Below are positions 1 to 64,000 of a stretch of 64,000 nucleotides of DNA, in pieces (the stretch's first letter is position 1; each line of letters starts with the position of its first letter). Below the pieces are notes generated by a model that was not told where the DNA came from, ran no database searches, and saw only the letters and a list, made by a program, of their open reading frames with translations. Source of the DNA: Verrucomicrobiota bacterium. Lineage in GTDB: Bacteria; Verrucomicrobiota; Verrucomicrobiia; Limisphaerales; SIBE01. Location of the stretch: contig JACQWK010000178.1 in NCBI GenBank assembly GCA_016209525.1, positions 2,176-66,175 on the forward strand. Reading direction: 5' to 3'. The position numbers were made by a program, and so were the translations under genes.

Positions 1-1
1 G

Positions 2-1453
2 GAGTTCTTTGTCCGGAGCTACCGTTCGGGCGAGTTTGTCGAGGCCGCCTTTAAACAAGGGTTGCTCAAGACGGAAAAGAAGGGCAAAGCGCCCAAAGAC
101 GCCGACGGCACGTTCATTCGTTTCGAGCCGGACCCCGCGATTTTCAAAGAGACGGAGTTCAAGCCAGAACACGTGGAGCGGCGCTTGCGCCATTACTCCT
201 ATCTCAACACCGGCTTGAAGCTGTTATACAACGGCAAGGTCTTCCAATCGCGCAACGGCTTGCTGGACCTGGTGATGGAGGATTTGTCGCGCGACAACAG
301 CGAGCCGATTTATCCGCCGCTGCACTACACCAGCAAGATGCTGGAATTCTGCTTCACTCACTGCAACAGCCGTTACGGCGAGACGTTCTTCTCGTTCGTC
401 AACGGCCAATACACGAGCGATGGCGGCACACATTTAAGCGCGTTCCGCGAGGGCCTGCTCAAGGCCGTGAATGAGTATTCCAAGGGCGGTTACGAAGGCG
501 ACGATGTGCGGGAAGCGATGGCCGGCGCCGTCGCCATCCGCCTCAAAGACCCGGTCTTCGAGTCCCAGACCAAGAACAAACTCGGCAATACCGAAATCCG
601 TTCGGACTTGGTCAACAAGGTCCGGGAGGAACTCCTCCACTTCTTTCATCGCAACAAAGAGATTGCCGAGAAGATCATCGCCAAGGTCGAAAACAACCGC
701 CAGCTCCGCAAGGAACTCCAAGAGGTCAAAAAACTGGCGCGGGAGCGGGCGAAGGCTGTGACGATCCGCATCCCACAGCTCAAGGACTGCAAGATTCACC
801 TGGATAAGAAGCGCAACAAAGGCGGCGAGTCGATGATCTTCATCACCGAGGGGCAGAGCGCGGCCGGTTCCATTGTTAGTTGCCGCGACGTGAATACCCA
901 GGCCATCTTCGTCCTCAAAGGCAAGCCGTTAAACGTTTGGGACCTTAAGCGTGACATCGTCTATAAAAACGACGAGCTCTACAATCTCATGCGCAGCCTC
1001 GACATCGAGGACACCATCGAGGGTCTGCGTTACGCGAAGGTGATTCTCGCCACCGACGCCGACGTGGACGGTTTGCACATCCGCAATCTGATGATCACAT
1101 ACTTCTTTCGCTTCTTCGATCAACTGGTGCATGATGGCCATCTCTACGTGCTCGAGACGCCGTTGTTCCGCGTGCGCAATAAAGAAAAGTCGATTTACTG
1201 CTATGCCGAAGCCGAGCGCGATGCAGGCGCCGAAACGCTGGGCAAAAGCGCGGAGATCACGCGCTTCAAGGGGCTGGGTGAAATTAGCCCGAACGAATTC
1301 AAGCAGTTCATCGGCCCGGAAATGCGGCTGAGCCAAGTCGAGTACGCGCCCAAGCCGGATTCGGCGTCCATCCTGGGCTTCTACATGGGCAAGAACACCC
1401 CTGAACGCAAAGACTACATCATGGAAAACCTGGTGGTTCCGATCGAAGAGTAG
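2..1453 (+). CDS. Type IIA DNA topoisomerase subunit B (GyrB/ParE family), 5' end outside window
   Basis: Frame is open from nt 2 upstream of the listed Met at 62. Toprim/tail motifs 'EGQSAAGS', 'ILATDADVDGLHIRNL', 'FKGLGE'. Stop TAG at 1451-1453. Confidence 0.9.
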   Translation, partial: EFFVRSYRSGEFVEAAFKQGLLKTEKKGKAPKDADGTFIRFEPDPAIFKETEFKPEHVERRLRHYSYLNTGLKLLYNGKVFQSRNGLLDLVMEDLSRDNSEPIYPPLHYTSKMLEFCFTHCNSRYGETFFSFVNGQYTSDGGTHLSAFREGLLKAVNEYSKGGYEGDDVREAMAGAVAIRLKDPVFESQTKNKLGNTEIRSDLVNKVREELLHFFHRNKEIAEKIIAKVENNRQLRKELQEVKKLARERAKAVTIRIPQLKDCKIHLDKKRNKGGESMIFITEGQSAAGSIVSCRDVNTQAIFVLKGKPLNVWDLKRDIVYKNDELYNLMRSLDIEDTIEGLRYAKVILATDADVDGLHIRNLMITYFFRFFDQLVHDGHLYVLETPLFRVRNKEKSIYCYAEAERDAGAETLGKSAEITRFKGLGEISPNEFKQFIGPEMRLSQVEYAPKPDSASILGFYMGKNTPERKDYIMENLVVPIEE

Positions 1454-1526
1454 CAGCGTGTATCAAGAGCAGGTCAACCATCCTGCTTGGCTCCAATTGT
1501 TCGTTTACCGGACGCGCATCATGTTG

Positions 1527-1600
1527 GTAGGGACAGCGCGCCTGCGCCGTCCCCGCCGCGTGCAGCGGCGGAACAGTGTGAGTTGCCGACACGGAATCAC
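1527..1600. repeat. Half copy of the palindromic MITE-like element seen complete at 37880-38078
   Basis: 'gtagggacagcgcgcctgcgccgtccccgccgcgtgcagcggcggaacag' closely matches the reverse complement of 37990-38040. It produces spurious 'GTARLRRPRRVQRRN' ORFs. Confidence 0.7.
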
Positions 1601-1702
1601 GCCGTCGCCTTGGATCGCTAGAGCTATGTCAATCGAGCGTCAGAGCCTCCTCACGTCGGCTGCTGCGTCTAATTGATCTTTGCATTCGAATATGGACCGC
1701 TG

Positions 1703-1771
1703 CCCCTCTCCCGGCGCTGATGAAGGCGAAGCCGGTGAATAACGCGGGGAGAGGGTTGAACGGTGAGGGGC
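1703..1771. repeat. GC-rich REP-like hairpin (family also at 20931-20985)
   Basis: Inverted arms 'cctctcccggcgc' / 'gcggggagagg' around 'gaaggcgaagccggtgaat'. A near-identical unit lies downstream of the ArsR-family gene. Confidence 0.7.
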
Positions 1772-1822
1772 TATTGGGCAATTCAGCGCAAATGGCTATG
1801 CAACCATTCCTGAGGCCTTCCA

Positions 1823-3226
1823 TCACTCGTATCGCAAAGCCTGAATCGGATCGAGTTTCGCGGCTTTGAAAGCCGGGACAAGGCCGGCCAGGACGCCGAC
1901 CAAAGCGCTGAACACGAATGCAATCGCCATCGCGGGCAAGGTGATGACGGGCGTGTTCTCGGTCGGCGAGAGCATCGTGAGGACATTGACCAGGCCGTAG
2001 GAAGTGATGAGCCCGGTCAATCCGCCGAGCAAAGCAATCACGATGCTTTCGATCAGGATTTGGATGAAGACGTCCACATGGGTTGCGCCGATGGCCTTAC
2101 GGATGCCAATTTCACGGATCCTTTCCGTGATGCTGGCGAGCATGATGTTCATGATCCCAATGCCGCCCACCAGAAGGCTGATCGCGGCGATGAAGCCGCC
2201 GCTCATGCGCGCGTTGCGGATGGCGGTCGTAATGTTCTCCGACCAGTTTTCTTGCGTCTGGAAGGCGAAGTCCTCGACGCCTTTGTGGGTGTGCATCATG
2301 ACGTTCTTTGCCTGTTGCAGAGCCGGTTCCAGCAACTCGATGTCCGCGACTTTGATGTAGAGGCTGGAGAGACGCGGGTCGGGAATGGCATTGGTTCCGG
2401 AGCCGCCCGAACGGAACTTAATCCACATGGTGTTGAGCGGAATGTAAATGGTTGAATTTTTCGAGCCATAGACCCAGCTATTGGGCCCGCCGCGCCCGCT
2501 GCCCCAGCCCCGGCGGCGTTCGGGACCGGTTTGCACCTGTTTGGGCTGGTCTTTTTCCAACTCGCGCAACTTTCGGTCCTGTTCACTCTCGTAGCGCTGG
2601 AACATGCCGATGATGCGGAACGGTTGGTTATTGATGTTCAAGTACTGGCCGATCGGGATGATTTCCTCTCCGACTTCTTCGGGCGCCCCAAAAAGCTGGT
2701 CGCGGATGTTGGTGCCGATGACACAGACGTTCCAGGCGTTTTCGTCGTCGATTTCGTTGAACATCCGGCCGTGCTCGATGACGTGCTGGTTCATTTCAAG
2801 CGCGCTTGGCCAAGTACCGTAGAGCCGCACTTCGCGGACCGTGCGAACGCCGCGCGAGACGATGGTACTCCCTCGGCCACCTCCGCCACCGAAACCCCCG
2901 GAGGAAATTCTCATTTCCGGAGTCACCAACTGGATGAGCGGAGCGGAGCGCTGCAACGCATAGACATCGTGGATTGTGCAACCCACGGCTTGATCTTCCA
3001 AATGCCGCTGCTCGACCGGGATGTCTTGTTCCTCCACGCGGACCTTCTCCAAGCCCCCAATCGCGATGAGCGCTTCTTTCATCCCGTTCTCCATTCCTTT
3101 CACGAGCGCGGACATGGCCACCAGACTTGAGACACCGAGGATGATCCCCAGCATCGTCAGCAACGATCGGAACTTGTGCGCCCAGATTTCCTTCAACCCG
3201 ATGCTGATCGCGTTCAAAAGGTTCAT
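1823..3226 (-). CDS. ABC transporter permease, MacB/FtsX type
   Basis: N-terminal TM 'FRSLLTMLGIILGVSSLVAM', large extracytoplasmic domain, C-terminal FtsX module 'ERIREIGIRKAIGA'. Lies 3 nt downstream of the ATPase gene. Confidence 0.9.
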   Translation of the reverse strand: MNLLNAISIGLKEIWAHKFRSLLTMLGIILGVSSLVAMSALVKGMENGMKEALIAIGGLEKVRVEEQDIPVEQRHLEDQAVGCTIHDVYALQRSAPLIQLVTPEMRISSGGFGGGGGRGSTIVSRGVRTVREVRLYGTWPSALEMNQHVIEHGRMFNEIDDENAWNVCVIGTNIRDQLFGAPEEVGEEIIPIGQYLNINNQPFRIIGMFQRYESEQDRKLRELEKDQPKQVQTGPERRRGWGSGRGGPNSWVYGSKNSTIYIPLNTMWIKFRSGGSGTNAIPDPRLSSLYIKVADIELLEPALQQAKNVMMHTHKGVEDFAFQTQENWSENITTAIRNARMSGGFIAAISLLVGGIGIMNIMLASITERIREIGIRKAIGATHVDVFIQILIESIVIALLGGLTGLITSYGLVNVLTMLSPTENTPVITLPAMAIAFVFSALVGVLAGLVPAFKAAKLDPIQALRYE

Positions 3227-3229
3227 GGT

Positions 3230-3931
3230 TTAATTTCGAAGGCCGGCCAGCGTGGCGTCCACGTGTTTGGCGATCTTTCCGTCTCGAATCTCGATCCGCC
3301 GGGGCGTGACCGAAGCGATGTCCGGATCGTGCGTGACGAGGGCGATGGTCCGCCCCTCCTGGCTGAGTTTTCGGAACAACTCCAAAATCGCATGGCCCGT
3401 GTGCGAGTCAAGGTTGCCCGTCGGTTCGTCCGCGAACACGATCTTGGGGTGGTTCACCAGGGCGCGCGCGATGGCGACGCGTTGCTGCTGGCCGCCGGAA
3501 AGCTGCATGGGCCGATGCTTGCTGCGGTTCTCTAAGCCTACCAGTTTGAGCGCGTCCATCGCCCTGTTTTTCCGTTCCCGGGCCGGAAGACCGCTGTAAA
3601 CCATGGGCAACTCGACGTTCTGCATCACGTTCAGTTTGGGCAGCAGGTTAAAAAACTGAAAGACGAAGCCGATCTTCTGATTGCGAATCCTGGCCAACTC
3701 GCGAGAAGTGGCGTCTTGGATCATCGTGCCGTCAAGCTGGATGGTTCCCCGGCTCGGAGAATCCAGGCAGCCCAGAATGTGCATCAAAGTCGATTTGCCG
3801 CTGCCCGATGGGCCGATGATGGAAATGAATTCTCCCGAATGAATATCCAGCGACACGTCGTCCAGAGCGCGGATTTCCTCGCCGCCCAAGTGATAAATCT
3901 TGCTGACGTTGCGAAGCTCGACTAAAGCCAC
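3230..3931 (-). CDS. ABC transporter ATP-binding protein (MacB/LolD-type)
   Basis: Walker A 'GPSGSGKST', signature '[15 protein letters not shown]', Walker B 'IVFADEPTGNLD', H-loop 'VTHD'. Confidence 0.95.
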   Translation of the reverse strand: MALVELRNVSKIYHLGGEEIRALDDVSLDIHSGEFISIIGPSGSGKSTLMHILGCLDSPSRGTIQLDGTMIQDATSRELARIRNQKIGFVFQFFNLLPKLNVMQNVELPMVYSGLPARERKNRAMDALKLVGLENRSKHRPMQLSGGQQQRVAIARALVNHPKIVFADEPTGNLDSHTGHAILELFRKLSQEGRTIALVTHDPDIASVTPRRIEIRDGKIAKHVDATLAGLRN

Positions 3932-3996
3932 GGCGAATTCTGGCGTTGATGATTCAGTGTCGTTCGGGAGGAGCAGTGGGAGAAGCGATAAGTCCT

Positions 3997-5319
3997 CTAC
4001 CGTCCAAAACCAATCGCCGAAGTGGGGCGAGCCCCTCCTAGGCCGGTCCCGCCGGATCGCGGCGAACTTCCTCCGCGAGGAGGAGCCGACCGCTGGCGAT
4101 CGCTTCCCCCAGGGCCGTCCGGTTTCAACCGCGCTGCGCCACCGCCCGGCCTTTGTCCTGGACTGCCGCCACCTTCAGTTCCTCCGGGCCGGCTTGTGAC
4201 CAACCCCGAGGCACCCGCTGCGGACGACCCGCGTGCGGCTCTGAACCCTCTGTCCTCCAAAGAAACGATGTCTCCTGCCTGGAGCCCAGTCAGGACTTCG
4301 GCATAATCGTAGTCGGCGATCCCAATCTGAATGGCTTGCTTTTGAAAAGTCCCGTCCCTGTTCACAAGCGCAAACCGTTCGCCTTGCTCTGTGAAGACGG
4401 CGGCCAACGGCACGGCGACTGCGTTTTCGGACGACGCCACGGGGATGGACAGATGCGCGGTCATGCCGGGGCGAACTCGCGGGTCGATATCTTTTTCGTT
4501 GATGCGTATCCTGGCCGGATATCCTTTGACGCTGTTTTTGATCGTCGATTGAGGGGCGACGCGCTCGACAACTCCCCTCAGGCTCAAACCGGGAACCGAT
4601 TCCACCATTATCTCCACCTCCTGACCTGTGGACAAGCGGGTCACGTCAGCTTGATTCACATGGGCGTTCACGATCATGTTCCCCAAGTCCGCGATCGTGA
4701 GCACTTCGGTCCCGCTGTTGAACCCACCCGACCCGGACACCGCTTGGCCGACCGACACCGGCCGGGTCAAAACCGTGCAATCGAAGGGAGCCTCCACCTT
4801 CGTTTTCTTGAGCCGGTCCTCGAGCAAGCTTAGGTTCTTTTGCGCCCGGTCCAACGCATTCTTGGCGAGTTCGTACTCGGTCTTGGTATCCTCGTAGAGC
4901 TCCTTGGAAATAAGCTCCGCCTCAAACAATTCCTTGCTTCGTTCAAAATTCCGCGCGCCTTTATCCAGTTGGAGCCGGGCGCCTTCGATTTCCGTTTCCC
5001 GCGATTGTTTCTCGATCTGCAAATCGGAATCGTCCAGAGTGAAGAGTATGTCTCCCTTCTTGGCGCGATCACCAATATCCACGTTGAGAACCTCAATGCG
5101 ACCGTTGATCTCGGGACGGACGGAGACTTGTTCCGCGGGGCCAATTTCGCCGGCCGCTGTGACTTTGAACTGGATGCTCCGATGCTCAACGACGGCCGTT
5201 GTTGCGCGATCTGCTAAATTCGCCGGGGTGTCTGTATCCGGCTTGAGGTCAGGCCAATTCTGGAGGGCCCAATACCCGCCGCCGACAGCGACGACGGCGA
5301 TGACAATCCATTTCTTCAT
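3997..5319 (-). CDS. Efflux periplasmic adaptor (HlyD/MacA family) with G/P/R-rich C-terminal tail
   Basis: Signal anchor 'MKKWIVIAVVAVGG' (start moved to Met20 of the track ORF). Lipoyl/coiled-coil/beta-barrel layout. Operonic with the ATPase and permease. Confidence 0.85.
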   Translation of the reverse strand: MKKWIVIAVVAVGGGYWALQNWPDLKPDTDTPANLADRATTAVVEHRSIQFKVTAAGEIGPAEQVSVRPEINGRIEVLNVDIGDRAKKGDILFTLDDSDLQIEKQSRETEIEGARLQLDKGARNFERSKELFEAELISKELYEDTKTEYELAKNALDRAQKNLSLLEDRLKKTKVEAPFDCTVLTRPVSVGQAVSGSGGFNSGTEVLTIADLGNMIVNAHVNQADVTRLSTGQEVEIMVESVPGLSLRGVVERVAPQSTIKNSVKGYPARIRINEKDIDPRVRPGMTAHLSIPVASSENAVAVPLAAVFTEQGERFALVNRDGTFQKQAIQIGIADYDYAEVLTGLQAGDIVSLEDRGFRAARGSSAAGASGLVTSRPGGTEGGGSPGQRPGGGAARLKPDGPGGSDRQRSAPPRGGSSPRSGGTGLGGARPTSAIGFGR

Positions 5320-5498
5320 GATCAATGCGAACTGCGGCAGCGAGCTTACGCTACCGCCAAACAGGATTCCGTGCAACCACTTGCTGGCTATGGCTCAGTG
5401 CAAACTTGTTCGATGTTTGGTGTCGGCGCCACACTCGTGGAACCAGGTCTGAATAGTGCAGACTCGTAAAGCTCGCTAAAAATTCATATTATGTCCAA

Positions 5499-7328
5499 GT
5501 GAGCATTTGGCTCGAGACTTCCCGGCGGGCGTTCACCGCGGCCAAGAGTTTCGTCCAGGAACATTGGCAGTATTTTCTGCGTCTTCGCGAGCGGCTGAGG
5601 TTTGGCGAAGAAACAGTTCACCTCTGCTTGGCCGGTGTCGTGGGAGTGATCGGAGGATTTACCAACCCTCTCTTCCAAATTTTCACGGAATGGGCGCAAC
5701 TGCTCGGCCTTCGGCATACCGGAGATTTAGTCGAGGTGGTCGGATCCTTCGAGCCCTGGGAACGCCTGCTTATCCCTCCGGTCGGCGGCTTGGTGGCCGG
5801 CTTGATTCTCTATTGGGGACTCCGGTTGGTCGGCCCGCAAGGTTCCACCAACATTCTGGAAGTGATTGTGGCGGGCGACGGAAGATTGCCGATGCGCACC
5901 GCGTTGGTGAAAGCTCTCTCCTCCATCCTCAGTATTGCCACAGGCGCCTCGCTGGGGCGTGAGGGATCGATCACCCAACTTGCCGCCACGTTCGCTTCCA
6001 AAGGAGGTCAGCTCGCGGGCTGGCATCCCTATCGACTTCGGCTGTTGGTGGCCTGCGGCGCGGCCTCCGGTCTCGCGGCGGCCTACAATGCGCCGGTGGC
6101 CGGCGCTGTCTTTGCCGCGCAGATCGTCCTGGGCAACTTTTCGATGAACCTGTTCGCTCCGCTGGTCTTCGCGTCGGTCGTCGCGACCATGGTTTCGCGC
6201 AGCTTCTTCGGGATCGACCCGTGGTACAAAGTCCCGTCGTTCGAGTTTCCGAGTTTAGGCCAACTGCCTTGGTTCGTCCTTCTGGGCGGATTGTCGGGAG
6301 GTCTTGGGGCAGTCTTCCTGAAGATGTTGCGCTATTGTGAGGATCTTTTCGTCCGGCTCGAATGGCCTGTTTACGGGCGGCTGGCTCTGGGGGGGCTCTG
6401 GGTGGGGGTACTGGCGATGTTCCTGCCGGAAGTTTGCGGGAACGGATACAGTGTCACCAATCGAATTCTCCACGACGAGTTTCTCTCAACTCCGCTTCCC
6501 GTCTTGGTTTTGTTGGGGATTCTTTTGGCCAAGCTCGTCGCCACGGTGGTCACGGTCGGTTCCGGAGCGGTGGGCGGCGTCTTTACTCCGACCCTCTTTC
6601 TGGGGGCAGGGCTTGGCAGCTTGTTTGGCTTGGTCATTCATTCCGTCGGATGGGCCCAGGAGCTCCAGGTGGGCGCCTTTGCCCTGGTCGGCATGGGGAG
6701 CATGCTGGCCGCCACGATCCATTCGCCACTTTTGGCGGTCATCATGATTTTTGAGATCTCGCTCAATTATTCTCTCATGCCGCCGCTCATGCTCGCTTGC
6801 GTGGTGTCGGCGCTCTCGGCGCGCCGTTTTCATGCGGAATCCATCTACACAGAGCCGTTGCGCCGGAAAGGACTCGAGGTCGAGCGCGAAAGTCAGCGCT
6901 TCGGCGCGGCGACGATGCAAACGGTTGGAGATTTGATGCGCGAGCCGGTCCGGCCTCTTCGGGAGACGGCCACGTTCCGCGAAATTGCGGATCGTTTTCT
7001 CACTTGTCCGAACAATTTCCTCCCGGTCGTGGATGGCGGCCAACAGCTTCTCGGCGTGGTGGCGTTGCAGGATCTGAAAGAGTATCTAACCGCAGGCCAA
7101 GAGCTCAATAGCGTGATTGCCTACGACATCATGCGCGCTCCGCCACGGTGTCTGACGCCAAATCAAAGGCTTCTGGACGTGCTTCCAATTCTCTTGGCCA
7201 GCGAACTGCGGAACATCCCCGTCGTCAACAATCACGCCGAGTCGAAGTTGGTGGGCAACGTGGTTCGGGCGGAAGCGCTGGCCTTGCTCTCTGAAGCGAT
7301 CTCCAACCGCGCTCTGCCGGCAGCCTGA
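5499..7328 (+). CDS. ClC-family chloride channel / H+-Cl- antiporter with C-terminal CBS pair
   Basis: Selectivity motifs 'GREGSITQ' and 'GVFTPTLFLGAGLG'; many TM helices; C-terminal CBS-like repeats. GTG start at 5499. Confidence 0.9.
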   Translation: MSIWLETSRRAFTAAKSFVQEHWQYFLRLRERLRFGEETVHLCLAGVVGVIGGFTNPLFQIFTEWAQLLGLRHTGDLVEVVGSFEPWERLLIPPVGGLVAGLILYWGLRLVGPQGSTNILEVIVAGDGRLPMRTALVKALSSILSIATGASLGREGSITQLAATFASKGGQLAGWHPYRLRLLVACGAASGLAAAYNAPVAGAVFAAQIVLGNFSMNLFAPLVFASVVATMVSRSFFGIDPWYKVPSFEFPSLGQLPWFVLLGGLSGGLGAVFLKMLRYCEDLFVRLEWPVYGRLALGGLWVGVLAMFLPEVCGNGYSVTNRILHDEFLSTPLPVLVLLGILLAKLVATVVTVGSGAVGGVFTPTLFLGAGLGSLFGLVIHSVGWAQELQVGAFALVGMGSMLAATIHSPLLAVIMIFEISLNYSLMPPLMLACVVSALSARRFHAESIYTEPLRRKGLEVERESQRFGAATMQTVGDLMREPVRPLRETATFREIADRFLTCPNNFLPVVDGGQQLLGVVALQDLKEYLTAGQELNSVIAYDIMRAPPRCLTPNQRLLDVLPILLASELRNIPVVNNHAESKLVGNVVRAEALALLSEAISNRALPAA

Positions 7329-7492
7329 TGCGCGTTCCGGGGTTTCACCGACGATCAGCTCGGTTTGCCATCCGCGAGACGCTCGGAATTTTACAGAGAG
7401 ATTACAGAAATGTAACGCTCCGGTTCGAAACTTCCTCCCAGGCATCGGTGTCTAGTAGAGCAGGCAAAAGTGATATCTGAACTCGCAATCGT

Positions 7493-7822
7493 ATGAGTGC
7501 AACGAAGCTGGAGATTGTCTGGGTGAGTACAGACCGCCGGGTTGCGTTCCGGGCCGAACTCAGAATGGCGGAGACTCTAGGTCAAGAAGCGACTCAGCGA
7601 AGCCACATCCGGGAGCTCTCTTCGAGCAGGACCGCGTTGCGGTGTCCGAATTGTGCCTCGATCGTTTATAGCCGGCGAAACAAGGCCTGCGGCGTTTGCA
7701 GCGAAACATTGCCGGCGCATTTCCTTTTCACGCCGATTGAAGCGGAACGGATCGAAAACCTGTTGGCGGAAGAGCGGGAGCGTCACAGGATATGGATGAG
7801 ACGAAGTTCAGGCGGGCGTTGA
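7493..7822 (+). CDS. Small hypothetical zinc-ribbon protein
   Basis: 'CPNC...17 aa...CGVC' four-Cys ribbon. No family recognised. Confidence 0.4.
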   Translation: MSATKLEIVWVSTDRRVAFRAELRMAETLGQEATQRSHIRELSSSRTALRCPNCASIVYSRRNKACGVCSETLPAHFLFTPIEAERIENLLAEERERHRIWMRRSSGGR

Positions 7823-7947
7823 GGACAAACCATTTTCAAAGCGCGCAGGTCAAGCTTGTGCCCGGAATTCCTTCAAAGTTTTCAAAGGCTCACCCACAGG
7901 GAGGCCGGCAACGGTCCGGCCAAGCTTGATCTCCGCTTTGATGCCAG

Positions 7948-8625
7948 ATGATACGGCAAGATTACATCCTGGAATGGATCAAACGCTACGTGCGATGGCT
8001 CGCCGAGATCATGGGACTGGTCAAGGCGCAGGACTACGAAGCGGCTATCCGGCGCATCGACCTGGCGTTGCGAACGCTCCTGGAAGTGGGTCCCGACTCC
8101 GTCACGAATCTTGCCGAGGGGGAAATCCTGGCGCGCCTGACGATGGGAGAGTTGGGTCCGCCCGTCGAAGACAAGTGCATGGTGCTGGCGGCATTGCTGA
8201 AACAACTGGGCCTGGTGAGCGCCGCACAGCAGCGCTTGGACCTGAGCCGCGACTGCTTCGTCAAAGCGCTGCATTTGGTCTTGGGCCTGAAGTTGTCCGC
8301 CGAAGGCACGGACCTTGCGGAGTTCGTCCCAACCGTTGAGGAACTCGTGGAAGCCCTGCAGAGTGATGATCTGCCGCCACGCACCCATGGCGCGTTGATG
8401 CTCTACTATGAGCAGGCTGGAGAGTTCGCGAAAGCAGAGGACGCCTTGTTTGCTCTTCAGGACGCTGCTCCCGGCAATGCCGACGCCGTGCAAGCCGGGA
8501 TTGGTTTCTATGAACGCCTGCTCGCCTTGAGTGACGCCACGCTCACGGCGGGCGATCTGCCCCGCCCTGAAGTTGAAGCCGGATTAGCGCAGATTCGCAA
8601 GATGGGCTCCGGTGAAGTGAAGTGA
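7948..8625 (+). CDS. Hypothetical all-helical (TPR-like) protein
   Basis: 225-aa ORF with helical-repeat-like composition. No catalytic motif recognised. Confidence 0.5.
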   Translation: MIRQDYILEWIKRYVRWLAEIMGLVKAQDYEAAIRRIDLALRTLLEVGPDSVTNLAEGEILARLTMGELGPPVEDKCMVLAALLKQLGLVSAAQQRLDLSRDCFVKALHLVLGLKLSAEGTDLAEFVPTVEELVEALQSDDLPPRTHGALMLYYEQAGEFAKAEDALFALQDAAPGNADAVQAGIGFYERLLALSDATLTAGDLPRPEVEAGLAQIRKMGSGEVK

Positions 8626-8927
8626 ATGCGAAGCACCACCATCACGAACGGACGCCATCCATTCACATGAGCAGAAGAAAGGTCAGGCCTGAGCAGAGAC
8701 CTCCGCTTCCCAACGACTCGGCAGATGCACAGCGCGGCCCCGGTGGCCTCGATTTCTGAAAGGGGGCCACCCCCAAGGACACCGTACTCTCCAGCTCCGA
8801 GAACGGCTCCCTCCTGTCTTCGGCGATCTCGACAGTCGCGCGGAGCGGGAACACCACACGCACTGAAACCGACTTCCTGTAACTTTTATCCGGTTCGCGG
8901 CTCGAATCTCTTGAACAAGAATCCGCC

Positions 8928-9173
8928 ATGAAATGTCAGGACCTGCTCAGGGAATTGAACGAATACGTGGATGGCACGCTCGACCCGTCCATCTGCGAGG
9001 AGTTCGAAAAACACATGGCCGGCTGCAACCCCTGCCAGGTGGTCGTGGACAACCTCCGCAAGACCATCAGGCTTTACAAAGCGGGCCAGCCGTATGAGTT
9101 GCCGGTCAAATTTCGAGAGAAGTTGCACGCAGTCCTGCGGAAGAAATGGAAAGAAACCCACGCGCCGAAATGA
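8928..9173 (+). CDS. Anti-sigma factor, zf-HC2 type (no cognate sigma gene adjacent)
   Basis: 'H-x3-C-x2-C' motif in 'FEKHMAGCNPCQ', with the typical N-terminus 'MKCQDLLRELNEYVDGTL'. Confidence 0.75.
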   Translation: MKCQDLLRELNEYVDGTLDPSICEEFEKHMAGCNPCQVVVDNLRKTIRLYKAGQPYELPVKFREKLHAVLRKKWKETHAPK

Positions 9174-9208
9174 GTCGGATCTGCTTTGGCCTCAGAACAT
9201 CTCCACTC

Positions 9209-10420
9209 ATGCCAACCACGACCACTCCCTCACACCCCAAGCCTGCTAGTCCCAGGCGGTCTCCGCCAATCCGCCCCTGGTTCCGCTCCGCACTGAAACT
9301 CCTCATCTTAGTCGCCGTGGCTGGGACATTCGTTTACAGACTGAAGCTCTCGCCGGTTTCTGTGGTAGCGCATCAGGTTGCGCGTGGCCCCGTGGTGGCC
9401 GAAGTGATGGGCACCGGCACGCTTGAGGCGCGAGTCGAAGCCACGATCAGCCCGAAAATCCAAGGCCGGCTGGCTGAGTTGCTCGTGGACCAGAATGACC
9501 GCGTCGAAGCTGGGCAGCCGCTCGGCCGGCTCGATGACGCCGAGTGGAAGGAGCAAGTGGCGGTCGCCAAGGCTGGCCTCGACGCGGCGATGGCCACGGT
9601 CGAGCGCGTCCGGGCCGATGAAGCTCGAACGCAGGCCGTCCTCAACCAGGCTCAACTCGACCACGCACGCGCGTTGGATTTGCGCAAGGCCAACGTCGCG
9701 GCCCAGGCTGACCTGGACAAAGCCGTCGAAAGCCTGCGCGTGGGCGAAGCCGATCTAAATCGGGCCTTGGCCGCCATCACCGAAGCCGAACGCCAGCGGG
9801 TGACGGCGGAAAAGACATTGGCCTACCACCAGGCACGGCTGGCCGACACGCAATTATTGAGTCCCTTCGATGGTCTGGTCGTCCGGCGGGATCGTGATCC
9901 CGGCGACGTAGTGGTGCCCGGAAGTTCCATTCTTCAACTGATTTCCACCAACGAACTGTGGATCTCCGCCTGGGTGGATGAGACCGCGATGGCTGATCTG
10001 TCCCCCGGGCAAAAAGCCCGAGTGGTCTTCCGTTCCGAACCGGCGAGGAGCTACATCGGTGAAGTCGCGCGTCTGGGCCGTCAGACCGATCGCGAGACGC
10101 GCGAGTTCCTCGTGGATGTCCGAGTCACGGAACTGCCCGCGAACTGGGCTGTGGGCCAGCGGGCGGAAGTCTATATCGAAACGGCCCGAAAGCCCTCGAC
10201 GTTGGTGATTCCAAAGGGCTTTGTCGCGTGGCGCGAGGGCAAACCGGGTACGTTCGTCGATGTGGACGGCAAAGCGCGGTGGAAAGATGTCTCCCTCGGA
10301 CTCCAGAATGAAGCCTTCATCGAGGTCCGGCAGGGTTTGCACGAAGGCGAACATGTCGTCAAGCCGGGCGGCGGCAAACGCCCTGCGCTCGCGGATGGCC
10401 AGCGTATCAAGGAATCATGA
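9209..10420 (+). CDS. Efflux periplasmic adaptor (HlyD/DevB-like)
   Basis: TM anchor 'LKLLILVAVAGTFVY', long coiled-coil segment, beta-barrel. Start set to the Met after the upstream stop. Stop overlaps the next start (ATGA at 10417-10420). Confidence 0.85.
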   Translation: MPTTTTPSHPKPASPRRSPPIRPWFRSALKLLILVAVAGTFVYRLKLSPVSVVAHQVARGPVVAEVMGTGTLEARVEATISPKIQGRLAELLVDQNDRVEAGQPLGRLDDAEWKEQVAVAKAGLDAAMATVERVRADEARTQAVLNQAQLDHARALDLRKANVAAQADLDKAVESLRVGEADLNRALAAITEAERQRVTAEKTLAYHQARLADTQLLSPFDGLVVRRDRDPGDVVVPGSSILQLISTNELWISAWVDETAMADLSPGQKARVVFRSEPARSYIGEVARLGRQTDRETREFLVDVRVTELPANWAVGQRAEVYIETARKPSTLVIPKGFVAWREGKPGTFVDVDGKARWKDVSLGLQNEAFIEVRQGLHEGEHVVKPGGGKRPALADGQRIKES

Positions 10421-11628
10421 ATCTCGCGGCGCAAGACATCCGCCACAATCTCGGGCGCTTCGCGTTGACCGCCGTCGGCATCGGTCTGCTGCTCATGATC
10501 GTGCTGGGGATGAGGGGAATTTACCGCGGCATGATCGATGATGCCCTCGTGGTGGTGGATCGCATTGGCGCGGACTTGTGGGTTGTCCAGCGTGGCACGC
10601 GCGGGCCGTTCGCCGAGATTTCCCGTCTGCCCGCCAACCTCGAACATCGCTTGCGCGCCGTGCCGGGAGTCGCCAGCGCGCGGAGCTTTGTGTCCCACAA
10701 TGTCCAACGCGAACACATCGGAAAACCGCTGCGGATGAATGTTCACGGCCTGGCCTGGCCCGAAGACAAAGGCCAGTGGGTGAACCTGATCGCGGGACGC
10801 CCGCTGGCTCGAGCGCACTATGAAATGATCGCTGATGCGTCGCTTGGTCTGGCGTTGGGCGAGAAGTTGGTCCTTGGCAAAGATACCTACACGGCCGTGG
10901 GCGTGACCAAGGGCATGGTCTCGTCCGGCGGCGACGGCATCGCCTTTTTCACGGTGCAGGATGCGCAAGCGATTCAATTTGATCTTGCCGGCGAAGCGAT
11001 CCGAATGGAGCGCGCGGCGCGTGTCCAAAGGGCCGTTGGGCAAGACATCGGACGAGTGCAACCCCTGTTGCTGGAGCTTGGAGGCGGGCTGTCGTCGGGC
11101 ATTCCCGCGCTCGGGCCGCCGATGGTCAGCGCCATCACCGTGCGCCTGGCCGAAGGATCGGACGCTGGTTGGGTCGCAGATACCATCGCCGCCTGGCCTG
11201 ATGTGTCGGTGCACACGCGCGACGGCCAGGTGCAGCTCCTGGTGCACGGGATGATTGACAAAGCGCGCCGGCAACTCGGCCTCTTCAGCACCCTCCTGGT
11301 CATTATCTCCACCATCATCATGGCGCTGATTCTTTACACCCTTACGCTCGATAAGATTCACGACATCGCGATGCTCAAGCTGATGGGCGCGCGCAATTCG
11401 ATGATCGCCGGCCTCATCCTGCAACAGGCGCTGCTGCTTGGTGCATTGGGTTTCGGCATCGCGTGGTACCTGGGCGGCTGGATTTTCCCGAAATTCCCGC
11501 GCCGGGTGCTGGTCGCGCCGGACGACCTGTGGGGACTCGCCGGTGTGGTGCTGATCATATCCGTCCTTTCGAGCCTGCTCGGAATTTGGAAAGCCATGCG
11601 CGTTGAACCGAACAAGGTGCTCTCCTGA
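10417..11628 (+). CDS. ABC transporter permease, FtsX/DevC-like
   Basis: N-terminal TM, extracytoplasmic domain, C-terminal FtsX module 'DIAMLKLMGA'. Confidence 0.85.
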   Translation: MNLAAQDIRHNLGRFALTAVGIGLLLMIVLGMRGIYRGMIDDALVVVDRIGADLWVVQRGTRGPFAEISRLPANLEHRLRAVPGVASARSFVSHNVQREHIGKPLRMNVHGLAWPEDKGQWVNLIAGRPLARAHYEMIADASLGLALGEKLVLGKDTYTAVGVTKGMVSSGGDGIAFFTVQDAQAIQFDLAGEAIRMERAARVQRAVGQDIGRVQPLLLELGGGLSSGIPALGPPMVSAITVRLAEGSDAGWVADTIAAWPDVSVHTRDGQVQLLVHGMIDKARRQLGLFSTLLVIISTIIMALILYTLTLDKIHDIAMLKLMGARNSMIAGLILQQALLLGALGFGIAWYLGGWIFPKFPRRVLVAPDDLWGLAGVVLIISVLSSLLGIWKAMRVEPNKVLS

Positions 11629-11676
11629 TGAAGCCAGAGGCAAGACCTGCGAACAACGCGATGAACAGAGGCTCTA

Positions 11677-11800
11677 ACTCCCCCTCCTCCATGCAATGGA
11701 GGAGAGGGCCGGGGAGAGGAGGTGGGTTGGCCGATGCATCCGAGGCCATCCCTCTCTCAGTCCTCTCCGCACTCCTGCGTCTTGGGGGAGAGCAAGAGGC
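11677..11800. repeat. Two-hairpin REP-like unit separating the permease and ATPase genes
   Basis: Hairpin 1: 'ctcctccatgcaatggaggag' plus 'ggccggggagaggagg'. Hairpin 2: 'ccctctctc...gggggagag'. The same two-hairpin unit recurs at 55585-55709 and a related one at 25015-25087. Confidence 0.75.
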
Positions 11801-11883
11801 AACGCTCGCTGTCAGAAATTGCCGCGGCTTGCAATGATTCCACCAAATGCCGGCGAACTTTGAAATCCTCGCTACTCTGCAAA

Positions 11884-12594
11884 ATGTGCATCACCGCCAA
11901 CAACCGCTCGCCCGCCATTGAGGTCTTCAACCTGACGAAGATTTACGGCCGCGGCAACACCGAGGTCGTGGCCATGAAAGACGTGAATCTGCGGGTGGCG
12001 GAAGGTGAAGTCATCGCGCTGCTCGGACCGAGCGGGGCGGGCAAATCCACGTTGCTGACCGCGATGGGCCTCATCAATCCGCCCACCTCGGGTCGCATCA
12101 TCATCGGAGGCATGCCCGTGCTGGATGGCCCGAGGCCGCTGGTCGATCTGCGCTCGTTCCGGCGGCATCATCTGGGGTTCGTGTTCCAAAAGGCGAATCT
12201 CATCCCGTTCCTGAACGCGGCGCAGAACGTGCAAGTCGCTCTCGAGATCAACGACGTGCCGCCCCGGCCGGCCCGGCATCGTGCGCTGGAACTCCTCGAT
12301 TACCTGGGTGTGGCCGACCGCGCGAACAATCTGCCGGAGGCCCTTTCCGGCGGCCAGCAACAGCGCGTCGCTGTGGCGCGCGCACTGGCCAATGAGCCGG
12401 AATTGATTCTGGCCGATGAGCCGACGGCCGCGCTCGACAGCCATCGTGGCCGCCAGGTCATGGAGTTGTTCCGCAAAGTCGCGCACGAACGCGGCGCGGG
12501 AGTGATCGTCGTCACCCACGACCAGCGTGCTCTGGATGTGTTTGACCGGACCCTCGAAATGGAGGACGGGCAGTTGAAGGACGGACATCCGTAG
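11884..12594 (+). CDS. ABC transporter ATP-binding protein (DevA-like)
   Basis: Walker A 'GPSGAGKST', '[15 protein letters not shown]', '[12 protein letters not shown]'. Start moved to the Met at 11884 because the upstream part of the track ORF is repeat-derived. Confidence 0.9.
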
Positions 12595-12929
12595 TGCAGT
12601 GTGGCGAAGCCGCGACTGAATCCGGTGGGGCGAGACGCTGTCGAGCTCTGGAATCCTTCCCGGCAAGAACGTCAGGGCTCGACGGGAGTCTCGCCCGGCC
12701 CAAGAATTCGCTCGGCATGCGATGATTCCAGGCGATGCTGATGGATTGGACATCTGCGGTACGATTTGTGACGGTTTAGTCAATCATTCTCGGAATTCAG
12801 GGTCCGTTTCAGCCGGATCCAAGTTGACTCATTTCTTCTCGAACAGGCCTCGGCATTCGAACGTCCTTGCATCTCACCCAACCCCCGTTAGCCTCGGTTT
12901 CAGAACAGCGAAACGTAAAGGAATTCCTC

Positions 12930-14144
12930 ATGCGTACACGACTCCTCGCACTGGCAATGGCAGTCCTCGCGGGGACCGCCGCCTTCGGCCAAGAAAACAG
13001 AAGCAGCACCAATCGTAGCGAATCCCTCAAGTTCATTTGCCAGCGGCTCGGCATCGGCTCTGGCGCAGTCATCGCCGACGTAGGGTGCGGCGATGGGCCG
13101 GACACCATGGTCTTTGCGTCGATTGTGGGACCAGGCGGAACCGTGCTGGCCCAGGAGATCGACACCGCCAAGCTCAAGAAGGTGCAGGAAACGGCCGACA
13201 AGCGCGGGTTCCATCAAGTTGTGCCCATTCTCGGGCAGAGCGACGATCCCCGCCTGCCGAATGGATTCGCGGATCTCATCTACATGAACAAGGTCTTTCA
13301 TCACTTCTCGCGCCCACAAAACATGCTCAGGCAACTGTGGCTGGACCTGAAGCCCGGCGGTGCGCTCGCCATCGTGGACCAGCAGAAAGGGCCGTTGACC
13401 GATTGGGCGCCGATGGAAGAGCGGGAGAAGAAACACCATTGGACGGGCGAGACCACGGTCGTGCGGCTGGCGCGCGAGGCCGGATTCCTCTTTCACGGAG
13501 TCTGGAATGATTTGTGGTATGAGAAGCAGCCGTTTCTCCTGGTGTTCCGGAAACCGGTCGAATCGAAGCAGCCCGAAAGCGATCCGGATTTGCCGCAAAG
13601 GTTGGATGCGAACGCTGTAATCCGAGTGCTGCCCCTTGCGCAGGCCGATGGGAATGCAGTCGCCTTTTTTGGCCTGGACCGAGGGCGGGAAGTGGTGCCG
13701 ATGCTCAAGGCGAAGCTGCCGAGTTCGGCACGTCTCTATGACGTCATGATTGATGAATGGGCTTTGTCGCGTGAAGAACTGCCTTCTGAGGCCCAGGAAT
13801 CAAAGGGGGAGATTCTGCGAACGACCAAAGGCGATCTCATTCTGCCTGCCGATGTCCAACTCGGATTGGTGGTTTTCGCAGACGCCTATCACCGGCTATG
13901 GGATCCGTTGCCGATCTTGCGACGCTTGAAGCAACACATGACCGGTTCGGCGCTGATCGCGGTGATTGACCGAGAAGGTCCGGACTCCGAAATCCGACGG
14001 CTGGCTGGCCATCGCCGGCGCATCTCGTCCAAGGTGGTGATTGAGGAGATGCGTCAAGCAGGCTTCCGTTTGCGCGAGTCCCAGCCGGCGCCGGCGCGAG
14101 ATCGGCTCTTTTTGCTCTTCGGCATCGACAGCGATTCACCGTAG
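12930..14144 (+). CDS. Secreted two-domain class I SAM-dependent methyltransferase-like protein
   Basis: Signal peptide 'MRTRLLALAMAVLAGTAAFG'. SAM motif I 'VIADVGCGDGPD'. The second half repeats the fold. Confidence 0.7.
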   Translation: MRTRLLALAMAVLAGTAAFGQENRSSTNRSESLKFICQRLGIGSGAVIADVGCGDGPDTMVFASIVGPGGTVLAQEIDTAKLKKVQETADKRGFHQVVPILGQSDDPRLPNGFADLIYMNKVFHHFSRPQNMLRQLWLDLKPGGALAIVDQQKGPLTDWAPMEEREKKHHWTGETTVVRLAREAGFLFHGVWNDLWYEKQPFLLVFRKPVESKQPESDPDLPQRLDANAVIRVLPLAQADGNAVAFFGLDRGREVVPMLKAKLPSSARLYDVMIDEWALSREELPSEAQESKGEILRTTKGDLILPADVQLGLVVFADAYHRLWDPLPILRRLKQHMTGSALIAVIDREGPDSEIRRLAGHRRRISSKVVIEEMRQAGFRLRESQPAPARDRLFLLFGIDSDSP

Positions 14145-14520
14145 CGCAGACTTGCAGTCTGCCGTATCGCAGATCATGGCTATCCACTTCACGCCAGTAG
14201 CCACAACGGATTGTGCTTCGGCCGAAGGCCGCGCGCGCATTACTTTTGTTCACTGGCTTCATCCGAATAGGCAGATCGCAGATTTTCAATCTGCTCAGCT
14301 TCCGAAAGCTCGGAGACCCCAGCCGGGGCGGGAGCCTTGCCGACTGCAAGTCGGCAATACGGCAGAATGAAGATCTGCGCTACGAACAGCGCCACCGCGA
14401 GCATCACGGAAGATCCGGAGCGCGCCCATCTTGGACGCAGCGGATTCAGAACGGTTCCACACGTCCTTCGGCCTTGCGCGCGCTGCGGTCTGGAAGGCCG
14501 CGCTCCGAACCCGACAACTT
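14142..14520. repeat. Array of short GC-rich hairpins (7-bp stem / 3-nt loop family)
   Basis: Units include 'gcagacttgcagtctgc', 'gcagattttcaatctgc', 'gccgactgcaagtcggc' and 'gcggtctggaaggccgc'. The same family occurs at 29340-29660, 30497-30632 and 52838-52969. Confidence 0.8.
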
Positions 14521-14610
14521 CGGGATGCACGGCGGCGTGCCTGCGCACCTTGTTTGATGTTGCGACTCGCAACGGTTTTGGATAGGAGTTTCCTACGACT
14601 AATCCCTCGA

Positions 14611-15402
14611 ATGACGCGACGCTCACTGCTCTTAGCGGCTTGGATTTCAATCGTTATTGCTGATCCTGCGGAACCCGTCGCGGCCTTGCGACGGCCAGCG
14701 GCGACTGTGTTCACCAACCCCACCGCCGGAGACAAAGCGGAGCGGCCTGAAATCAACTCGCGTCGCAGCGAGCCCCCGCAGGATCGCGGGATTCTCGAAG
14801 GTACCGTCAGATATCAGGCTGATCCACAGCGGCCTTGGAAACTCTCCAGATATTACGTCCAAAACTCCAAGAAAGGCTGGTTGGCTGAAGCCGTGGTGGC
14901 CTTGGACTGCTCCTCCCGGGCGCCTTCCGCTCCGCCGGAAACACCCAAGAGCCGAACCATGGATCAGTTGAATTTCCAGTTCGTGCCGGAAACCATGGCA
15001 ATCCACTCGGGCGATTCGGTCCGAATCACCAACAGCGACGAGACGCTGCACAACATGATGACCTCGGATGGTGGCAAGCCTTTCAACGTGAATGTCGTCA
15101 AAGGCAAGGATTTCACGCACACGTTCGATCGCGCCGGAGGACTGACAAATCCGATCCGCCTTGGGTGTGTGTTCCACGGAGGAATGCGTGCCTGGATTTA
15201 TGTTTTCGATCATCCTTGGTTCGCCGTCACCGAACGCGATGGGCGGTTTCGATTTGAGAACGTGCCGCCGGGCGCGTACACGCTCGGCGGCATTCATCCG
15301 GCGGGAAAGTTGCGCTGGAGCCGGCAAATTCAAGTGAAGCCGAACGAGAAGACGACGGTGGAAATTCAGCTCTCTCCCGACGATCTGATTGGTTCGAAAT
15401 AG
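14611..15402 (+). CDS. Secreted cupredoxin-like (type-1 copper) protein with C-terminal beta-sandwich
   Basis: Signal peptide 'MTRRSLLLAAWISIVIA'. Putative Cu ligands 'LHN' and 'GCVFHGGM' (C-x2-H-x2-M). Confidence 0.6.
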   Translation: MTRRSLLLAAWISIVIADPAEPVAALRRPAATVFTNPTAGDKAERPEINSRRSEPPQDRGILEGTVRYQADPQRPWKLSRYYVQNSKKGWLAEAVVALDCSSRAPSAPPETPKSRTMDQLNFQFVPETMAIHSGDSVRITNSDETLHNMMTSDGGKPFNVNVVKGKDFTHTFDRAGGLTNPIRLGCVFHGGMRAWIYVFDHPWFAVTERDGRFRFENVPPGAYTLGGIHPAGKLRWSRQIQVKPNEKTTVEIQLSPDDLIGSK

Positions 15403-15415
15403 AAACTTCTTCCTT

Positions 15416-16651
15416 ATGAAGAAACATCCATTGACATCCCCATCCGTCACACGCGAAGAGTCCACCGTTACGCCCCGCCGATTCTCTCGCCGCGACATCT
15501 TGAAAGTCGGCTTAAGCGGAGCAGCGGTGTGTGCGGCCGGTTGGCCGTTTCCGGCTTTTGCCTTTCAGCCTGAAGCGCCTGACGAAGAGTTGGTTTCCTT
15601 CCTCGATATGCCTCGCACCGGCGCGAACCGGCTGGGCTGGGAAACGCTGGACGCCTGGCTGACGCCGCAGGACCAGGTCTTCAATGTCCAGCATTACGGA
15701 ATCCCGGAATTCGATGCGAAAGACTTCAAACTGGAAATCACCGGCCTGGTCGCCAAGCCCATGCCCCTGACGATGGACGCGCTGAAGGCGATGCCGAGGA
15801 AGGATCAACTCATGACGTTGGAGTGCTCCGGCAACGGCAATTCCAAAGGATTCATGAACGCGGTCTATAACAGCCGTTGGACCGGCACGCCGCTGGCGCC
15901 TCTCCTGGAAAAATGCGGTCTTGATCCCAAGGCCAAGGAGATCGTGTTTCTCGGAATGGATCGAAAAGCGGAAACGCTCCGGCCCGGTACACCCCGCGAA
16001 CTGACCGTGGAAGTGCCCTTCGGGCGAAGCATGTCCGTCGAGGACGCAATGAATCTGCCGCTGTTGCTGGCCTACGAACGCAACGGTGAACCTCTGGAAA
16101 AACGGATTGGCGCCCCGTTGCGGCTGATCGTTCCGGGGTGGTACGGCGTAACCAATGTCAAATGGCTGACGCGCATCGATGTGCGGGACCGCCGATACAT
16201 GGGCCGGTACATGGGCCGCGATTACGTGACTGTGCGCGGCGAACGCCGGGGCAATGAGATCGTTTTCCTCGAAACTTCAGTCGCGCGCATGAACCTCAAA
16301 TCCATCGTGGCGCGGGTGACGCGGCGACCGACCCGGAACGGCCTGATTCCGCTAAAGGCGTACGGAGTGGTGTGGAGTGACGGCACCGAAGTCAAAAAAG
16401 TCGAGGTGAATGTGGACGGCGGCGCATGGCGCGAAGCAGTTCTGGACGCCGAGCCTCGCGCCAAGTTCTGCTGGATTCTCTTCTCAATCGACCTCGGAAC
16501 CGTGAAACCAGGCAAGCACGTGATCGTTTCCCGCGCGACGGATGCGAACGGGCGGGTTCAACCTGCCGCCGAGGACGACGAGATCGCGCTCAAGAAGACT
16601 TATTGGGAAGCCTACGAGCGATGGCCACGCGAAATCCAAGTGGAAGCGTGA
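15416..16651 (+). CDS. Tat-exported molybdopterin oxidoreductase, sulfite-oxidase (SUOX/SorA) fold
   Basis: Twin-arginine 'SRRDILKVG'. Mo-ligand Cys context 'TLECSGNG'. C-terminal Ig-like dimerisation domain. Confidence 0.8.
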   Translation: MKKHPLTSPSVTREESTVTPRRFSRRDILKVGLSGAAVCAAGWPFPAFAFQPEAPDEELVSFLDMPRTGANRLGWETLDAWLTPQDQVFNVQHYGIPEFDAKDFKLEITGLVAKPMPLTMDALKAMPRKDQLMTLECSGNGNSKGFMNAVYNSRWTGTPLAPLLEKCGLDPKAKEIVFLGMDRKAETLRPGTPRELTVEVPFGRSMSVEDAMNLPLLLAYERNGEPLEKRIGAPLRLIVPGWYGVTNVKWLTRIDVRDRRYMGRYMGRDYVTVRGERRGNEIVFLETSVARMNLKSIVARVTRRPTRNGLIPLKAYGVVWSDGTEVKKVEVNVDGGAWREAVLDAEPRAKFCWILFSIDLGTVKPGKHVIVSRATDANGRVQPAAEDDEIALKKTYWEAYERWPREIQVEA

Positions 16652-16680
16652 CCGCGCGGCGCTCCGCGTGCCTCCTTTGT

Positions 16681-17448
16681 TCAGATGAGCTGCTGCGTTT
16701 CCGCACGATGCTCTGCGACCAATCGAGCAACGCGATTCAATCCGTCGGCTTCGGATACCCTGGGATGCGGTTGGGCGGGGTTGGCTAACCTGGGTGCCTC
16801 GTGACTCAGCCAGGCACGCGTCATTGCGGCGAATGGCGCATCGTCCTGCAGACACCAGATGAGAAGCTGCCGGGCTTCACTTTGAACACGTTTCTCCTTC
16901 GCGCAGGCAGCCAGCAATAGAAGTGACCCAACTCTCACCAGCCACGATGCACGCTCACGTGCGAGGGGAGGGCGGTCCAGACCGAGCAGCCGAACCGTTT
17001 CGCGCCCACGCTCTGTGAGTCCCTCGATGTCTTGCCTATGAAATGCGAGATGCTGTCCGGGTTGATCGAACGCCGGATCGAGCAAGCATGGCATCCCGCT
17101 GCAATCGGGGAAATGCTTCCACTTGGACTCGTTGCAGCGCCCGCAGGAGAGCAACCAGTTGTCCCAATCGAACATGTACGCTTCGAACTCAGAACGTCCC
17201 TTGGGGCGGTAATGTTCGATGTGCGGGTGCTGAACGTGTTCCATGCGTGCCTCGCAGAACGCACACTTGCGGCGGAATCGCTTTGACAGTTCGGCGGCCT
17301 CGGCACGCAGTTCAGGGCGAATTCGTTGCCGGAATGTGGATGCGGTTAACTTCGATTCTCGGCTACGCGCTTCACCCCAGCGCCGCGCCAGCTCGGTAGC
17401 TTTCTCCTCAAATCCAGGAGGCGGGCTGCCGCGTTCGATGTGGATCAT
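16681..17448 (-). CDS. ptuB: HNH endonuclease, Septu PtuB-like
   Basis: HNH core 'CAFCEARMEHVQHPHIEHYRPKG...WDNWLLSCGRCNESK'. Its ATG overlaps the stop of the upstream ATPase (ATGA at 17445-17448). Confidence 0.7.
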   Translation of the reverse strand: MIHIERGSPPPGFEEKATELARRWGEARSRESKLTASTFRQRIRPELRAEAAELSKRFRRKCAFCEARMEHVQHPHIEHYRPKGRSEFEAYMFDWDNWLLSCGRCNESKWKHFPDCSGMPCLLDPAFDQPGQHLAFHRQDIEGLTERGRETVRLLGLDRPPLARERASWLVRVGSLLLLAACAKEKRVQSEARQLLIWCLQDDAPFAAMTRAWLSHEAPRLANPAQPHPRVSEADGLNRVARLVAEHRAETQQLI

Positions 17449-18872
17449 TCGAGTTCTCGGATTTTGCTGGCCTGTCGGTCGAGTGCCTGCCGAACAAAGG
17501 TTTCCTCCTCTCGGTCGGTGGCCGTGGCGGTTTGAGGCAGCGTATTTGCCCACAGCTCCAACTGCTGGAACTGTGACTCCTCCTGATCTGACAATTTGCC
17601 TTGGCGTTTCTTCGCCCGAAGACCGCGATATTGGTTGAGGCGGTCCTCTACCGGCCCCGCGTACAGGCTATTGAGTGCAAAAAGCTCCGACTGTAGAATC
17701 TGGTCGGCTTGCAGCTTCTGGGCCGGCTCGGTCGAAGCGACGAAAACCACTCCGTTAAGCGATTCTTCCAGCTTGATGTTACCGCTGGTTGCATCGCCCT
17801 CGGCATGGCTACTGTATGTTTCGCCAGGTGGGGTCTCGCCCGCCACCTGCGCCAGAAACGGACTGTGGGTCGCCACGATGAACTGGATGTTCGGGAACTT
17901 TTGCCGCAACCAATGGCCAATTCTCCGTTGCCAATCGGGATGAAGGTGGGCATCAAGCTCATCTACCACGACGACACCGGGACACTCCAGCGGCTTTTCG
18001 TGGTCAGGAAAGGCTTGGGTCAGCCAGCGCAAAAGATCGACGCTTAACGCCAGCATGCTGCGGTAGCCGTCGCTCAAATCTTGAAACGAGGTTTCGCTGC
18101 CGTCATGCCGGCGGAGCTTCACCGACCGGGCATTCACCACCAAGCCGGCAGTTTCAGGCAGGAGCTTCTCGGCGATAGCTTGCTTAACCACTTCCAGCTT
18201 TCTGGCGTCTTTCGGATCCTCGCGGGCAGCACTGTAACGCTCCAGCAGCCACGCTGTCGCATTGGTCAACGCGGCGTCCTCCCGGAACAAGGTGACGAAA
18301 CGAGCTGAGCGTCGTTGTCTGGCAACAATCTGATTGGCATACTCGGCCCCAGCACTCAGCCGGCGAAACGGTCCATATCCGCAGGCGAGCCATCCCTGTT
18401 GGTCCTCGGCGTAGGCGGTTTGCTGTAGGAGCTTGCGGTCCTTCGTTAGGCTCTCTTTCTCCTTCGAGTTGCCTTCGCCTGACCAGGCAATCATCTCGGG
18501 AACTGTGGGCTTTTCTTCTAGCGCTTCGGGCAAGGTGGAAGGATCGCCGCCGCTGACGAGGTAACGGATCTCATATGGACGGGACATGCGCGGTCTCTTG
18601 ACGCTGGCGTCCCCCTCGGTGGGCATGATTTCGGCGGTGATCTCGCCCCAAGGTTGCCCTTTCTTGACCCAACCGTCCGCGGTGGGAAGGAGTTCTCGCA
18701 CAGCGCTCGGACCCGCCAAAATGGCACCGATCGCTTGGAGGAGAGTGCTCTTGCCCAAGCCGTTTCGCCCGAAAAAGGTTGTCCAGCGGCGCACGGAATC
18801 GCCACTGGAAAAATCAACCGTCGCGTCTCCGAAGCATTTGATGTTTCGAAGTCGAATGCTTTTCAGATACAT
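17445..18872 (-). CDS. ptuA: ABC/SMC-like ATPase (AAA_15/AAA_21 type), Septu PtuA-like
   Basis: 'MYLKSIRLRNIKCF', Walker A 'GRNGLGKST', Walker B/D-loop 'VVVVDELDAHLHP', H-loop 'VATHSP'. Confidence 0.75.
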   Translation of the reverse strand: MYLKSIRLRNIKCFGDATVDFSSGDSVRRWTTFFGRNGLGKSTLLQAIGAILAGPSAVRELLPTADGWVKKGQPWGEITAEIMPTEGDASVKRPRMSRPYEIRYLVSGGDPSTLPEALEEKPTVPEMIAWSGEGNSKEKESLTKDRKLLQQTAYAEDQQGWLACGYGPFRRLSAGAEYANQIVARQRRSARFVTLFREDAALTNATAWLLERYSAAREDPKDARKLEVVKQAIAEKLLPETAGLVVNARSVKLRRHDGSETSFQDLSDGYRSMLALSVDLLRWLTQAFPDHEKPLECPGVVVVDELDAHLHPDWQRRIGHWLRQKFPNIQFIVATHSPFLAQVAGETPPGETYSSHAEGDATSGNIKLEESLNGVVFVASTEPAQKLQADQILQSELFALNSLYAGPVEDRLNQYRGLRAKKRQGKLSDQEESQFQQLELWANTLPQTATATDREEETFVRQALDRQASKIRELE

Positions 18873-18883
18873 GGCACGAAGAT

Positions 18884-19552
18884 CTATTTCAACTTGAAGA
18901 CCAGGAAGTATTGATACGGAAGAAAGGTCTGCTCGGCGGCCAGGCGAAACCCATTGGCTTCCATCTCCCGCACCAGATCGCCACGGTCGATTCTCATTTC
19001 CAGCGGTGGCCCGACCGGGGTTTTCTCCTTTTTGAAGTCAATCATCACTACCTCTCCGCCCCGTTTGAGCATCTTGCGCAAGAGCCCAAGGTAGTGAGTT
19101 CGGTTTTCGACGTGATGCCAGGTATCGCAAATGATGAACCGATTGATGGACGCTTCGGGCAGCAATGGGTCGTCCGGCGCGGCCAGAATTGTGACCACAT
19201 TCTTCAGCTTGAAATCGCGAATGCGGCGGTTCAGATGCACGATCATCTCCGGGCTGATATCGACGGCATAAACGCGCCCTTTGTCGCCAATGTGGCGGGC
19301 CAGGCGAAAAGTGAAGTAGCCCGATCCCGCTCCGATGTCCGCGATCACTTCGCCCCTTTTCAGCTTCAGCGCCGTCAGGACTTCGTGCGGCTTCTGGTAA
19401 GCGTCGCGCTTTGGATCCTCCAGCATGGCGATATACGCCTTGGGGTCTTGATGGAGCCGGTGCATCTCGTGACGGTCTCGCGCCACGTGATCTTGCGCCG
19501 TCAAAGGCGCCTGCGCCAGCACGAAGGCAACGCATCCCAAAAAAGATTTCAT
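18884..19552 (-). CDS. Secreted class I SAM-dependent methyltransferase-like protein
   Basis: Signal peptide 'MKSFLGCVAFVLAQAPLTA'. Motif I 'VIADIGAGSGYF'. Paralogous to the N-terminal domain of 12930-14144. Confidence 0.75.
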   Translation of the reverse strand: MKSFLGCVAFVLAQAPLTAQDHVARDRHEMHRLHQDPKAYIAMLEDPKRDAYQKPHEVLTALKLKRGEVIADIGAGSGYFTFRLARHIGDKGRVYAVDISPEMIVHLNRRIRDFKLKNVVTILAAPDDPLLPEASINRFIICDTWHHVENRTHYLGLLRKMLKRGGEVVMIDFKKEKTPVGPPLEMRIDRGDLVREMEANGFRLAAEQTFLPYQYFLVFKLK

Positions 19553-19688
19553 CGTTCCACTTCCCTACAGCCCTTGGCGGGGATGTCAAACACTTCAAGT
19601 CCGCTGGGGACCGATCCGGCGAACCCGACATTTTTCCCTAGGCGTTCCTCAGATTCCATTCCGCCCCCTTGCTTGACACCGTCGTTGG

Positions 19689-20321
19689 TCATCGGGAATG
19701 GACCACTTGCTCACCGCGCAAACCGGACATCCGCTCGACCCAACTCCTGAATCGTTCGGCGCTTGGATTGTTTGGCAAACACGAGATGTCCCGGCTCACG
19801 GGCAGCTCCACTTCGTACACACCGGCGGCGAACCACGTCTTGGCACCGAGTCTTGCCAACCAGGTCGTCACTACCCGGTTTTCCGGAAGGACAATCCCAT
19901 GCAAGCAGCAGACTCCACCTTCCCATGCTAGGAGGTAAAGGATCGCCAGAATTGCCGTTCCCAGCCCTTTGCTTTGCGCCGCGTCAATTACGGTCAACGC
20001 GAACTCAGCCACGGTCGGCTGATCGTTCCGCCGCACGAACCGGCCGATGCCCTGCCCCGGTTGCTCGGGCAAGATCGGATTCACGGCGATCCAGGCCACA
20101 TGGTTGTGCTGGTCCACCTCGGTGAAGTAACGGAGTTGTTCCTCGGCCAAGCGCGGCAATGGCGTGAAGAAGCGAAAGTAGCGGGAATCGGCGGAGAGTT
20201 GGGTCATCCCAGCCACGAGGCGTTTCCGATCTTCCGGCATTACCGGGCGAAACAGAACCGGCGTTCCGTCTGCCAGTTCCGCAAGGAGGCAATCCCGTGC
20301 TTCGAACGACTCAGTCTTCAT
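19689..20321 (-). CDS. GNAT family N-acetyltransferase
   Basis: Acetyl-CoA motif A 'QSKGLGTAIL'; GNAT-like size and layout. Confidence 0.7.
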   Translation of the reverse strand: MKTESFEARDCLLAELADGTPVLFRPVMPEDRKRLVAGMTQLSADSRYFRFFTPLPRLAEEQLRYFTEVDQHNHVAWIAVNPILPEQPGQGIGRFVRRNDQPTVAEFALTVIDAAQSKGLGTAILAILYLLAWEGGVCCLHGIVLPENRVVTTWLARLGAKTWFAAGVYEVELPVSRDISCLPNNPSAERFRSWVERMSGLRGEQVVHSR

Positions 20322-20534
20322 CGGTCAACGTTCCGATAATCAGTCTGTGCCTCGTGCAGTCTAACGCGTCTCCACTGACTTTTCTAGCAGCCTCTGTTGA
20401 GCAAAACGTCTGCGGCTTTCGCAACCGTGCCCCGCAACTAGTACTGTGAAACGGCCGTTGTCCGCGTGTGGACGGCAAGATCGGCGCGGCAAATGCCAAA
20501 ATGGGAGAAGCGGCGCTTAGCGATTTAGCTAATT

Positions 20535-20867
20535 GTGCAATCAATGAATATGACAGTTGCGGAGCAGTCCCGATACAGGGCGCAGGCCAGAATCCTCAAA
20601 GCCCTGGCTCATCCGGCGCGGCTGTTCATGGTCGAAGAATTGTCGCGAGGTGAGCGCTGCGTTTGCGAACTGACCGCGATGGTCGGTTCCGAAATGCCGA
20701 CGGTCTCCAGGCATCTATCCCTGCTCAAACAGGCCGGCATACTTGAGGACGAGAAACGAGGCGCGCAGGTTTTCTATCGGCTAAAAACCCCGTGCGTTAT
20801 GAACTTCTTCAAATGCGTGGCATCCGTGCGCGAACAGGAACGGCAAGCGTTGCTCGTGCCGGATTAG
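20535..20867 (+). CDS. ArsR/SmtB family metalloregulator
   Basis: 'CVCEL' metal site followed by the recognition helix 'VSRHLSLLKQAGIL'. Confidence 0.9.
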   Translation: MQSMNMTVAEQSRYRAQARILKALAHPARLFMVEELSRGERCVCELTAMVGSEMPTVSRHLSLLKQAGILEDEKRGAQVFYRLKTPCVMNFFKCVASVREQERQALLVPD

Positions 20868-20930
20868 CCGGTTCTTGATTTGTCATTGGTTCTATCAATC
20901 GCTGCAAAAGTTCATGCGCCCTTCTCTCGT

Positions 20931-21071
20931 GCCCTCTCCCCGCGCTGCTGCACGCGAAGCCGGTGAATCGCGCGGGGAGAGGGATTACAGAGGAGACCGT
21001 GGGAGGGACTACACGCGGAAGGTTTGTAGTCCCGACTTTAGCCGGCCCGAACCGGCTAAAGCCGGGACTAC
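20931..21071. repeat. REP-like hairpin plus a long near-perfect hairpin
   Basis: 20931-20985 matches 1703-1771. 21026-21071 'gtagtcccgactttagccgg ccc gaa ccggctaaagccgggactac' forms a stem of about 20 bp. Confidence 0.8.
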
Positions 21072-21162
21072 AAACGCCGACCTCTCGTTCATCCAACGGT
21101 CTCGTCAATAAGGGTGAGGGGCGCTCATTCAAAGCCGTGACAAGCCGTGTGCAAAGTTTCCT

Positions 21163-22506
21163 ATGAACGCCTGCGCAGTCGCCACCACGAGCGGAAATGT
21201 GGCCAAGGAACTCAGGGTTTTTGCCTGGATGGCTGGCGTCTTCGTGCTTGCCTACTTCCTTCCGCTGTCAAACCCGAAGGTCACCGTTGCGATTCAGGAG
21301 GCGTTCAAGCTGCTCCAATGGTACGTGCGCAATCACACGCTGGCTTGCGTCGTTCCCGCGCTGTTCATTGCCGGCGCGGTGATCACGTTTCTCTCCCAGG
21401 CGTCGGTCCTGCGATACTTGGGGCCGAAATCGAACAAGCTTACGGCCTACAGCGTGGCCTCGGTGTCCGGCGGAATCCTCGCCGTCTGCTCGTGCAGCGT
21501 GTTGCCGGTGTTCGCGGGCATTTATCGCCTCGGGGCGGGACTGGGACCAGCGAGCGCCTTCCTGTATTCCGGCCCGGCCATCAATATCCTCGCCATCTTT
21601 CTCACGGCACGCGTGCTCGGCTTCAACATCGGAATTTGGCGGGCCGTCGGCGCGATTGCTTTTGCGTTTCTGATCGGGCTCTTGATGGCGTCCCTGTTTC
21701 GTCGGGAAGAACGCGAGCGCGTCGAGGCGGAAGCGTTACTGCCCGAAACCGAAGCGCCGAAGCGCCCGCTCTGGAAAACGTCCCTGTTCTTCGCCTGCCT
21801 GGTCGCGTTCCTGGTGTTCAGCGACTGGTACAATCCAGGCGACGTGAAAGTGCGCCCGGCGGTCGGCGGAGAGTTCGCTGCCGTAACCCTTCAAGAGACG
21901 CGCGATGAAGTGAGGTTCCAACTCAAGCAAGATTGGGCCGGGCACCGCCGCGGCGACCAAGTCACGCTCGCCAAGCGCGACCTCGCCGGCGTGGATGAAG
22001 CCAAGACGTGGGTGATCGCCGTCCATCACGCCAGATGGTGGCTAGCCGGCGCCATGGGACTGGTGGTGCTGTTCATGACCTGGCGCTGGATGGACCGCGC
22101 GGAGGTCGGCGAGTGGATGCACAACACGTGGGATTTCGCGAAGCTCCTCGTGCCGCTGCTTTTCGGCGGGGTGTTCGTGGTCGGCTTCATCAGCGCGCTC
22201 ATCCCCGACGCCTATGTCGCTTCAATGGTGGGCGACAATTCGCTCAAGGCGAACCTCATCGCCAGCGTGATCGGCGCATTTTGGTATTTCGCGACCCTCA
22301 CGGAAATCCCGATCTGCGAGGCGTTAGGCAAACTCGGCATGGCGCCGGGCCCGATGCTGGCGCTGTTGCTCGCGGGACCGGCCGTGTCCCTGCCCAACAT
22401 GATCGTGCTCCGGAGCGTGATGGGCGCGAAGAAAATGCTCGTGTTTACGGGCCTCGTCATCCTCCTGGCCACGCTGACCGGACTGCTTTATGGAGCGTTG
22501 CTCTGA
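21163..22506 (+). CDS. Permease of the ArsP/UPF0718 (DUF318) family
   Basis: Multi-TM protein with 'CSCSVLP' and the 'GPAINILAI' region. Sits directly downstream of the ArsR-family gene. Confidence 0.8.
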   Translation: MNACAVATTSGNVAKELRVFAWMAGVFVLAYFLPLSNPKVTVAIQEAFKLLQWYVRNHTLACVVPALFIAGAVITFLSQASVLRYLGPKSNKLTAYSVASVSGGILAVCSCSVLPVFAGIYRLGAGLGPASAFLYSGPAINILAIFLTARVLGFNIGIWRAVGAIAFAFLIGLLMASLFRREERERVEAEALLPETEAPKRPLWKTSLFFACLVAFLVFSDWYNPGDVKVRPAVGGEFAAVTLQETRDEVRFQLKQDWAGHRRGDQVTLAKRDLAGVDEAKTWVIAVHHARWWLAGAMGLVVLFMTWRWMDRAEVGEWMHNTWDFAKLLVPLLFGGVFVVGFISALIPDAYVASMVGDNSLKANLIASVIGAFWYFATLTEIPICEALGKLGMAPGPMLALLLAGPAVSLPNMIVLRSVMGAKKMLVFTGLVILLATLTGLLYGALL

Positions 22507-22582
22507 TCTCGAACCAAAGGAAAACGACATGAAGTCAAAGCCTCCTCACGTCGGCCGCGACATTCAAGGCACGTGTTGAACC

Positions 22583-23845
22583 ATGAAAACATCACTCAGA
22601 ATTCTCATCGTGATGGCGCTGGCCGTGGCGGTCTTTGCCGCCGTCACGCTTAAAAAATCCAAATCTCCGGCGAACTCCGACAAAGCCTCGCCGATTCAAT
22701 CGGCCTCGGTCGAAAAGCTTCCAAGGTTGCTCGACTTGGGCGCAGACAAGTGCGTTCCCTGCAAATTGATGGCCCCCATCCTCGAGGGCTTGAAAAAGGA
22801 ATTTGCCGGCCAATTGACCGTCGAGTTCATCGACGTGTGGCGGAATGCAGGCGCGGCCAAGCAATACGGCGTCGAGGTGATTCCCACGCAGATTTTTTAC
22901 GACGCCGCCGGCAAGGAGCTCTTCCGTCACGCCGGCTTCTTCGGCAAGGAAGACATCCTCGCCCAATGGAAAGAACTGGGTGTCCAACTGGCCAGTCAGC
23001 CCTCCGCCCGAATCGTGCGTGAAAGACCCCTAGCGCCCGACTCACGGCCGCGCGATTCGGTTTGCTTCCTATGTGACGGCGACGTGAATCCCAAGACCAA
23101 AACCGTGGTGAAAGGCCAAAATGAGCAGCGCATTCTCTGCGGACCGCACTGTTACTTCATCTACTACTCCAGTCTAGTGAATCCCGACAGGAAGGCGGAG
23201 GAAGCGAAAGCGAGCGTGACCGACTGGGCCAGCGGAAACCTCATTGCGGCCACGACCGCGACCTATCTCTATGGCATCGACGCCACAGGCCGCGCAACCA
23301 TCCAAGCATTCGCCGACCAGGACGCCGCCCTCAGAGCGCAGCAGAGCAACCCCGGCAACGTCGTGACATTTGACGTGCTGCGGGCAAAGGAGCTCGCCAC
23401 ACGCTGCGGCTTTTGCGACCGCGCCGTGTATCCCGAAGACGCCTGCAACGTCACGGTGGAAGGCGCCACGCGCACTTGCGGCTGCTGCACGCATTGCGCG
23501 CTGGGCGTGGCGGCGCGGCTGAGAAAAGACATCGAGGTTGAAGCCAGAGACGCCTTCAGCGGCGAAATCATCCGCGTGAAGGCGCTTAACGGAAGCGTGG
23601 CCTCTCTCGAACCGCCCACGGCCATCGCGTGGTTCGGCCAGAAGAAAGACGACGATGGCAAATGGGTCTCAGCCGGTTGCTTCAAACAAGGATTCTTCGT
23701 CAGCGAAGCTAATTTGCGGAAATGGTTGAAGGCGCGTCCGGCGATGACGGGCCGTCAAATCACCATCGCGCAGGCGCTGGCGGACAAGATGAAACTCTCG
23801 CCGGAGCAAATCGCCAAGGCGTGCAAGCTTGGGGAGTGCAGGTAG
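22583..23845 (+). CDS. Membrane-anchored thioredoxin-domain protein with Cys-rich C-terminal extension
   Basis: Signal anchor. Thioredoxin active site 'CVPC' in 'LDLGADKCVPCKLMAPIL'. Several CxxC / C-x-C pairs in the C-terminal 270 aa. Confidence 0.75.
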   Translation: MKTSLRILIVMALAVAVFAAVTLKKSKSPANSDKASPIQSASVEKLPRLLDLGADKCVPCKLMAPILEGLKKEFAGQLTVEFIDVWRNAGAAKQYGVEVIPTQIFYDAAGKELFRHAGFFGKEDILAQWKELGVQLASQPSARIVRERPLAPDSRPRDSVCFLCDGDVNPKTKTVVKGQNEQRILCGPHCYFIYYSSLVNPDRKAEEAKASVTDWASGNLIAATTATYLYGIDATGRATIQAFADQDAALRAQQSNPGNVVTFDVLRAKELATRCGFCDRAVYPEDACNVTVEGATRTCGCCTHCALGVAARLRKDIEVEARDAFSGEIIRVKALNGSVASLEPPTAIAWFGQKKDDDGKWVSAGCFKQGFFVSEANLRKWLKARPAMTGRQITIAQALADKMKLSPEQIAKACKLGECR

Positions 23846-23918
23846 GCAGTGGTCAGTGGTCAGTGGCCAGTGGCCAGTGGCCAGTTGCCGGTTGTCGGTT
23901 GCAGGTGGTCAGCGGCCA
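23845..23918. repeat. Tandem heptanucleotide repeat (about 10 units of GGYCAGT and variants)
   Basis: 'ggcagt ggtcagt ggtcagt ggccagt ggccagt ggccagt tgccggt tgtcggt tgcaggt ggtcagc'. Lies between a stop codon and the next gene start. Confidence 0.85.
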
Positions 23919-23997
23919 GAAACGAGAAGGGATTTCGCCCGGTCGCGGAGCCGGGCGGCAGTGGACGACACATCAAAGGGAAAAGAAAACACAACAC

Positions 23998-24963
23998 ATG
24001 AACGAAACAACACAGCAGATGAACCACGACGTAACTCGGAGACAGTTCCTCGCGGCAACAGGCCTCGCGGCCCTGGCGCCTGCCCTCGCGCCCGGCATAA
24101 CAGGCACTGCCCTCGGCCAAACGGCCAGTCCCGGTGCGACTGGAAGCCCCCAGGAAACGGCGCAGACTCCGTGGCCGTACCGAGAACTGGATCCCGGCCT
24201 GGTCGCGAAAAGGGCCTATGCAGCGTATTACACGGGGAAAGGCTGTATGTTCGGCGCGTTCGAAGGTCTGATCGGCGAACTGCGCGAAAAGGTCGGCTCC
24301 CCTTACACCCAGTTTCCGGTGAACATGATGGAATACGGGAAAGGCGGAGTGAATGGAATTTGGGGCACGCTGTGCGGAACATTGAACGCGTCCGCCGCAG
24401 CGATCAACCTCGTTTCCGGTACGCCCGCCCCGCTGATCAATGAAATGTTTTTCTGGTACAGCCAGGAAATGCTCCCGGGTTACAAGCCGGAAACCCCGAA
24501 GTATGCGATTGCGGAATCCGTGGCGGGATCGCCGATCTGTCACGTCTCTGTGCAACGGTGGTGTGAGGTCTCTGGCTTCAAGCCCACCTCTCCGGAACGG
24601 GCGGAACGATGTGCCTGTCTCACCGCGGAGGTGGCGAAACACACGGCGGAACTGTTGAACAAGCAAGCCGGAGGTAGCTTCGCCGCGAGTCATCAATTGC
24701 CGGACGAAGTCCAGAGTTGCATGGCCTGCCACGGCAAAGGCGCGCGTGAGAATGTCCACCACGGCGGGAACATGAGTTGCACTCAGTGCCACTCCGACAT
24801 CGTTGTGGAGCATCCCAGCAAGCGGCTCCTCATTCGCTGGACGGGAAAGGGCACGTTGGAGAAGGCGGACGCCGTGAATGGCCCTTGGAGCCCAGCGGCC
24901 AGTCAAAGCAATCCACAGTCAGTGTCCCCGAACGACCCGGCCAAGTTCTACCGGCTGAAGTAG
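23998..24963 (+). CDS. Tat-exported C_GCAxxG_C_C-family redox protein fused to a dihaem c-type module
   Basis: Twin-arginine 'TRRQFLAATGLAALAPA'. 'GKGCMFGAFEG' and 'WGTLCGTLNA'. Two CxxCH sites, 'CMACHG' and 'CTQCHS'. The upstream part of the track ORF is translated heptamer repeat. Confidence 0.7.
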   Translation: MNETTQQMNHDVTRRQFLAATGLAALAPALAPGITGTALGQTASPGATGSPQETAQTPWPYRELDPGLVAKRAYAAYYTGKGCMFGAFEGLIGELREKVGSPYTQFPVNMMEYGKGGVNGIWGTLCGTLNASAAAINLVSGTPAPLINEMFFWYSQEMLPGYKPETPKYAIAESVAGSPICHVSVQRWCEVSGFKPTSPERAERCACLTAEVAKHTAELLNKQAGGSFAASHQLPDEVQSCMACHGKGARENVHHGGNMSCTQCHSDIVVEHPSKRLLIRWTGKGTLEKADAVNGPWSPAASQSNPQSVSPNDPAKFYRLK

Positions 24964-25014
24964 GTCTTACAGAGCCTCCAAGCCCAAAGTGCCTGCATTG
25001 GGACAATGAAACGA

Positions 25015-25087
25015 GGGGCCTCCTCTCCCGCCCTTCGGGCACCCTCTCCTCCGCTCGGAGCGGAGGAGAGGGGCGGGGAGAGGAGGC
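25015..25087. repeat. REP-like nested hairpin
   Basis: 'cctcctctcccgcc...ctctcctccgctcggagcggaggagag...gggcggggagaggagg'. Confidence 0.75.
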
Positions 25088-25332
25088 GCGGTTCATGGAG
25101 CGGCCAAGTCCGCAGGGCAGGGATTGAGATCAGGAAGCAAGCCGGAGCGCCGGCCTCCGGCCCGGCGCTCCGGGATCCGTTACAGCGGATGTGCCGGGCC
25201 GGAGGCCCGCGCTCCGGTTCATGGAGATCTAAGAATCGTGCATTGAAACCATGAATCAACCGTTGGCAGGCCGCACGTGCAGGTTTGTCCTGCGAACGAT
25301 TGGTTGATGGAAAGAGTCGTTGTTTGGTCGGC

Positions 25333-26031
25333 ATGGAAAAGCTTTTCACCCATCTGAGTCAGGCCGTCGAAGGCGCGCCGCTCATCGCCTTGGCCGCAGC
25401 TTTCGTTTGGGGCATCCTCAGCATCGTTCTCAGCCCGTGCCACCTCGCGAGCATCCCGCTCATTGTGGGCTTCATCAGCGAGCAAGGCCAGGTGACGGCG
25501 CGGCGGGCGTTCTGGACTTCATCGCTCTTCGCGGTGGGCATCCTCCTCACCATCGCGGCTGTTGGCGTGATCACAGCCGCGGCGGGACGCATGATGGGAG
25601 ACGTGGGCCGGTGGGGTAACTATTTTGTAGCCGCCATCTTTTTCCTCGTGGGTCTGTATCTGGTGGGAGTGATTCCGACGCCAGGGTCGGGGCCCGGGCC
25701 GCCGCGCGTGAAGCGCAAGGGATACCTGGCGGCGTTTTTCCTCGGACTCATCTTCGGTGTTGCGCTTGGGCCCTGCACCTTTGCCTACATGGCGCCGATG
25801 CTGGCGGTGACCTTCAACCTGTCGAACACCCATCCGATTCATGGCGCGTCGCTTCTGCTGGCCTACGGGGCCGGACACTGCTCCGTCATTGTGCTGGCCG
25901 GGACGTTCACGGAACTTGTCCAACGGTTCCTCAACTGGAACGAGCACTCCAAAGGCGTGACGCTGGTGAAATTCGCCTGCGGCGTGCTCGTGATGCTTGG
26001 CGGGATGTGGCTCATCTCTACAGCGCCCTGA
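25333..26031 (+). CDS. CcdA/DsbD-family thiol-disulfide electron transporter
   Basis: Six-TM protein with Cys-Pro motifs 'LSPCHLASIP' and 'LGPCTFAYMAP'. Confidence 0.85.
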   Translation: MEKLFTHLSQAVEGAPLIALAAAFVWGILSIVLSPCHLASIPLIVGFISEQGQVTARRAFWTSSLFAVGILLTIAAVGVITAAAGRMMGDVGRWGNYFVAAIFFLVGLYLVGVIPTPGSGPGPPRVKRKGYLAAFFLGLIFGVALGPCTFAYMAPMLAVTFNLSNTHPIHGASLLLAYGAGHCSVIVLAGTFTELVQRFLNWNEHSKGVTLVKFACGVLVMLGGMWLISTAP

Positions 26032-26224
26032 TGCATTCGCTGCCATGAACCGGGCTGGATGTATGATGTATGATTTATGATTTACGATTCATGATTTTGC
26101 TATTGGCCATCGGCGATTGGCGGTTGGCCCTTAGAGCCGGTATTGAACGCCCTCTCTGGCCGTAGGGGCCCAGGTCACGAGGCTCTGATTAAACGACAAT
26201 TCCGAAACAAGGAAAGGACATCCT

Positions 26225-26905
26225 ATGCAACAAAACCTCACTCGTCGCAACTTCCTGGCTGCCACAGGCGCTGCCGCTCTGGCGGCAACCGCAACCACCG
26301 GCTCAACCGCCGAACCTGGTGGCGCCAAGACCCTGAAAATCCTCGGCGTCTCATGCAGCCCGCGCCAAGGCATGACGACCGCGAAAGCGGTCCAGGCCGC
26401 GCTCGACGCCGCCAAAAGTGTCGATGGGCGGATTCGAGTCGAATTGATTGACCTTGGCGGACTCAGCATCGCCGGTTGGTCACCCAAGCCGCCAAAAGAC
26501 GACTTCGATGCGATCCTGCCGCGACTGCAAGACTCCGCCGTGGCTGGACTCATCATCGGCTCGCCGTCCTATTTCCGCAGCCTGAGCGCGCTGTGCAAGG
26601 CGTTCATCGAACGCTGCGCGCCGTTGCGTGAGCCGAAGATGCTCCTCGACGGCAAACCGGTTGGCGTCGTCGCCACGGGCGCCTTCCGCAACGGCGGCCA
26701 GGAACTCGTCATCGAGCAAGTTCAGGCGGCGATGCTCTGTTTCGGCATGATTCCGGTCGGCGGTCGTCCGCCCGCTTTCCAGGGCGGCACCGTGCTTTCA
26801 CGCAAAGACGACCTCAGCGGCGACGACCTCGGTCTGAGCACTGCCCGGAACACCGGCCTGCGGGTGGCGGACCTAGCGTTGCGTCTCGCGCGCAAGGAGG
26901 CGTGA
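26225..26905 (+). CDS. Tat-signal-bearing FMN reductase / flavodoxin-like oxidoreductase
   Basis: 'TRRNFLAATGAAALAATA' followed by the FMN_red-type 'ILGVSCSPRQGMTT'. Confidence 0.7.
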   Translation: MQQNLTRRNFLAATGAAALAATATTGSTAEPGGAKTLKILGVSCSPRQGMTTAKAVQAALDAAKSVDGRIRVELIDLGGLSIAGWSPKPPKDDFDAILPRLQDSAVAGLIIGSPSYFRSLSALCKAFIERCAPLREPKMLLDGKPVGVVATGAFRNGGQELVIEQVQAAMLCFGMIPVGGRPPAFQGGTVLSRKDDLSGDDLGLSTARNTGLRVADLALRLARKEA

Positions 26906-27162
26906 CGCGGACATTTTCCACAGAGGAAGACATGACGCGGACAACCGTTTTCACGGAACAAGCAGAGTAACCGACCACTTCCGGTTCAAAACATCTTCCA
27001 CCCACGTCAACGCGGCCACCATACTGGGGAAGCCGAGCGCTTCGTAGGCGCGCATCAGGGCGGGGTATTCCCCCCCGAATTTCTGGAAGCGGATCGGAGG
27101 CTGGCTGGTCGCGCGTCGTTTCGCGCTGGCTTTGGTCTTGGTTTGCATGCCGGGGAGGTTGC

Positions 27163-29383
27163 TCAAAAGCCGTATTGCATACCAGCCGAAACCACGTGCG
27201 CGTCAAAGTTGTTGTGGCCCCCGGAGGTTTCGTCCTCGGAGCGGAAGTAAGCGTAGCGCACTGAGCAGCGCAAGTTGCGGTTGATGCGGTGAACGAGGCC
27301 CGCCGCGACGGTGTGCTCGCGAGCGCCCGCGCCGTAGGGGACGCTGACCTGATAATTGCCCGCGTCGTAGTTGTCAGACCGATAGTAGCTGTAATCGGCC
27401 AGGACATCGGTTTTCTTTCCCAGGGCGTAGCCTGCGCCCACCGTAGCAAACCAATAATCGTTCTCGGCCTCTTGCACCAGTCCGGGAGTGAAGCTTGAGC
27501 CATTAACCGGCGTCTCGGTTTCATCGAGCACGTAGTTGATGCTGCCTTGCAGGTAGAGCCGGTCCAGCGGACTCCACGTGAGGCTCTGGCTGATGATGTG
27601 CGTGTTCAGTTCGGCACTCTCGACGGTGGCCAACAAGTCAGCCCGCGTCTCCACAGTGGAAATCTGGTAGTCGTAGCGGGTGACGGAAGTCAGGTTGGGC
27701 AAGGGCCGCCAGGTCAGGCGGATGTTCGCGTCATGCGTGAAGGAATCGTTAGCGCGCAAATAGGCCGGGTAGCGGTTAAAGCTGGAGGCGTCGTTCAGGG
27801 TGGAATCGAGCCCATGATCATAATGCCGGCTGCGCGCCTGGTAGTAGTACTGCGCGGCGAGGCTGACTTTGCGCGTCGGATACCAGTTTGCGCCGGCGGA
27901 GTATTTCTGGAGCAGGCCCTGGTAATCGGTGTCGCGGCGGAAATCCGTTTCGGCGGGCGAAGACAGGACGTTGGCGTCGATCGGACGCGATTGCTCACGG
28001 AGAACGCCGTCATCCACCTGCCATTCGCCGCGGGTGTAGAACAGCCAGTTGGTAATGCCGGTGTAACGCACTTCCAGCCGGGGCGCGACGGTGGTTTGCT
28101 GGCGGCTGGTGTCGGTGCTCACGTAACCGGTGGCATCCGGGTCGGGAATGATGATGCCGCCGAGGTTGCTTCCGGAAACGACTCCCGGATTGAACGGTTG
28201 GAACAGCGACGCGCCGTCCAGGTCCTGGTACTCGATCTTGACCGCCGGGACAATGGCTAGATTCGGAAGCGGCCAGGTCATGAAGCTGAGGTTGACGACG
28301 TGCTGGTTGAGCAGCGAGCCGCCGGAAAGGTTGATGTAACCTGGGCCGCGCAACACGGCCGGATCATACACCGGATCAAACTGGTCGCCGTAAATGCGGC
28401 TGCCGGTCAGGTCGGTGTCCAGTCGGGTGTAACCGTAGCCGGCCGAGAGCACGGTTTTCTTGCTGAACCAGGTGCTGCTCCAGGCGTGGGGCGTTGAACA
28501 AGTCCGATCCCACGCCTTCTCTCTGAGTGACACGCGAGTTGGGCGTGCCTGACGCGTCCCGGAGGTTCAGCGAATTGTTCCGGTCGCTCCACTGGTAAGT
28601 GAGTTTCAGTCCAAGATCGGTCTTGCCGATCTTGTGAATGAGCTCGCCTTCGATGGTGTCGCGTTTTTCGTCCAGGTCATAGAACGAAGCGGCGATACCC
28701 CGCGGGCCGTACGCGGTGTTCACTCTGCCCCAGATGGTGGAGTCTTTCAGACCATCACGGAAGTCGTGGGAGTATTTGACCCGCAACTCGGGCCAGCCGG
28801 GAAGCGTCAGTCCGCCTTCCACCCAGGCTTGGCCGCGATCCACAAAAAGTTTGCTGTCGGCCAAAGGCAACCAGAGGTCCGCGCCCGGCAGAAAGCCCCC
28901 GCTGCCGTTGTAGAAGGTGCGCGATTCAGTGTAGCCGGCACGCAGAAAACCGCGATCCTCCCGCGTCAAGTCGAACTTGAGGCCGTAATCGTGGTAATCC
29001 AAAAGGCCGTGCCCATCGAGCTTCAGCAGCCACTTGTTCGTCAAGGAATGTTCGAAATGCAAATCCTCCACGCCGCCGAAGACAGAGTTGGCTGGAAGGC
29101 CGACGCGCTGTTGAAACGCGGCCTTGTTGCCGTCCACGCTCGCGCCGCCCGACGTCAGGCCCACCCAGTTGGAAAAGTCGGAGTCACCCTCCTGCAGCGT
29201 GACAGGCGCGGATTCTTCGGCCGGCTTCTTCTCTTCGCCGGCTTTGGGTTCCGCTGCCACGACCGGGTTGGCCATCGCTCCCGCCAACGCGAGAAGCAAT
29301 CCCCAGGGCCAGCGGGTCGGCGGCGGCGGTCGTTCGCTGACGGTAGCGCAGACTTCCAGTCTATCAGTATCGCTGGAAATCAT
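27163..29383 (-). pseudogene. Outer-membrane beta-barrel protein (~740 aa) split by a frameshift near 28480-28500
   Basis: Track ORFs 28376-29740 and 27163-28533 overlap by 158 nt in adjacent frames, and the alternating-strand pattern continues across the junction. Signal peptide 'WPWGLLLALAGAMANPVVA'. C-terminus 'GMQYGF' (terminal Phe). Confidence 0.7.
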
Positions 29384-29660
29384 CGCAAGCCGCGACGATT
29401 TTTCCGGCGCGCGGCCTTCCAGGCCGCATCGGTCGCACACGGAAGGCGAGGCCCGGAGATTTTCGGGCGCCTGGGTCTTTCGGGACCGCTGCGGCCTGGA
29501 AGGCCGCGCGCCGTTTGGGTTGCGGCTTCGCCGCGTTGCGCCGTATCGCGGATTTCCAATCCGCCGACGCCGCGAACTCCCAACGCTGCCGGTTTCGCTA
29601 ACGCTCTGCCGACTGGATACGGCAGGTTGGAAACCTGCGCTACGTTTGCCACCGCCACAG
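29340..29660. repeat. Hairpin-array repeat (same family as 14142-14520)
   Basis: Units 'gcagacttccagtct', 'gcggcctggaaggccgc', 'gcggatttccaatccgc', 'gcaggttggaaacctgc'. It creates the artificial N-terminal 119 codons of track ORF 28376-29740. Confidence 0.8.
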
Positions 29661-29693
29661 CGGAGATTGAATTGAGGCATCATAGACTGCGGT

Positions 29694-30491
29694 TCAATAG
29701 CGCAACGTTGCGTTGATCTGCGAACCGTGGACGACTTCATGGCAACCCGCCGTCCAGCACGTGCCGCTGCGCAGCAACGCGCTGTGCGGCATCCCGCCGA
29801 TGAGCACGCTGCTGTTGGCCTCCTGCACGTGGCACTTCAGACAAAGGTTGGCGTTGCGCGCGGTGAGCATCTTGGCGTTGACCGTTCCGTGTGCGTCGTG
29901 GCAGGTCGTGCAGCCCTCGCGCATCGCTTCGTGCTCGAAGGCGTAGGGACCGCGCTGTGCCGTGTGGCATTTGATGCAGGTTTCGTCGCGCGTGAGCAGG
30001 GATTTGTCGGCGGCGAATCTCGCGCCTCGGTGGGGGTTGTGGCAGTCCGAACAGGAAACCTTGCCGGCGAGCACCGGGTGCGCGTGTGGCAGGTTGAACT
30101 GACCGCGCTTGTCGAGATGGCAACCGAAGCAAGTCTCAGGGTCCTTGCGAGGGTTCAGAATGGTGTGATATGCCCCGCCGCTCTCGACGTGTTTGCTGCC
30201 CGGCCCGTGGCACGATTCACAGCCCGCTTCCAGCGCGCTCTTGCCCGGAGCTTTGAGGCGCGCGTGGTCGGCCGTAATGAATTCCTTGGTGATCCTCTCG
30301 TGGCAAGTCTCGCACTCCGCCGAGCCCAGGTAAGTCGCGCCGGGAATCTGCGGCGGGGCGACGATCAGGCGGTTGGCGGTGGCGCAACTGATCGCGATTA
30401 CCGCCAGCCCGATGACGCTGCTGAACAGCGCCAACCGGCGCGGACTCAGCCATCGCGGAAGCCGGGGGGAGAACGATGAAAAGGATTTCAT
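29694..30491 (-). CDS. Membrane-anchored multihaem c-type cytochrome (7 CxxCH plus one CxxxxCH)
   Basis: TM anchor 'LALFSSVIGLAVIAISCA'. Haem sites CETCH, CESCH, CFGCH, CSDCH, CIKCH, CTTCH, CLKCH and 'CWTAGCH'. Start set at the Met at 30491, downstream of the repeat. Confidence 0.85.
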   Translation of the reverse strand: MKSFSSFSPRLPRWLSPRRLALFSSVIGLAVIAISCATANRLIVAPPQIPGATYLGSAECETCHERITKEFITADHARLKAPGKSALEAGCESCHGPGSKHVESGGAYHTILNPRKDPETCFGCHLDKRGQFNLPHAHPVLAGKVSCSDCHNPHRGARFAADKSLLTRDETCIKCHTAQRGPYAFEHEAMREGCTTCHDAHGTVNAKMLTARNANLCLKCHVQEANSSVLIGGMPHSALLRSGTCWTAGCHEVVHGSQINATLRY

Positions 30492-30496
30492 AAAGC

Positions 30497-30632
30497 CCGT
30501 AGCGCAGACTTCCAGTCTGCCGTATCGCGGATTTTCACTCCGCATGAGCCGCCAGTCTCCCGCGTCGCGCGTTCTTCCAGCGTTCTGCCGACTGGAAGTC
30601 GGCGATACAGCAGGTTGGAAACCTGCGCTACA
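30497..30632. repeat. Hairpin-array repeat bridging two ORFs in frame
   Basis: 'gcagacttccagtctgc cgtatc gcggattttcactccgc ... gccgactggaagtcggc gataca gcaggttggaaacctgc'. Translated as 'GRLEVCAT / AGFQPAV' inside track ORF 29694-30854. Confidence 0.8.
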
Positions 30633-30854
30633 GGCTTCGGCCACGCGCCGGAAATTCTCCACCACCGCCGGAGTGAACCACTCGGCCAGCGCGGATTGGA
30701 AAGAATCGTCCTGCAAGTGCGCGAGGAACTCTGGACTGGGCGCTTCCAGGAACGCTGCGCTGAGGAAGCGATAAAGGTCGCGCCGGGCGGACGCCATCTC
30801 GGCAAGAGCTTGCACGGCGGAAGGGTCTGCGGTGCTGGGGAATCGCGTTTCCAC
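30633..30854 (-). pseudogene. TorD/DmsD-like redox-enzyme maturation chaperone, N-terminal ~73 aa only
   Basis: 'ASARRDLYRFLSAAFLEAPSPEFLAHL' is the typical TorD-family N-terminus. The ORF then runs into the repeat array instead of the remaining ~130 aa. Confidence 0.45.
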
Positions 30855-30863
30855 AGGCGCTCC

Positions 30864-31391
30864 TCAGCTCGGCATGACGAACTTGATGTTGGGTTTGGTC
30901 AGCGCCGGATCGTTGAAATCCGCCGGACGGGCTTCGGTCGTTCCGGTGAAATCCGGGACAAACGTGATCGCCCCGGTCAGACACGTGGCTTCACAGGCCG
31001 GCCGCAGCCCGACATCGAGCCGATGCACGCACATCGTGCATTTGCTGACCTTGCCCGTGTCCGTGTCAATCCGTGGCGCGCCGTAGGGACAGGCAAAGAC
31101 GCAATACCGGCAGCCAATGCACTTGTCCTGGTCGAACAACACCACGCCATCCGCCGCACGCTTGGTGATGGCGCCGACCGGACAGGATTTCAGGCAAGCC
31201 GGCTGGTCACAGTGGTTGCAGGCCAGCGAAATGAATTCCCGCTTCACGTTGGGGAAACCGCCGGATTCCCGCTCGACGACGTAGCGTCAATCAGTGCGCA
31301 GTGGCGTTCGGTTCTCGGCTTTGCAGGCAACGTAACAGGAGCGGCAGCCGATGCATTTCGTGACGTCGAAGATCCAACCAACTTTTGCCAT
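30864..31391 (-). pseudogene. 4Fe-4S dicluster subunit (DmsB/PsrB/NrfC type) with an in-frame TGA at 31287-31289
   Basis: From ATG 31391: 'MAKVGWIFDVTKCIGCRSCYVACKAENRTPLRTD', then TGA, then the same frame continues 'RYVVERESGGFPNVKREFISLACNHCDQPACLKSCP...CIGCRYCVFACP'. RBS 'GGAAAGGA' lies upstream. Confidence 0.8.
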
Positions 31392-31414
31392 AACTCGGGG
31401 TCCTTTCCTGTTCG

Positions 31415-34237
31415 CTAGATTTTCACAACCTGCACGCGGGTGTCGTAGAAAGCCGCGCTGCCGCCAATCTTGTCCTGGAGCGTCACGTTCGGAAGCTGTG
31501 GATCGGCGCGCATGATTGGCGCAGCCTGCAAGCCGGCCCCACGCGAAGGATCATACGCGGTTTGGGCGCCGTTGACCGTCTGCAGCCGGGAGGACATGGC
31601 CCAGTGGCCGAAGTGATGGGCGACGGCCACGACGCCGGGCGCGACCGTGCCGGTGACGCGCACCAGCCCTTCGATTCCCTGTGGCGCGGAAGCGGAGGTC
31701 ACCCGCGCCCGGTCCCCGGTGCGGAGGTTGAGTGGCGTCGCATCGGTCGGATTGATTTCGACAAAATTCTCCGCCTGGATGGACACCAGCCATGGATACC
31801 GGATGGTGTGCATTTGCGTGTGCCACGCCAGCTTGTAGGTGATGAGTTGCAGCGGAAACGCGGCGTCCAGTGTGTCCACCGGGTTGCCGAGCACGTCGGC
31901 GATCGGCTCGTATTTTCCAAGCCCGTCGAAGTATTGCCCCGTCATCGAATCGCGGGTGGAGGCCAGTCGTTCCGAGAAAAAGAACAGGCGCCCGCCAAAA
32001 CGCCGGCGCTGCTTCTCGCCTTCGTAGGCCTGCGTGTAATCTTCGAATCGTCCACCGCGGGCCAGGACGTGATCAACTCCCGGCCCGCCGTCCTGAGCGG
32101 CAAGATTGGTCATCGGCTTGCGCCAGTAATCCCACGCGTTGCGCAGGCCGGTTGGCAGACCCATGGCGTGGGCGATGCCGAGCAGGATGTCCTCCAGGGT
32201 CTTGGTATTGGGCAGCACGCCCGTGTAGTCGCCGGTCGCTGGATCGACAGAGCCCACGACGGGCTGACGCACGCCACTGTTCTTAGTGATGACCGTTGAG
32301 GGCAAGCCCACGGTGGTCCAACGCTCGAAATAAGTCGTGTCGGGCAGGACGTAGTCGGCCCACTCCGTGGCCTCGCCCATCGCAATGTCAATCGCCACGA
32401 CCAGCGGAAGCTTGTATTCGTCGCCGACCTTCGCGCTCATCACTCGTTCGTAAGCCGCGCGCGCCGCCGGCGTTGAATACGGAATGCCGTTCCAATAGAG
32501 AATGAGCGCCTTGACCGGGTAGGGGTATTCATCCTCGATGCTGGGGATGAGTTCCTGGTAATTGTTGTAGAAGGCCAGTGGGAACCACGGTCGCCTGGCC
32601 GGATAGCCCCCGCTCCCAAACTCGGCACTGTCTTCGTACTTGGAACCCGCCCGAGTGATTTGCACGCCGCTGGCAGTAACGCCGCCGCCCGGCACCGCGT
32701 TCGGGTCAAACGGCGCGCCCGTGTAAGAGTCGGCCCAGCCACCGCCGCCGAAAGCCGTGCCGCCTTTCCAATTCGGGTTGCCGACCAGCAGGTTCAGGTC
32801 GAGGATCGCCAAAGCCGCATAAGTCCCGTTCGTGTGCTGCACCGAACCGCGATACATGGTGACACAGCCGCGTCGTCCCGCCGCCGCAAGCTCGTTGCCC
32901 AATTTTTGAAGAGTGGCCACCGGCACACCGCAGATGGCCGAGTATTGCTCAAGGGTCTTTTCGCGCACGCGCTCGACATAAAGCTCGAAGGCCGTCTTGC
33001 AGGTGAAACCATTGACGGTGACGGCGCCTGGGAGCAGGTCTGCCGTGTCCACGGTGTTGAATTTCACCGCCGCGCCGCTCGACCAGACGACGAAGTCGCT
33101 GGCGGCGCCGCCAGCGATCCCGGCCTCGCTGGCCCGCAGGAAAGCCAGCGGATGCCCGTTCACAATTTTCACGAGAAACGTCGCGTCGGTGACGTTCAAC
33201 TCACCCGTGGGATTAGCCGCTGCATCGTGGGGCCGGGGCAGGAAGGCAGCCTTGTAGAGGTTGTTGTCCACGATATGGCGGCCCATGGCCAGCGCCACAG
33301 CGGCATCCGCGCCCAGCTTGACCGGAATCCACGTTCCCTTGGACGCGGCCACGTTACAGCGCGGGTCCACCAAGTAAAGCTTGCCGCCGCGTTGGACGAA
33401 TTCGATGGTCTTGCGGGCGATGGCCGTGAACGGGAAGTTGGCGGAACACGGGTCTGACCCGAACCAGAGGACCCACTCGGCCGCGGCCAGGTCCGGTTCA
33501 GTGAAGTTCTTGCTGCCCTGAATCCCCGAGCCGGTGAACAAGTCATGGGCAACGTGCCGGCTCTCTTCGCAGATGCTCGTGTGATCAATTTTGGCGTTGA
33601 TGGTGCCGAAGACTTTTTTCCAAAACAAATCCGTGAACGCGGCCTGCTGGTTGCGCCCGGGAGAAAACACGACCTGGTTGACCTTCTTGCCCAGTTCCGG
33701 CGCCTTCGGATCCATCGGCGTCGTCAGGTCGCGATACTGGCTGAGTTTGGCGGCGATCTCCGAAAACGCCTGGTCCCAACTGATGGCCTCCCACTGGCCG
33801 GCGCCGCGCGGCCCGACTCGCTTGAGCGGCTGCTTGAGCCGATACGGATCGTAGAGAGATTGGATGCCGCCAAGCCCTTTGGCGCACAACCTGGCCGTGG
33901 TGGTTCCGGCGGCGACGGAGTCTGTGGTGTAAGGCAGGTGCTGCTCCAGGTTGGCCGGGTTGTACGGGTTGCCCTCGATTTTCACCAGCACGCCGTCCAC
34001 GATTTTGCATTTGATGCCACACCGTCCCTGACAGCCCTGGCAAACGCTGTACTTGATTTCAACGCGCGGGTTGGTCTCGACCAGCACGGGATTGCCAAAG
34101 TTGGCGGCCTTGGCTTCGTCCACGCGGAAAAACGCGCCGGCAAAAGCCGTGCCCGCCGCCAGCCCGGAGGTCATTTTCAGAAAAGATCGCCGGCTGACAC
34201 TCTGTTCGAGGAGAGTCGCAGATGGTTCCATTCTCAT
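31415..34237 (-). CDS. Tat-exported molybdopterin (DMSO-reductase superfamily) oxidoreductase catalytic subunit
   Basis: Twin-arginine 'SRRSFLKMTSGLAAGTAFA'. N-terminal FeS0 motif 'CQGCQGRCGIKC'. 940 aa. Substrate not assignable by eye. Confidence 0.85.
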   Translation of the reverse strand: MRMEPSATLLEQSVSRRSFLKMTSGLAAGTAFAGAFFRVDEAKAANFGNPVLVETNPRVEIKYSVCQGCQGRCGIKCKIVDGVLVKIEGNPYNPANLEQHLPYTTDSVAAGTTTARLCAKGLGGIQSLYDPYRLKQPLKRVGPRGAGQWEAISWDQAFSEIAAKLSQYRDLTTPMDPKAPELGKKVNQVVFSPGRNQQAAFTDLFWKKVFGTINAKIDHTSICEESRHVAHDLFTGSGIQGSKNFTEPDLAAAEWVLWFGSDPCSANFPFTAIARKTIEFVQRGGKLYLVDPRCNVAASKGTWIPVKLGADAAVALAMGRHIVDNNLYKAAFLPRPHDAAANPTGELNVTDATFLVKIVNGHPLAFLRASEAGIAGGAASDFVVWSSGAAVKFNTVDTADLLPGAVTVNGFTCKTAFELYVERVREKTLEQYSAICGVPVATLQKLGNELAAAGRRGCVTMYRGSVQHTNGTYAALAILDLNLLVGNPNWKGGTAFGGGGWADSYTGAPFDPNAVPGGGVTASGVQITRAGSKYEDSAEFGSGGYPARRPWFPLAFYNNYQELIPSIEDEYPYPVKALILYWNGIPYSTPAARAAYERVMSAKVGDEYKLPLVVAIDIAMGEATEWADYVLPDTTYFERWTTVGLPSTVITKNSGVRQPVVGSVDPATGDYTGVLPNTKTLEDILLGIAHAMGLPTGLRNAWDYWRKPMTNLAAQDGGPGVDHVLARGGRFEDYTQAYEGEKQRRRFGGRLFFFSERLASTRDSMTGQYFDGLGKYEPIADVLGNPVDTLDAAFPLQLITYKLAWHTQMHTIRYPWLVSIQAENFVEINPTDATPLNLRTGDRARVTSASAPQGIEGLVRVTGTVAPGVVAVAHHFGHWAMSSRLQTVNGAQTAYDPSRGAGLQAAPIMRADPQLPNVTLQDKIGGSAAFYDTRVQVVKI

Positions 34238-34288
34238 AACACTGTTTGGCTTTCTGATGACGAACGCGTTCAGGGCTTGTCGGTTGAT

Positions 34289-34948
34289 TCAATACCGGTC
34301 GTAGAGCGGCTTGAAGCCGCCCTTGGCGTGGCAGGCCGCGCAGTTGTTGACCTCGTAATTCACCTGCTTGCGCAGCGATCCGGCCGAGTACGTGAGAAAA
34401 TCAGGCCCGGTGTACTTCGGCCCGTTGTAGTGGCAAGTGATGCAGCGGTCATTTCCCTGTCCGTAAAAACTCAGCATGATACTGTGCGCCGTGGGCGTCT
34501 TTCCGTCCAAAGCGCGCTCTTGTGTTTTCGTGCCGTGGCAGGCGATGCAGTTCCGAAAAAACTTGTCCGACTGCGGATCATGCCAGGCAATCAGCGTCAG
34601 GGAAATGGTCTTGAGCGGAATGGGCGCTGTACCCACGCCACCTGTCGTGACCACCCGCAGAAAGCCTTTGCCCGGGCTCATCGAAATCACGCCCGACCAA
34701 TTCGTCCCGCTGATCGGCCACACGACTCCGGACAACGGCTGCCAGACCGGGGCGGTCACGTCCGCAGTGAATTGGACCACGATATCACGGTCCGCCCCCT
34801 GCCATTGCAGCGAGGCCGTGCCGTCCTTGTTCAACACGAGGCTGGTGATCTTGAAGGGCGTTCCCACGTCTGCGGGGATTGACGGAACGGACATCCAAGC
34901 CGCCGCCACTAACACAGGCAGCATCGCGCCCCATCGGGAGGGATTCAT
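34289..34948 (-). CDS. Secreted trihaem c-type cytochrome with N-terminal beta-sandwich domain
   Basis: Signal peptide 'MNPSRWGAMLPVLVAAAWMS'. Haem sites CIACH, CITCH, CAACH. Confidence 0.75.
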   Translation of the reverse strand: MNPSRWGAMLPVLVAAAWMSVPSIPADVGTPFKITSLVLNKDGTASLQWQGADRDIVVQFTADVTAPVWQPLSGVVWPISGTNWSGVISMSPGKGFLRVVTTGGVGTAPIPLKTISLTLIAWHDPQSDKFFRNCIACHGTKTQERALDGKTPTAHSIMLSFYGQGNDRCITCHYNGPKYTGPDFLTYSAGSLRKQVNYEVNNCAACHAKGGFKPLYDRY

Positions 34949-34962
34949 TGCTGGGCAGGTTC

Positions 34963-35475
34963 TCATAATCTTAATTCCGGGTTTGGATTCTCGCGCAAAG
35001 AAGGATTCGGTACATTCGCGGGTGGCCGGCCTCGCGCGCCGCAAGAACTCTCTGTCCGAAAACCGCCGGCCCACCTGGACGCTATGACCGCAGCCAGGGT
35101 CGTTCGACAAAGTTCCTCGCTGACTTCGCGGCGGATGCGCTGCCAGAATTTGTGCGTGGGACAGGAGGAAGGTTCACCGCAGTTGTCCAGCCCCAGCAGG
35201 CAGCGGCTCATCCACTCCTCGCCTTCCACCGCGACGACGATCTCCAGCACTGAAATGGCTCCCGCTGGTCGCACGAGACCGATGCCACCGCGATACCCGC
35301 GTTTGGTGGTCACCAGGCCCGCACGGGAAAGACAGTTGATGATTTTGGCGAGCTAAGGCCGGGGCACGCCGGCGCACCGGGCGATGTCGCTGATGTGACG
35401 CGGCACGCAGTCGCCGCTTTCCAGGCAACTCATGGCCTTGATCGCGTAGCTGGTTGTAATGGAGAGCGACAGCAT
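34963..35475 (-). pseudogene. Rrf2 (IscR/NsrR) family regulator with an in-frame TAG at 35353-35355
   Basis: From ATG 35475: 'MLSLSITTSYAIKAMSCLESGDCVPRHISDIARCAGVPRP', then TAG, then the same frame continues 'LAKIINCLSRAGLVTTKRGYRGGIGL...'. Three-Cys cluster region 'CLLGLDNCGEPSSCP'. Confidence 0.8.
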
Positions 35476-35771
35476 AGTCTTCTAACCGTCGCCAGTTAAG
35501 AGGACAAACCTGTCCACAAGGAAGATGACACACCCATCCTCAAAGGCGGAATACACGTGGATTGCTTTTCTTTTGACGTTTATTGCCTCACGAAAACGGG
35601 TCACCGACACGGCCGTACAAGCCTCGATCAATGCTCGTGCTTTGTGCCCATGAACCGCCGCCTATTTGGAGTGCGGCCTTCAGGCTGCTTCAACGCCGAC
35701 TTCGAAAATGACCGTCGAAGCGGCCTGGAGGCCGCGCTCCTCGATCGGTTTGGAAAAGCAAAGAGCCATTT

Positions 35772-35910
35772 TTGCGCGACGGTGATTTTCCTCGCGTGCT
35801 CGTTGTCACGCTGCCCGAAGCCACGCCGTTTCACGAAGCCGAGGCGCTGCAAGATGACTTGCGTCGGGCGCAAATCGAACCTTTCGCATGGGTCATTAGT
35901 CGTATCCGTT
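35772..35910 (+). pseudogene. Relic of an ArsA/GET3-type ATPase (C-terminal ~45 aa)
   Basis: 'PRVLVVTLPEATPFHEAEALQDDLRRAQIEPFAWVI' matches the ArsA 'VLVTLPETTPVLEAANLQADLERAGI.PW.WIIN' segment recalled from memory. No Walker A or remainder of the gene is present. Confidence 0.5.
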
Positions 35911-36059
35911 CAGTTCAACCGCTAATCCACGCCAATAAACGCCAATGCAATCAGGTGTTTCGGAGCAATTGGCTCAGGTGGGTGCTGTTCATTTCGTTGG
36001 CTGGGTGTCTGTAACTCTTTGGCCATTCGCGGCTCAGTTCGCTCTAGAGACAAGACTGA

Positions 36060-37730
36060 ATGAAAACGAAACAAATTGTCATTGTCGGCGGCGTCGCCGG
36101 CGGCGCGAGCGCGGCCGCGCGTGCGCGACGGCTCTGTGAGGACTGCGAGATTATCATCTTCGAACGCGGGCCCCACGTTTCGTTCGCCAACTGCGGCCTC
36201 CCGTATTTCGTCGGCGGCGAAATCGTCGAACAGGATTCGTTGCTGCTGCAAACGCCCGGAACACTCCGTGCCCGTTTCAACCTGGACGTGCGCGTGAGCA
36301 CCGAGGTCGTGGCCATTGACCGCGCGCGGCGGGTGGTGAAGGCGCGCGACATTGCGACTGGCCGCGAATACGACCAGGCTTACGATGCGCTCGTTCTGTC
36401 CACGGGTGCGTCGCCTTTCAAGCCGCCGATTCCCGGCATTGACCGCCCGAATCATTTCACCGTGCGAAACATCCCCGATGTCGAAAGGATCATGGCGTGG
36501 TCGAAGGGCTGCGAGCGTTGCCGGGCCGTTGTTGTTGGCGGCGGCTATATCGGCCTGGAAATGGCCGAGCAACTGCGCCGCCGCGATTTCAGTGTCACAC
36601 TCGTGGAAGCGTTGCCGCAAGTCATGATGCCGTTGGACCCGGAGATGGCTGCCTGGCTGCACCAGGAGCTTCGAGCGAATGGCGTGGCGCTGCATTTGAA
36701 CGATCCGGTCGTTGCGTTTGAAGCGCCAACACCCACCGAACCGACCCGCGCCTCGATTGTAGTTCTGAAGAGCGGACAGCGGTTGCCGGCTGATTCCGTC
36801 ATACTGGGGCTCGGTGTGAAACCCGAAGTCGGCCTCGCCCGCGCCGCCGGACTCGAGATCGGAGAACGCGGTGGTATCCGCGTGAACGAACACTTGCAGA
36901 CGAGTGATCCGCAAATTTGGGCCGTGGGCGATGCGATTGAAGTCCGCGACGCGGTGACTGCGCAGTGGGCGCTCATCCCGCTCGCAGGTCCGGCGAACCG
37001 TCAAGGACGCATCGCCGCCGACAACATCTTTGGTCGCCCGTCCCGATACACCGGCACCTTCGGCACGGCGGTTCTCCGGCTGTTCCAGTTGACCGCGGGT
37101 TGCACGGGCGCAAATGAAAAGGGCTTGCGGAAGGCGGGTATTCCATTCCAGGCGCTTCATCTTCATCCCGGTTCGCACGCGGGCTACTATCCCGGCGCTG
37201 AGCCCATCGCGATGAAAATTCTGTTCGCGACCGACACCGGCAAATTGCTCGGCGCACAAGCTGTCGGCCGTGATGGCGTGGACAAGCGGATCGACGTTCT
37301 GGCGACGGCGTTGAAAGCGGGCATGACGGTGAATGATCTGGCGGAACTGGAGTTGGCCTACGCGCCGCCATTCGGCTCAGCCAAAGACCCGGTGAATCTC
37401 GCCGGCATGGCTGCGCAGAATGTGCTGGCCGGCGACGTGAATCTGACGCAGTGGCACGAGGTCGCCTCCCTCGATCCGAACCGGGCCGTGCTGCTCGACG
37501 TGCGCCGGCAGGACGAACGAGCGAAGGGCTTCATCCCGGGGTCGATTCACATTCCGCTCGATGAAATCCGCGCGCGCATGAACGAACTCCCCCGAGACAA
37601 GGAGATCGTCGTGAGTTGCCAAAGCGGTCAACGATCCTATTTCGCCTGCCGGATTTTCACGCAGCACGGGTTTCGCGTGCGCAACCTGACCGGCTCATGG
37701 CGCACCTGGCGCACGGCAAATTCCGGTTAA
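36060..37730 (+). CDS. CoA-disulfide reductase / NADH oxidase family flavoprotein fused to a rhodanese domain
   Basis: FAD motif 'IVIVGGVAGGASAA'. Redox Cys 'SFANCGLPY'. C-terminal rhodanese loop 'VSCQSGQRS'. Confidence 0.9.
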   Translation: MKTKQIVIVGGVAGGASAAARARRLCEDCEIIIFERGPHVSFANCGLPYFVGGEIVEQDSLLLQTPGTLRARFNLDVRVSTEVVAIDRARRVVKARDIATGREYDQAYDALVLSTGASPFKPPIPGIDRPNHFTVRNIPDVERIMAWSKGCERCRAVVVGGGYIGLEMAEQLRRRDFSVTLVEALPQVMMPLDPEMAAWLHQELRANGVALHLNDPVVAFEAPTPTEPTRASIVVLKSGQRLPADSVILGLGVKPEVGLARAAGLEIGERGGIRVNEHLQTSDPQIWAVGDAIEVRDAVTAQWALIPLAGPANRQGRIAADNIFGRPSRYTGTFGTAVLRLFQLTAGCTGANEKGLRKAGIPFQALHLHPGSHAGYYPGAEPIAMKILFATDTGKLLGAQAVGRDGVDKRIDVLATALKAGMTVNDLAELELAYAPPFGSAKDPVNLAGMAAQNVLAGDVNLTQWHEVASLDPNRAVLLDVRRQDERAKGFIPGSIHIPLDEIRARMNELPRDKEIVVSCQSGQRSYFACRIFTQHGFRVRNLTGSWRTWRTANSG

Positions 37731-37879
37731 GATCAGCTCGGAGAATCAGACGTTGGCGGGGTTCGGTCACTGCCAGGCTGGAAATCGGCTGCGCGCAAGC
37801 GCGGCGAAGACCTCGGCACGCTGGTCAACAAGCTCCTGAAACACGAAATCGAGCTGGCAGAAGCGCTGCTTTAGCCTGC

Positions 37880-38078
37880 ATATTTCACACGAAATGAGAG
37901 GCAGGGACGCCGCGCCGCGGCGCCCCCGCGCCGTGCAGGCGCGGAACCCTTCTGAACGGGAGCGGAGACTCCTGTGCCGACACGTCGCTCTGTTCCGCCG
38001 CTGCACGCGGCGTGGACGGCGCGGGCGCGCCGTCCCTACCTTTAAAATGCGTCTCCGGAAAAAGCAGGTGTGAAATAT
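37880..38078. mobile_element. MITE-like palindromic element (~199 bp) with 11-bp perfect terminal inverted repeats
   Basis: TIRs 'atatttcacac' (37880-37890) and 'gtgtgaaatat' (38068-38078). Internal arms 'gcagggacgccgcgccgcggcgcc' and 'ggcgcgggcgcgccgtccctac'. A half copy lies at 1527-1600. Confidence 0.7.
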
Positions 38079-38103
38079 CCGGGTTAGAAACCTGGCCCAG
38101 CGC

Positions 38104-38424
38104 ATGAAGAAACTGCTGAAAGCCGCCGAGAACCTCTATCGGCGCCGCGACATCAGCCGCCGTTTCGCCAGCGACCACGGCGGCGCCATCCCGCGACGTT
38201 GCTCGAAATCTGCAATCCACAATCTGAAATCTGCCATCTCAAATCAAGCGGAGCGTGGTGGGTCCGCCTTCCGCTTCGTGGACGAACTCCCAGCCAAAGA
38301 ACTCGCCACGCTCTGGAGCCGACTGCACTCGGACGGTTTGCCGATGGAGGTAAATCGGCGCCAGCGGGAGTTGGTGCGGATGGTCATCCCCAACAGCGAC
38401 TGGGAAAGGACGAGTCGGAAATGA
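38104..38424 (+). pseudogene. Internally deleted remnant of a beta-class DNA methyltransferase 3' region (paralogue of 40587-41195)
   Basis: 38147-38192 approximately matches 40679-40724 ('DISRRFASD.GGAIP'). 38262-38375 approximately matches 41033-41146 ('SAFRFVDELPAKELATLWSRLHSD'). The catalytic core between them is replaced by an 'aatctg...aaatc' low-complexity repeat. Confidence 0.7.
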
Positions 38425-38503
38425 ACTCCCTCGGCGTCCTCTTTCCAAAAGCAGCGTGACAGCCTAACTTCTGACGACTAGCCTTCGTCTCGGAGTTCGG
38501 AAC

Positions 38504-39856
38504 ATGCCTATTCTTGACCAACAACGGCTGAATGTAGCCAAGAAGACGCGCAGCAACATTTTTGGCTGGCGGGGCCAGTTCACGCCGGAGTTTGTCGAGT
38601 ACCTTCTGGACGAGTCAGATACTGGCGCCGGCCTGGTCGTGGACCCGTTTTGCGGGAGTGGAACTGTCTTGCTGGAATCCGCAGGACGGAATCGCCCAGC
38701 GCAAGGTTTCGAGATCAATCCCGCCGCCTACGCCATGTCGCGGTTCTTCACACTCTCCCGACTCTCGCGCTCAGAACGGCTGGGGCTCTTTGCAGGCGTC
38801 GAGCAATTGATTCGCAAAACGGCCGGCGAATTTGCTGATCTGCCGCTGTTCAATTCAGTGGACGACTACCGTGCCAGCTCCTCCAACTTGCTCGACCTTG
38901 CGCGCGAACTATTCTCGAAAACGGAGAACAAGACCCAGACTCTCCTGGCGTTGCTGATTCTGTTCGAGGCTGAAGGCTGCCGCGCTCAGAGCTTGAACCA
39001 AGCAGTCTTCGTCGCCACCAGCCGAATTCGAAAGCACTTGCTCCAACAGCCCCACACGAAGGCGCCGGTGCAGACCTCTTTGTGCGACGCCCGATTGACG
39101 CACCGTTACGTTTGCGCCGAGGCGTCGCTCATCCTTACCAGCCCGCCTTATATCAACGTGTTCAACTACCACCAGAACCACCGCGCCCTGCTGGAACTTC
39201 TCGGCTTCGACCTGCTCCACGTCGCCGCCAGCGAGATCGGCTCCAACCGCAAGAACCGGCAGAACCGATTCCGCACAGTGATTCAATATGCCCTCGACAT
39301 GGAACAATGCCTGCGAAGCTTCGCGCTCAGTCTGGTCAGGGGCGGCAAACTCATCCTGGTGATTGGCCGCGAGTCTAACGTGCGCGGCGTCGCCATTCCC
39401 AACTCACGGCTCGTCGCCGCCGTTGCCGATGATCTCGGCGGCTTCCGGCACGAAAGCACGTTCGAGCGGCGCTTCACGAACCGCTTCGGCGCGTCCATAT
39501 ATGAAGACATCCTGGTGTTCCGGCGGCTCAACTCCGAGCCCGTGCCCGGCGCTGCGGTGCGCCGCGCCAGTCTTTGCCTGGGAGACCTGATCAGCCACAC
39601 GACTGGCGGAGTGCGCGAAGACATCCAACAAGCCTTGGCCGACGCCCCGCCATCCAGCCCTCACCCGTCTTCACGGGCAGCCCGCAACTCTGAGCCATGC
39701 CCGCCACGTCCCATCTCGACAAGTTGGATGCGGCCATCCGTAACCCCAAGTGCGAGCCGGACGACGTGCGATTGCTCGAAGAGGCCCGTGAGCGTTACCA
39801 GTCGTGGAAAACCTCGCTTGGCGCCTTGCGCTCCAAGGGCAAGAAGCGCGTCGTAG
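38504..39856 (+). CDS. DNA methyltransferase (N4-C/N6-A type; motif I then SPPY)
   Basis: Motif I 'LVVDPFCGSGT', motif IV 'LTSPPYINVF'. The last ~55 codons overlap the next gene out of frame, so the true 3' end is uncertain. Confidence 0.8.
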   Translation: MPILDQQRLNVAKKTRSNIFGWRGQFTPEFVEYLLDESDTGAGLVVDPFCGSGTVLLESAGRNRPAQGFEINPAAYAMSRFFTLSRLSRSERLGLFAGVEQLIRKTAGEFADLPLFNSVDDYRASSSNLLDLARELFSKTENKTQTLLALLILFEAEGCRAQSLNQAVFVATSRIRKHLLQQPHTKAPVQTSLCDARLTHRYVCAEASLILTSPPYINVFNYHQNHRALLELLGFDLLHVAASEIGSNRKNRQNRFRTVIQYALDMEQCLRSFALSLVRGGKLILVIGRESNVRGVAIPNSRLVAAVADDLGGFRHESTFERRFTNRFGASIYEDILVFRRLNSEPVPGAAVRRASLCLGDLISHTTGGVREDIQQALADAPPSSPHPSSRAARNSEPCPPRPISTSWMRPSVTPSASRTTCDCSKRPVSVTSRGKPRLAPCAPRARSAS

Positions 39857-40590
39857 AGATGACGCGCCTGCTCAACGAATACAAGGACTTCCTGGAAGTC
39901 GGACTCATCGCCCGGCGTGGCTCCGCGTTCCTCAAGCGCCAGAAGGGCCAACTGAAGCTGGATAACTCCGTGCTGGAGGAATTCCTCGTCGAACTCGTCC
40001 AGCCCGCCATCCTTGACGGCCTGCCGGACTTCCCGCTCAGCGTCGGCCCGACCACGGCCTTCATGTCGCTCTCCTTCGCGCCGCCTGCCCTGCGCGCGCT
40101 GAACGACGCTCCCATCGTTGCGCTCAAGGTGAAGGACCAAGACTTCATCATCGGCAAGGAAATCCACTACCGTTTCTCCCCCGACCCGGACTTCACGCCC
40201 GACAAGACCGCCAGCGGCTCGCTCTCCCTCGCCGTGCTCGCCGCCGAGTGCAAGGTGAACCTCGACAAGACCATGTTCCAGGAAGCCGCCGGCACCGCCG
40301 CCCGGCTCAAGCAAGGCTGCCCTTACTCGCAATACTACATCCTGAACGAATACCTCGACATGGAGCCGGAAGACTGCCGCCTGACGGCCATTGACAACGT
40401 GTTCCTGCTCCGACACGCCAAGCGCCTTCCGTTCGAGAAGCGGTCGGTTTATGAGGAACTCCGCCGTCAGCACGAGCAATCGCCGATTGACGCCGAGGTG
40501 GTCTGGCTGTTCGTGCAGAAGATTCAGGCGTTCATCAGCGCCGCGTGGTACGACCCGGCGAGGGCGCTGCAAAGGGGCACGTTCGTATGA
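39697..40590 (+). CDS. Type II restriction endonuclease candidate (PD-(D/E)xK)
   Basis: 'VKDQDFIIGKE...LAAECKVNLDKTMFQEA' reads as D...ExK. Flanked by methyltransferase genes. Resemblance to the Bpu10I-type family is from memory only. Confidence 0.6.
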   Translation: MPATSHLDKLDAAIRNPKCEPDDVRLLEEARERYQSWKTSLGALRSKGKKRVVEMTRLLNEYKDFLEVGLIARRGSAFLKRQKGQLKLDNSVLEEFLVELVQPAILDGLPDFPLSVGPTTAFMSLSFAPPALRALNDAPIVALKVKDQDFIIGKEIHYRFSPDPDFTPDKTASGSLSLAVLAAECKVNLDKTMFQEAAGTAARLKQGCPYSQYYILNEYLDMEPEDCRLTAIDNVFLLRHAKRLPFEKRSVYEELRRQHEQSPIDAEVVWLFVQKIQAFISAAWYDPARALQRGTFV

Positions 40591-41195
40591 ACCGCGTGGT
40601 TCAGAACACCGAGCGCTTCCCCCGCCCGAAACTGCGCCCGTCCCTGCCTGCCGCAGCCGCGGCGCAGGCAGGCGGCCACGACATCAGCCGCCGCTTCGCC
40701 AGCGACAACGGCGGCGCCATCCCGTCGAACCTTCTGCAAATCCCGAACACCGAAAGCAACTCGCCCTATCTTCGCCACTGCGCCACCGTGGGAGTGAAAC
40801 CGCATCCGGCGCGCTTCCCTGAGAAGCTGCCGACGTTCTTCATCGAATTCCTCACCGACCCTGGCGACCTGCCTGCGCCCTGTCTGCCATATTGGCACAG
40901 GCAGGCAAGCGGAGCGCGGCAGGCAGGCACCGTGCTGGACATCTTCGCCGGCTCCAACACCACCGGCAGCGCGGCAGAGAAACTCGACCGGCACTGGATG
41001 GCGTTCGAGAAAGACCGCACCTACCTGGCCGCGTCCGCCTTCCGCTTCGTGGACGAATTGCCGGCCAAAGAACTCGCCACGCTCTGGAGCCGACTGCACT
41101 CGGACGATTTGCCGGTGGCGGTGAATCGGCAGCAAAGGGAGATGATGCTGATGGAGAAGCCCTCGTCGTACGCGGTAAAGCGGCAACGAAAATGA
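40587..41195 (+). CDS. C-terminal half of a beta-class (N6_N4) DNA methyltransferase lacking the DPPY/SPPF motif, with a 20-aa insertion
   Basis: 'HPARFPEKLPTFFIEFLTDPGDL[PAPCLPYWHRQASGARQAGT]VLDIFAGSNTTG'. Its ATG overlaps the REase stop (ATGA at 40587-40590). No motif IV anywhere in the ORF. Confidence 0.65.
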   Translation: MNRVVQNTERFPRPKLRPSLPAAAAAQAGGHDISRRFASDNGGAIPSNLLQIPNTESNSPYLRHCATVGVKPHPARFPEKLPTFFIEFLTDPGDLPAPCLPYWHRQASGARQAGTVLDIFAGSNTTGSAAEKLDRHWMAFEKDRTYLAASAFRFVDELPAKELATLWSRLHSDDLPVAVNRQQREMMLMEKPSSYAVKRQRK

Positions 41196-41309
41196 ATGTC
41201 AGGATCTCACGAGCGACGACATTGCTGAACCTTTGTGTCAAGGATGCAGTTCCATCCTTGCCAATCCCGTGGTTCGGCGTTCTACAATTCAACTGATGGG
41301 TCTTTAGCA

Positions 41310-43247
41310 ATGGAAAGCAAGCCACAGAATCCCGTGCAGACGGACTTGTTCGCCAGCACACCGTTCGCGTTCGGCCCTGGATTCCTTCGCGATCACGCTG
41401 GTCACATCATGACGGAGCCACGCATCGCTCTCGTGGAGCTCATCGCGAATGCCTACGATGCGGGCGCAACCGAGGTGGAAATTCGTTGGCCGGATCAGCC
41501 TGGCGGTGAATTCGAGATCACGGATAACGGCGCAGGGATGACATTGGAGGAGTTCAACCGCCGCTGGAAGACCCTCCGCTACAATCGTTCGATTGAGCAG
41601 GGAAGCGATGTACAATTTCCCCCGGGTACGCGGCGCGGTCTGCGCGTCGCGTTTGGCCAGAGCGGCAAGGGACGCCACGGCGCGTTCTGCTTCGCGGACA
41701 TTTACCAGGTCGAAACGTGGCGAGATGGCACTACTGCCACGGTGAAAGTGGAGTTGGTTGACGGCGGCACGGAGCCATTCCATTGCTCAATTCTTGAACA
41801 AGGAGAAAAGCCCGGACACGGAACTCGCATCTGGGCCACAGTTACACGCAAGGTGATCTCCGAAGACCAGATCAGCGAGTGGGTTGGTTCAAAGTTTCTG
41901 GTTGATCCTGATTTCGCGATCAGCCTAAACCGACAACGACTGGCATTGCTGGCAGTGCCTGACCTGAAATCTACTGTTCTGGATGTTCCTCCGTACGGCC
42001 CCGTTCGCGTTCATCAGATCGAAGCACCGCAGCAAGACAGAACTACCCGTTTGAGAGGTATCACTTGGTGGGTCAACAAGAGAATGGTTGGCCACCCGTC
42101 TTGGTCAGGACTCGAGGAGCAAGGAGCGATCCTGGACGGGCGCACAGCGGCAGGCAAACGAGTGAGCTTCATTGTCGAAGCTGACTGCCTTAAGCCTGAC
42201 GTGAAACAAGACTGGTCCGGTTTTCATGACTCTAACCGGTCTTTGAAGGTTCAAGATGTCGCGAAAGAGCACGTCATCCGAGCTTTGGATAGTTTGCTGT
42301 CCGCTACGCGGAAAGACAGGAAGAAGGCTGTTTTGGCAGAACATCGAAAAGCCCTTGGTGGCCTTCCGCTCTCGGCTAGGAAGGTCGTCGGGAAGTTCGT
42401 TGATGAGGTTCAGCAGAACTGCCCGAGCATTTCGGACGGTGACTTGTCGAGAACCGTGGCGGTGCTGACGAAGCTGGAGAGTTCAAGAGACGGTTACGAC
42501 CTCCTTGCCAGACTTGCTGCGTGCTCGCCGGACGACTTGGACACTTGGAATCGACTCATGGGTGAATGGACCGCCAGCAACGCCGAGATTGTGTTGAACG
42601 AGCTCGGCAGGCGACTCAAGCTGATAAACGACTTAGAGAAGTTGGTTCATGTCACGACTTCCGACGAGTTGCACGACCTGCAACCGCTGTTCGCCCGCGG
42701 TCTTTGGATGTTTGGCCCTGAGTTAGAATCGGCCGATTTCACGTCCAATCGCCGAATGGCCACTGTCATCCGCACCTTGCTCGGCGGTGCCGAGGCCGAA
42801 CTCTCCACTCGTCGGCCGGATTTTGTCGCGCTACCTGATCGCTCGATTGGCATCTACTCCGCCGACTCTTACGACAACGAAGGAGAGGTCAGCGGCATTC
42901 GGAAGGTTGTCATCGTCGAACTGAAGAAGGGAGGGTTCGACGTTACGACAAAGGAAATTCGGCAGGGAGAGGACTACGCCATTGAGCTTCAAAGGGCCAA
43001 CCTGGTCGTACCCGAAACCAAAATCACCGTTTATGTGCTTGGCGCAACTTTGGCGGATTCGAAGGAGAGAACGGTTGGAGACTCCGTACGAGTAGTCCCT
43101 TTCGACTACTCATCGCTTCTACGTCGTGCTCATGCTCGCACATTTCACCTGCAACAGAAGCTCAGTGAAGCAGGCCCAACCAGTGGGTCGGACAGTGAAG
43201 TGGAGGAAGTCGTTGGTCAACCAGAACAGGAGGAGTTGCTTGCTTGA
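41310..43247 (+). CDS. GHKL (HATPase_c_3 / MORC-like) ATPase fused to a C-terminal RecB/Mrr-like PD-(D/E)xK nuclease
   Basis: N box 'ELIANAYDAGATEV', G1 'ITDNGAGM', G2 'GQSGKGRHG'. C-terminus 'RRPDFVAL...VVIVELKKG...IRQGEDY' (PD, ExK, QxxxY). Confidence 0.75.
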   Translation: MESKPQNPVQTDLFASTPFAFGPGFLRDHAGHIMTEPRIALVELIANAYDAGATEVEIRWPDQPGGEFEITDNGAGMTLEEFNRRWKTLRYNRSIEQGSDVQFPPGTRRGLRVAFGQSGKGRHGAFCFADIYQVETWRDGTTATVKVELVDGGTEPFHCSILEQGEKPGHGTRIWATVTRKVISEDQISEWVGSKFLVDPDFAISLNRQRLALLAVPDLKSTVLDVPPYGPVRVHQIEAPQQDRTTRLRGITWWVNKRMVGHPSWSGLEEQGAILDGRTAAGKRVSFIVEADCLKPDVKQDWSGFHDSNRSLKVQDVAKEHVIRALDSLLSATRKDRKKAVLAEHRKALGGLPLSARKVVGKFVDEVQQNCPSISDGDLSRTVAVLTKLESSRDGYDLLARLAACSPDDLDTWNRLMGEWTASNAEIVLNELGRRLKLINDLEKLVHVTTSDELHDLQPLFARGLWMFGPELESADFTSNRRMATVIRTLLGGAEAELSTRRPDFVALPDRSIGIYSADSYDNEGEVSGIRKVVIVELKKGGFDVTTKEIRQGEDYAIELQRANLVVPETKITVYVLGATLADSKERTVGDSVRVVPFDYSSLLRRAHARTFHLQQKLSEAGPTSGSDSEVEEVVGQPEQEELLA

Positions 43248-43275
43248 GCATTCGTTCGCGCTCGATCTGAATTCT

Positions 43276-43914
43276 ATGGACTGCGATCGCACTGTTTTAC
43301 GAGACCTAGCAGAAATCTATGAGCGCGCGACGCTCATCCCAACCGGGCGACACCTGACGACTGTCAATACCTTCACGGACCAGACTGAGCCGCTCAAGCC
43401 TTCCCTACTGAAGCATCTCGCCCTCTTGATTTCGAAAGAAGTGTGTGATGGCTCAGGAATTGACTTGATTGTTGGTGAAGAAGACAAGGGGGCCCATATC
43501 ACGACGGCGGTTGCATTGCACCTCGACAAGCCCTTTTCGTTAGCAAGATGGTATCCGTACCACGCGACGTTTCGGCATCCCGCTTCGGTGGTTGTGGACG
43601 TGGAGTCGGAGTACTTCTCCGGTAAGTTGCTCCTAAATGGCGTGCCTGAAGGTGCGCGAGTGCTAATTGTTGACGACACGTTGAGCACCGGAGGAACAAT
43701 GATTGCCTTGATCCGCGCTCTTCTCCAGCGCAAGGCGTGCGTAGTCAAAGCAGTTTCGGTAGTCGAAAAAGTGAACGAGTCTGGTCGTGATCGTGTTCAA
43801 AGAGAAACCGGCGTCGAAGTCGTTACGCTGCTCAAACTCGACACATCTGGTGGCCGCATCACAATTGTGACGCCGCCAGAGAGAAAGGGTCAATGCGCCT
43901 CAGGAAGACGATGA
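43276..43914 (+). CDS. Type I phosphoribosyltransferase (PRTase) domain protein
   Basis: PRPP loop 'RVLIVDDTLSTGGTM'; upstream 'VGEEDKGAH'. Lies 29 nt after the GHKL gene. Confidence 0.75.
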   Translation: MDCDRTVLRDLAEIYERATLIPTGRHLTTVNTFTDQTEPLKPSLLKHLALLISKEVCDGSGIDLIVGEEDKGAHITTAVALHLDKPFSLARWYPYHATFRHPASVVVDVESEYFSGKLLLNGVPEGARVLIVDDTLSTGGTMIALIRALLQRKACVVKAVSVVEKVNESGRDRVQRETGVEVVTLLKLDTSGGRITIVTPPERKGQCASGRR

Positions 43915-43936
43915 AGCGGACGAAATGTGAGTTCAT

Positions 43937-45268
43937 ATGAAAACCCTCGTCGATATCACTGCAATCCACAGAGTCGGAACTGTGCTGACATCAGCGCCAA
44001 CGGACATGGTGCGCGCTGACGATGCGGTAGCCATCCTCCACTTCGCTGAGCATCTGCTCTTTTCGGATGAGGTAGCGTTCGTGTCGTTTGATGAGCCACG
44101 GATTTCGGGGGTGACATACGACGTTATAGAAACACTGGAGAAGCACCAGTGCCTACCGAAGGGGGAAGAGATTGCGCAACCGGTGGCACCTCAGGCTCGC
44201 GATTGTCGGCTCGGAAATATCAAAGGACGCATTGTAGCAGATTACGAAGCGTCATTCGAGTTCTACAGACAGTGTTGCAGATCGGCTGCTCTGAAGGCGT
44301 CTGACACGCTGTGTGGCTGGCTCACAAGAGAAGTTATCACCAAAATGGCTGGAATGATGAGCGAATCCATAAGACCCAAGCATTCGACCGTGGACCACGT
44401 GAGTAGTTTACTCGGAATTCAGGATGCGCTCGAGATTCGGCAAGCGCGCGCCCTCGACGATCTCTCCGTGGCGAAAGCGGACGCTGCTGTCAGATACATG
44501 CTCCTGGCTATCGACCAGTTGCGAGGGGCCCTCAAGAAGATGGAACGCGACACCGGACCGTTCAGCAGTTCTGAGGATGAGGCACTGAGAGTGATTTTGC
44601 GCATGCAGTTGAATCACGTACTGGCGGAGGAACTTGGGTTTCGTTACGCGCCAGTTCCCCAGAGAGCAAAATGTGACGAGAAGTTGGAGCAAACGTTTCG
44701 GCAAAGTCTGAATACAATGCTATGGAAACTTGCCAAAGAGAAGCGGTCACAGAATCAAATCTGGAATGGTCTCGTAGAGTCGCTGACGACAAAGGAACAT
44801 CTGCCCCTTCCAAGCCTAGCACTGCACGCGTTAAGGCAAAGGCAGGACTGTGGCCCTATCGGTCTCCTGCGATCAGCGGCAGAGCTGAGGAACTCCAAAG
44901 AAATCCGTGCGGTTCGAGAATGGCTTAACGAATGGGAAGACGCTGAGCACAAGGGGCAAAGACGAGAGCAAGACAAGGCAGCCCAAGAGATCCGCGATTG
45001 CGAAAAGATGCTAAAGGTGAAACTGGGATTGAATCCGCCCCATTCTATTCTGCGCGCATCCTACGACACGCTTGTGTCAATTTTAAAGTGGGAGCTCCCA
45101 GAAGGTAAGGATTTGGAGGAGATTTTCACCTCGGGGGCATCCCCATTGTGGCCAACAGCGCGCCGCGCGAAGGCGTTTCTGACAATGGTGGCAAAAGATC
45201 TTGGAACTGAAAAAGAGCTCGGAGAATGGCTAATGCGAGCTTTGGACAGGACAATTGAAATTGCCTGA
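43937..45268 (+). CDS. Hypothetical 443-aa mostly helical protein, third gene of the GHKL-PRTase cluster
   Basis: Uninterrupted ORF 23 nt after the PRTase gene. No motif recognised. Confidence 0.6.
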   Translation: MKTLVDITAIHRVGTVLTSAPTDMVRADDAVAILHFAEHLLFSDEVAFVSFDEPRISGVTYDVIETLEKHQCLPKGEEIAQPVAPQARDCRLGNIKGRIVADYEASFEFYRQCCRSAALKASDTLCGWLTREVITKMAGMMSESIRPKHSTVDHVSSLLGIQDALEIRQARALDDLSVAKADAAVRYMLLAIDQLRGALKKMERDTGPFSSSEDEALRVILRMQLNHVLAEELGFRYAPVPQRAKCDEKLEQTFRQSLNTMLWKLAKEKRSQNQIWNGLVESLTTKEHLPLPSLALHALRQRQDCGPIGLLRSAAELRNSKEIRAVREWLNEWEDAEHKGQRREQDKAAQEIRDCEKMLKVKLGLNPPHSILRASYDTLVSILKWELPEGKDLEEIFTSGASPLWPTARRAKAFLTMVAKDLGTEKELGEWLMRALDRTIEIA

Positions 45269-45581
45269 AAATTCGTACGGCGATGCTTGGTCTTCGTCCT
45301 GTCCTTTACCATCGCGGCCTCGGCGATTTCGATGTTCACTCGAATTTCCTTCACGGTGAGCCATGCCCACGCTGGCGACGAAGCGTTCCATGTTCGTTCT
45401 CAGTCACCGGAGCCGTGAGCGGCGTCCGCGCCCATTGGTCGCGATACTTTGCGACCTGAGTCCGTGCGGCGAGAACAGGGCACATGACGCTCTTCCTCGG
45501 CTCGAGTGTGTTGCCTCACAGACAAAGCCATTGCCGATGAAACGAATTGGATTGAGGGCCGGGTAGTTGTGCGGCGGCAGG

Positions 45582-45983
45582 TCAAGGTGTGAGAATTTCC
45601 ATCTCGGGCGCGGTGTGGGCGAAGTGAGATGGATTGCGCGTGACAATGCGTTTGGCGCCTTTGCGCCGGGCGAAGGTCGCGTGAAGCGAGTCGTAGATGC
45701 CGCCGCCCATTACGCCCCGCGGCCACGCTTCCACGATGGCCGTCTCATAATCAGCCAGCGGCAGGGCCTCGATTGCCAGACTGGACTTGAGCCCCAGCGT
45801 TAGCTCCGCGGCGGCAGCGGTCGGCACTTTATAGAAACCGGTGAGCGTGGCGAATGTTTCGGCCAACGTGTGGGCGTCGGTGAAAGGCGCTGCGGATTCC
45901 TCCAAGGCCGCGCGGCATTGCGCATGTTCGGGGTGCTTCTCCAACAAGGCGCCCACCAAAATACCTGTGTCCAGAAAAGTCAT
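45582..45983 (-). CDS. vapC: PIN-domain toxin (VapC family)
   Basis: 'MTFLDTGILVGAL' N-terminal acidic D; later acidic residue in 'IYDSLHA'; C-terminal 'TRNPSHF'. Overlaps the antitoxin stop by 4 nt. Confidence 0.8.
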   Translation of the reverse strand: MTFLDTGILVGALLEKHPEHAQCRAALEESAAPFTDAHTLAETFATLTGFYKVPTAAAAELTLGLKSSLAIEALPLADYETAIVEAWPRGVMGGGIYDSLHATFARRKGAKRIVTRNPSHFAHTAPEMEILTP

Positions 45984-46228
45984 CGCTCATAGTGTCGCGC
46001 TGCTTCGACGGCCTCCGCCAACGGAGTCGAAGGCACCTCGCCGGTCCACAGCCTCAACTTGCCCCGTTTGACAACTTTGCCGTGGGCGGTGGGTTCCAAC
46101 TCCAACACGATCCGGCCTGGGGTGGCCGAGGCTTTGAGCTTTTGCCAGCGGGGAATGCCCGCCGCGCGCCGGAGCTCGCGGGGGAGGACGATCCGATTCG
46201 AAGCGTCAAGTTGCACGATCGTTGTCAC
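45980..46228 (-). CDS. vapB: AbrB/SpoVT-fold antitoxin (VapB family)
   Basis: 'LDASNRIVLPRELRRAAGI' swapped-hairpin motif. Directly upstream of the PIN gene. Confidence 0.8.
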   Translation of the reverse strand: MTTIVQLDASNRIVLPRELRRAAGIPRWQKLKASATPGRIVLELEPTAHGKVVKRGKLRLWTGEVPSTPLAEAVEAARHYER

Positions 46229-46560
46229 GGCAAGAAGGTGGCGCGGTTGTGGCGCATTTTCAAGCTTGAATCCGGGGGCGTTCGTCTTGAGGCCGTACCA
46301 GCGTGTCCGCAGAGTGTCGTTCAGAGCATGGCGAACTGCAGTTCCAGAAAGCAGCAGTGGCAGCGTTCCCGCAGAGGATGCCTGAGAGAAATCCGAAGTG
46401 CGAAATCCGAAATCCGAAACAAGTCCGATTACTTAAATGGGATAAACGCCAAAGTCTTGGCGTCTGGTTCAGTGCGACTCGCTGTGGACATTTCTCCTTC
46501 GATGATGACTCGAATGAGCGCTCAAGCTTAGACCAATTGTGTGAAGGCTCTCGTTGAAAC

Positions 46561-46623
46561 TCCCCTCGCCCGTCCTACGGATGCCTTCTCCCCCTCAGAT
46601 GGGAGAGGGATGGGGTGAGGGGC
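46561..46623. repeat. REP-like hairpin (family also at 48433-48496)
   Basis: 'tcccctcgcccgtcctacggatgccttctccccctcagatgggagagggatggggtgaggggc' compared with 'tccctctcacccgtccttcggacaccctttcccctccgaggggagagggatagggtgaggggc'. Confidence 0.8.
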
Positions 46624-46752
46624 ATTCGTCTCATCGCCGTTTCCACGCTCCTGCCACCGCGCTAAAGCAGGGTGTTAATGGGACGCTTCGGTGAGGATCG
46701 TGTGAAAACCAGGTTGTAACCTTTATCCAATTCGCGGCTCGGTCTTGGTGGA

Positions 46753-48027
46753 ATGAAGAATTTGAAGAACATCCTCATCCTGGGCGCCGGCACCGCGGGC
46801 ACGATCATGGCTAATCACCTTCGGAAGAAGGTTGACCTCTCAAGTTGGAGAATTCAGATCGTGGACGAACACCCCGGCCACTTCTACCAGCCGGGATTTC
46901 TCTTCATGCCCTTCGGCATCTACACAGAAAAGGACGTGGTCAAACCCAAGCGGCGGTTCATACCGCGCGGCGTCGAATATGTCGAAGCCGCCGTGGAACG
47001 GATTGATGCCGAAAAGAACCGCGTGCGCCTGGCTGATGGCTCGGAGTTGCGCTATGACGTGCTGATCATCGCGACCGGGACTCGCCCGGTCCCCTCCCAA
47101 ACCGAAGGCATGGAAGGCGGCGATTGGCGCAAGCGCGTCCACGACTTCTACACCTTCGAAGGCGCCCGGGCCTTGGCCGCAAAGATGCGCGACTGGAAGG
47201 GTGGTCGGCTGGTTGTCCATATCAGCGAGATGCCCATCAAGTGCCCGGTGGCCCCGCTGGAATTCTCTTTTCTGGCCGACTCATGGTTGCGGGATCAGGG
47301 GTTGCGCGACAAGACGGAGATCGTCTATGTGACGCCGCTTTCTGGCGCGTTCACCAAGCCCATCGCCTCAGGCATTCTGAGTCACTTGCTCGAAGAAAAG
47401 GGCATCCGAGTGCTCAACGACTTCAACATCGCTCGCGTGGACAACGAACAGCACAAGATCGTGTCCTGGGATGAGAAGGAGGTCGATTATGACTTGCTCG
47501 TGACGGTGCCAGTGAACATGGGAGCCGCGATGATCGAACGGTCCGGCTTGGGCGACGAACTCAACTATGTGCCAACGGACAAGCACACTCTTCGATCCAG
47601 GCAGCACAAGAACATCTTCGTGATCGGCGACGCGACCGATGTGCCTACGTCGAAGGCGGGCTCGGTGGCGCACTTCGAGGCCGAAGTTCTCATCCAAAAC
47701 ATCCTGGACTTCATTCGGGGCGATCCGCTCTGTTCGCGTTTCGACGGCCACGCCAACTGCTTCATCGAGTCGGGCCGCGGCAAGGGCTTTCTCCTCGATT
47801 TCAATTACAGCCTGGAACCGGTGCCGGGAAGGTTTCCTTTTGCCGCCTTCGGCCCCCTGGCGCTTCTCGGGGAGTCGCGTCTGAATCACTGGAGCAAGAT
47901 GGCCTTCAAGTGGGCGTATTGGAACCTGCTGCTGAAGGCGCGGCCCATTCCTTTCGTGGATCACAAAATGAGCCTGGCCGGCAAAGAGATTCCGTCCGGC
48001 GCGCTCAAAGCGGAAGCCGCAACGTGA
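46753..48027 (+). CDS. FAD-dependent sulfide:quinone oxidoreductase-like flavoprotein
   Basis: 'ILILGAGTAGT' dinucleotide fold, 'IKCPVAPLEF' Cys motif, 'VIGDATDVPTSKAG'. Confidence 0.8.
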   Translation: MKNLKNILILGAGTAGTIMANHLRKKVDLSSWRIQIVDEHPGHFYQPGFLFMPFGIYTEKDVVKPKRRFIPRGVEYVEAAVERIDAEKNRVRLADGSELRYDVLIIATGTRPVPSQTEGMEGGDWRKRVHDFYTFEGARALAAKMRDWKGGRLVVHISEMPIKCPVAPLEFSFLADSWLRDQGLRDKTEIVYVTPLSGAFTKPIASGILSHLLEEKGIRVLNDFNIARVDNEQHKIVSWDEKEVDYDLLVTVPVNMGAAMIERSGLGDELNYVPTDKHTLRSRQHKNIFVIGDATDVPTSKAGSVAHFEAEVLIQNILDFIRGDPLCSRFDGHANCFIESGRGKGFLLDFNYSLEPVPGRFPFAAFGPLALLGESRLNHWSKMAFKWAYWNLLLKARPIPFVDHKMSLAGKEIPSGALKAEAAT

Positions 48028-48052
48028 TTGAACCGTCAACCTCCATCCGCTT

Positions 48053-48367
48053 ATGTCACAAAAACAGATTGCTGGAACGACCGTGGACGTCAATGTCGAA
48101 GGCTACCTGACCAACCACGCCCAGTGGAACCGCGACGTCGCGGCAGCCCTGGCCAAGGAACTGGGTATCGAGCTGACCGAGGCTCACTGGAAGGTCCTCG
48201 ATTTCATTGACCGTGATTTCAAAGAGAAAGGCGTGGTGCCGGGGATGCGCCGCATGAACAAGGTCGGAGGCATCCTGACGAAAGATCTCTACGCGCTGTT
48301 CCCGGACGGCCCGATCAAGAAGGCGGCTCTCATCGCCGGTTATCCCAAGCCCGCAAGCTGCGTATGA
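48053..48367 (+). CDS. TusE/DsrC/DsvC family sulfur-relay protein
   Basis: 104 aa ending 'GYPKPASCV', with the conserved penultimate Cys. Confidence 0.85.
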   Translation: MSQKQIAGTTVDVNVEGYLTNHAQWNRDVAAALAKELGIELTEAHWKVLDFIDRDFKEKGVVPGMRRMNKVGGILTKDLYALFPDGPIKKAALIAGYPKPASCV

Positions 48368-48432
48368 AGATTTGGACAAATGTTACAGGGAATTGAAGTA
48401 CAGTCCCTCGCCCTTAATCCATCTCCATGAAC

Positions 48433-48496
48433 GTCCCTCTCACCCGTCCTTCGGACACCCTTTCCCCTCCGAGGGGAGAGGGATAGGGTGAGGGGC
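48433..48496. repeat. REP-like hairpin, second copy of the 46561-46623 family
   Basis: See 46561-46623. Confidence 0.8.
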
Positions 48497-48566
48497 CTGG
48501 CTCGGGGGTCATAGGCAGGGATGCATGTCCTTACGAAAGGATTGACACATAGGAAAGGAACCGATC

Positions 48567-49058
48567 ATGTCCGATAAAATCAGCAAAGTCTCCATCATCG
48601 TTTCGCGCGGCTCGCTCGACGGGATTTATCCCGGCTTGATTATGGCCAACGGCGCGCGCATGGAAGGCATCGAAGCCAACCTCTTTTTCACCTTCTTCGG
48701 CCTCTACGGCATCTTGAAGAACTACAACTCGAAAATCAAGATTGCCACCGTCGGCAACCCGGCGATGCGCGTGCCGAATGCCAAGGGGTTCCCGCTCCCG
48801 ACGATCCTCGGCGCGATCCCTGGCATGTCGGCCTTCGCCACTTCGATGATGAATAAGGAGATGGAGAAACTCGACATCCCGCCCGTGCCGGAGTTCCTCG
48901 AGATGATCCATGACGCCGGCGGGAAAATCTACGCCTGCAAGGCCACGGTGGACATGTTCCATCTGACCCAGGACGACTTTTGCGCGCAGGTGGACAAGGT
49001 GCTGACGGTAGGGGAATTCTACGAACTCTCCGCCGGCGCACAGATCATTTTCACGTAG
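48567..49058 (+). CDS. DsrE/DsrF-like sulfur-relay family protein
   Basis: 'VSIIVSRGSLDGIYPGLIMANGA...KIYACKATVDMF' layout typical of DsrE-related proteins. Confidence 0.7.
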   Translation: MSDKISKVSIIVSRGSLDGIYPGLIMANGARMEGIEANLFFTFFGLYGILKNYNSKIKIATVGNPAMRVPNAKGFPLPTILGAIPGMSAFATSMMNKEMEKLDIPPVPEFLEMIHDAGGKIYACKATVDMFHLTQDDFCAQVDKVLTVGEFYELSAGAQIIFT

Positions 49059-49076
49059 GCGAACAAAAACTTTCCC

Positions 49077-50426
49077 ATGTGTGCATTTGCCTCAATGCGT
49101 TCGCTGGCCGGATGGTTCGTGTTTGTTTTCGTTGGCGCTCTCCAGCTTCACGCGGCCGAACCTTGGACGCTGGAACGTGCGATTGGCTACGCGATGACGA
49201 ATAGTCCCGACGCGCGCATCACGCAGAAACGCATCGCCGCCGCCCGCGCCGGCCTCGAACAGGCCAACGCGGCCCTCTGGCCGCAACTCCAACTGCAATC
49301 CAGCTATTCGCGGACGGACAATCCGATGTTCGTGTTCGGCAGCATCCTCAACCAGCGCGCGTTCAGCCCGTCGCTCAGTTTCAACGACGTGCCGGACACG
49401 GACAATCTCAACGTGCGCGGGGTGCTGACCCAACCGCTTTACGCCGGCGGCCGCATCAGCGCCGGACGCGAGGCCGCCAAGGCCCATACCGACGCCGCCA
49501 AGGCCACTGCCGAGGCGGTGCGCAACGCGCTGGCGTTTGAGGTGGCGCGCACATTCCACATGGTGCTCAAGACTCGGGAATTCATCCGCGCGGCCGAGGC
49601 CGGGGTGCGTTCGTTCGAGAACAACCTCGCCATCGCCAGCAACCGCGTTGCCGCCGGCACGGCGCTCAAGACCGACGTGCTCGATATGCAGGTGCGCTTG
49701 GCGCAGGCGCGTGAAGACTTCGTGCGCGCCCGCAACGCCAACGCGCTCTCGGAGCGGGCGCTTCGGAACGTCCTCGGGATCGAAGACGGCGAATTCATCG
49801 TGACCGACACCGCGCCGCTCGTGACCGCGCCCCTCGACGATTTGAAATCTCAAACCTCAAATTTGAAATTCGCCGCCCGCCCGGAGTTGGGCGCCCTCCG
49901 GCAAGCGCAGCGCGCCGCCGAAGCGCGGCTTCGCCAGGCGAAATCCGGCTATCGCCCGCGTGTGAGCGCCTTCAGCAGCCTTGATTACGATTACGGCTGG
50001 AGGACCGACAGCGACGGCAAGAGTTACACCGCCGGCGTGATGGCACAGTGGGATTTGTGGGACGGCAAACTGACCCGTGGCCGCGTAAGTGAGGCGCAGG
50101 CGAACCTCGACGCCCTGCGCGAGGAGGAACGCAAGCTCCGGCTCGCGATTGCCTTTGAAGTCGAGCAGGCTCGCTTGCGGCACAAGGAAGCCACCGAACG
50201 GCTGGCCGTCACCGAAGCCGCCATCGCGCAAGCGCAGGAGAGCGTGGACCTCACTCGTTCCCGCTTTGAGCAAGGCTTGATGATTTCCACGCAGCTCATC
50301 GACGCGGAGACCGCGCTCATCGCCGCTCGCGTGCGCCGCGCGCAAGCGGAAGGCGATCAGCGCATCGCCGTCGCCGCGCTTCGTCAGGCGCTGGGTCTGC
50401 CGCAACTCGAATCGAATCACCCGTGA
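49077..50426 (+). CDS. TolC-family outer-membrane efflux protein
   Basis: Signal peptide, then two repeats each starting '..L.LERAIGYAMTNSPD' / 'ARPELGALRQA', with long coiled-coil segments. Confidence 0.9.
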   Translation: MCAFASMRSLAGWFVFVFVGALQLHAAEPWTLERAIGYAMTNSPDARITQKRIAAARAGLEQANAALWPQLQLQSSYSRTDNPMFVFGSILNQRAFSPSLSFNDVPDTDNLNVRGVLTQPLYAGGRISAGREAAKAHTDAAKATAEAVRNALAFEVARTFHMVLKTREFIRAAEAGVRSFENNLAIASNRVAAGTALKTDVLDMQVRLAQAREDFVRARNANALSERALRNVLGIEDGEFIVTDTAPLVTAPLDDLKSQTSNLKFAARPELGALRQAQRAAEARLRQAKSGYRPRVSAFSSLDYDYGWRTDSDGKSYTAGVMAQWDLWDGKLTRGRVSEAQANLDALREEERKLRLAIAFEVEQARLRHKEATERLAVTEAAIAQAQESVDLTRSRFEQGLMISTQLIDAETALIAARVRRAQAEGDQRIAVAALRQALGLPQLESNHP

Positions 50427-50433
50427 CTCGCCT

Positions 50434-51573
50434 ATGAAACCCGCATGTCGAAAGACGAATGCCAAACGAATGATGAAGCTCGAAATCCAAAAGCCCTGGC
50501 GGACGCCTCCGATTCGTCATTGGACACTCGGATTTCTTTCGTCATCCGCGATTCGTCATGCGCTATTCGGCGCCGCCCTGGCGGCAGCGTCTCTCCTCCT
50601 CGGCTGCCGCGGCGAACGCGGCAAATCAGCGGCCGAACCGAACCTTCCCGCCGCGGCTGTGCGTGCGCAAACCGTCGAAGCGAAGAAGCATGTCGTCACG
50701 GAAGAAACCGTCGGAACGGTGCGCGCCAAACTCCAGGCCCGCCTCGAAGCGAAAGTGCCGGGCCGCATTCAGGAAATGCGCGCGGTGCCCGGCCAGTTGG
50801 TCAAGGCCGGAGAACTTCTCGTGCGCCTGGACGCGCAGGAGATTCACGCCAAGCTCGACCAGGCCCTTGCCGTGCGACAACAAGCCGAGAGCGATTTGAA
50901 ACGCTTCACCGCTCTGCTCGATCGCGCTGCCGCCACCCAAGCAGAGTTCGACGCCGTTCAGGCCCGCGCGCGCGTGGCCGAGGCTGCCGTGAGGGAGGCG
51001 CAAACCATGGTGAGCAATGCCGAGATTATGGCCCCGTTTGCCGGCGTGGTGACGCGGAAGCTGGCTGACGTGGGCGACCTGGCCGTGCCCGGCAAACCGC
51101 TCTTGGACCTGGAAGACCCGGCCCACCTGCGGCTCGAAACGGACATCTCCGAAGCCATCATTGGCGCGGTCAAGTTGGGCGCAACTATGCCGGTGGGCGT
51201 TTCCGGCGGCGCCGGCGAACTGCAAGGCGCCGTGAGCGAAATCGCTCCGTCCGCCGACCCAAATAGCCGGACTTTCCGCGTGAAACTCGACCTGCCCTCT
51301 GCGCAAGGCTTGCGCGCGGGCCAGTTCGGCCGCGTGGCTGTGCCGGTCGCGGAAACCACCGCCTTGCGCGTGCCGGCTTCCGCCCTCGTGCAGCGCGGGC
51401 AGCTTCATTTGGTCTTTGTCGTTTCCGACAAACGCGCCGTGATGCGGCTGGTGAAACCTGGCAAACGCATCGGCGAGGAAGTTGAAATCGCCTCCGGACT
51501 GTCGCCCGGAGAGAACGTCGTGATTGAGAACGCCGCTTCGCTCCTGGACGGCCAACCGGTGGAGACGAAATGA
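50434..51573 (+). CDS. RND efflux periplasmic adaptor lipoprotein
   Basis: Lipobox 'LLLGC'. Lipoyl and beta-barrel motifs 'VKAGELLVRLD' and 'APFAGVVT'. N-terminal ~25 aa are encoded by a 'cgaaatcc' repeat element. Confidence 0.85.
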   Translation: MKPACRKTNAKRMMKLEIQKPWRTPPIRHWTLGFLSSSAIRHALFGAALAAASLLLGCRGERGKSAAEPNLPAAAVRAQTVEAKKHVVTEETVGTVRAKLQARLEAKVPGRIQEMRAVPGQLVKAGELLVRLDAQEIHAKLDQALAVRQQAESDLKRFTALLDRAAATQAEFDAVQARARVAEAAVREAQTMVSNAEIMAPFAGVVTRKLADVGDLAVPGKPLLDLEDPAHLRLETDISEAIIGAVKLGATMPVGVSGGAGELQGAVSEIAPSADPNSRTFRVKLDLPSAQGLRAGQFGRVAVPVAETTALRVPASALVQRGQLHLVFVVSDKRAVMRLVKPGKRIGEEVEIASGLSPGENVVIENAASLLDGQPVETK

Positions 51574-51659
51574 AATCCGAAATCCGACGGTCGAGGACCA
51601 ACAGGAGTCGAGACAGCGAAGAGGTTCGAGAGCCTTCGCGTTTCCCGCGAGTGAACGTG

Positions 51660-51863
51660 TTATTGCTGGATGACTTCAGCGATGCTGTCCAAGTCAAGCA
51701 TTGTCCAGTCGGAGTCGCCGAAGTAGAAAATGACCCGATAATCCTTAGGCGCAGCAAAATTCCTCGGCTCGCTAAACGTGTATTGTGCGCCGTTATTGAG
51801 ACGGACGGAGAACGGTCGGAAGGGTCGGCGTTCCGCGATATCCTTAATGTCCGCAGCTTTCAT
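51660..51863 (-). CDS. Small (67-aa) hypothetical protein, antisense between the adaptor and pump genes
   Basis: Clean ORF with protein-like composition, 'MKAADIKDIAERRPFRPFSVRLNNGAQYTF...'. No family assigned. Confidence 0.45.
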   Translation of the reverse strand: MKAADIKDIAERRPFRPFSVRLNNGAQYTFSEPRNFAAPKDYRVIFYFGDSDWTMLDLDSIAEVIQQ

Positions 51864-51951
51864 TCCTTAAACGTTATCTTCGTTGCGGAGGAACGACAAC
51901 GCCGAAATCACACAGGACATTTGCATTTCGGCTTTCGGTGTTGCACCTGAT

Positions 51952-54900
51952 ATGAGCGCTTCCCATTCCCATTCGCCGCAAGCCGGGCTTGGCCTTGCCG
52001 GCCGCATCGCGCACGCGTTCATTGACTCGAAGCTCACGCCCCTCATTGTCGTTTCGTCAGTCCTGCTCGGTTTGTTCGCCGTCTTGATGCTGCCGCGCGA
52101 GGAAGAGCCGCAGATCAAAGTGCCGATGATTGACGTCATGGTCGGCATGCCCGGCTTCAGCTCCAAAGAGGTTGAGGAGCGCGCCACGCGCCCGATGGAA
52201 AAGCTGCTCTGGGAAATCCCGGGCGTCGAATACATCTACTCCACATCCCGCCCTGGGGAGTCGCTCGTGATCGTGCGCTTCAAAGTGGGCGAAGACCCTC
52301 AGGAAAGCCTGGTCAAGCTCAGCGAAAAATTGCGCTCAAATTTCGATCGCATTCCGCCCGGCGTCACGTTTCCGCTCATCAAGCCCAAGTCCATTGACGA
52401 TGTGCCCATTCTGGCGCTGACCTTTCACAGCGGCCGCTACGACCATCTCACCCTGCGGCGGCTCGCGGCCCAGGTGGATGATGCGGTGAAGCAAGTTCCG
52501 CTGGTGGCTGAAACGACCGTGATCGGGGGCGCGCGCCAGCAGGTCCGTGTGTTGCTCGATCCCGTCAGGCTGGCCTCGCGCAATCTCACCCCAGCCGGAC
52601 TCGTCCCGATGTTGCGCCAAGCCAACCGGCAATACGCCGCCGGGAATGTCACCGGCAACGATCAGGAAGTCGTGGTTGAAACCGGCGCGTTTCTGAAAAC
52701 GGCGGAGGAGGTGGGCCGCGTGGTGGTGGGCGTGTTCGGCGGAAAACCCGTTTACCTGAAGGAGGTCGCCGACATCGTGGAGGCCGCGGAAGAGCCGACG
52801 CAATACGTTTTCTTCGGCCACGGCGCGGCGAGCCGCAGCGCAGATTCTCAATCTGCCGTATCGCCGATTTCCAATCGGCAGGGCGTGCGACGATCCGGCG
52901 CGCTCGAAGCAGGCCAGGCGTCCGCAGGTTACAAACCTGCAATGCGGCAGATTGAAAATCTGCGCTACGTTGAGGAACCCGCCGTCACGATTGCCATTGC
53001 CAAGCGACCGGGCGCGAACGCCATCTCGGTGGCGAACGAAGTCGTCCGCAAAGTGGACACGCTTAAAGGCTACATCATCCCGAACGATGTAGGCGTGACC
53101 GTCACACGACACGACGGCGAAACGGCCAACGAGAAATCGAACGAACTGCTGTTGCATATGGCGATTGCGGTGATCGGTGTGTCCATCCTCATCGGGCTGG
53201 CGTTGGGCTGGCGCGAATCAGGCATCGTGGCCATCGCGATTCCTGCGACGCTTGCTCTGACCCTGTTGGTATTCTACCTCGGCGGCTTCACGCTCAACCG
53301 CATAACCCTCTTCGCCCTCATTTTCAGCATCGGCATTCTCGTGGACGACGCCATTGTCGTTCTGGAAAACATTGTCCGCCACTTCAACCTGCCGGAGAGT
53401 CGCGGCCGCAATCGCATTGCCGTGGCTGTCGAAGCGGTCGGTGAAGTGGGCAATCCGACCATTCTGGCGACGTTTGCGGTGATTGCCGCGGTGCTGCCGA
53501 TGGCGTTTGTGGGTGGACTGATGGGGCCGTATATGCGTCCGATTCCCATCGGCGCGAGCGGCGCGATGCTGTTCTCACTCGCGGTGTCGTTCATCGTCAC
53601 ACCCTGGGCGGCGGTCAGGATGCTTAAGCCCGAAATCCGAATTCCGAGTTCCGAAAGAAGCCCGAAATCCGAATTCCGAAATCCAATTGGCCGGATTTTG
53701 GATTCTTTTCGGATTTCGAGCTTCGGATTTCTTTCGAGTTTCGGATTTCGATTTTCGGACTTGTACCGGCGCATCATGTCGCCGCTCATTGCCAAACCCT
53801 CCTGGCGGTACGCCGCGCTGACCATCATCGGAGCGCTCACACTCGGCGCGATGGCGACCGTCGCCTTTGGCTGGGTGAAAGTGAAGATGCTACCCTTCGA
53901 CAACAAGAGCGAGTTTCAGGTCATCCTCAACATGCCGGAAGGCAGCTCGCTGGAACGCACGGCTCGGGCCGCGCGCGAAATCGCCGCCGCCATTCGCTCC
54001 GAGCCGGAGGTCACTGATTACGAGATTTACGTCGGCACCGCCGCGCCGTTCAATTTCAATGGACTGGTGCGCCATTACTTCATGCGCCGCGGCGCGAATG
54101 TGGCCGACTTGCAGATCAACCTCGTCAACAAACACGAGCGCGAAGCGCAAAGCCACGACATCGCCAAGCGCGTCCGACCGCGAGTGGCGGCCATCGCCGC
54201 AAAATACGGCGCGCGCGTGGCCTTGGCGGAAGTGCCGCCCGGTCCGCCGGTGCTGCAAACGCTCGTTGCCGAAATCTACGGTCCGAGCGACGAAATGCGG
54301 CTCAAATTGGCCGGAAAGGTCCGGGACATTTTCAAGCAAACCCCCGGCGTGGTGGACGTGGATTGGTATGTTGAAGCGGATCAGCCCAAAACCCGGTTCG
54401 TCATTGACAAAGAAAAGGCCGCGCTTCACGGCGTCAGCGCCGAAAACATTGCGGCGACGCTCCGGCTGGCCGTGGCCGGCGACACACTCGATCTGCTGCA
54501 TCAACCGCGTGAGAAGGAGGACGTAAACATTGTTTTCCAACTGCCACTGGCGGATCGCACGTCGCCGGAAGACTTGTTGGCCTTGCGTGTCCGTTCCGGC
54601 GACGCCAATGCCCTCCCCGAACCGGGGGATGTTCCCGGCGGTCCGCCCCTCGTGCCGTTGCGCGAACTGGTCACCATTGAGCGCACCATCGCGGACAAAA
54701 GCATCTACCACAAAAACTTGATGCCGGTGACCTACGTCATCGGGGATGTGGCGGGCGCGGTCGAGAGTCCCGTGTACGCGATTCAGGCCATGAACATGGA
54801 ATTGAGAAAGCTTGGGGCGGCGGAGTTTGGCGAGCCGTCGGAAGATGGGCAGAAGAGGGGAAAAGGAGAAACGGACAGGGTGACGTCAGACAGCTCTGTC

Positions 54901-55584
54901 TCCTCGGCTCGATCGCCCCTTTTCCCCTCCGCCAACGAAGCGACAGCTCCAAGCATCAGGATTTACAACGCCACCCAGCCGTTCACCGACCGCGAGCCGG
55001 CGCTCAAGTGGGACGGCGAGTGGCATATCACCATGGAAGTGTTCCGCGACCTGGGGTTGGCCTTTGCGGCCGTCCTTGTGCTGATTTACGTCCTCATGGT
55101 TGGCTGGTTTCGGTCGTTCTTGACGCCGTTCATTGTCATGACGGTGATTCCGTTTTCGCTGATCGGCATTCTTCCGGCCCACGGAGGATTGCACGCGTTC
55201 TTTACGGCCACCTCCATGATCGGTTTCATGGCTGGCGCGGGCATCGTCGTGCGCAACTCGATCATCCTCGTGGATTTTATTGAACTGCGCTTGGCGCAAG
55301 GCCTGTCGCCGGCCAACGCCGTGGTGGAAGCGGGCTTGATTCGGTTCCGGCCCATCATGCTGACCGCGATGGCTGTGGTCGTTGGCGCCACAGTCATTCT
55401 GTTTGATCCCATCTTTCAAGGGTTGGCCATTTCCCTGATGGCGGGTGGAATCATCTCGATGCTGATCAGTCCCGTCGCGGTCCCGGTGCTTTACTTCATG
55501 GCCTACAACCGGGACGCAAAAGCAGCGATTACCCCGACTCCATCGCCCGAAAGTCCATCTTCCCCGCAAATCGCGAACGCGTAA
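51952..55584 (+). CDS. RND efflux transporter permease (AcrB/CzcA superfamily) carrying three in-frame repeat insertions
   Basis: 12-TM RND layout: '[26 protein letters not shown]', '[22 protein letters not shown]', '[12 protein letters not shown]'. Start set at the Met at 51952. Confidence 0.9.
52838..52969. repeat. Hairpin-array repeat inside the RND gene (132 nt, in frame)
   Basis: Units 'gcagattctcaatctgc cgtatc gccgatttccaatcggc ... gcaggttacaaacctgc aatgcg gcagattgaaaatctgc', translated '[15 protein letters not shown]...[15 protein letters not shown]'. Confidence 0.8.
53629..53759. repeat. ~130-nt imperfect palindrome of 'ccgaaatccgaa' units inside the RND gene (in frame)
   Basis: Left arm 'cccgaaatccgaattccgagttccgaaa...', centre 'ccaattggccgg', right arm '...tttcggatttcgattttcgg'. 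Translated '[19 protein letters not shown]...[13 protein letters not shown]'. Confidence 0.8.
54855..54929. repeat. 75-nt palindromic insertion inside the RND gene (in frame)
   Basis: Perfect 12-bp inverted repeat: 'gaggggaaaagg' (54855-54866) and 'ccttttcccctc' (54918-54929). Confidence 0.75.
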
Positions 55585-55709
55585 CTTCCTCTCCTCCGCG
55601 GAGTGGAGGAGAGGGCCGGGGAGAGGAGGAGCATTTCCTCCAAGGACGTCTGGCCACGATCACCACACGAGGTTGCCCTCTCCCACTCCTACGTCGTGGG
55701 AGAGGGAAG
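55585..55709. repeat. Two-hairpin REP-like unit (same family as 11677-11800)
   Basis: 'ctcctccgcggagtggaggagagggccggggagaggagg' plus 'ccctctcccactcctacgtcgtgggagaggg'. Confidence 0.8.
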
Positions 55710-55803
55710 AAACAGCGGTGGCAGTCTCAAGATGCACGCCTCCGCCTTCATTGTCTTACACATTCCAGATTGACTTACCAATTCGATTTCGTATCCTCAT
55801 CCC

Positions 55804-56049
55804 ATGCCAACGGCAACGAAGACGGATACGGTTTACTTCTCGGTGAAAGGGCAGGTTGTCATTCCTCGCTGGCTCCGCAAGGAGTTTGAGATCGAGGAAG
55901 GCACCCGGGCCTACGTGCAATCCACTCCGCAGGGCATCCTGATCAAGCCGGTCACCCGCACCTACATCAAGAGCCTGCGCGGCTCGCTCAAGGGCCGCGG
56001 CGTGATGAAGGCGCTCATGGAAGACCGCAAACGCGAGCAGGACCTTTGA
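55804..56049 (+). CDS. vapB: AbrB/SpoVT-fold antitoxin (VapB family)
   Basis: 'VKGQVVIPRWLRKEFEIEEGT' motif. Lies 1 nt before the PIN gene. Confidence 0.8.
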   Translation: MPTATKTDTVYFSVKGQVVIPRWLRKEFEIEEGTRAYVQSTPQGILIKPVTRTYIKSLRGSLKGRGVMKALMEDRKREQDL

Positions 56050-56050
56050 C

Positions 56051-56455
56051 ATGGCCACCAAGGTTCTGGATAGCTGGGCGCTGATCGCCTTCTTTGAGGA
56101 CGAACCGGCGGCGGACGACGTCGAGAAGTTGCTCCAGCAGGCCGCCGACGAGAAGCACAAACTCCTGATGAGCGTCGTGAACTGGGGCGAAGTCTATTAC
56201 AACACCATGCGCGCGGTGTCCCAAGAGGCCGCCGAGCAGAAGGCCCAGGAAATCGCCGCGTTGCCCATCGACATCATCGGCGTGAGCGACGACCTGACGC
56301 TGGCCAGACAAGCTGCCATCTTCAAAGCCACGCACAAGATGTCCTACGCTGACTGTTTTGCCGCCGCGCTGGCCAGGCAAAAGAACGCCGAACTCATCAC
56401 CGGCGACCCAGAGTTCAAGGCGGTCGAGAAGGAAATCAAAATTCAGTGGCTGTAG
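56051..56455 (+). CDS. vapC: PIN-domain toxin (VapC family)
   Basis: 'KVLDSWALIAFF', 'NWGEVYY', 'SYADCFAAALA', 'LITGDPEF' acidic-residue pattern. Confidence 0.8.
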   Translation: MATKVLDSWALIAFFEDEPAADDVEKLLQQAADEKHKLLMSVVNWGEVYYNTMRAVSQEAAEQKAQEIAALPIDIIGVSDDLTLARQAAIFKATHKMSYADCFAAALARQKNAELITGDPEFKAVEKEIKIQWL

Positions 56456-56700
56456 CCGGGAGGGAAGGCGCACCACGCAGACGGAGTCGGCCCAGGGCGC
56501 GCAGGATTTCACGAGCATCAACGTCTGCACGCGGGAAGAGAAGGACGACGTGGGGAAAATCGTCTTGCCTCGACCCTCAGCGAAAATGCCGACGCGCTGG
56601 ACGGTTCGTGAAGGAAAACCAAACCCACGCCTCAGCGAATGACGAGGCCGGAATGAAACCGGCGCTTTCATTGGCATTTGCACTGTGTTAGAAAGAAGCC

Positions 56701-57021
56701 GTGAAAACGCTGGACAAGAACCTGCTTGAAACGGCTACACAACGGCTGGTGGCGGAATTTCAGCCGGAGCAGGTCTGGCTTTATGGCTCGCACGCCTGGG
56801 GCCATCCGCACGAGGACAGCGACGTTGACCTTCTCGTCGTCGTGCCGCACAGCGACGAAACACCCATCCGCCGCTCGCAACGGGCGCGTCGTTGTCTGCG
56901 CGGCCTGCGGATGCCCAAGGATGTGTTGGTGGAGACGCGGCAGGAAGTGGATCGTGTCAAAGAAGTCAAAACCTCGCTCGAAAACATCATCTTGACCCGG
57001 GGGCGGAGGCTGTATGGCTGA
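56701..57021 (+). CDS. Minimal nucleotidyltransferase (MNT) antitoxin-type protein
   Basis: 'LYGSHAWGHPHEDSDVDLLVV' (GS...DxD). GTG start. Confidence 0.8.
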   Translation: MKTLDKNLLETATQRLVAEFQPEQVWLYGSHAWGHPHEDSDVDLLVVVPHSDETPIRRSQRARRCLRGLRMPKDVLVETRQEVDRVKEVKTSLENIILTRGRRLYG

Positions 57022-57295
57022 TCCGGCGGCCTCCGAAGCAAAAGCGTGGATGGTCAAAGCGTGGCGCGACCTGGAAACCGCCCGCCGGGCTGCGGCCGGC
57101 CAGCCGCCTTTCTACGACGTGGCCGTTTACCACTGTCAGCAGGCGGCGGAAAAAGCGGTCAAGGCGTTCCTCGTTCACCACGGCAAGCCTTACGAAAAGA
57201 CGCACGACATCGAAGGCCACCATGTGAACGTCCTCGGCATCGTGCCGAAAGACCGCGCCGACGAGTGGCTGGCCCGATACGGAGAAGAGTTATGA
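57014..57295 (+). CDS. HEPN-domain protein (short)
   Basis: 'AVYHCQQAAEKAVKAFL...KTHDI' contains the R/KxxxxH-type HEPN motif. Overlaps the MNT gene by 8 nt. Confidence 0.7.
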   Translation: MADPAASEAKAWMVKAWRDLETARRAAAGQPPFYDVAVYHCQQAAEKAVKAFLVHHGKPYEKTHDIEGHHVNVLGIVPKDRADEWLARYGEEL

Positions 57296-57540
57296 TCAAA
57301 GCGCCCTTGGCAGAAGTGAAAGACACGCTTTCCGATTACGTGACGAAAACGGCGAAAGACGAAGTCCTCATCACCCGGCACGGCAAGCCGGCGGCCATCC
57401 TGATTGGCTTCGCTGACGAAGACGACTGGCTCGACTATCGGCTTGAGCACGACGAGCCTTTCCTCAAGCGGATTGAAAAGTCGCGCCGGCAACCCCGCGG
57501 TAGGGCGTTCGTCCACTTGGAGGAATTGCCAGCGAAATGA
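57292..57540 (+). CDS. Phd/YefM-family antitoxin with no adjacent cognate toxin
   Basis: 'LAEVKDTLSDYVTKTAKDEVLITRHGKPAAILI'. Its ATG overlaps the HEPN stop (ATGA). Confidence 0.8.
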   Translation: MIKAPLAEVKDTLSDYVTKTAKDEVLITRHGKPAAILIGFADEDDWLDYRLEHDEPFLKRIEKSRRQPRGRAFVHLEELPAK

Positions 57541-57556
57541 CCGCGACCAGACAGAG

Positions 57557-58699
57557 TTGAAAACGAGTAGCACAAACGGATGGTCGTTTGCCGGTGTTGC
57601 GGTTAAGCCAGCCCCAGCGCGGTGGAGACAGCCTTGCGCAAACACGGAGTGCTCGCTGCACCAGTTGTCGCCGTACATCGGCAAGATCAAGAGCGCTATT
57701 GCCGGCGAGTTGGTCGAGCGGTTCTCGAAACCAGGCGATTTGGTTGTGGACCCTTTCGCCGGAGCGGGAACGATTCCCTTTGAGGCTGCCTTGCGAGGCC
57801 GGCGAGCCTTGGCCGCTGACATCAGTCCGTACGCGCGGATTCTCTCGAAAGCCAAATTGTCAGCGCCCCGTTCCTTGGGTGCTGCCTTGTGTCTCGCTGA
57901 ACGAGCCTTGGAGGAAGCAGCCCGCCTTCCCAAACCCGATTTGCGTGAGGTTCCGCCGTGGGTTCGACGGTTTTATCATCCCGAAACGCTCCGCGAGGTG
58001 TTGAATCTCGCGTCGGTCTGTCGTCAGCCCGGGAACGAGTTCCTGATGGCCTGTCTGCTCGGCATTCTGCATCACCAGCGCCCCGGGTTCCTATCGTACC
58101 CCAGCAGCCATTTGGTGCCGTACCTCCGCGACCGGAAATATCCGCGGCACAAATTCCCGGAGATGTATGCTTACCGGCATCTGAAACCGCGCCTCCTCGC
58201 CAAGGTCAAGCGCAGCTACAAGCGCTTCGCGCGCCCTCGTGGGTCCGCGGTCGCTGAATTCAAACAGACCGCCGTGCAGAACCTGGAGTTGCCTGCCCGT
58301 TTTGGCGCCCTGATTACGAGCCCGCCGTACATGAACGCTTTGGACTACGGCAGGGACAATCGCCTGCGCTTGTGGTTCATTGACCCGAGCCTCGTGGACG
58401 AGGTTGACAACGACGTGACGCAGCGACGGCAGGCTTTCATCGACGCCATCACCAGCCTGGCGTCGATAGTGGAACGAGGGCTGGGGCGGAACGGCTATTG
58501 TGTTTTCGTGGTCGGCGAAGAGTTCAAGCGCAGCTTTGATGCCCACCCTTCCGACGCCGTTGTGCGCATCATGCGCGAGCAGGCTCCGTCGCTGCGGTTG
58601 AAGACGGTGATGGCCGACGAAATTCCCGACGTGCGCCGGACACGCCGCGAATGCAAAGGCGTGAAGACGGAACACTTCCTTGTTTTCCAGAGGAATTGA
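57557..58699 (+). CDS. DNA methyltransferase (motif I then SPPY), paralogue of 38504-39856
   Basis: 'LVVDPFAGAGT', 'LITSPPYMNALDY'; C-terminus 'EHFLVFQRN' parallels 'EDILVFRR' of the other enzyme. The start is uncertain: the TTG at 57557 is the first in-frame start after the Phd stop. Confidence 0.8.
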   Translation: MKTSSTNGWSFAGVAVKPAPARWRQPCANTECSLHQLSPYIGKIKSAIAGELVERFSKPGDLVVDPFAGAGTIPFEAALRGRRALAADISPYARILSKAKLSAPRSLGAALCLAERALEEAARLPKPDLREVPPWVRRFYHPETLREVLNLASVCRQPGNEFLMACLLGILHHQRPGFLSYPSSHLVPYLRDRKYPRHKFPEMYAYRHLKPRLLAKVKRSYKRFARPRGSAVAEFKQTAVQNLELPARFGALITSPPYMNALDYGRDNRLRLWFIDPSLVDEVDNDVTQRRQAFIDAITSLASIVERGLGRNGYCVFVVGEEFKRSFDAHPSDAVVRIMREQAPSLRLKTVMADEIPDVRRTRRECKGVKTEHFLVFQRN

Positions 58700-58700
58700 G

Positions 58701-61211
58701 ATGGACAAAGCCGACTTCACTCCCGAACGGTACTTGGGACTTTCGCCCAACCAAGACTACATCCTCACTGAGTACATCGGCGAGGGGAAGATCGGGATGG
58801 TGTTCCGTGCCAAAAGCGAGCGGACAGGGCTCTCGCTGGCCTGCAAGGTGATACGCGAAGGCGGTTTGAAGGAGGGCTGGGAGAGAGAGTTGGAGAAGGT
58901 TCGGAAACTTCAAGGGGTGCCGCACGTCGTCGAGTATCGTGACCATGGCTCAAACTTTGACCGCGAGCAGAGGCCGTACTACTGGGTGTTTTTCGACTTC
59001 ATCGATGGGAGGAACCTCCGGACATTGCTTGCCAATCCCGGCTTCACCCTCACGATGTCGTTTGTCGAAAGTGTTCTCCGTGCAGTATTGGGGGTGCTCC
59101 ATGCCTGTGCGATTGAGGGAATCAGCCACGGCGATCTCCACGCTGGGAACATCCTCGTCAAAAGGCCCGACCGTCGGATACTCAACAGCAAGCGGACGGT
59201 TTACGTGTCGGACTTTGGTTATGGCGGCTCTCACAACGACGTGAAGCCCAAAAACGACTTCTTGGAACTCGCCGTCATAATTCAGGGCCTCCTCGCCCAC
59301 CTTCCTCCCAGCGAACTGAATTCTCGCGACAAGAACCTGCGAGCGTTGTTGGTCGAGTTCGCACGGAAACGAATCCGGGATGTCGGGCGCACGCCGGGTG
59401 TGACAGTTGAGAAAATCTTTACCGAGCTTGAGGAGCTTTGCCGAAAGGCGGAGCGGCAGTCGGCGACTGGCGCCGGGGAGGACGACGACCAGAACAAGAA
59501 ACCTACGGACTACCTGTGGGCGGAAGCTCTCGGCACTCGCATTCAAGAGTGGAAAAACCTGTTTGTCCCGAACTTTCTTGCAGCCAACGACCTTCTGGCG
59601 AAGACGACAACCGTGCTCACCGGAGCTCGTGGATGTGGGAAGACGATGTCTTTCCGCAGGCTGACAAAATTGATGGATGCCATCATCGGCGAATCTTCCG
59701 GTGTTTCCGGCGCCGGTACGTTTGTTGGATTCTATCTGAACTGCCGCGATCTGACAGACGCGTTTCCTTGGATTCCCAATGAGTTGAAGGCCCAAGCTGA
59801 ACGCCAGGTCATCCACTTCTTTCACCTCGCTTGGCTGGCCGAGATTCTCAAAACCCTCGCATATGCGGACCAAGACGAAGCTGCGGATTACCGATGGTTG
59901 GAAAACTGGTTTGGTTCGCTCTACGGAGAACATTTTGCAAGAACTTCAGCCGGAGAGAAGGTGCTTGCTCACGTTCGATCATTTGTCGAAGCGGAAAAAG
60001 AGCGGTCTCGGATCACGCCCTTGGGAAAAGAGGACGGAACAGCTTGGCCGCTGGCGCGAACGGATCTACTGGATAGCTTCTTTCGGGAGACGGCTCTGCA
60101 CCTCGCTTGGCTGGCATCGTCGCCGGTGTTCCTGTTCTTGGATGACTACACTATTCCGCTCGTTCCACGGTCGATCCAACTCGCCCTAAACCCGATTATT
60201 TTCCGACGACGTAGCGACCTGTTTTTCAAGGTGTCCACTGAAGCAGCCAATAGTTTCGTCGCAAGCGGACCGCGCAAGAAACCGCTGGAACTGCACCATG
60301 ATTTCGTCCTGCTGGATCTGGCCACCGAAAGCTTGCACCAGAAAGAGGCCGAGAAAGAGGGTTTGCTCGACAGCATCTTTCGGCCACGAATCAAGAGGCA
60401 CACACTGTTCGCGGCATCGGAGTTTGGCTTAGAAGACATGCTTGGCAAGACACCGTACGACAACAACGGACTTGCGTGGCAGATGCGACGAGGTCTTGGT
60501 AGCGAGGAAAAGCAGAGGGTTTGCTACCACGGCAAAAGTGTCTTCGTGGGGTTGTGGACCAGCGACATCCGCACGATGGTTGAGATGTTTAACGACATGC
60601 TGCGTGAAGCCAATGGACGCATCACCGCCGAAAACCCGATCATTCCCAAGGAAACTCAGGACCGATGCATCCGTAACCAAGGAGGGGAAATGATGACTTT
60701 CACGCAGTCCATTCGCGACTACGAGTTGTGCAAACAGACCAAACGCGAGAAGGGGCGAGCGGAGAAGTTTGGGAACCACCTGAAGTCCATCGTGGAAGCC
60801 TTCATCGGCGTCGCTCGGTACGAACTTCTCGAAGGCCCGCCGCTGAGCAACCAAGGCCGCGAGAATCCGCGCCAAGCCTTTCGGATCGAGGTGGTGGACA
60901 GTTTTGAACCGGATCGGAGAGTCAGGGGCTACTTGGAAGGGCTCGTACGCTACCACATTTTCCTGCAGGATTGGCGAGGAAAGAGCCAACGTGGAATGCT
61001 CACGCCACGGCTGTACCTCAACCGGATGTTTCTTCCGTACGGCGGCTTGACGCTCTCAAGCCACGATCACATTCAGTTGACGAACTGCGAACTGATGCAA
61101 CTCCTGGAGTGGCCCACACGCTTTCTTGATTACTGGAAGCGCAAACGCAGCCAGCAAGCTGGGCGCAAGAAACACCGGGATGGGGCAGGTCAGCAACGCC
61201 TGACGCTCTAG
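58701..61211 (+). CDS. Protein-kinase-like domain fused to a P-loop NTPase (836 aa)
   Basis: G-loop 'GEGKIGMVFRA', Lys 'ACKVI', catalytic loop 'HGDLHAGNILV', 'VSDFGYG'. Then Walker A 'LTGARGCGKTMS' and Walker B 'VFLFLDDYT'. 'AGGA' lies 6 nt before the ATG, which sits 1 nt after the MTase stop. Confidence 0.8.
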   Translation: MDKADFTPERYLGLSPNQDYILTEYIGEGKIGMVFRAKSERTGLSLACKVIREGGLKEGWERELEKVRKLQGVPHVVEYRDHGSNFDREQRPYYWVFFDFIDGRNLRTLLANPGFTLTMSFVESVLRAVLGVLHACAIEGISHGDLHAGNILVKRPDRRILNSKRTVYVSDFGYGGSHNDVKPKNDFLELAVIIQGLLAHLPPSELNSRDKNLRALLVEFARKRIRDVGRTPGVTVEKIFTELEELCRKAERQSATGAGEDDDQNKKPTDYLWAEALGTRIQEWKNLFVPNFLAANDLLAKTTTVLTGARGCGKTMSFRRLTKLMDAIIGESSGVSGAGTFVGFYLNCRDLTDAFPWIPNELKAQAERQVIHFFHLAWLAEILKTLAYADQDEAADYRWLENWFGSLYGEHFARTSAGEKVLAHVRSFVEAEKERSRITPLGKEDGTAWPLARTDLLDSFFRETALHLAWLASSPVFLFLDDYTIPLVPRSIQLALNPIIFRRRSDLFFKVSTEAANSFVASGPRKKPLELHHDFVLLDLATESLHQKEAEKEGLLDSIFRPRIKRHTLFAASEFGLEDMLGKTPYDNNGLAWQMRRGLGSEEKQRVCYHGKSVFVGLWTSDIRTMVEMFNDMLREANGRITAENPIIPKETQDRCIRNQGGEMMTFTQSIRDYELCKQTKREKGRAEKFGNHLKSIVEAFIGVARYELLEGPPLSNQGRENPRQAFRIEVVDSFEPDRRVRGYLEGLVRYHIFLQDWRGKSQRGMLTPRLYLNRMFLPYGGLTLSSHDHIQLTNCELMQLLEWPTRFLDYWKRKRSQQAGRKKHRDGAGQQRLTL

Positions 61212-61212
61212 C

Positions 61213-62301
61213 ATGAACACTCCCTCTCAACCATTTCCTCCCCTCTCGCCGGCTGAGAAGTCTATCGCGCAGCGGCGGCGTGCTTACATCGGTGCGTACG
61301 GTTTTGAAGACCGCTCCCTCGGATGGTGTTCGGCTATGGCTAAGAGCCACGAAGTCATTTCTTCGGCGTTCGTGTTCCGTTACGTGCATCCCAAAGGCCC
61401 GAATCGAATCGAAGAATTAAGGGCAGCCCTGCATCGCATTGGGGCCAGCAAGATTAAAAACATCAAGTACGACATGCTCTGTCCGCAGCCTTTGGAGGAT
61501 GCCCTGCCGACGCAGTTGTCCCTCGACGACTTCGACGAAGTGGTTGTGGACTTATCGGCGATGACGAAACTGCTCATTCTGCTTGTTCTGTGTCGACTTG
61601 AAGACTATCGCGGAAAAGTCCGAATCGTTTACTCGGAAGCGGAGGAGTACTGTCCCAGCAAAGCCGATTACGATCCGGTCAAGGGACAGATGGCAGCGAC
61701 TGCCCGGTTCCCGAGCCGTGGGGCTGAACAAATCGTCCGCCTCCGTTGCCTGAGTAGTATTCGGATGCAAGGCCAACCGGTGACGCTTGTGGCGTTCGCT
61801 TCGTTCAACGAGAAGCTGGTGGCGCACATACTGGGGTTCATCAGCCCTCATCGCCTGATCCTGATCAACGGACGGCCGCCTCGGCAGGAGTATGCGTGGC
61901 GCGAACGTGCCACCCACGACATCCACAGACGTTTTTGCCAAGAGTACGATACGGATAACCCGCTAAACGACAAAGGCCTGCTGGCGCGGGCAACCTCCAC
62001 GCTAAATTACCGTGAGACGGTGGCAGAGTTGGAAACGATCTACCGGGAGCATGGCTTGTTCGAGCGGATCATTTGCGCAGCAACCGGGAGCAAGATGCAG
62101 ACTGTCGGCTTGTTCTTCTCTAAGATCGTGCACCCCGACCTGCAGATCGAGTATCCGACGCCCGACAGCTACTACTTCAAGGATATGACCAGCGGTGTGA
62201 AGCGGGTCCATGAGGTCGTGATTGATAGCTTCGCGGGCTTCTTGGATGGACTGCGCAGTAACTCTGCTGCCGTCGCCGATCCGGTCGGTGCTGACTCCTG
62301 A
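61213..62301 (+). CDS. Hypothetical protein with two Rossmann-like repeats (CARF/SAVED-like?)
   Basis: The ATG lies 1 nt after the kinase gene stop. Duplicated loop motifs 'VVVDLSAMTKLLILL' and 'ICAATGSKMQTVGLFF' resemble the CARF 'D-x-T-G-G-T-K-x-M' loop. This is an unverified impression. Confidence 0.55.
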   Translation: MNTPSQPFPPLSPAEKSIAQRRRAYIGAYGFEDRSLGWCSAMAKSHEVISSAFVFRYVHPKGPNRIEELRAALHRIGASKIKNIKYDMLCPQPLEDALPTQLSLDDFDEVVVDLSAMTKLLILLVLCRLEDYRGKVRIVYSEAEEYCPSKADYDPVKGQMAATARFPSRGAEQIVRLRCLSSIRMQGQPVTLVAFASFNEKLVAHILGFISPHRLILINGRPPRQEYAWRERATHDIHRRFCQEYDTDNPLNDKGLLARATSTLNYRETVAELETIYREHGLFERIICAATGSKMQTVGLFFSKIVHPDLQIEYPTPDSYYFKDMTSGVKRVHEVVIDSFAGFLDGLRSNSAAVADPVGADS

Positions 62302-62361
62302 CGGAGTGTTCCGCCCTGGCAGTCACCCCCCTGCCAACGCCAGCCATCATGTTCCGCCAAG

Positions 62362-62720
62362 CTATTGATGTCGCAACGCCTCGATCGGATCGAGCCGCGC
62401 GGCTTTGCGGGCCGGGACGTAGCCGAGGACAACACCCACGGCGACGGAAAACGCCAACCGATGAGCATGATCGGCGCGTTGAAGACGAAGGGCACCTGCA
62501 ACAGTCCGGCCAGCGAGGCGGAACCAACCAAGGCCAGGACGATGCCAATCAGGCCGCCGAAGGAGGAGAGCACGACGGCCTCGCCCCGTGAGATAAGTGG
62601 GCCAGGAACGGTCGCGCCTCGGCAAAGGGTATCTCACGAGGCGAGACCAGAAACTGGAGGAGCACCTCGCGCTCGAGCGCGCCGATGGCCAGGCGGGTGC
62701 CGATCTCGCGCGGTGTTGTT
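62362..62720 (-). pseudogene. 3' remnant of a MacB/FtsX permease gene, multiply frameshifted, carrying a palindromic insertion
   Basis: Pieces 'REIGTRLAIGALEREVLLQFLV', 'VVLSSFGGLIGIVLALVGSASLAGL' and 'FSVAVGVVLGYVPARKAARLDPIEALRHQ' lie in three different frames. Confidence 0.75.
62577..62648. repeat. Palindromic insertion element, copy 1 (62 nt net)
   Basis: Arms 'ctcgccccgtgagat' and 'atctcacgaggcgag' (one mismatch) around about 33 nt. Confidence 0.8.
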
Positions 62721-62757
62721 CGTGCTCTTTGGCTGCTCACCCGCATTGCACGTGCGG

Positions 62758-63201
62758 TCACTTCGCCAGCGGGTTCCACACCTTCCGAAACCCGAAGCCT
62801 TCGTAGTCCTTCACGTTGACGGTCGCCAGCTCGGTCGCGCCTTGCGCGGTCATGGTGAGGGCGGTGCGGGCGTCGTAAAGGCGGCGGAAAGCGAAGTCCT
62901 TCCGGCGGGCCTTTTCCCAGAGGGCGTCGTGCAGCGGACTGCTCTCGACCGTGAAGCCGATGAGCCGCCAGCGCGGGTGGCGGCGGTAGGTCTGGATGAC
63001 TTCGACGGCCTCGTCCGCATCAAGCGGATGCTTGAGCACGACGGGATTGCGAAGCAGGCCTTAGAGTTCGGCGAGAATGAACTCGGAGATGGCCACGTCC
63101 TCCTCTTGCGGGATGGAGGTGAGCCAGGCGTAGGCGGCTTCGTGGCTGGGCGAATCCTCGTTGAAAGCGTGGAACAGGATGTTGGTGTCAATGGAAAGCA
63201 T
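62758..63201 (-). pseudogene. vapC: PIN-domain toxin (VapC family) with an in-frame TAA at 63061-63063
   Basis: From ATG 63201: 'MLSIDTNILFHAFNEDSPSHEAAYAWLTSIPQEEDVAISEFILAEL', then TAA, then the same frame continues 'GLLRNPVVLKHPLDADEA...TVNVKDYEGF'. Confidence 0.75.
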
Positions 63202-63207
63202 GGCGCG

Positions 63208-63477
63208 TCACTTTCTGCGGCGGTGGGCAAAGGCGGCTTCCGTGGCGGTGAGTTGCGCCTGCTCCTTGATTTCCGCCTCGCTGAGACCCTTCCAACCGAG
63301 ACGACGGGGCTTGGGCGGCTGCCATGCGCCACTCCCGCCGGGCTGGGTAGCATAAACGCTCAGAACGTATTCGAGTCCTCGCCGGGCCAGCTCGGCCAGG
63401 GAAATCTCGCGGCTCTTGCAGACCTTGCGAGCACGTTCGTAAACATCGTCGGGCAGTTGGATTTGTGTGCGCGTCAT
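63208..63477 (-). CDS. vapB: Ribbon-helix-helix antitoxin (VapB/CopG-like)
   Basis: 'MTRTQIQLPDDVYERARKVCKSREISLAELARRGLEYVL'. Ends 6 nt before the PIN gene start. Confidence 0.75.
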   Translation of the reverse strand: MTRTQIQLPDDVYERARKVCKSREISLAELARRGLEYVLSVYATQPGGSGAWQPPKPRRLGWKGLSEAEIKEQAQLTATEAAFAHRRRK

Positions 63478-63639
63478 GCCAACAGATTGCCATTGCCTTC
63501 GATGATGTCAATCCGGCGGCGAGACGATGGCAGCCCGGCTCCGTGAAGTCCTGTCAGTGCCCCCGGCCCGAGCAACGTGAGTTGCTTGTCGGTCCGCGTG
63601 CCTGCGGCGCACCTCACTCGCGAGGCGACACCTCACAGA

Positions 63640-63951
63640 CTACTCATGCCGCAGCACTTCGATGGGATCGAGCCGCGCGGCTTTGCGCGCCGGGACGTAG
63701 CCGAAGTCGACACCCACGGCGGCGGAAAAGGTAAAACCGATGAGCACGATCGGGGCGTTGAAAACGAATGGCACCGGCAATAGTCCGGCCAGCGATGCCG
63801 AAGTAACCAGGGCCAGCACAATGCCAATCAGCCCGCCGAAGGAGGAGAGCACGACGGCCTCGCCCCGTGAGATCGTTGGGCCAGCAACGGTCGCGCCTCG
63901 GCAAACGGATATCTCACGGGGCGAGACCAGAAACTGGAGGCACCCCCGCAA
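63640..63951 (-). pseudogene. Second 3' remnant of a MacB/FtsX permease gene with the same palindromic insertion, here in frame
   Basis: 'LQFLV[SPREISVCRGATVAGPTISRG]EAVVLSSFGGLIGIVLALV...YVPARKAARLDPIEVLRHE'. Similarity to permeases stops upstream of 'LQFLV'. Confidence 0.7.
63856..63928. repeat. Palindromic insertion element, copy 2 (63 nt net)
   Basis: Perfect 15-bp arms 'ctcgccccgtgagat' and 'atctcacggggcgag'. Confidence 0.85.
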
Positions 63952-64000
63952 CGTTTTTTCATCGGCCTTGTCGCCCGCCTTTCCGTCGCTTGGGCGTGCG

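Follow-up and report, generated by a model that had tools for sequence, protein, structure and literature searches.

Among the described systems with which the present locus can be compared, PglW of BREX type 2 brings together a kinase, DNA-binding modules and an ORC/Cdc6-like NTPase, and has a methylase as its partner (bioRxiv 10.1101/2025.10.09.681413). MADS, with eight genes (mad1-8) that include a methylase, an essential kinase and a specificity subunit, is detected by the presence of all of MAD6, MAD7 and MAD8 (bioRxiv 10.1101/2023.03.30.534895). PD-T4-6 and Stk2 are single-gene systems, with a eukaryotic-like kinase domain, that sense phage proteins and are presumed to act by phosphorylation, with abortive infection as the result. 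The CARF effectors of type III CRISPR and the type II restriction-modification systems share further features with the locus and are considered below.

In the window analysed here, a 64,000-nucleotide stretch of Verrucomicrobiota DNA taken as a whole, three intact plus-strand genes, g1 (57557-58699), g2 (58701-61211) and g3 (61213-62301), form a triad with almost no intergenic space, as the original prediction had claimed, a single base lying at each junction. The g1/g2 junction reads ...AGGAATTGAgATGGAC, with the g1 stop TGA at 58697-58699, the g2 ATG at 58701 and AGAGGAA about 7 nt upstream of this ATG, and the g2/g3 junction reads ...CTCTAGcATGAAC, with the g2 stop TAG at 61209-61211 and the g3 ATG at 61213; a scan for an operon promoter or terminator gave no signal exceeding the shuffled expectation. 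All of the motifs quoted in the original prediction (VVDPFAGAGT, TSPPY, GEGKIGMVFRA, ACKVI, HGDLHAGN, DFG, GARGCGKT, FLFLDD, DLSAMTK and ATGSKM) are present. The lower GC content ascribed to the triad is seen, with a shift that is modest (0.572 compared with 0.598 for the window; 7.6th percentile among 4.7-kb windows) and that is due to g2 (0.558) and g3 (0.567), not to g1 (0.605). Upstream of the triad and outside the system (55804-57540, plus strand), Pfam matches identify the toxin-antitoxin genes expected there, namely an AbrB/MazE-PIN pair, a nucleotidyltransferase-HEPN pair and an orphan Phd antitoxin (57292-57540, plus strand).

The three genes are a conserved unit: they recur as a block in other genomes, in the order g1-g2-g3 and tightly packed in all 45 distinct complete loci. 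The loci form two deep clades, with order and tight spacing kept in 15/15 independent loci of clade A and in every clade B locus with enough flank, and three further g1 homologues, picked solely for their long contigs, all lie within triads. Hosts include Verrucomicrobiota, Bacteroidota, Acidobacteriota, Nitrospirota, Alphaproteobacteria and Methanoperedens, and identity is around 50% across Verrucomicrobiota, Bacteroidota, Acidobacteriota, Nitrospirota, Gemmatimonadota, anammox bacteria and the archaeon Methanoperedens, with only 18 matches in a search of 185,579 species genomes. The cassette is flanked by unrelated genes in every locus and in one genome has the trp operon on one side and the nuo operon on the other; searches of IMG/VR viral contigs and GenBank phages yielded no relatives. 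The triad is best explained as a self-contained unit of three genes that moves horizontally. Cultured carriers are Flagellimonas taeanensis JCM 17757 and Bradyrhizobium quebecense 66S1MB (plasmid pBq66S1MBc). Location in defence islands, for which the original prediction had suggested a check, is inconsistent: toxin-antitoxin and restriction genes are close to the triad in the window, at the Methanoperedens locus and on the plasmid of Bradyrhizobium, but the nine annotated neighbourhoods are mixed. The surroundings often consist of housekeeping genes and not of a defence island, an observation that counts against the defence explanation given below.

The first gene, g1, encodes an amino-methyltransferase of 380 aa, of the N6-adenine or N4-cytosine type, that matches PF01555 (37.1 bits; cut-off 26.7), MethyltransfD12 (25.9; cut-off 22) and the PADLOC profile MTase_II PDLC03325 (E 3e-22). 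Motif I for AdoMet binding (VVDPFAGAGT, plus strand, 57743-57772) lies upstream of the catalytic motif IV (SPPY, plus strand, 58319-58330), and D65, P66, G69 and G71 of the former and S255, P256, P257 and Y258 of the latter show no variation among 16 triad methylases. The homologue alignment, in which W23, E31, H35 and Q36 are conserved and lengths are mostly 375-395 aa, many of them exactly 380, backs the TTG start at 57557; the source record calls a protein of 344 aa (P0391), 36 residues shorter, whose start at about 57665 would lose these four residues. The profiles and invariant motifs bear out the earlier identification of g1 as a DNA methyltransferase, and we infer a DNA substrate, with support from one locus (L043) that swaps g1 for a canonical DNA methylase. 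The most conserved block of g1, residues 161-200 (FLxxCLLGILHHQRPGFLSYPSSHxVPY; plus strand, 58037-58156), with a per-column conservation of 0.90 and 0.78 compared with a mean of 0.59 (both clades), occupies the site of the variable target-recognition domain in alpha-class methylases. No hypervariable target-recognition segment was found in g1 from the per-column conservation of both clades, a contrast with the methylases of restriction-modification or BREX that counts against the defence explanation given below and leaves room for an invariant or a non-DNA substrate. The g1 enzyme had also been called clearly paralogous to the methyltransferase at 38504, which overstates a similarity confined to the motif I and SPPY neighbourhoods (alignable at 38% over 61 aa and 32% over 38 aa, E 2e-7); that methyltransferase is indeed paired with a restriction enzyme, a Bpu10I-type endonuclease adjoining it.

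The second gene, g2, encodes an 836 aa fusion of a kinase (Pkinase, E 4e-14) and an ORC/Cdc6-like AAA+ ATPase (PF24389, E 3e-22), for which 303 homologues were found and an AlphaFold2 model with a pLDDT of 84 was obtained. The complete eukaryotic-like kinase core that had been proposed is present in the kinase domain (about aa 1-260; plus strand, 58701-59480), with the Gly-rich loop, the lysine K49 (58845-58847), the alphaC glutamate, the Asp and Asn of the catalytic loop HGDLHAGN (59127-59150) and the DFG motif (59211-59219), all on the plus strand. The domain scores 53 bits with Pkinase (cut-off 31.7), matches PknA, PknB and PknI with a Foldseek probability of 1.0 over about 260 columns, and has mad6 (E 9e-23) and PD-T4-6 (E 3.5e-16) as its top defence-system profiles in PADLOC; G29, G32, K49, E63, H143, G144, D145, N150, D171, F172 and G173 are invariant in 42 homologues. 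The catalytic loop HGDLHxGN does not have the Lys of HRDLKxxN and resembles those of the APH, Bud32 and ABC1 kinases, so that the substrate may also be a small molecule. The fusion to a P-loop NTPase likewise stands: the ORC-CDC6-like module (about aa 286-795; plus strand, 59556-61085) matches PF24389 (more exactly E 2.6e-22, 79.8 bits; cut-off 27) in two stretches, profile positions 18-305 and 404-571 of 571, and contains Walker A (GARGCGKT, plus strand, 59622-59645) and Walker B (at LFLDD, plus strand, about 60135-60146), whose residues G308-T315 and D481/D482 are invariant in the 42 homologues. The catalytic residues of both the kinase and the ATPase are thus, by alignment, intact. The C-terminal region of g2, which the original prediction could not place, is the remainder of the same module; a profile of this region gave nothing significant in PDB sequences (best E 0.064), and only kinases appear among the Foldseek matches of full-length g2, so that this structural comparison covers the kinase fold. 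That the ORC-like module binds DNA is an assumption drawn from the name of its family. Profile searches with Pfam, PADLOC, NCBIfam and PDB turned up no nuclease family in either g2 or g3.

The third gene, g3, encodes a tandem CARF-type protein of 362 aa that matches the PADLOC profile CARF6 PDLC01917 with an E of 1e-13 (g3 residues 24-339, profile positions 17-304 of 308). The AlphaFold2 model (pLDDT 90, pTM 0.91) consists of two strand-helix alternating domains. The first (plus strand, 61270-61707; alternation in residues 23-142) contains DLSAMTK (61549-61569) with invariant D113 and K119, and the second (plus strand, 61765-62277; alternation in residues 190-337) contains ATGSKMQ (62080-62100) with invariant K294, M295 and Q296; the N-terminal and C-terminal halves each match the CARF6 profile alone, with E 6e-7 and 1e-5, respectively. 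Two internal repeats had been suggested for g3, and two Rossmann-like domains are indeed seen in the model, but no repeat is detectable by sequence (hhalign probability 0.3%). Foldseek matches with a probability of 1.0 include Csm6 (9w3w, 8jbc), Csa3 (2wte, 6w11) and Cam1 (8t66), at low TM-scores of 0.2-0.57, and tandem universal-stress-protein and generic methyltransferase folds score like these CARF structures; the matches to viral structures are generic Rossmann and methyltransferase folds only, and the g3 profile has no significant match in PDB sequences (best E 0.83). Among 145 representatives of the g3 family, HFX_2341_N was matched in 14, Csa3_N in 11 and CARF_Card1 in 4, all weakly (E of at least 7.5e-6), with no competing family; g3 itself has no Pfam match. 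The CARF6 profiles place g3, as far as sequence can, in the CARF superfamily as a member of the CARF6 group, a sensor-type match with no housekeeping family in view, which vindicates the earlier guess of CARF. The accompanying guess of SAVED fails, since no PADLOC SAVED model matches g3; the lone SAVED-named match (SAVED5--SAVED_TIR) falls within the TIR portion of P0067, a fusion protein. The '2xCARF' proteins of the CoCoNuT paper were considered as the g3 family and were rejected as Can1/Can2-like nuclease fusions. No cyclase, Cas10, CD-NTase or other known signal generator was found in the annotated neighbourhoods; that the cassette has neither a nuclease nor a known source of a CARF ligand in it or beside it counts against the explanation given below.

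Natural variants link these parts. The PADLOC profile PDLC01925 (1187 positions) is a catalogued fusion of kinase, ATPase and a CARF part at positions 884-1187, and in the Bradyrhizobium plasmid variant the kinase (246 aa) is split from the ATPase (652 aa); since both fused and split versions exist, g2 and g3 are, on the evidence of gene architecture, functionally coupled, and their identities co-vary (Spearman 0.87). Elsewhere g3 is fused to a TIR domain resembling ThsB (E 2e-56), to a cold-shock domain, to HisKA with HATPase or to a Metallophos phosphoesterase. In L043, g1 is absent and a canonical PF01555 type II methylase (PF01555 E 4e-55; PADLOC E 7e-68) lies downstream of g3 in the same orientation, and methylase modules are exchanged between the clades; judged from such arrangements, a DNA-methylase gene is an obligate partner of the cassette. 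Similar g2/g3 pairs are served by methylases as unlike as clade A g1, clade B g1 and an enzyme of the beta class, an observation that speaks against the explanation given below and is awkward if g2 must read one sequence motif. The locus L018 retains g1 and g3 with a truncated g2, which fits g2 being a harmful partner, and the Chthoniobacter locus has an IS element between g1 and g2.

Profile searches with PADLOC 2.0.0, NCBIfam 20.0 and Pfam agree with the original prediction that the triad belongs to no named system: neither a PADLOC 2.0.0 system model nor an NCBIfam family exists for it, and a full-text literature search, whose scope did not take in the 2020 CARF census (PMC7498327), found no description of it. 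The pairing of a kinase-ATPase with a CARF protein is not wholly new, because PADLOC already carries the census-style CARF6 profiles 'CARF6--CARF_CARF_CARF' and 'CARF6--CARF_STK_AAA', which match g3 and g2; their names presumably come from the 2020 census. MADS was rejected as an identity for the triad because the mad6 kinase domain alone matches, with no mad7 or mad8 among the genes of the window. Although mad6 is the best defence profile of the g2 kinase, MAD6 outside its kinase domain is unrelated to g2 (NCBIfam MAD6 gives 50.6 bits compared with a cut-off of 460), the triad has no MAD7, MAD8 or specificity subunit, and MADS has no CARF component. BREX type 2/Pgl was also rejected, as g1-g3 have no PADLOC or Pfam match to PglZ, BrxC, PglX or PglW. 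It resembles the triad in having a methylase together with a multidomain partner in which an active Ser/Thr-type kinase is linked to an ORC/Cdc6-STAND-like NTPase, and methylation-based discrimination of self from non-self is presumed in both; a nuclease is not the obvious primary effector in the triad, and PglW has a NERD endonuclease domain. The triad differs in the absence of PglZ, PglY/BrxC, BrxD and BrxHI. PglW is twice the size of g2 and has a NERD nuclease, a pseudokinase and a triple wHTH that are missing from g2, and its ATPase is inactive, whereas that of g2 has intact Walker motifs; PglX belongs to another methylase family than g1, and g3 has no BREX counterpart.

Like the CARF proteins of type III CRISPR, g3 has the CARF-like post-beta4 motif D-x-S-x-x-T-K, in its case twice, and occurs fused to TIR and other outputs, but the triad has no linked Cas10, CD-NTase or CRISPR array, its output partner is a kinase-ATPase rather than a nuclease, its methylase linkage is obligate, and two CARF domains are present per chain without a detectable sequence repeat. 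The kinase domains of PD-T4-6 and Stk2 are related to that of g2 (PD-T4-6 profiles, E 1e-16 to 1e-6), which differs in being fused to an ORC-like ATPase and in always having a methylase and a CARF protein as partners, where those two kinases act alone. As in type II restriction-modification, the methylase gene leads an operon of tightly coupled genes, survives decay of its partner (L018) and is exchangeable (L043); the triad differs in having no detectable nuclease and in the lack of a variable target-recognition region in g1. Type II restriction-modification was rejected as no cognate endonuclease family was detected in g2 or g3.

The triad is probably a conflict cassette, most likely one directed against phages, and its specific reading as a methylation-gated, kinase-output defence cassette with a CARF sensor is given a probability of about 0.5. 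In this explanation, g1 would methylate host DNA (N6-adenine or N4-cytosine) at one fixed target as a self mark, and the ORC/Cdc6-like ATPase half of g2 would engage DNA and be activated in an ATP-dependent manner by unmethylated incoming DNA. The N-terminal kinase would then phosphorylate host or phage proteins and thereby block phage growth or arrest the cell, phosphorylation substituting for the missing nuclease. The g3 protein would bind a nucleotide-type ligand and license or tune g2, and in some lineages may drive its own fused output (TIR, histidine kinase or phosphoesterase). A more tentative proposal, with the odds against it, is a nuclease-free and cyclase-free immune pathway in which the ORC/Cdc6-like ATPase reads DNA methylation, the kinase answers and the tandem CARF partner acts as sensor, its ligand being made by or dependent on the kinase-ATPase, or being an infection-derived nucleotide or RNA end.

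A rather unlikely alternative is signal-driven abortive infection, in which g3 would sense an infection-derived nucleotide or RNA end, as in cOA-sensing CARF proteins or RtcR, and switch on the g2 kinase; the methylase would not be self-marking and would have a different role, for example in anti-restriction, regulation or neutralization of the toxic partner. The fusion of a CARF-family g3 to typical effector outputs (TIR, Metallophos) and the lack of a variable target-recognition domain in g1 suit this alternative, and the cold-shock-domain fusion hints at an RNA ligand. The methylase is, however, present in every complete locus and is swapped rather than lost in L043, and the annotated neighbourhoods lack a cyclase or other known signal generator.

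Less probable again is that the triad does not serve immunity at all and is a selfish addiction or epigenetic regulatory module, which would persist because its loss is harmful, with a methylase that guards against or cooperates with a toxic kinase-ATPase. Its patchy, horizontal distribution, common housekeeping neighbours and a decay that spares the methylase and disrupts g2 (the L018 truncation and the Chthoniobacter IS element) would be expected of such a module; its kinase is nevertheless closest to defence kinases, some g3 variants carry a ThsB-like TIR fusion, and the triad has toxin-antitoxin and restriction genes near it in the window, at the Methanoperedens locus and on the plasmid of Bradyrhizobium. 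Addiction and defence are in any case compatible, as type II restriction-modification systems do both.

It is improbable that the target N-methylated by g1 is something invariant other than DNA (for example a glutamine or lysine of a protein, as with PrmC and PrmA, an RNA or the CARF ligand itself), which would make the triad a phospho-methyl signalling circuit. NPPY-type motifs are not exclusive to DNA methylases, being carried also by protein glutamine methylases, motif I is weakly similar to those of Trm14, PrmA and Tgs1, and conservation in g1 peaks in the segment that separates motif I from SPPY; against this, PF01555 is matched over its cut-off, the PADLOC type II methylase profiles reach E 3e-22, and in L043 a canonical type II DNA methylase appears to replace g1 functionally. 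That the triad is a reduced member of MADS or BREX type 2/Pgl can hardly be right, since for all the match to mad6 (E 9e-23), the weak match of g1 to mad2 and the same kinase and ORC/Cdc6-like layout in PglW, only the MAD6 kinase domain is common (50.6 bits compared with 460), and the cassette has no homologue of MAD7, MAD8, PglZ, BrxC/PglY or PglX.

In conclusion, if the methylation-gated cassette is a defence system, its compact three-gene design would connect methylation self-marking to a phosphorylation output rather than DNA cleavage, with a built-in CARF-type sensor that has no known signal synthase. It would offer a minimal and tractable model for the kinase arm of BREX-2/Pgl and MADS, which is poorly understood, and would pose the question of CARF sensing beyond CRISPR and CBASS. 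Testing is practical, as the cassette has both a bacterial and an archaeal range, cultured carriers exist, and natural fused, split and effector-swapped variants dissect it genetically. Should the nuclease-free, cyclase-free pathway prove true, it would be the first case of CARF signalling that needs neither Cas10 nor CD-NTase, and also the first direct link of epigenetic self-marking to CARF and kinase signalling.

The three genes of the cassette form an obligate unit, read as a putative defence system of the methylation-associated type that carries a kinase and, in this case, a CARF sensor. All three are intact open reading frames on the forward strand: g1 encodes an amino-methyltransferase (57557–58699, 380 aa, TTG start), g2 encodes a protein kinase joined to an ORC-CDC6-like ATPase (58701–61211, 836 aa) and g3 encodes a tandem CARF-type protein (61213–62301, 362 aa). 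The tight coupling described in the original prediction holds at both junctions, as the TGA of g1 (58697–58699) is followed after one base by the ATG of g2 at 58701, with AGAGGAA upstream, and the TAG of g2 (61209–61211) is likewise followed after one base by the ATG of g3 at 61213. Homologues back the TTG at 57557 as the start of g1: they are mostly 375–395 aa in length, in many cases exactly 380 aa, and residues W23, E31, H35 and Q36 of the N-terminus are kept across them. The g1 protein as called in the source record (P0391) has 344 aa, 36 residues short of 380, which places its start at around 57665 and removes these four conserved residues.

The order of the three genes is conserved well beyond the window. 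Relatives of g2 and of g3 number in the hundreds each, at around 50% identity and in very distant lineages. Clade A, one of two deep clades of the triad, is represented by 18 loci among the representative genomes of 185,579 species, and in each of the 15 independent loci whose flanks are long enough it keeps the g1–g2–g3 order, with genes that overlap or almost abut; the genes do co-occur as a block. Its hosts include Chthoniobacter, Ca. Kryptonia (in which the cassette is located between the trp and nuo operons), the archaeon Methanoperedens, Ca. Magnetominusculus and the cultured Flagellimonas taeanensis JCM 17757. When the g3 family was searched exhaustively by profile, 814 clusters at 50% identity were obtained, and distant members used to scan metagenomes led to 321 loci; the 80 loci that were fetched define the second deep clade, clade B, with identities to the genes of the window of around 27% (g2) and 30% (g3). 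g2 and g3 are coupled, their identities co-varying across 45 distinct complete triads with a Spearman coefficient of 0.87, and three further g1 homologues, selected only for long contigs, all lie in triads. No relatives were found in IMG/VR or among GenBank phages.

The assignment of g1 as an amino-methyltransferase is based on matches to PF01555 (37 bits; cut-off, 26.7) and to the PADLOC profile MTase_II (E = 3e-22), with DPFxGxGT (motif I) first and SPPY around 190 residues further on. Between these motifs lies the block LLGILHHQRPGFLSYPSSHxVPY, which throughout the family is more conserved than any other part of the protein and does not constitute a variable target-recognition region. The variable segments of g1 lie at residues 221–240 and 281–340. 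The proposed clear paralogy to the methylase at 38504 is overstated, the likeness being limited to the two motif regions (E = 2e-7). That methylase (SPPY type, 450 aa) belongs to a separate restriction–modification pair at 38504–40590, in which the gene after it encodes an endonuclease of the Bpu10I family (PF09549, E = 1e-72).

In g2, residues 1–260 form a complete kinase domain, matched by Foldseek to PknA, PknB and PknI with a probability of 1.0 over around 260 columns. The Gly loop, K49, E63, HGD…N and DFG are invariant, as are the Walker A and Walker B motifs, and both the kinase and the ATPase sites are intact. The catalytic loop, HGDLHxGN, resembles HRDLKxxN less than it does the loops of the APH, Bud32 and ABC1 kinases, and this atypical loop means that the domain assignment does not fix the substrate class of the kinase. 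After a disordered linker (residues 261–278), the rest of the protein belongs to one Pfam family, PF24389 ('ORC-CDC6-like'), with residues 286–571 and around 600–795 corresponding to profile positions 18–305 and 404–571; the C-terminal region of around 400 aa that could not initially be placed is part of this match. No nuclease family was detected in g2.

g3 has no match in Pfam or NCBIfam, and the earlier suggestion of a CARF-type protein is upheld by a nearly full-length match to the PADLOC profile 'CARF6--CARF_CARF_CARF' (E = 1e-13), which the two halves also match singly. The two internal repeats proposed for g3 appear in the AlphaFold2 model (pLDDT 90, pTM 0.91) as two Rossmann-like domains, but no repeat is detectable in the sequence itself. 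The motifs DLSAMTK and ATGSKMQ each follow the fourth strand of their own domain, the site of the CARF D-x-S/T-x-x-x-K/R motif. Foldseek searches with the model gave Csm6, Csa3 and Cam1 at a probability of 1.0 with low TM-scores, and tandem universal-stress-protein and generic Rossmann folds reached similar scores; among 145 representatives of the g3 family the recurrent Pfam matches, all weak, are to CARF families only (HFX_2341_N, 14; Csa3_N, 11; CARF_Card1, 4). g3 is a CARF-type domain pair and a putative sensor with exchangeable outputs. The domains found fused to g3 are a TIR domain of the ThsB-like type (E = 2e-56), a cold-shock domain, a calcineurin-like phosphoesterase and HisKA plus HATPase, the last of which could be a gene-calling fusion. 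C-terminally extended family members comprise P0067, P0247, P0120, P0241, P0280 and P0243, the last with an extension of 384 aa without a domain assignment.

Natural variants take the cassette apart in several ways. The PADLOC profile PDLC01925 ('CARF6--CARF_STK_AAA', 1187 positions) represents g2 and g3 as a single chain, since the g2 kinase and ATPase align at positions of around 100–685 and the g3 proteins of clades B and C align at 884–1187. A split form is present on plasmid pBq66S1MBc of Bradyrhizobium quebecense (L109, NZ_CP088025.1 69538–74553), where four consecutive genes encode the methylase (45% identity to the window gene), a separate kinase of 246 aa (39%), an ORC-like ATPase of 652 aa (32%) and g3 (35%), labelled by PGAP as 'DNA methyltransferase' and three hypothetical proteins. 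The four genes have thyX as their immediate downstream neighbour and a gene for an Mrr-type endonuclease 1.1 kb upstream. At another locus (L043, 4506–9184) g1 is missing and a canonical beta-class N6/N4 methylase (PF01555, E = 4e-55; PADLOC type II, E = 7e-68) directly follows g3 on the same strand, a non-orthologous displacement of g1 seen in this one case. The cassette of the window (57557–62301), compared with loci L001–L105, is itself a hybrid: its g1 falls among the clade-B methylases (mean identity 60%, up to 84%, versus 41% to clade A), whereas its g2 and g3 belong to clade A (50–53%, versus 28–30% to clade B). A DNA-methylase gene is required in the cassette, and the methylase family is interchangeable. 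Two decay states were also found: in Chthoniobacter (L001/L008, 4459–5496) an insertion sequence with a DDE transposase separates g1 from g2 and a SLATT_4 gene adjoins g3, and in L018 (7151–7903) g2 is cut down to its last 250 or so residues with g1 and g3 intact.

In the window, the predicted toxin–antitoxin genes upstream of the triad were confirmed as an AbrB/MazE–PIN pair, a nucleotidyltransferase–HEPN pair and an orphan Phd antitoxin, and FtsX fragments lie downstream. The impression that the operon is less GC-rich is correct to a slight degree (0.572 versus 0.598 for the window, the 7.6th percentile of 4.7-kb windows), but not for g1 (0.605); the low value stems from g2 (0.558) and g3 (0.567). 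A direct repeat of around 300 bp with 88% identity (around 62361–62660 and 63640–63940) codes for the C-terminus of a permease of the FtsX/MacB type and brackets around 1 kb with a small RHH-type gene (63208–63477) and a minus-strand ORF of 93 aa without assignment; this segment has the appearance of a scar left by an insertion or a duplication. The lowest GC content of the window (0.53–0.56) occurs in a same-strand gene run at 41235–45268, which encodes a GHKL-type ATPase of 670 aa (HATPase_c_3), an overlapping phosphoribosyltransferase of 262 aa and a protein of 443 aa with no Pfam match, and which is possibly a further module of accessory or defence type.

BREX-2 is among the closest known systems: its PglW has been described as combining a kinase, DNA-binding modules and an ORC/Cdc6-like NTPase with a methylase partner (bioRxiv 10.1101/2025.10.09.681413), the same layout as g2 with its methylase; the cassette, however, is without PglZ, BrxC and PglX, and membership was rejected. 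MADS requires MAD6, MAD7 and MAD8 (bioRxiv 10.1101/2023.03.30.534895), of which the cassette shares only the MAD6 kinase domain, and was likewise rejected. Classical restriction–modification is dismissed because there is no nuclease. g3 belongs to the CARF6 group, but without its defining cyclase link. The parts of the cassette are already catalogued, as PF24389 and in the profiles of the CARF6 group. For the three genes as a system, PADLOC 2.0.0 contains no model and NCBIfam, in its state of June 2026, no family, and a full-text literature search that did not cover the 2020 CARF census found no description of it.

In such a methylation-associated system, g1 would mark self DNA, the ORC/Cdc6-like ATPase of g2 would engage DNA, with unmarked DNA as the trigger, the g2 kinase would act as the effector and g3 may gate or tune it through a nucleotide-type ligand. 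Against this scheme, a source of the ligand is absent, g1 lacks a variable target-recognition domain, similar g2/g3 pairs are served by very different methylases, the genomic neighbourhoods are mixed and the kinase catalytic loop is atypical. The cassette is noteworthy because it is compact and widespread, is dissected by natural variants and occurs in two cultured strains.
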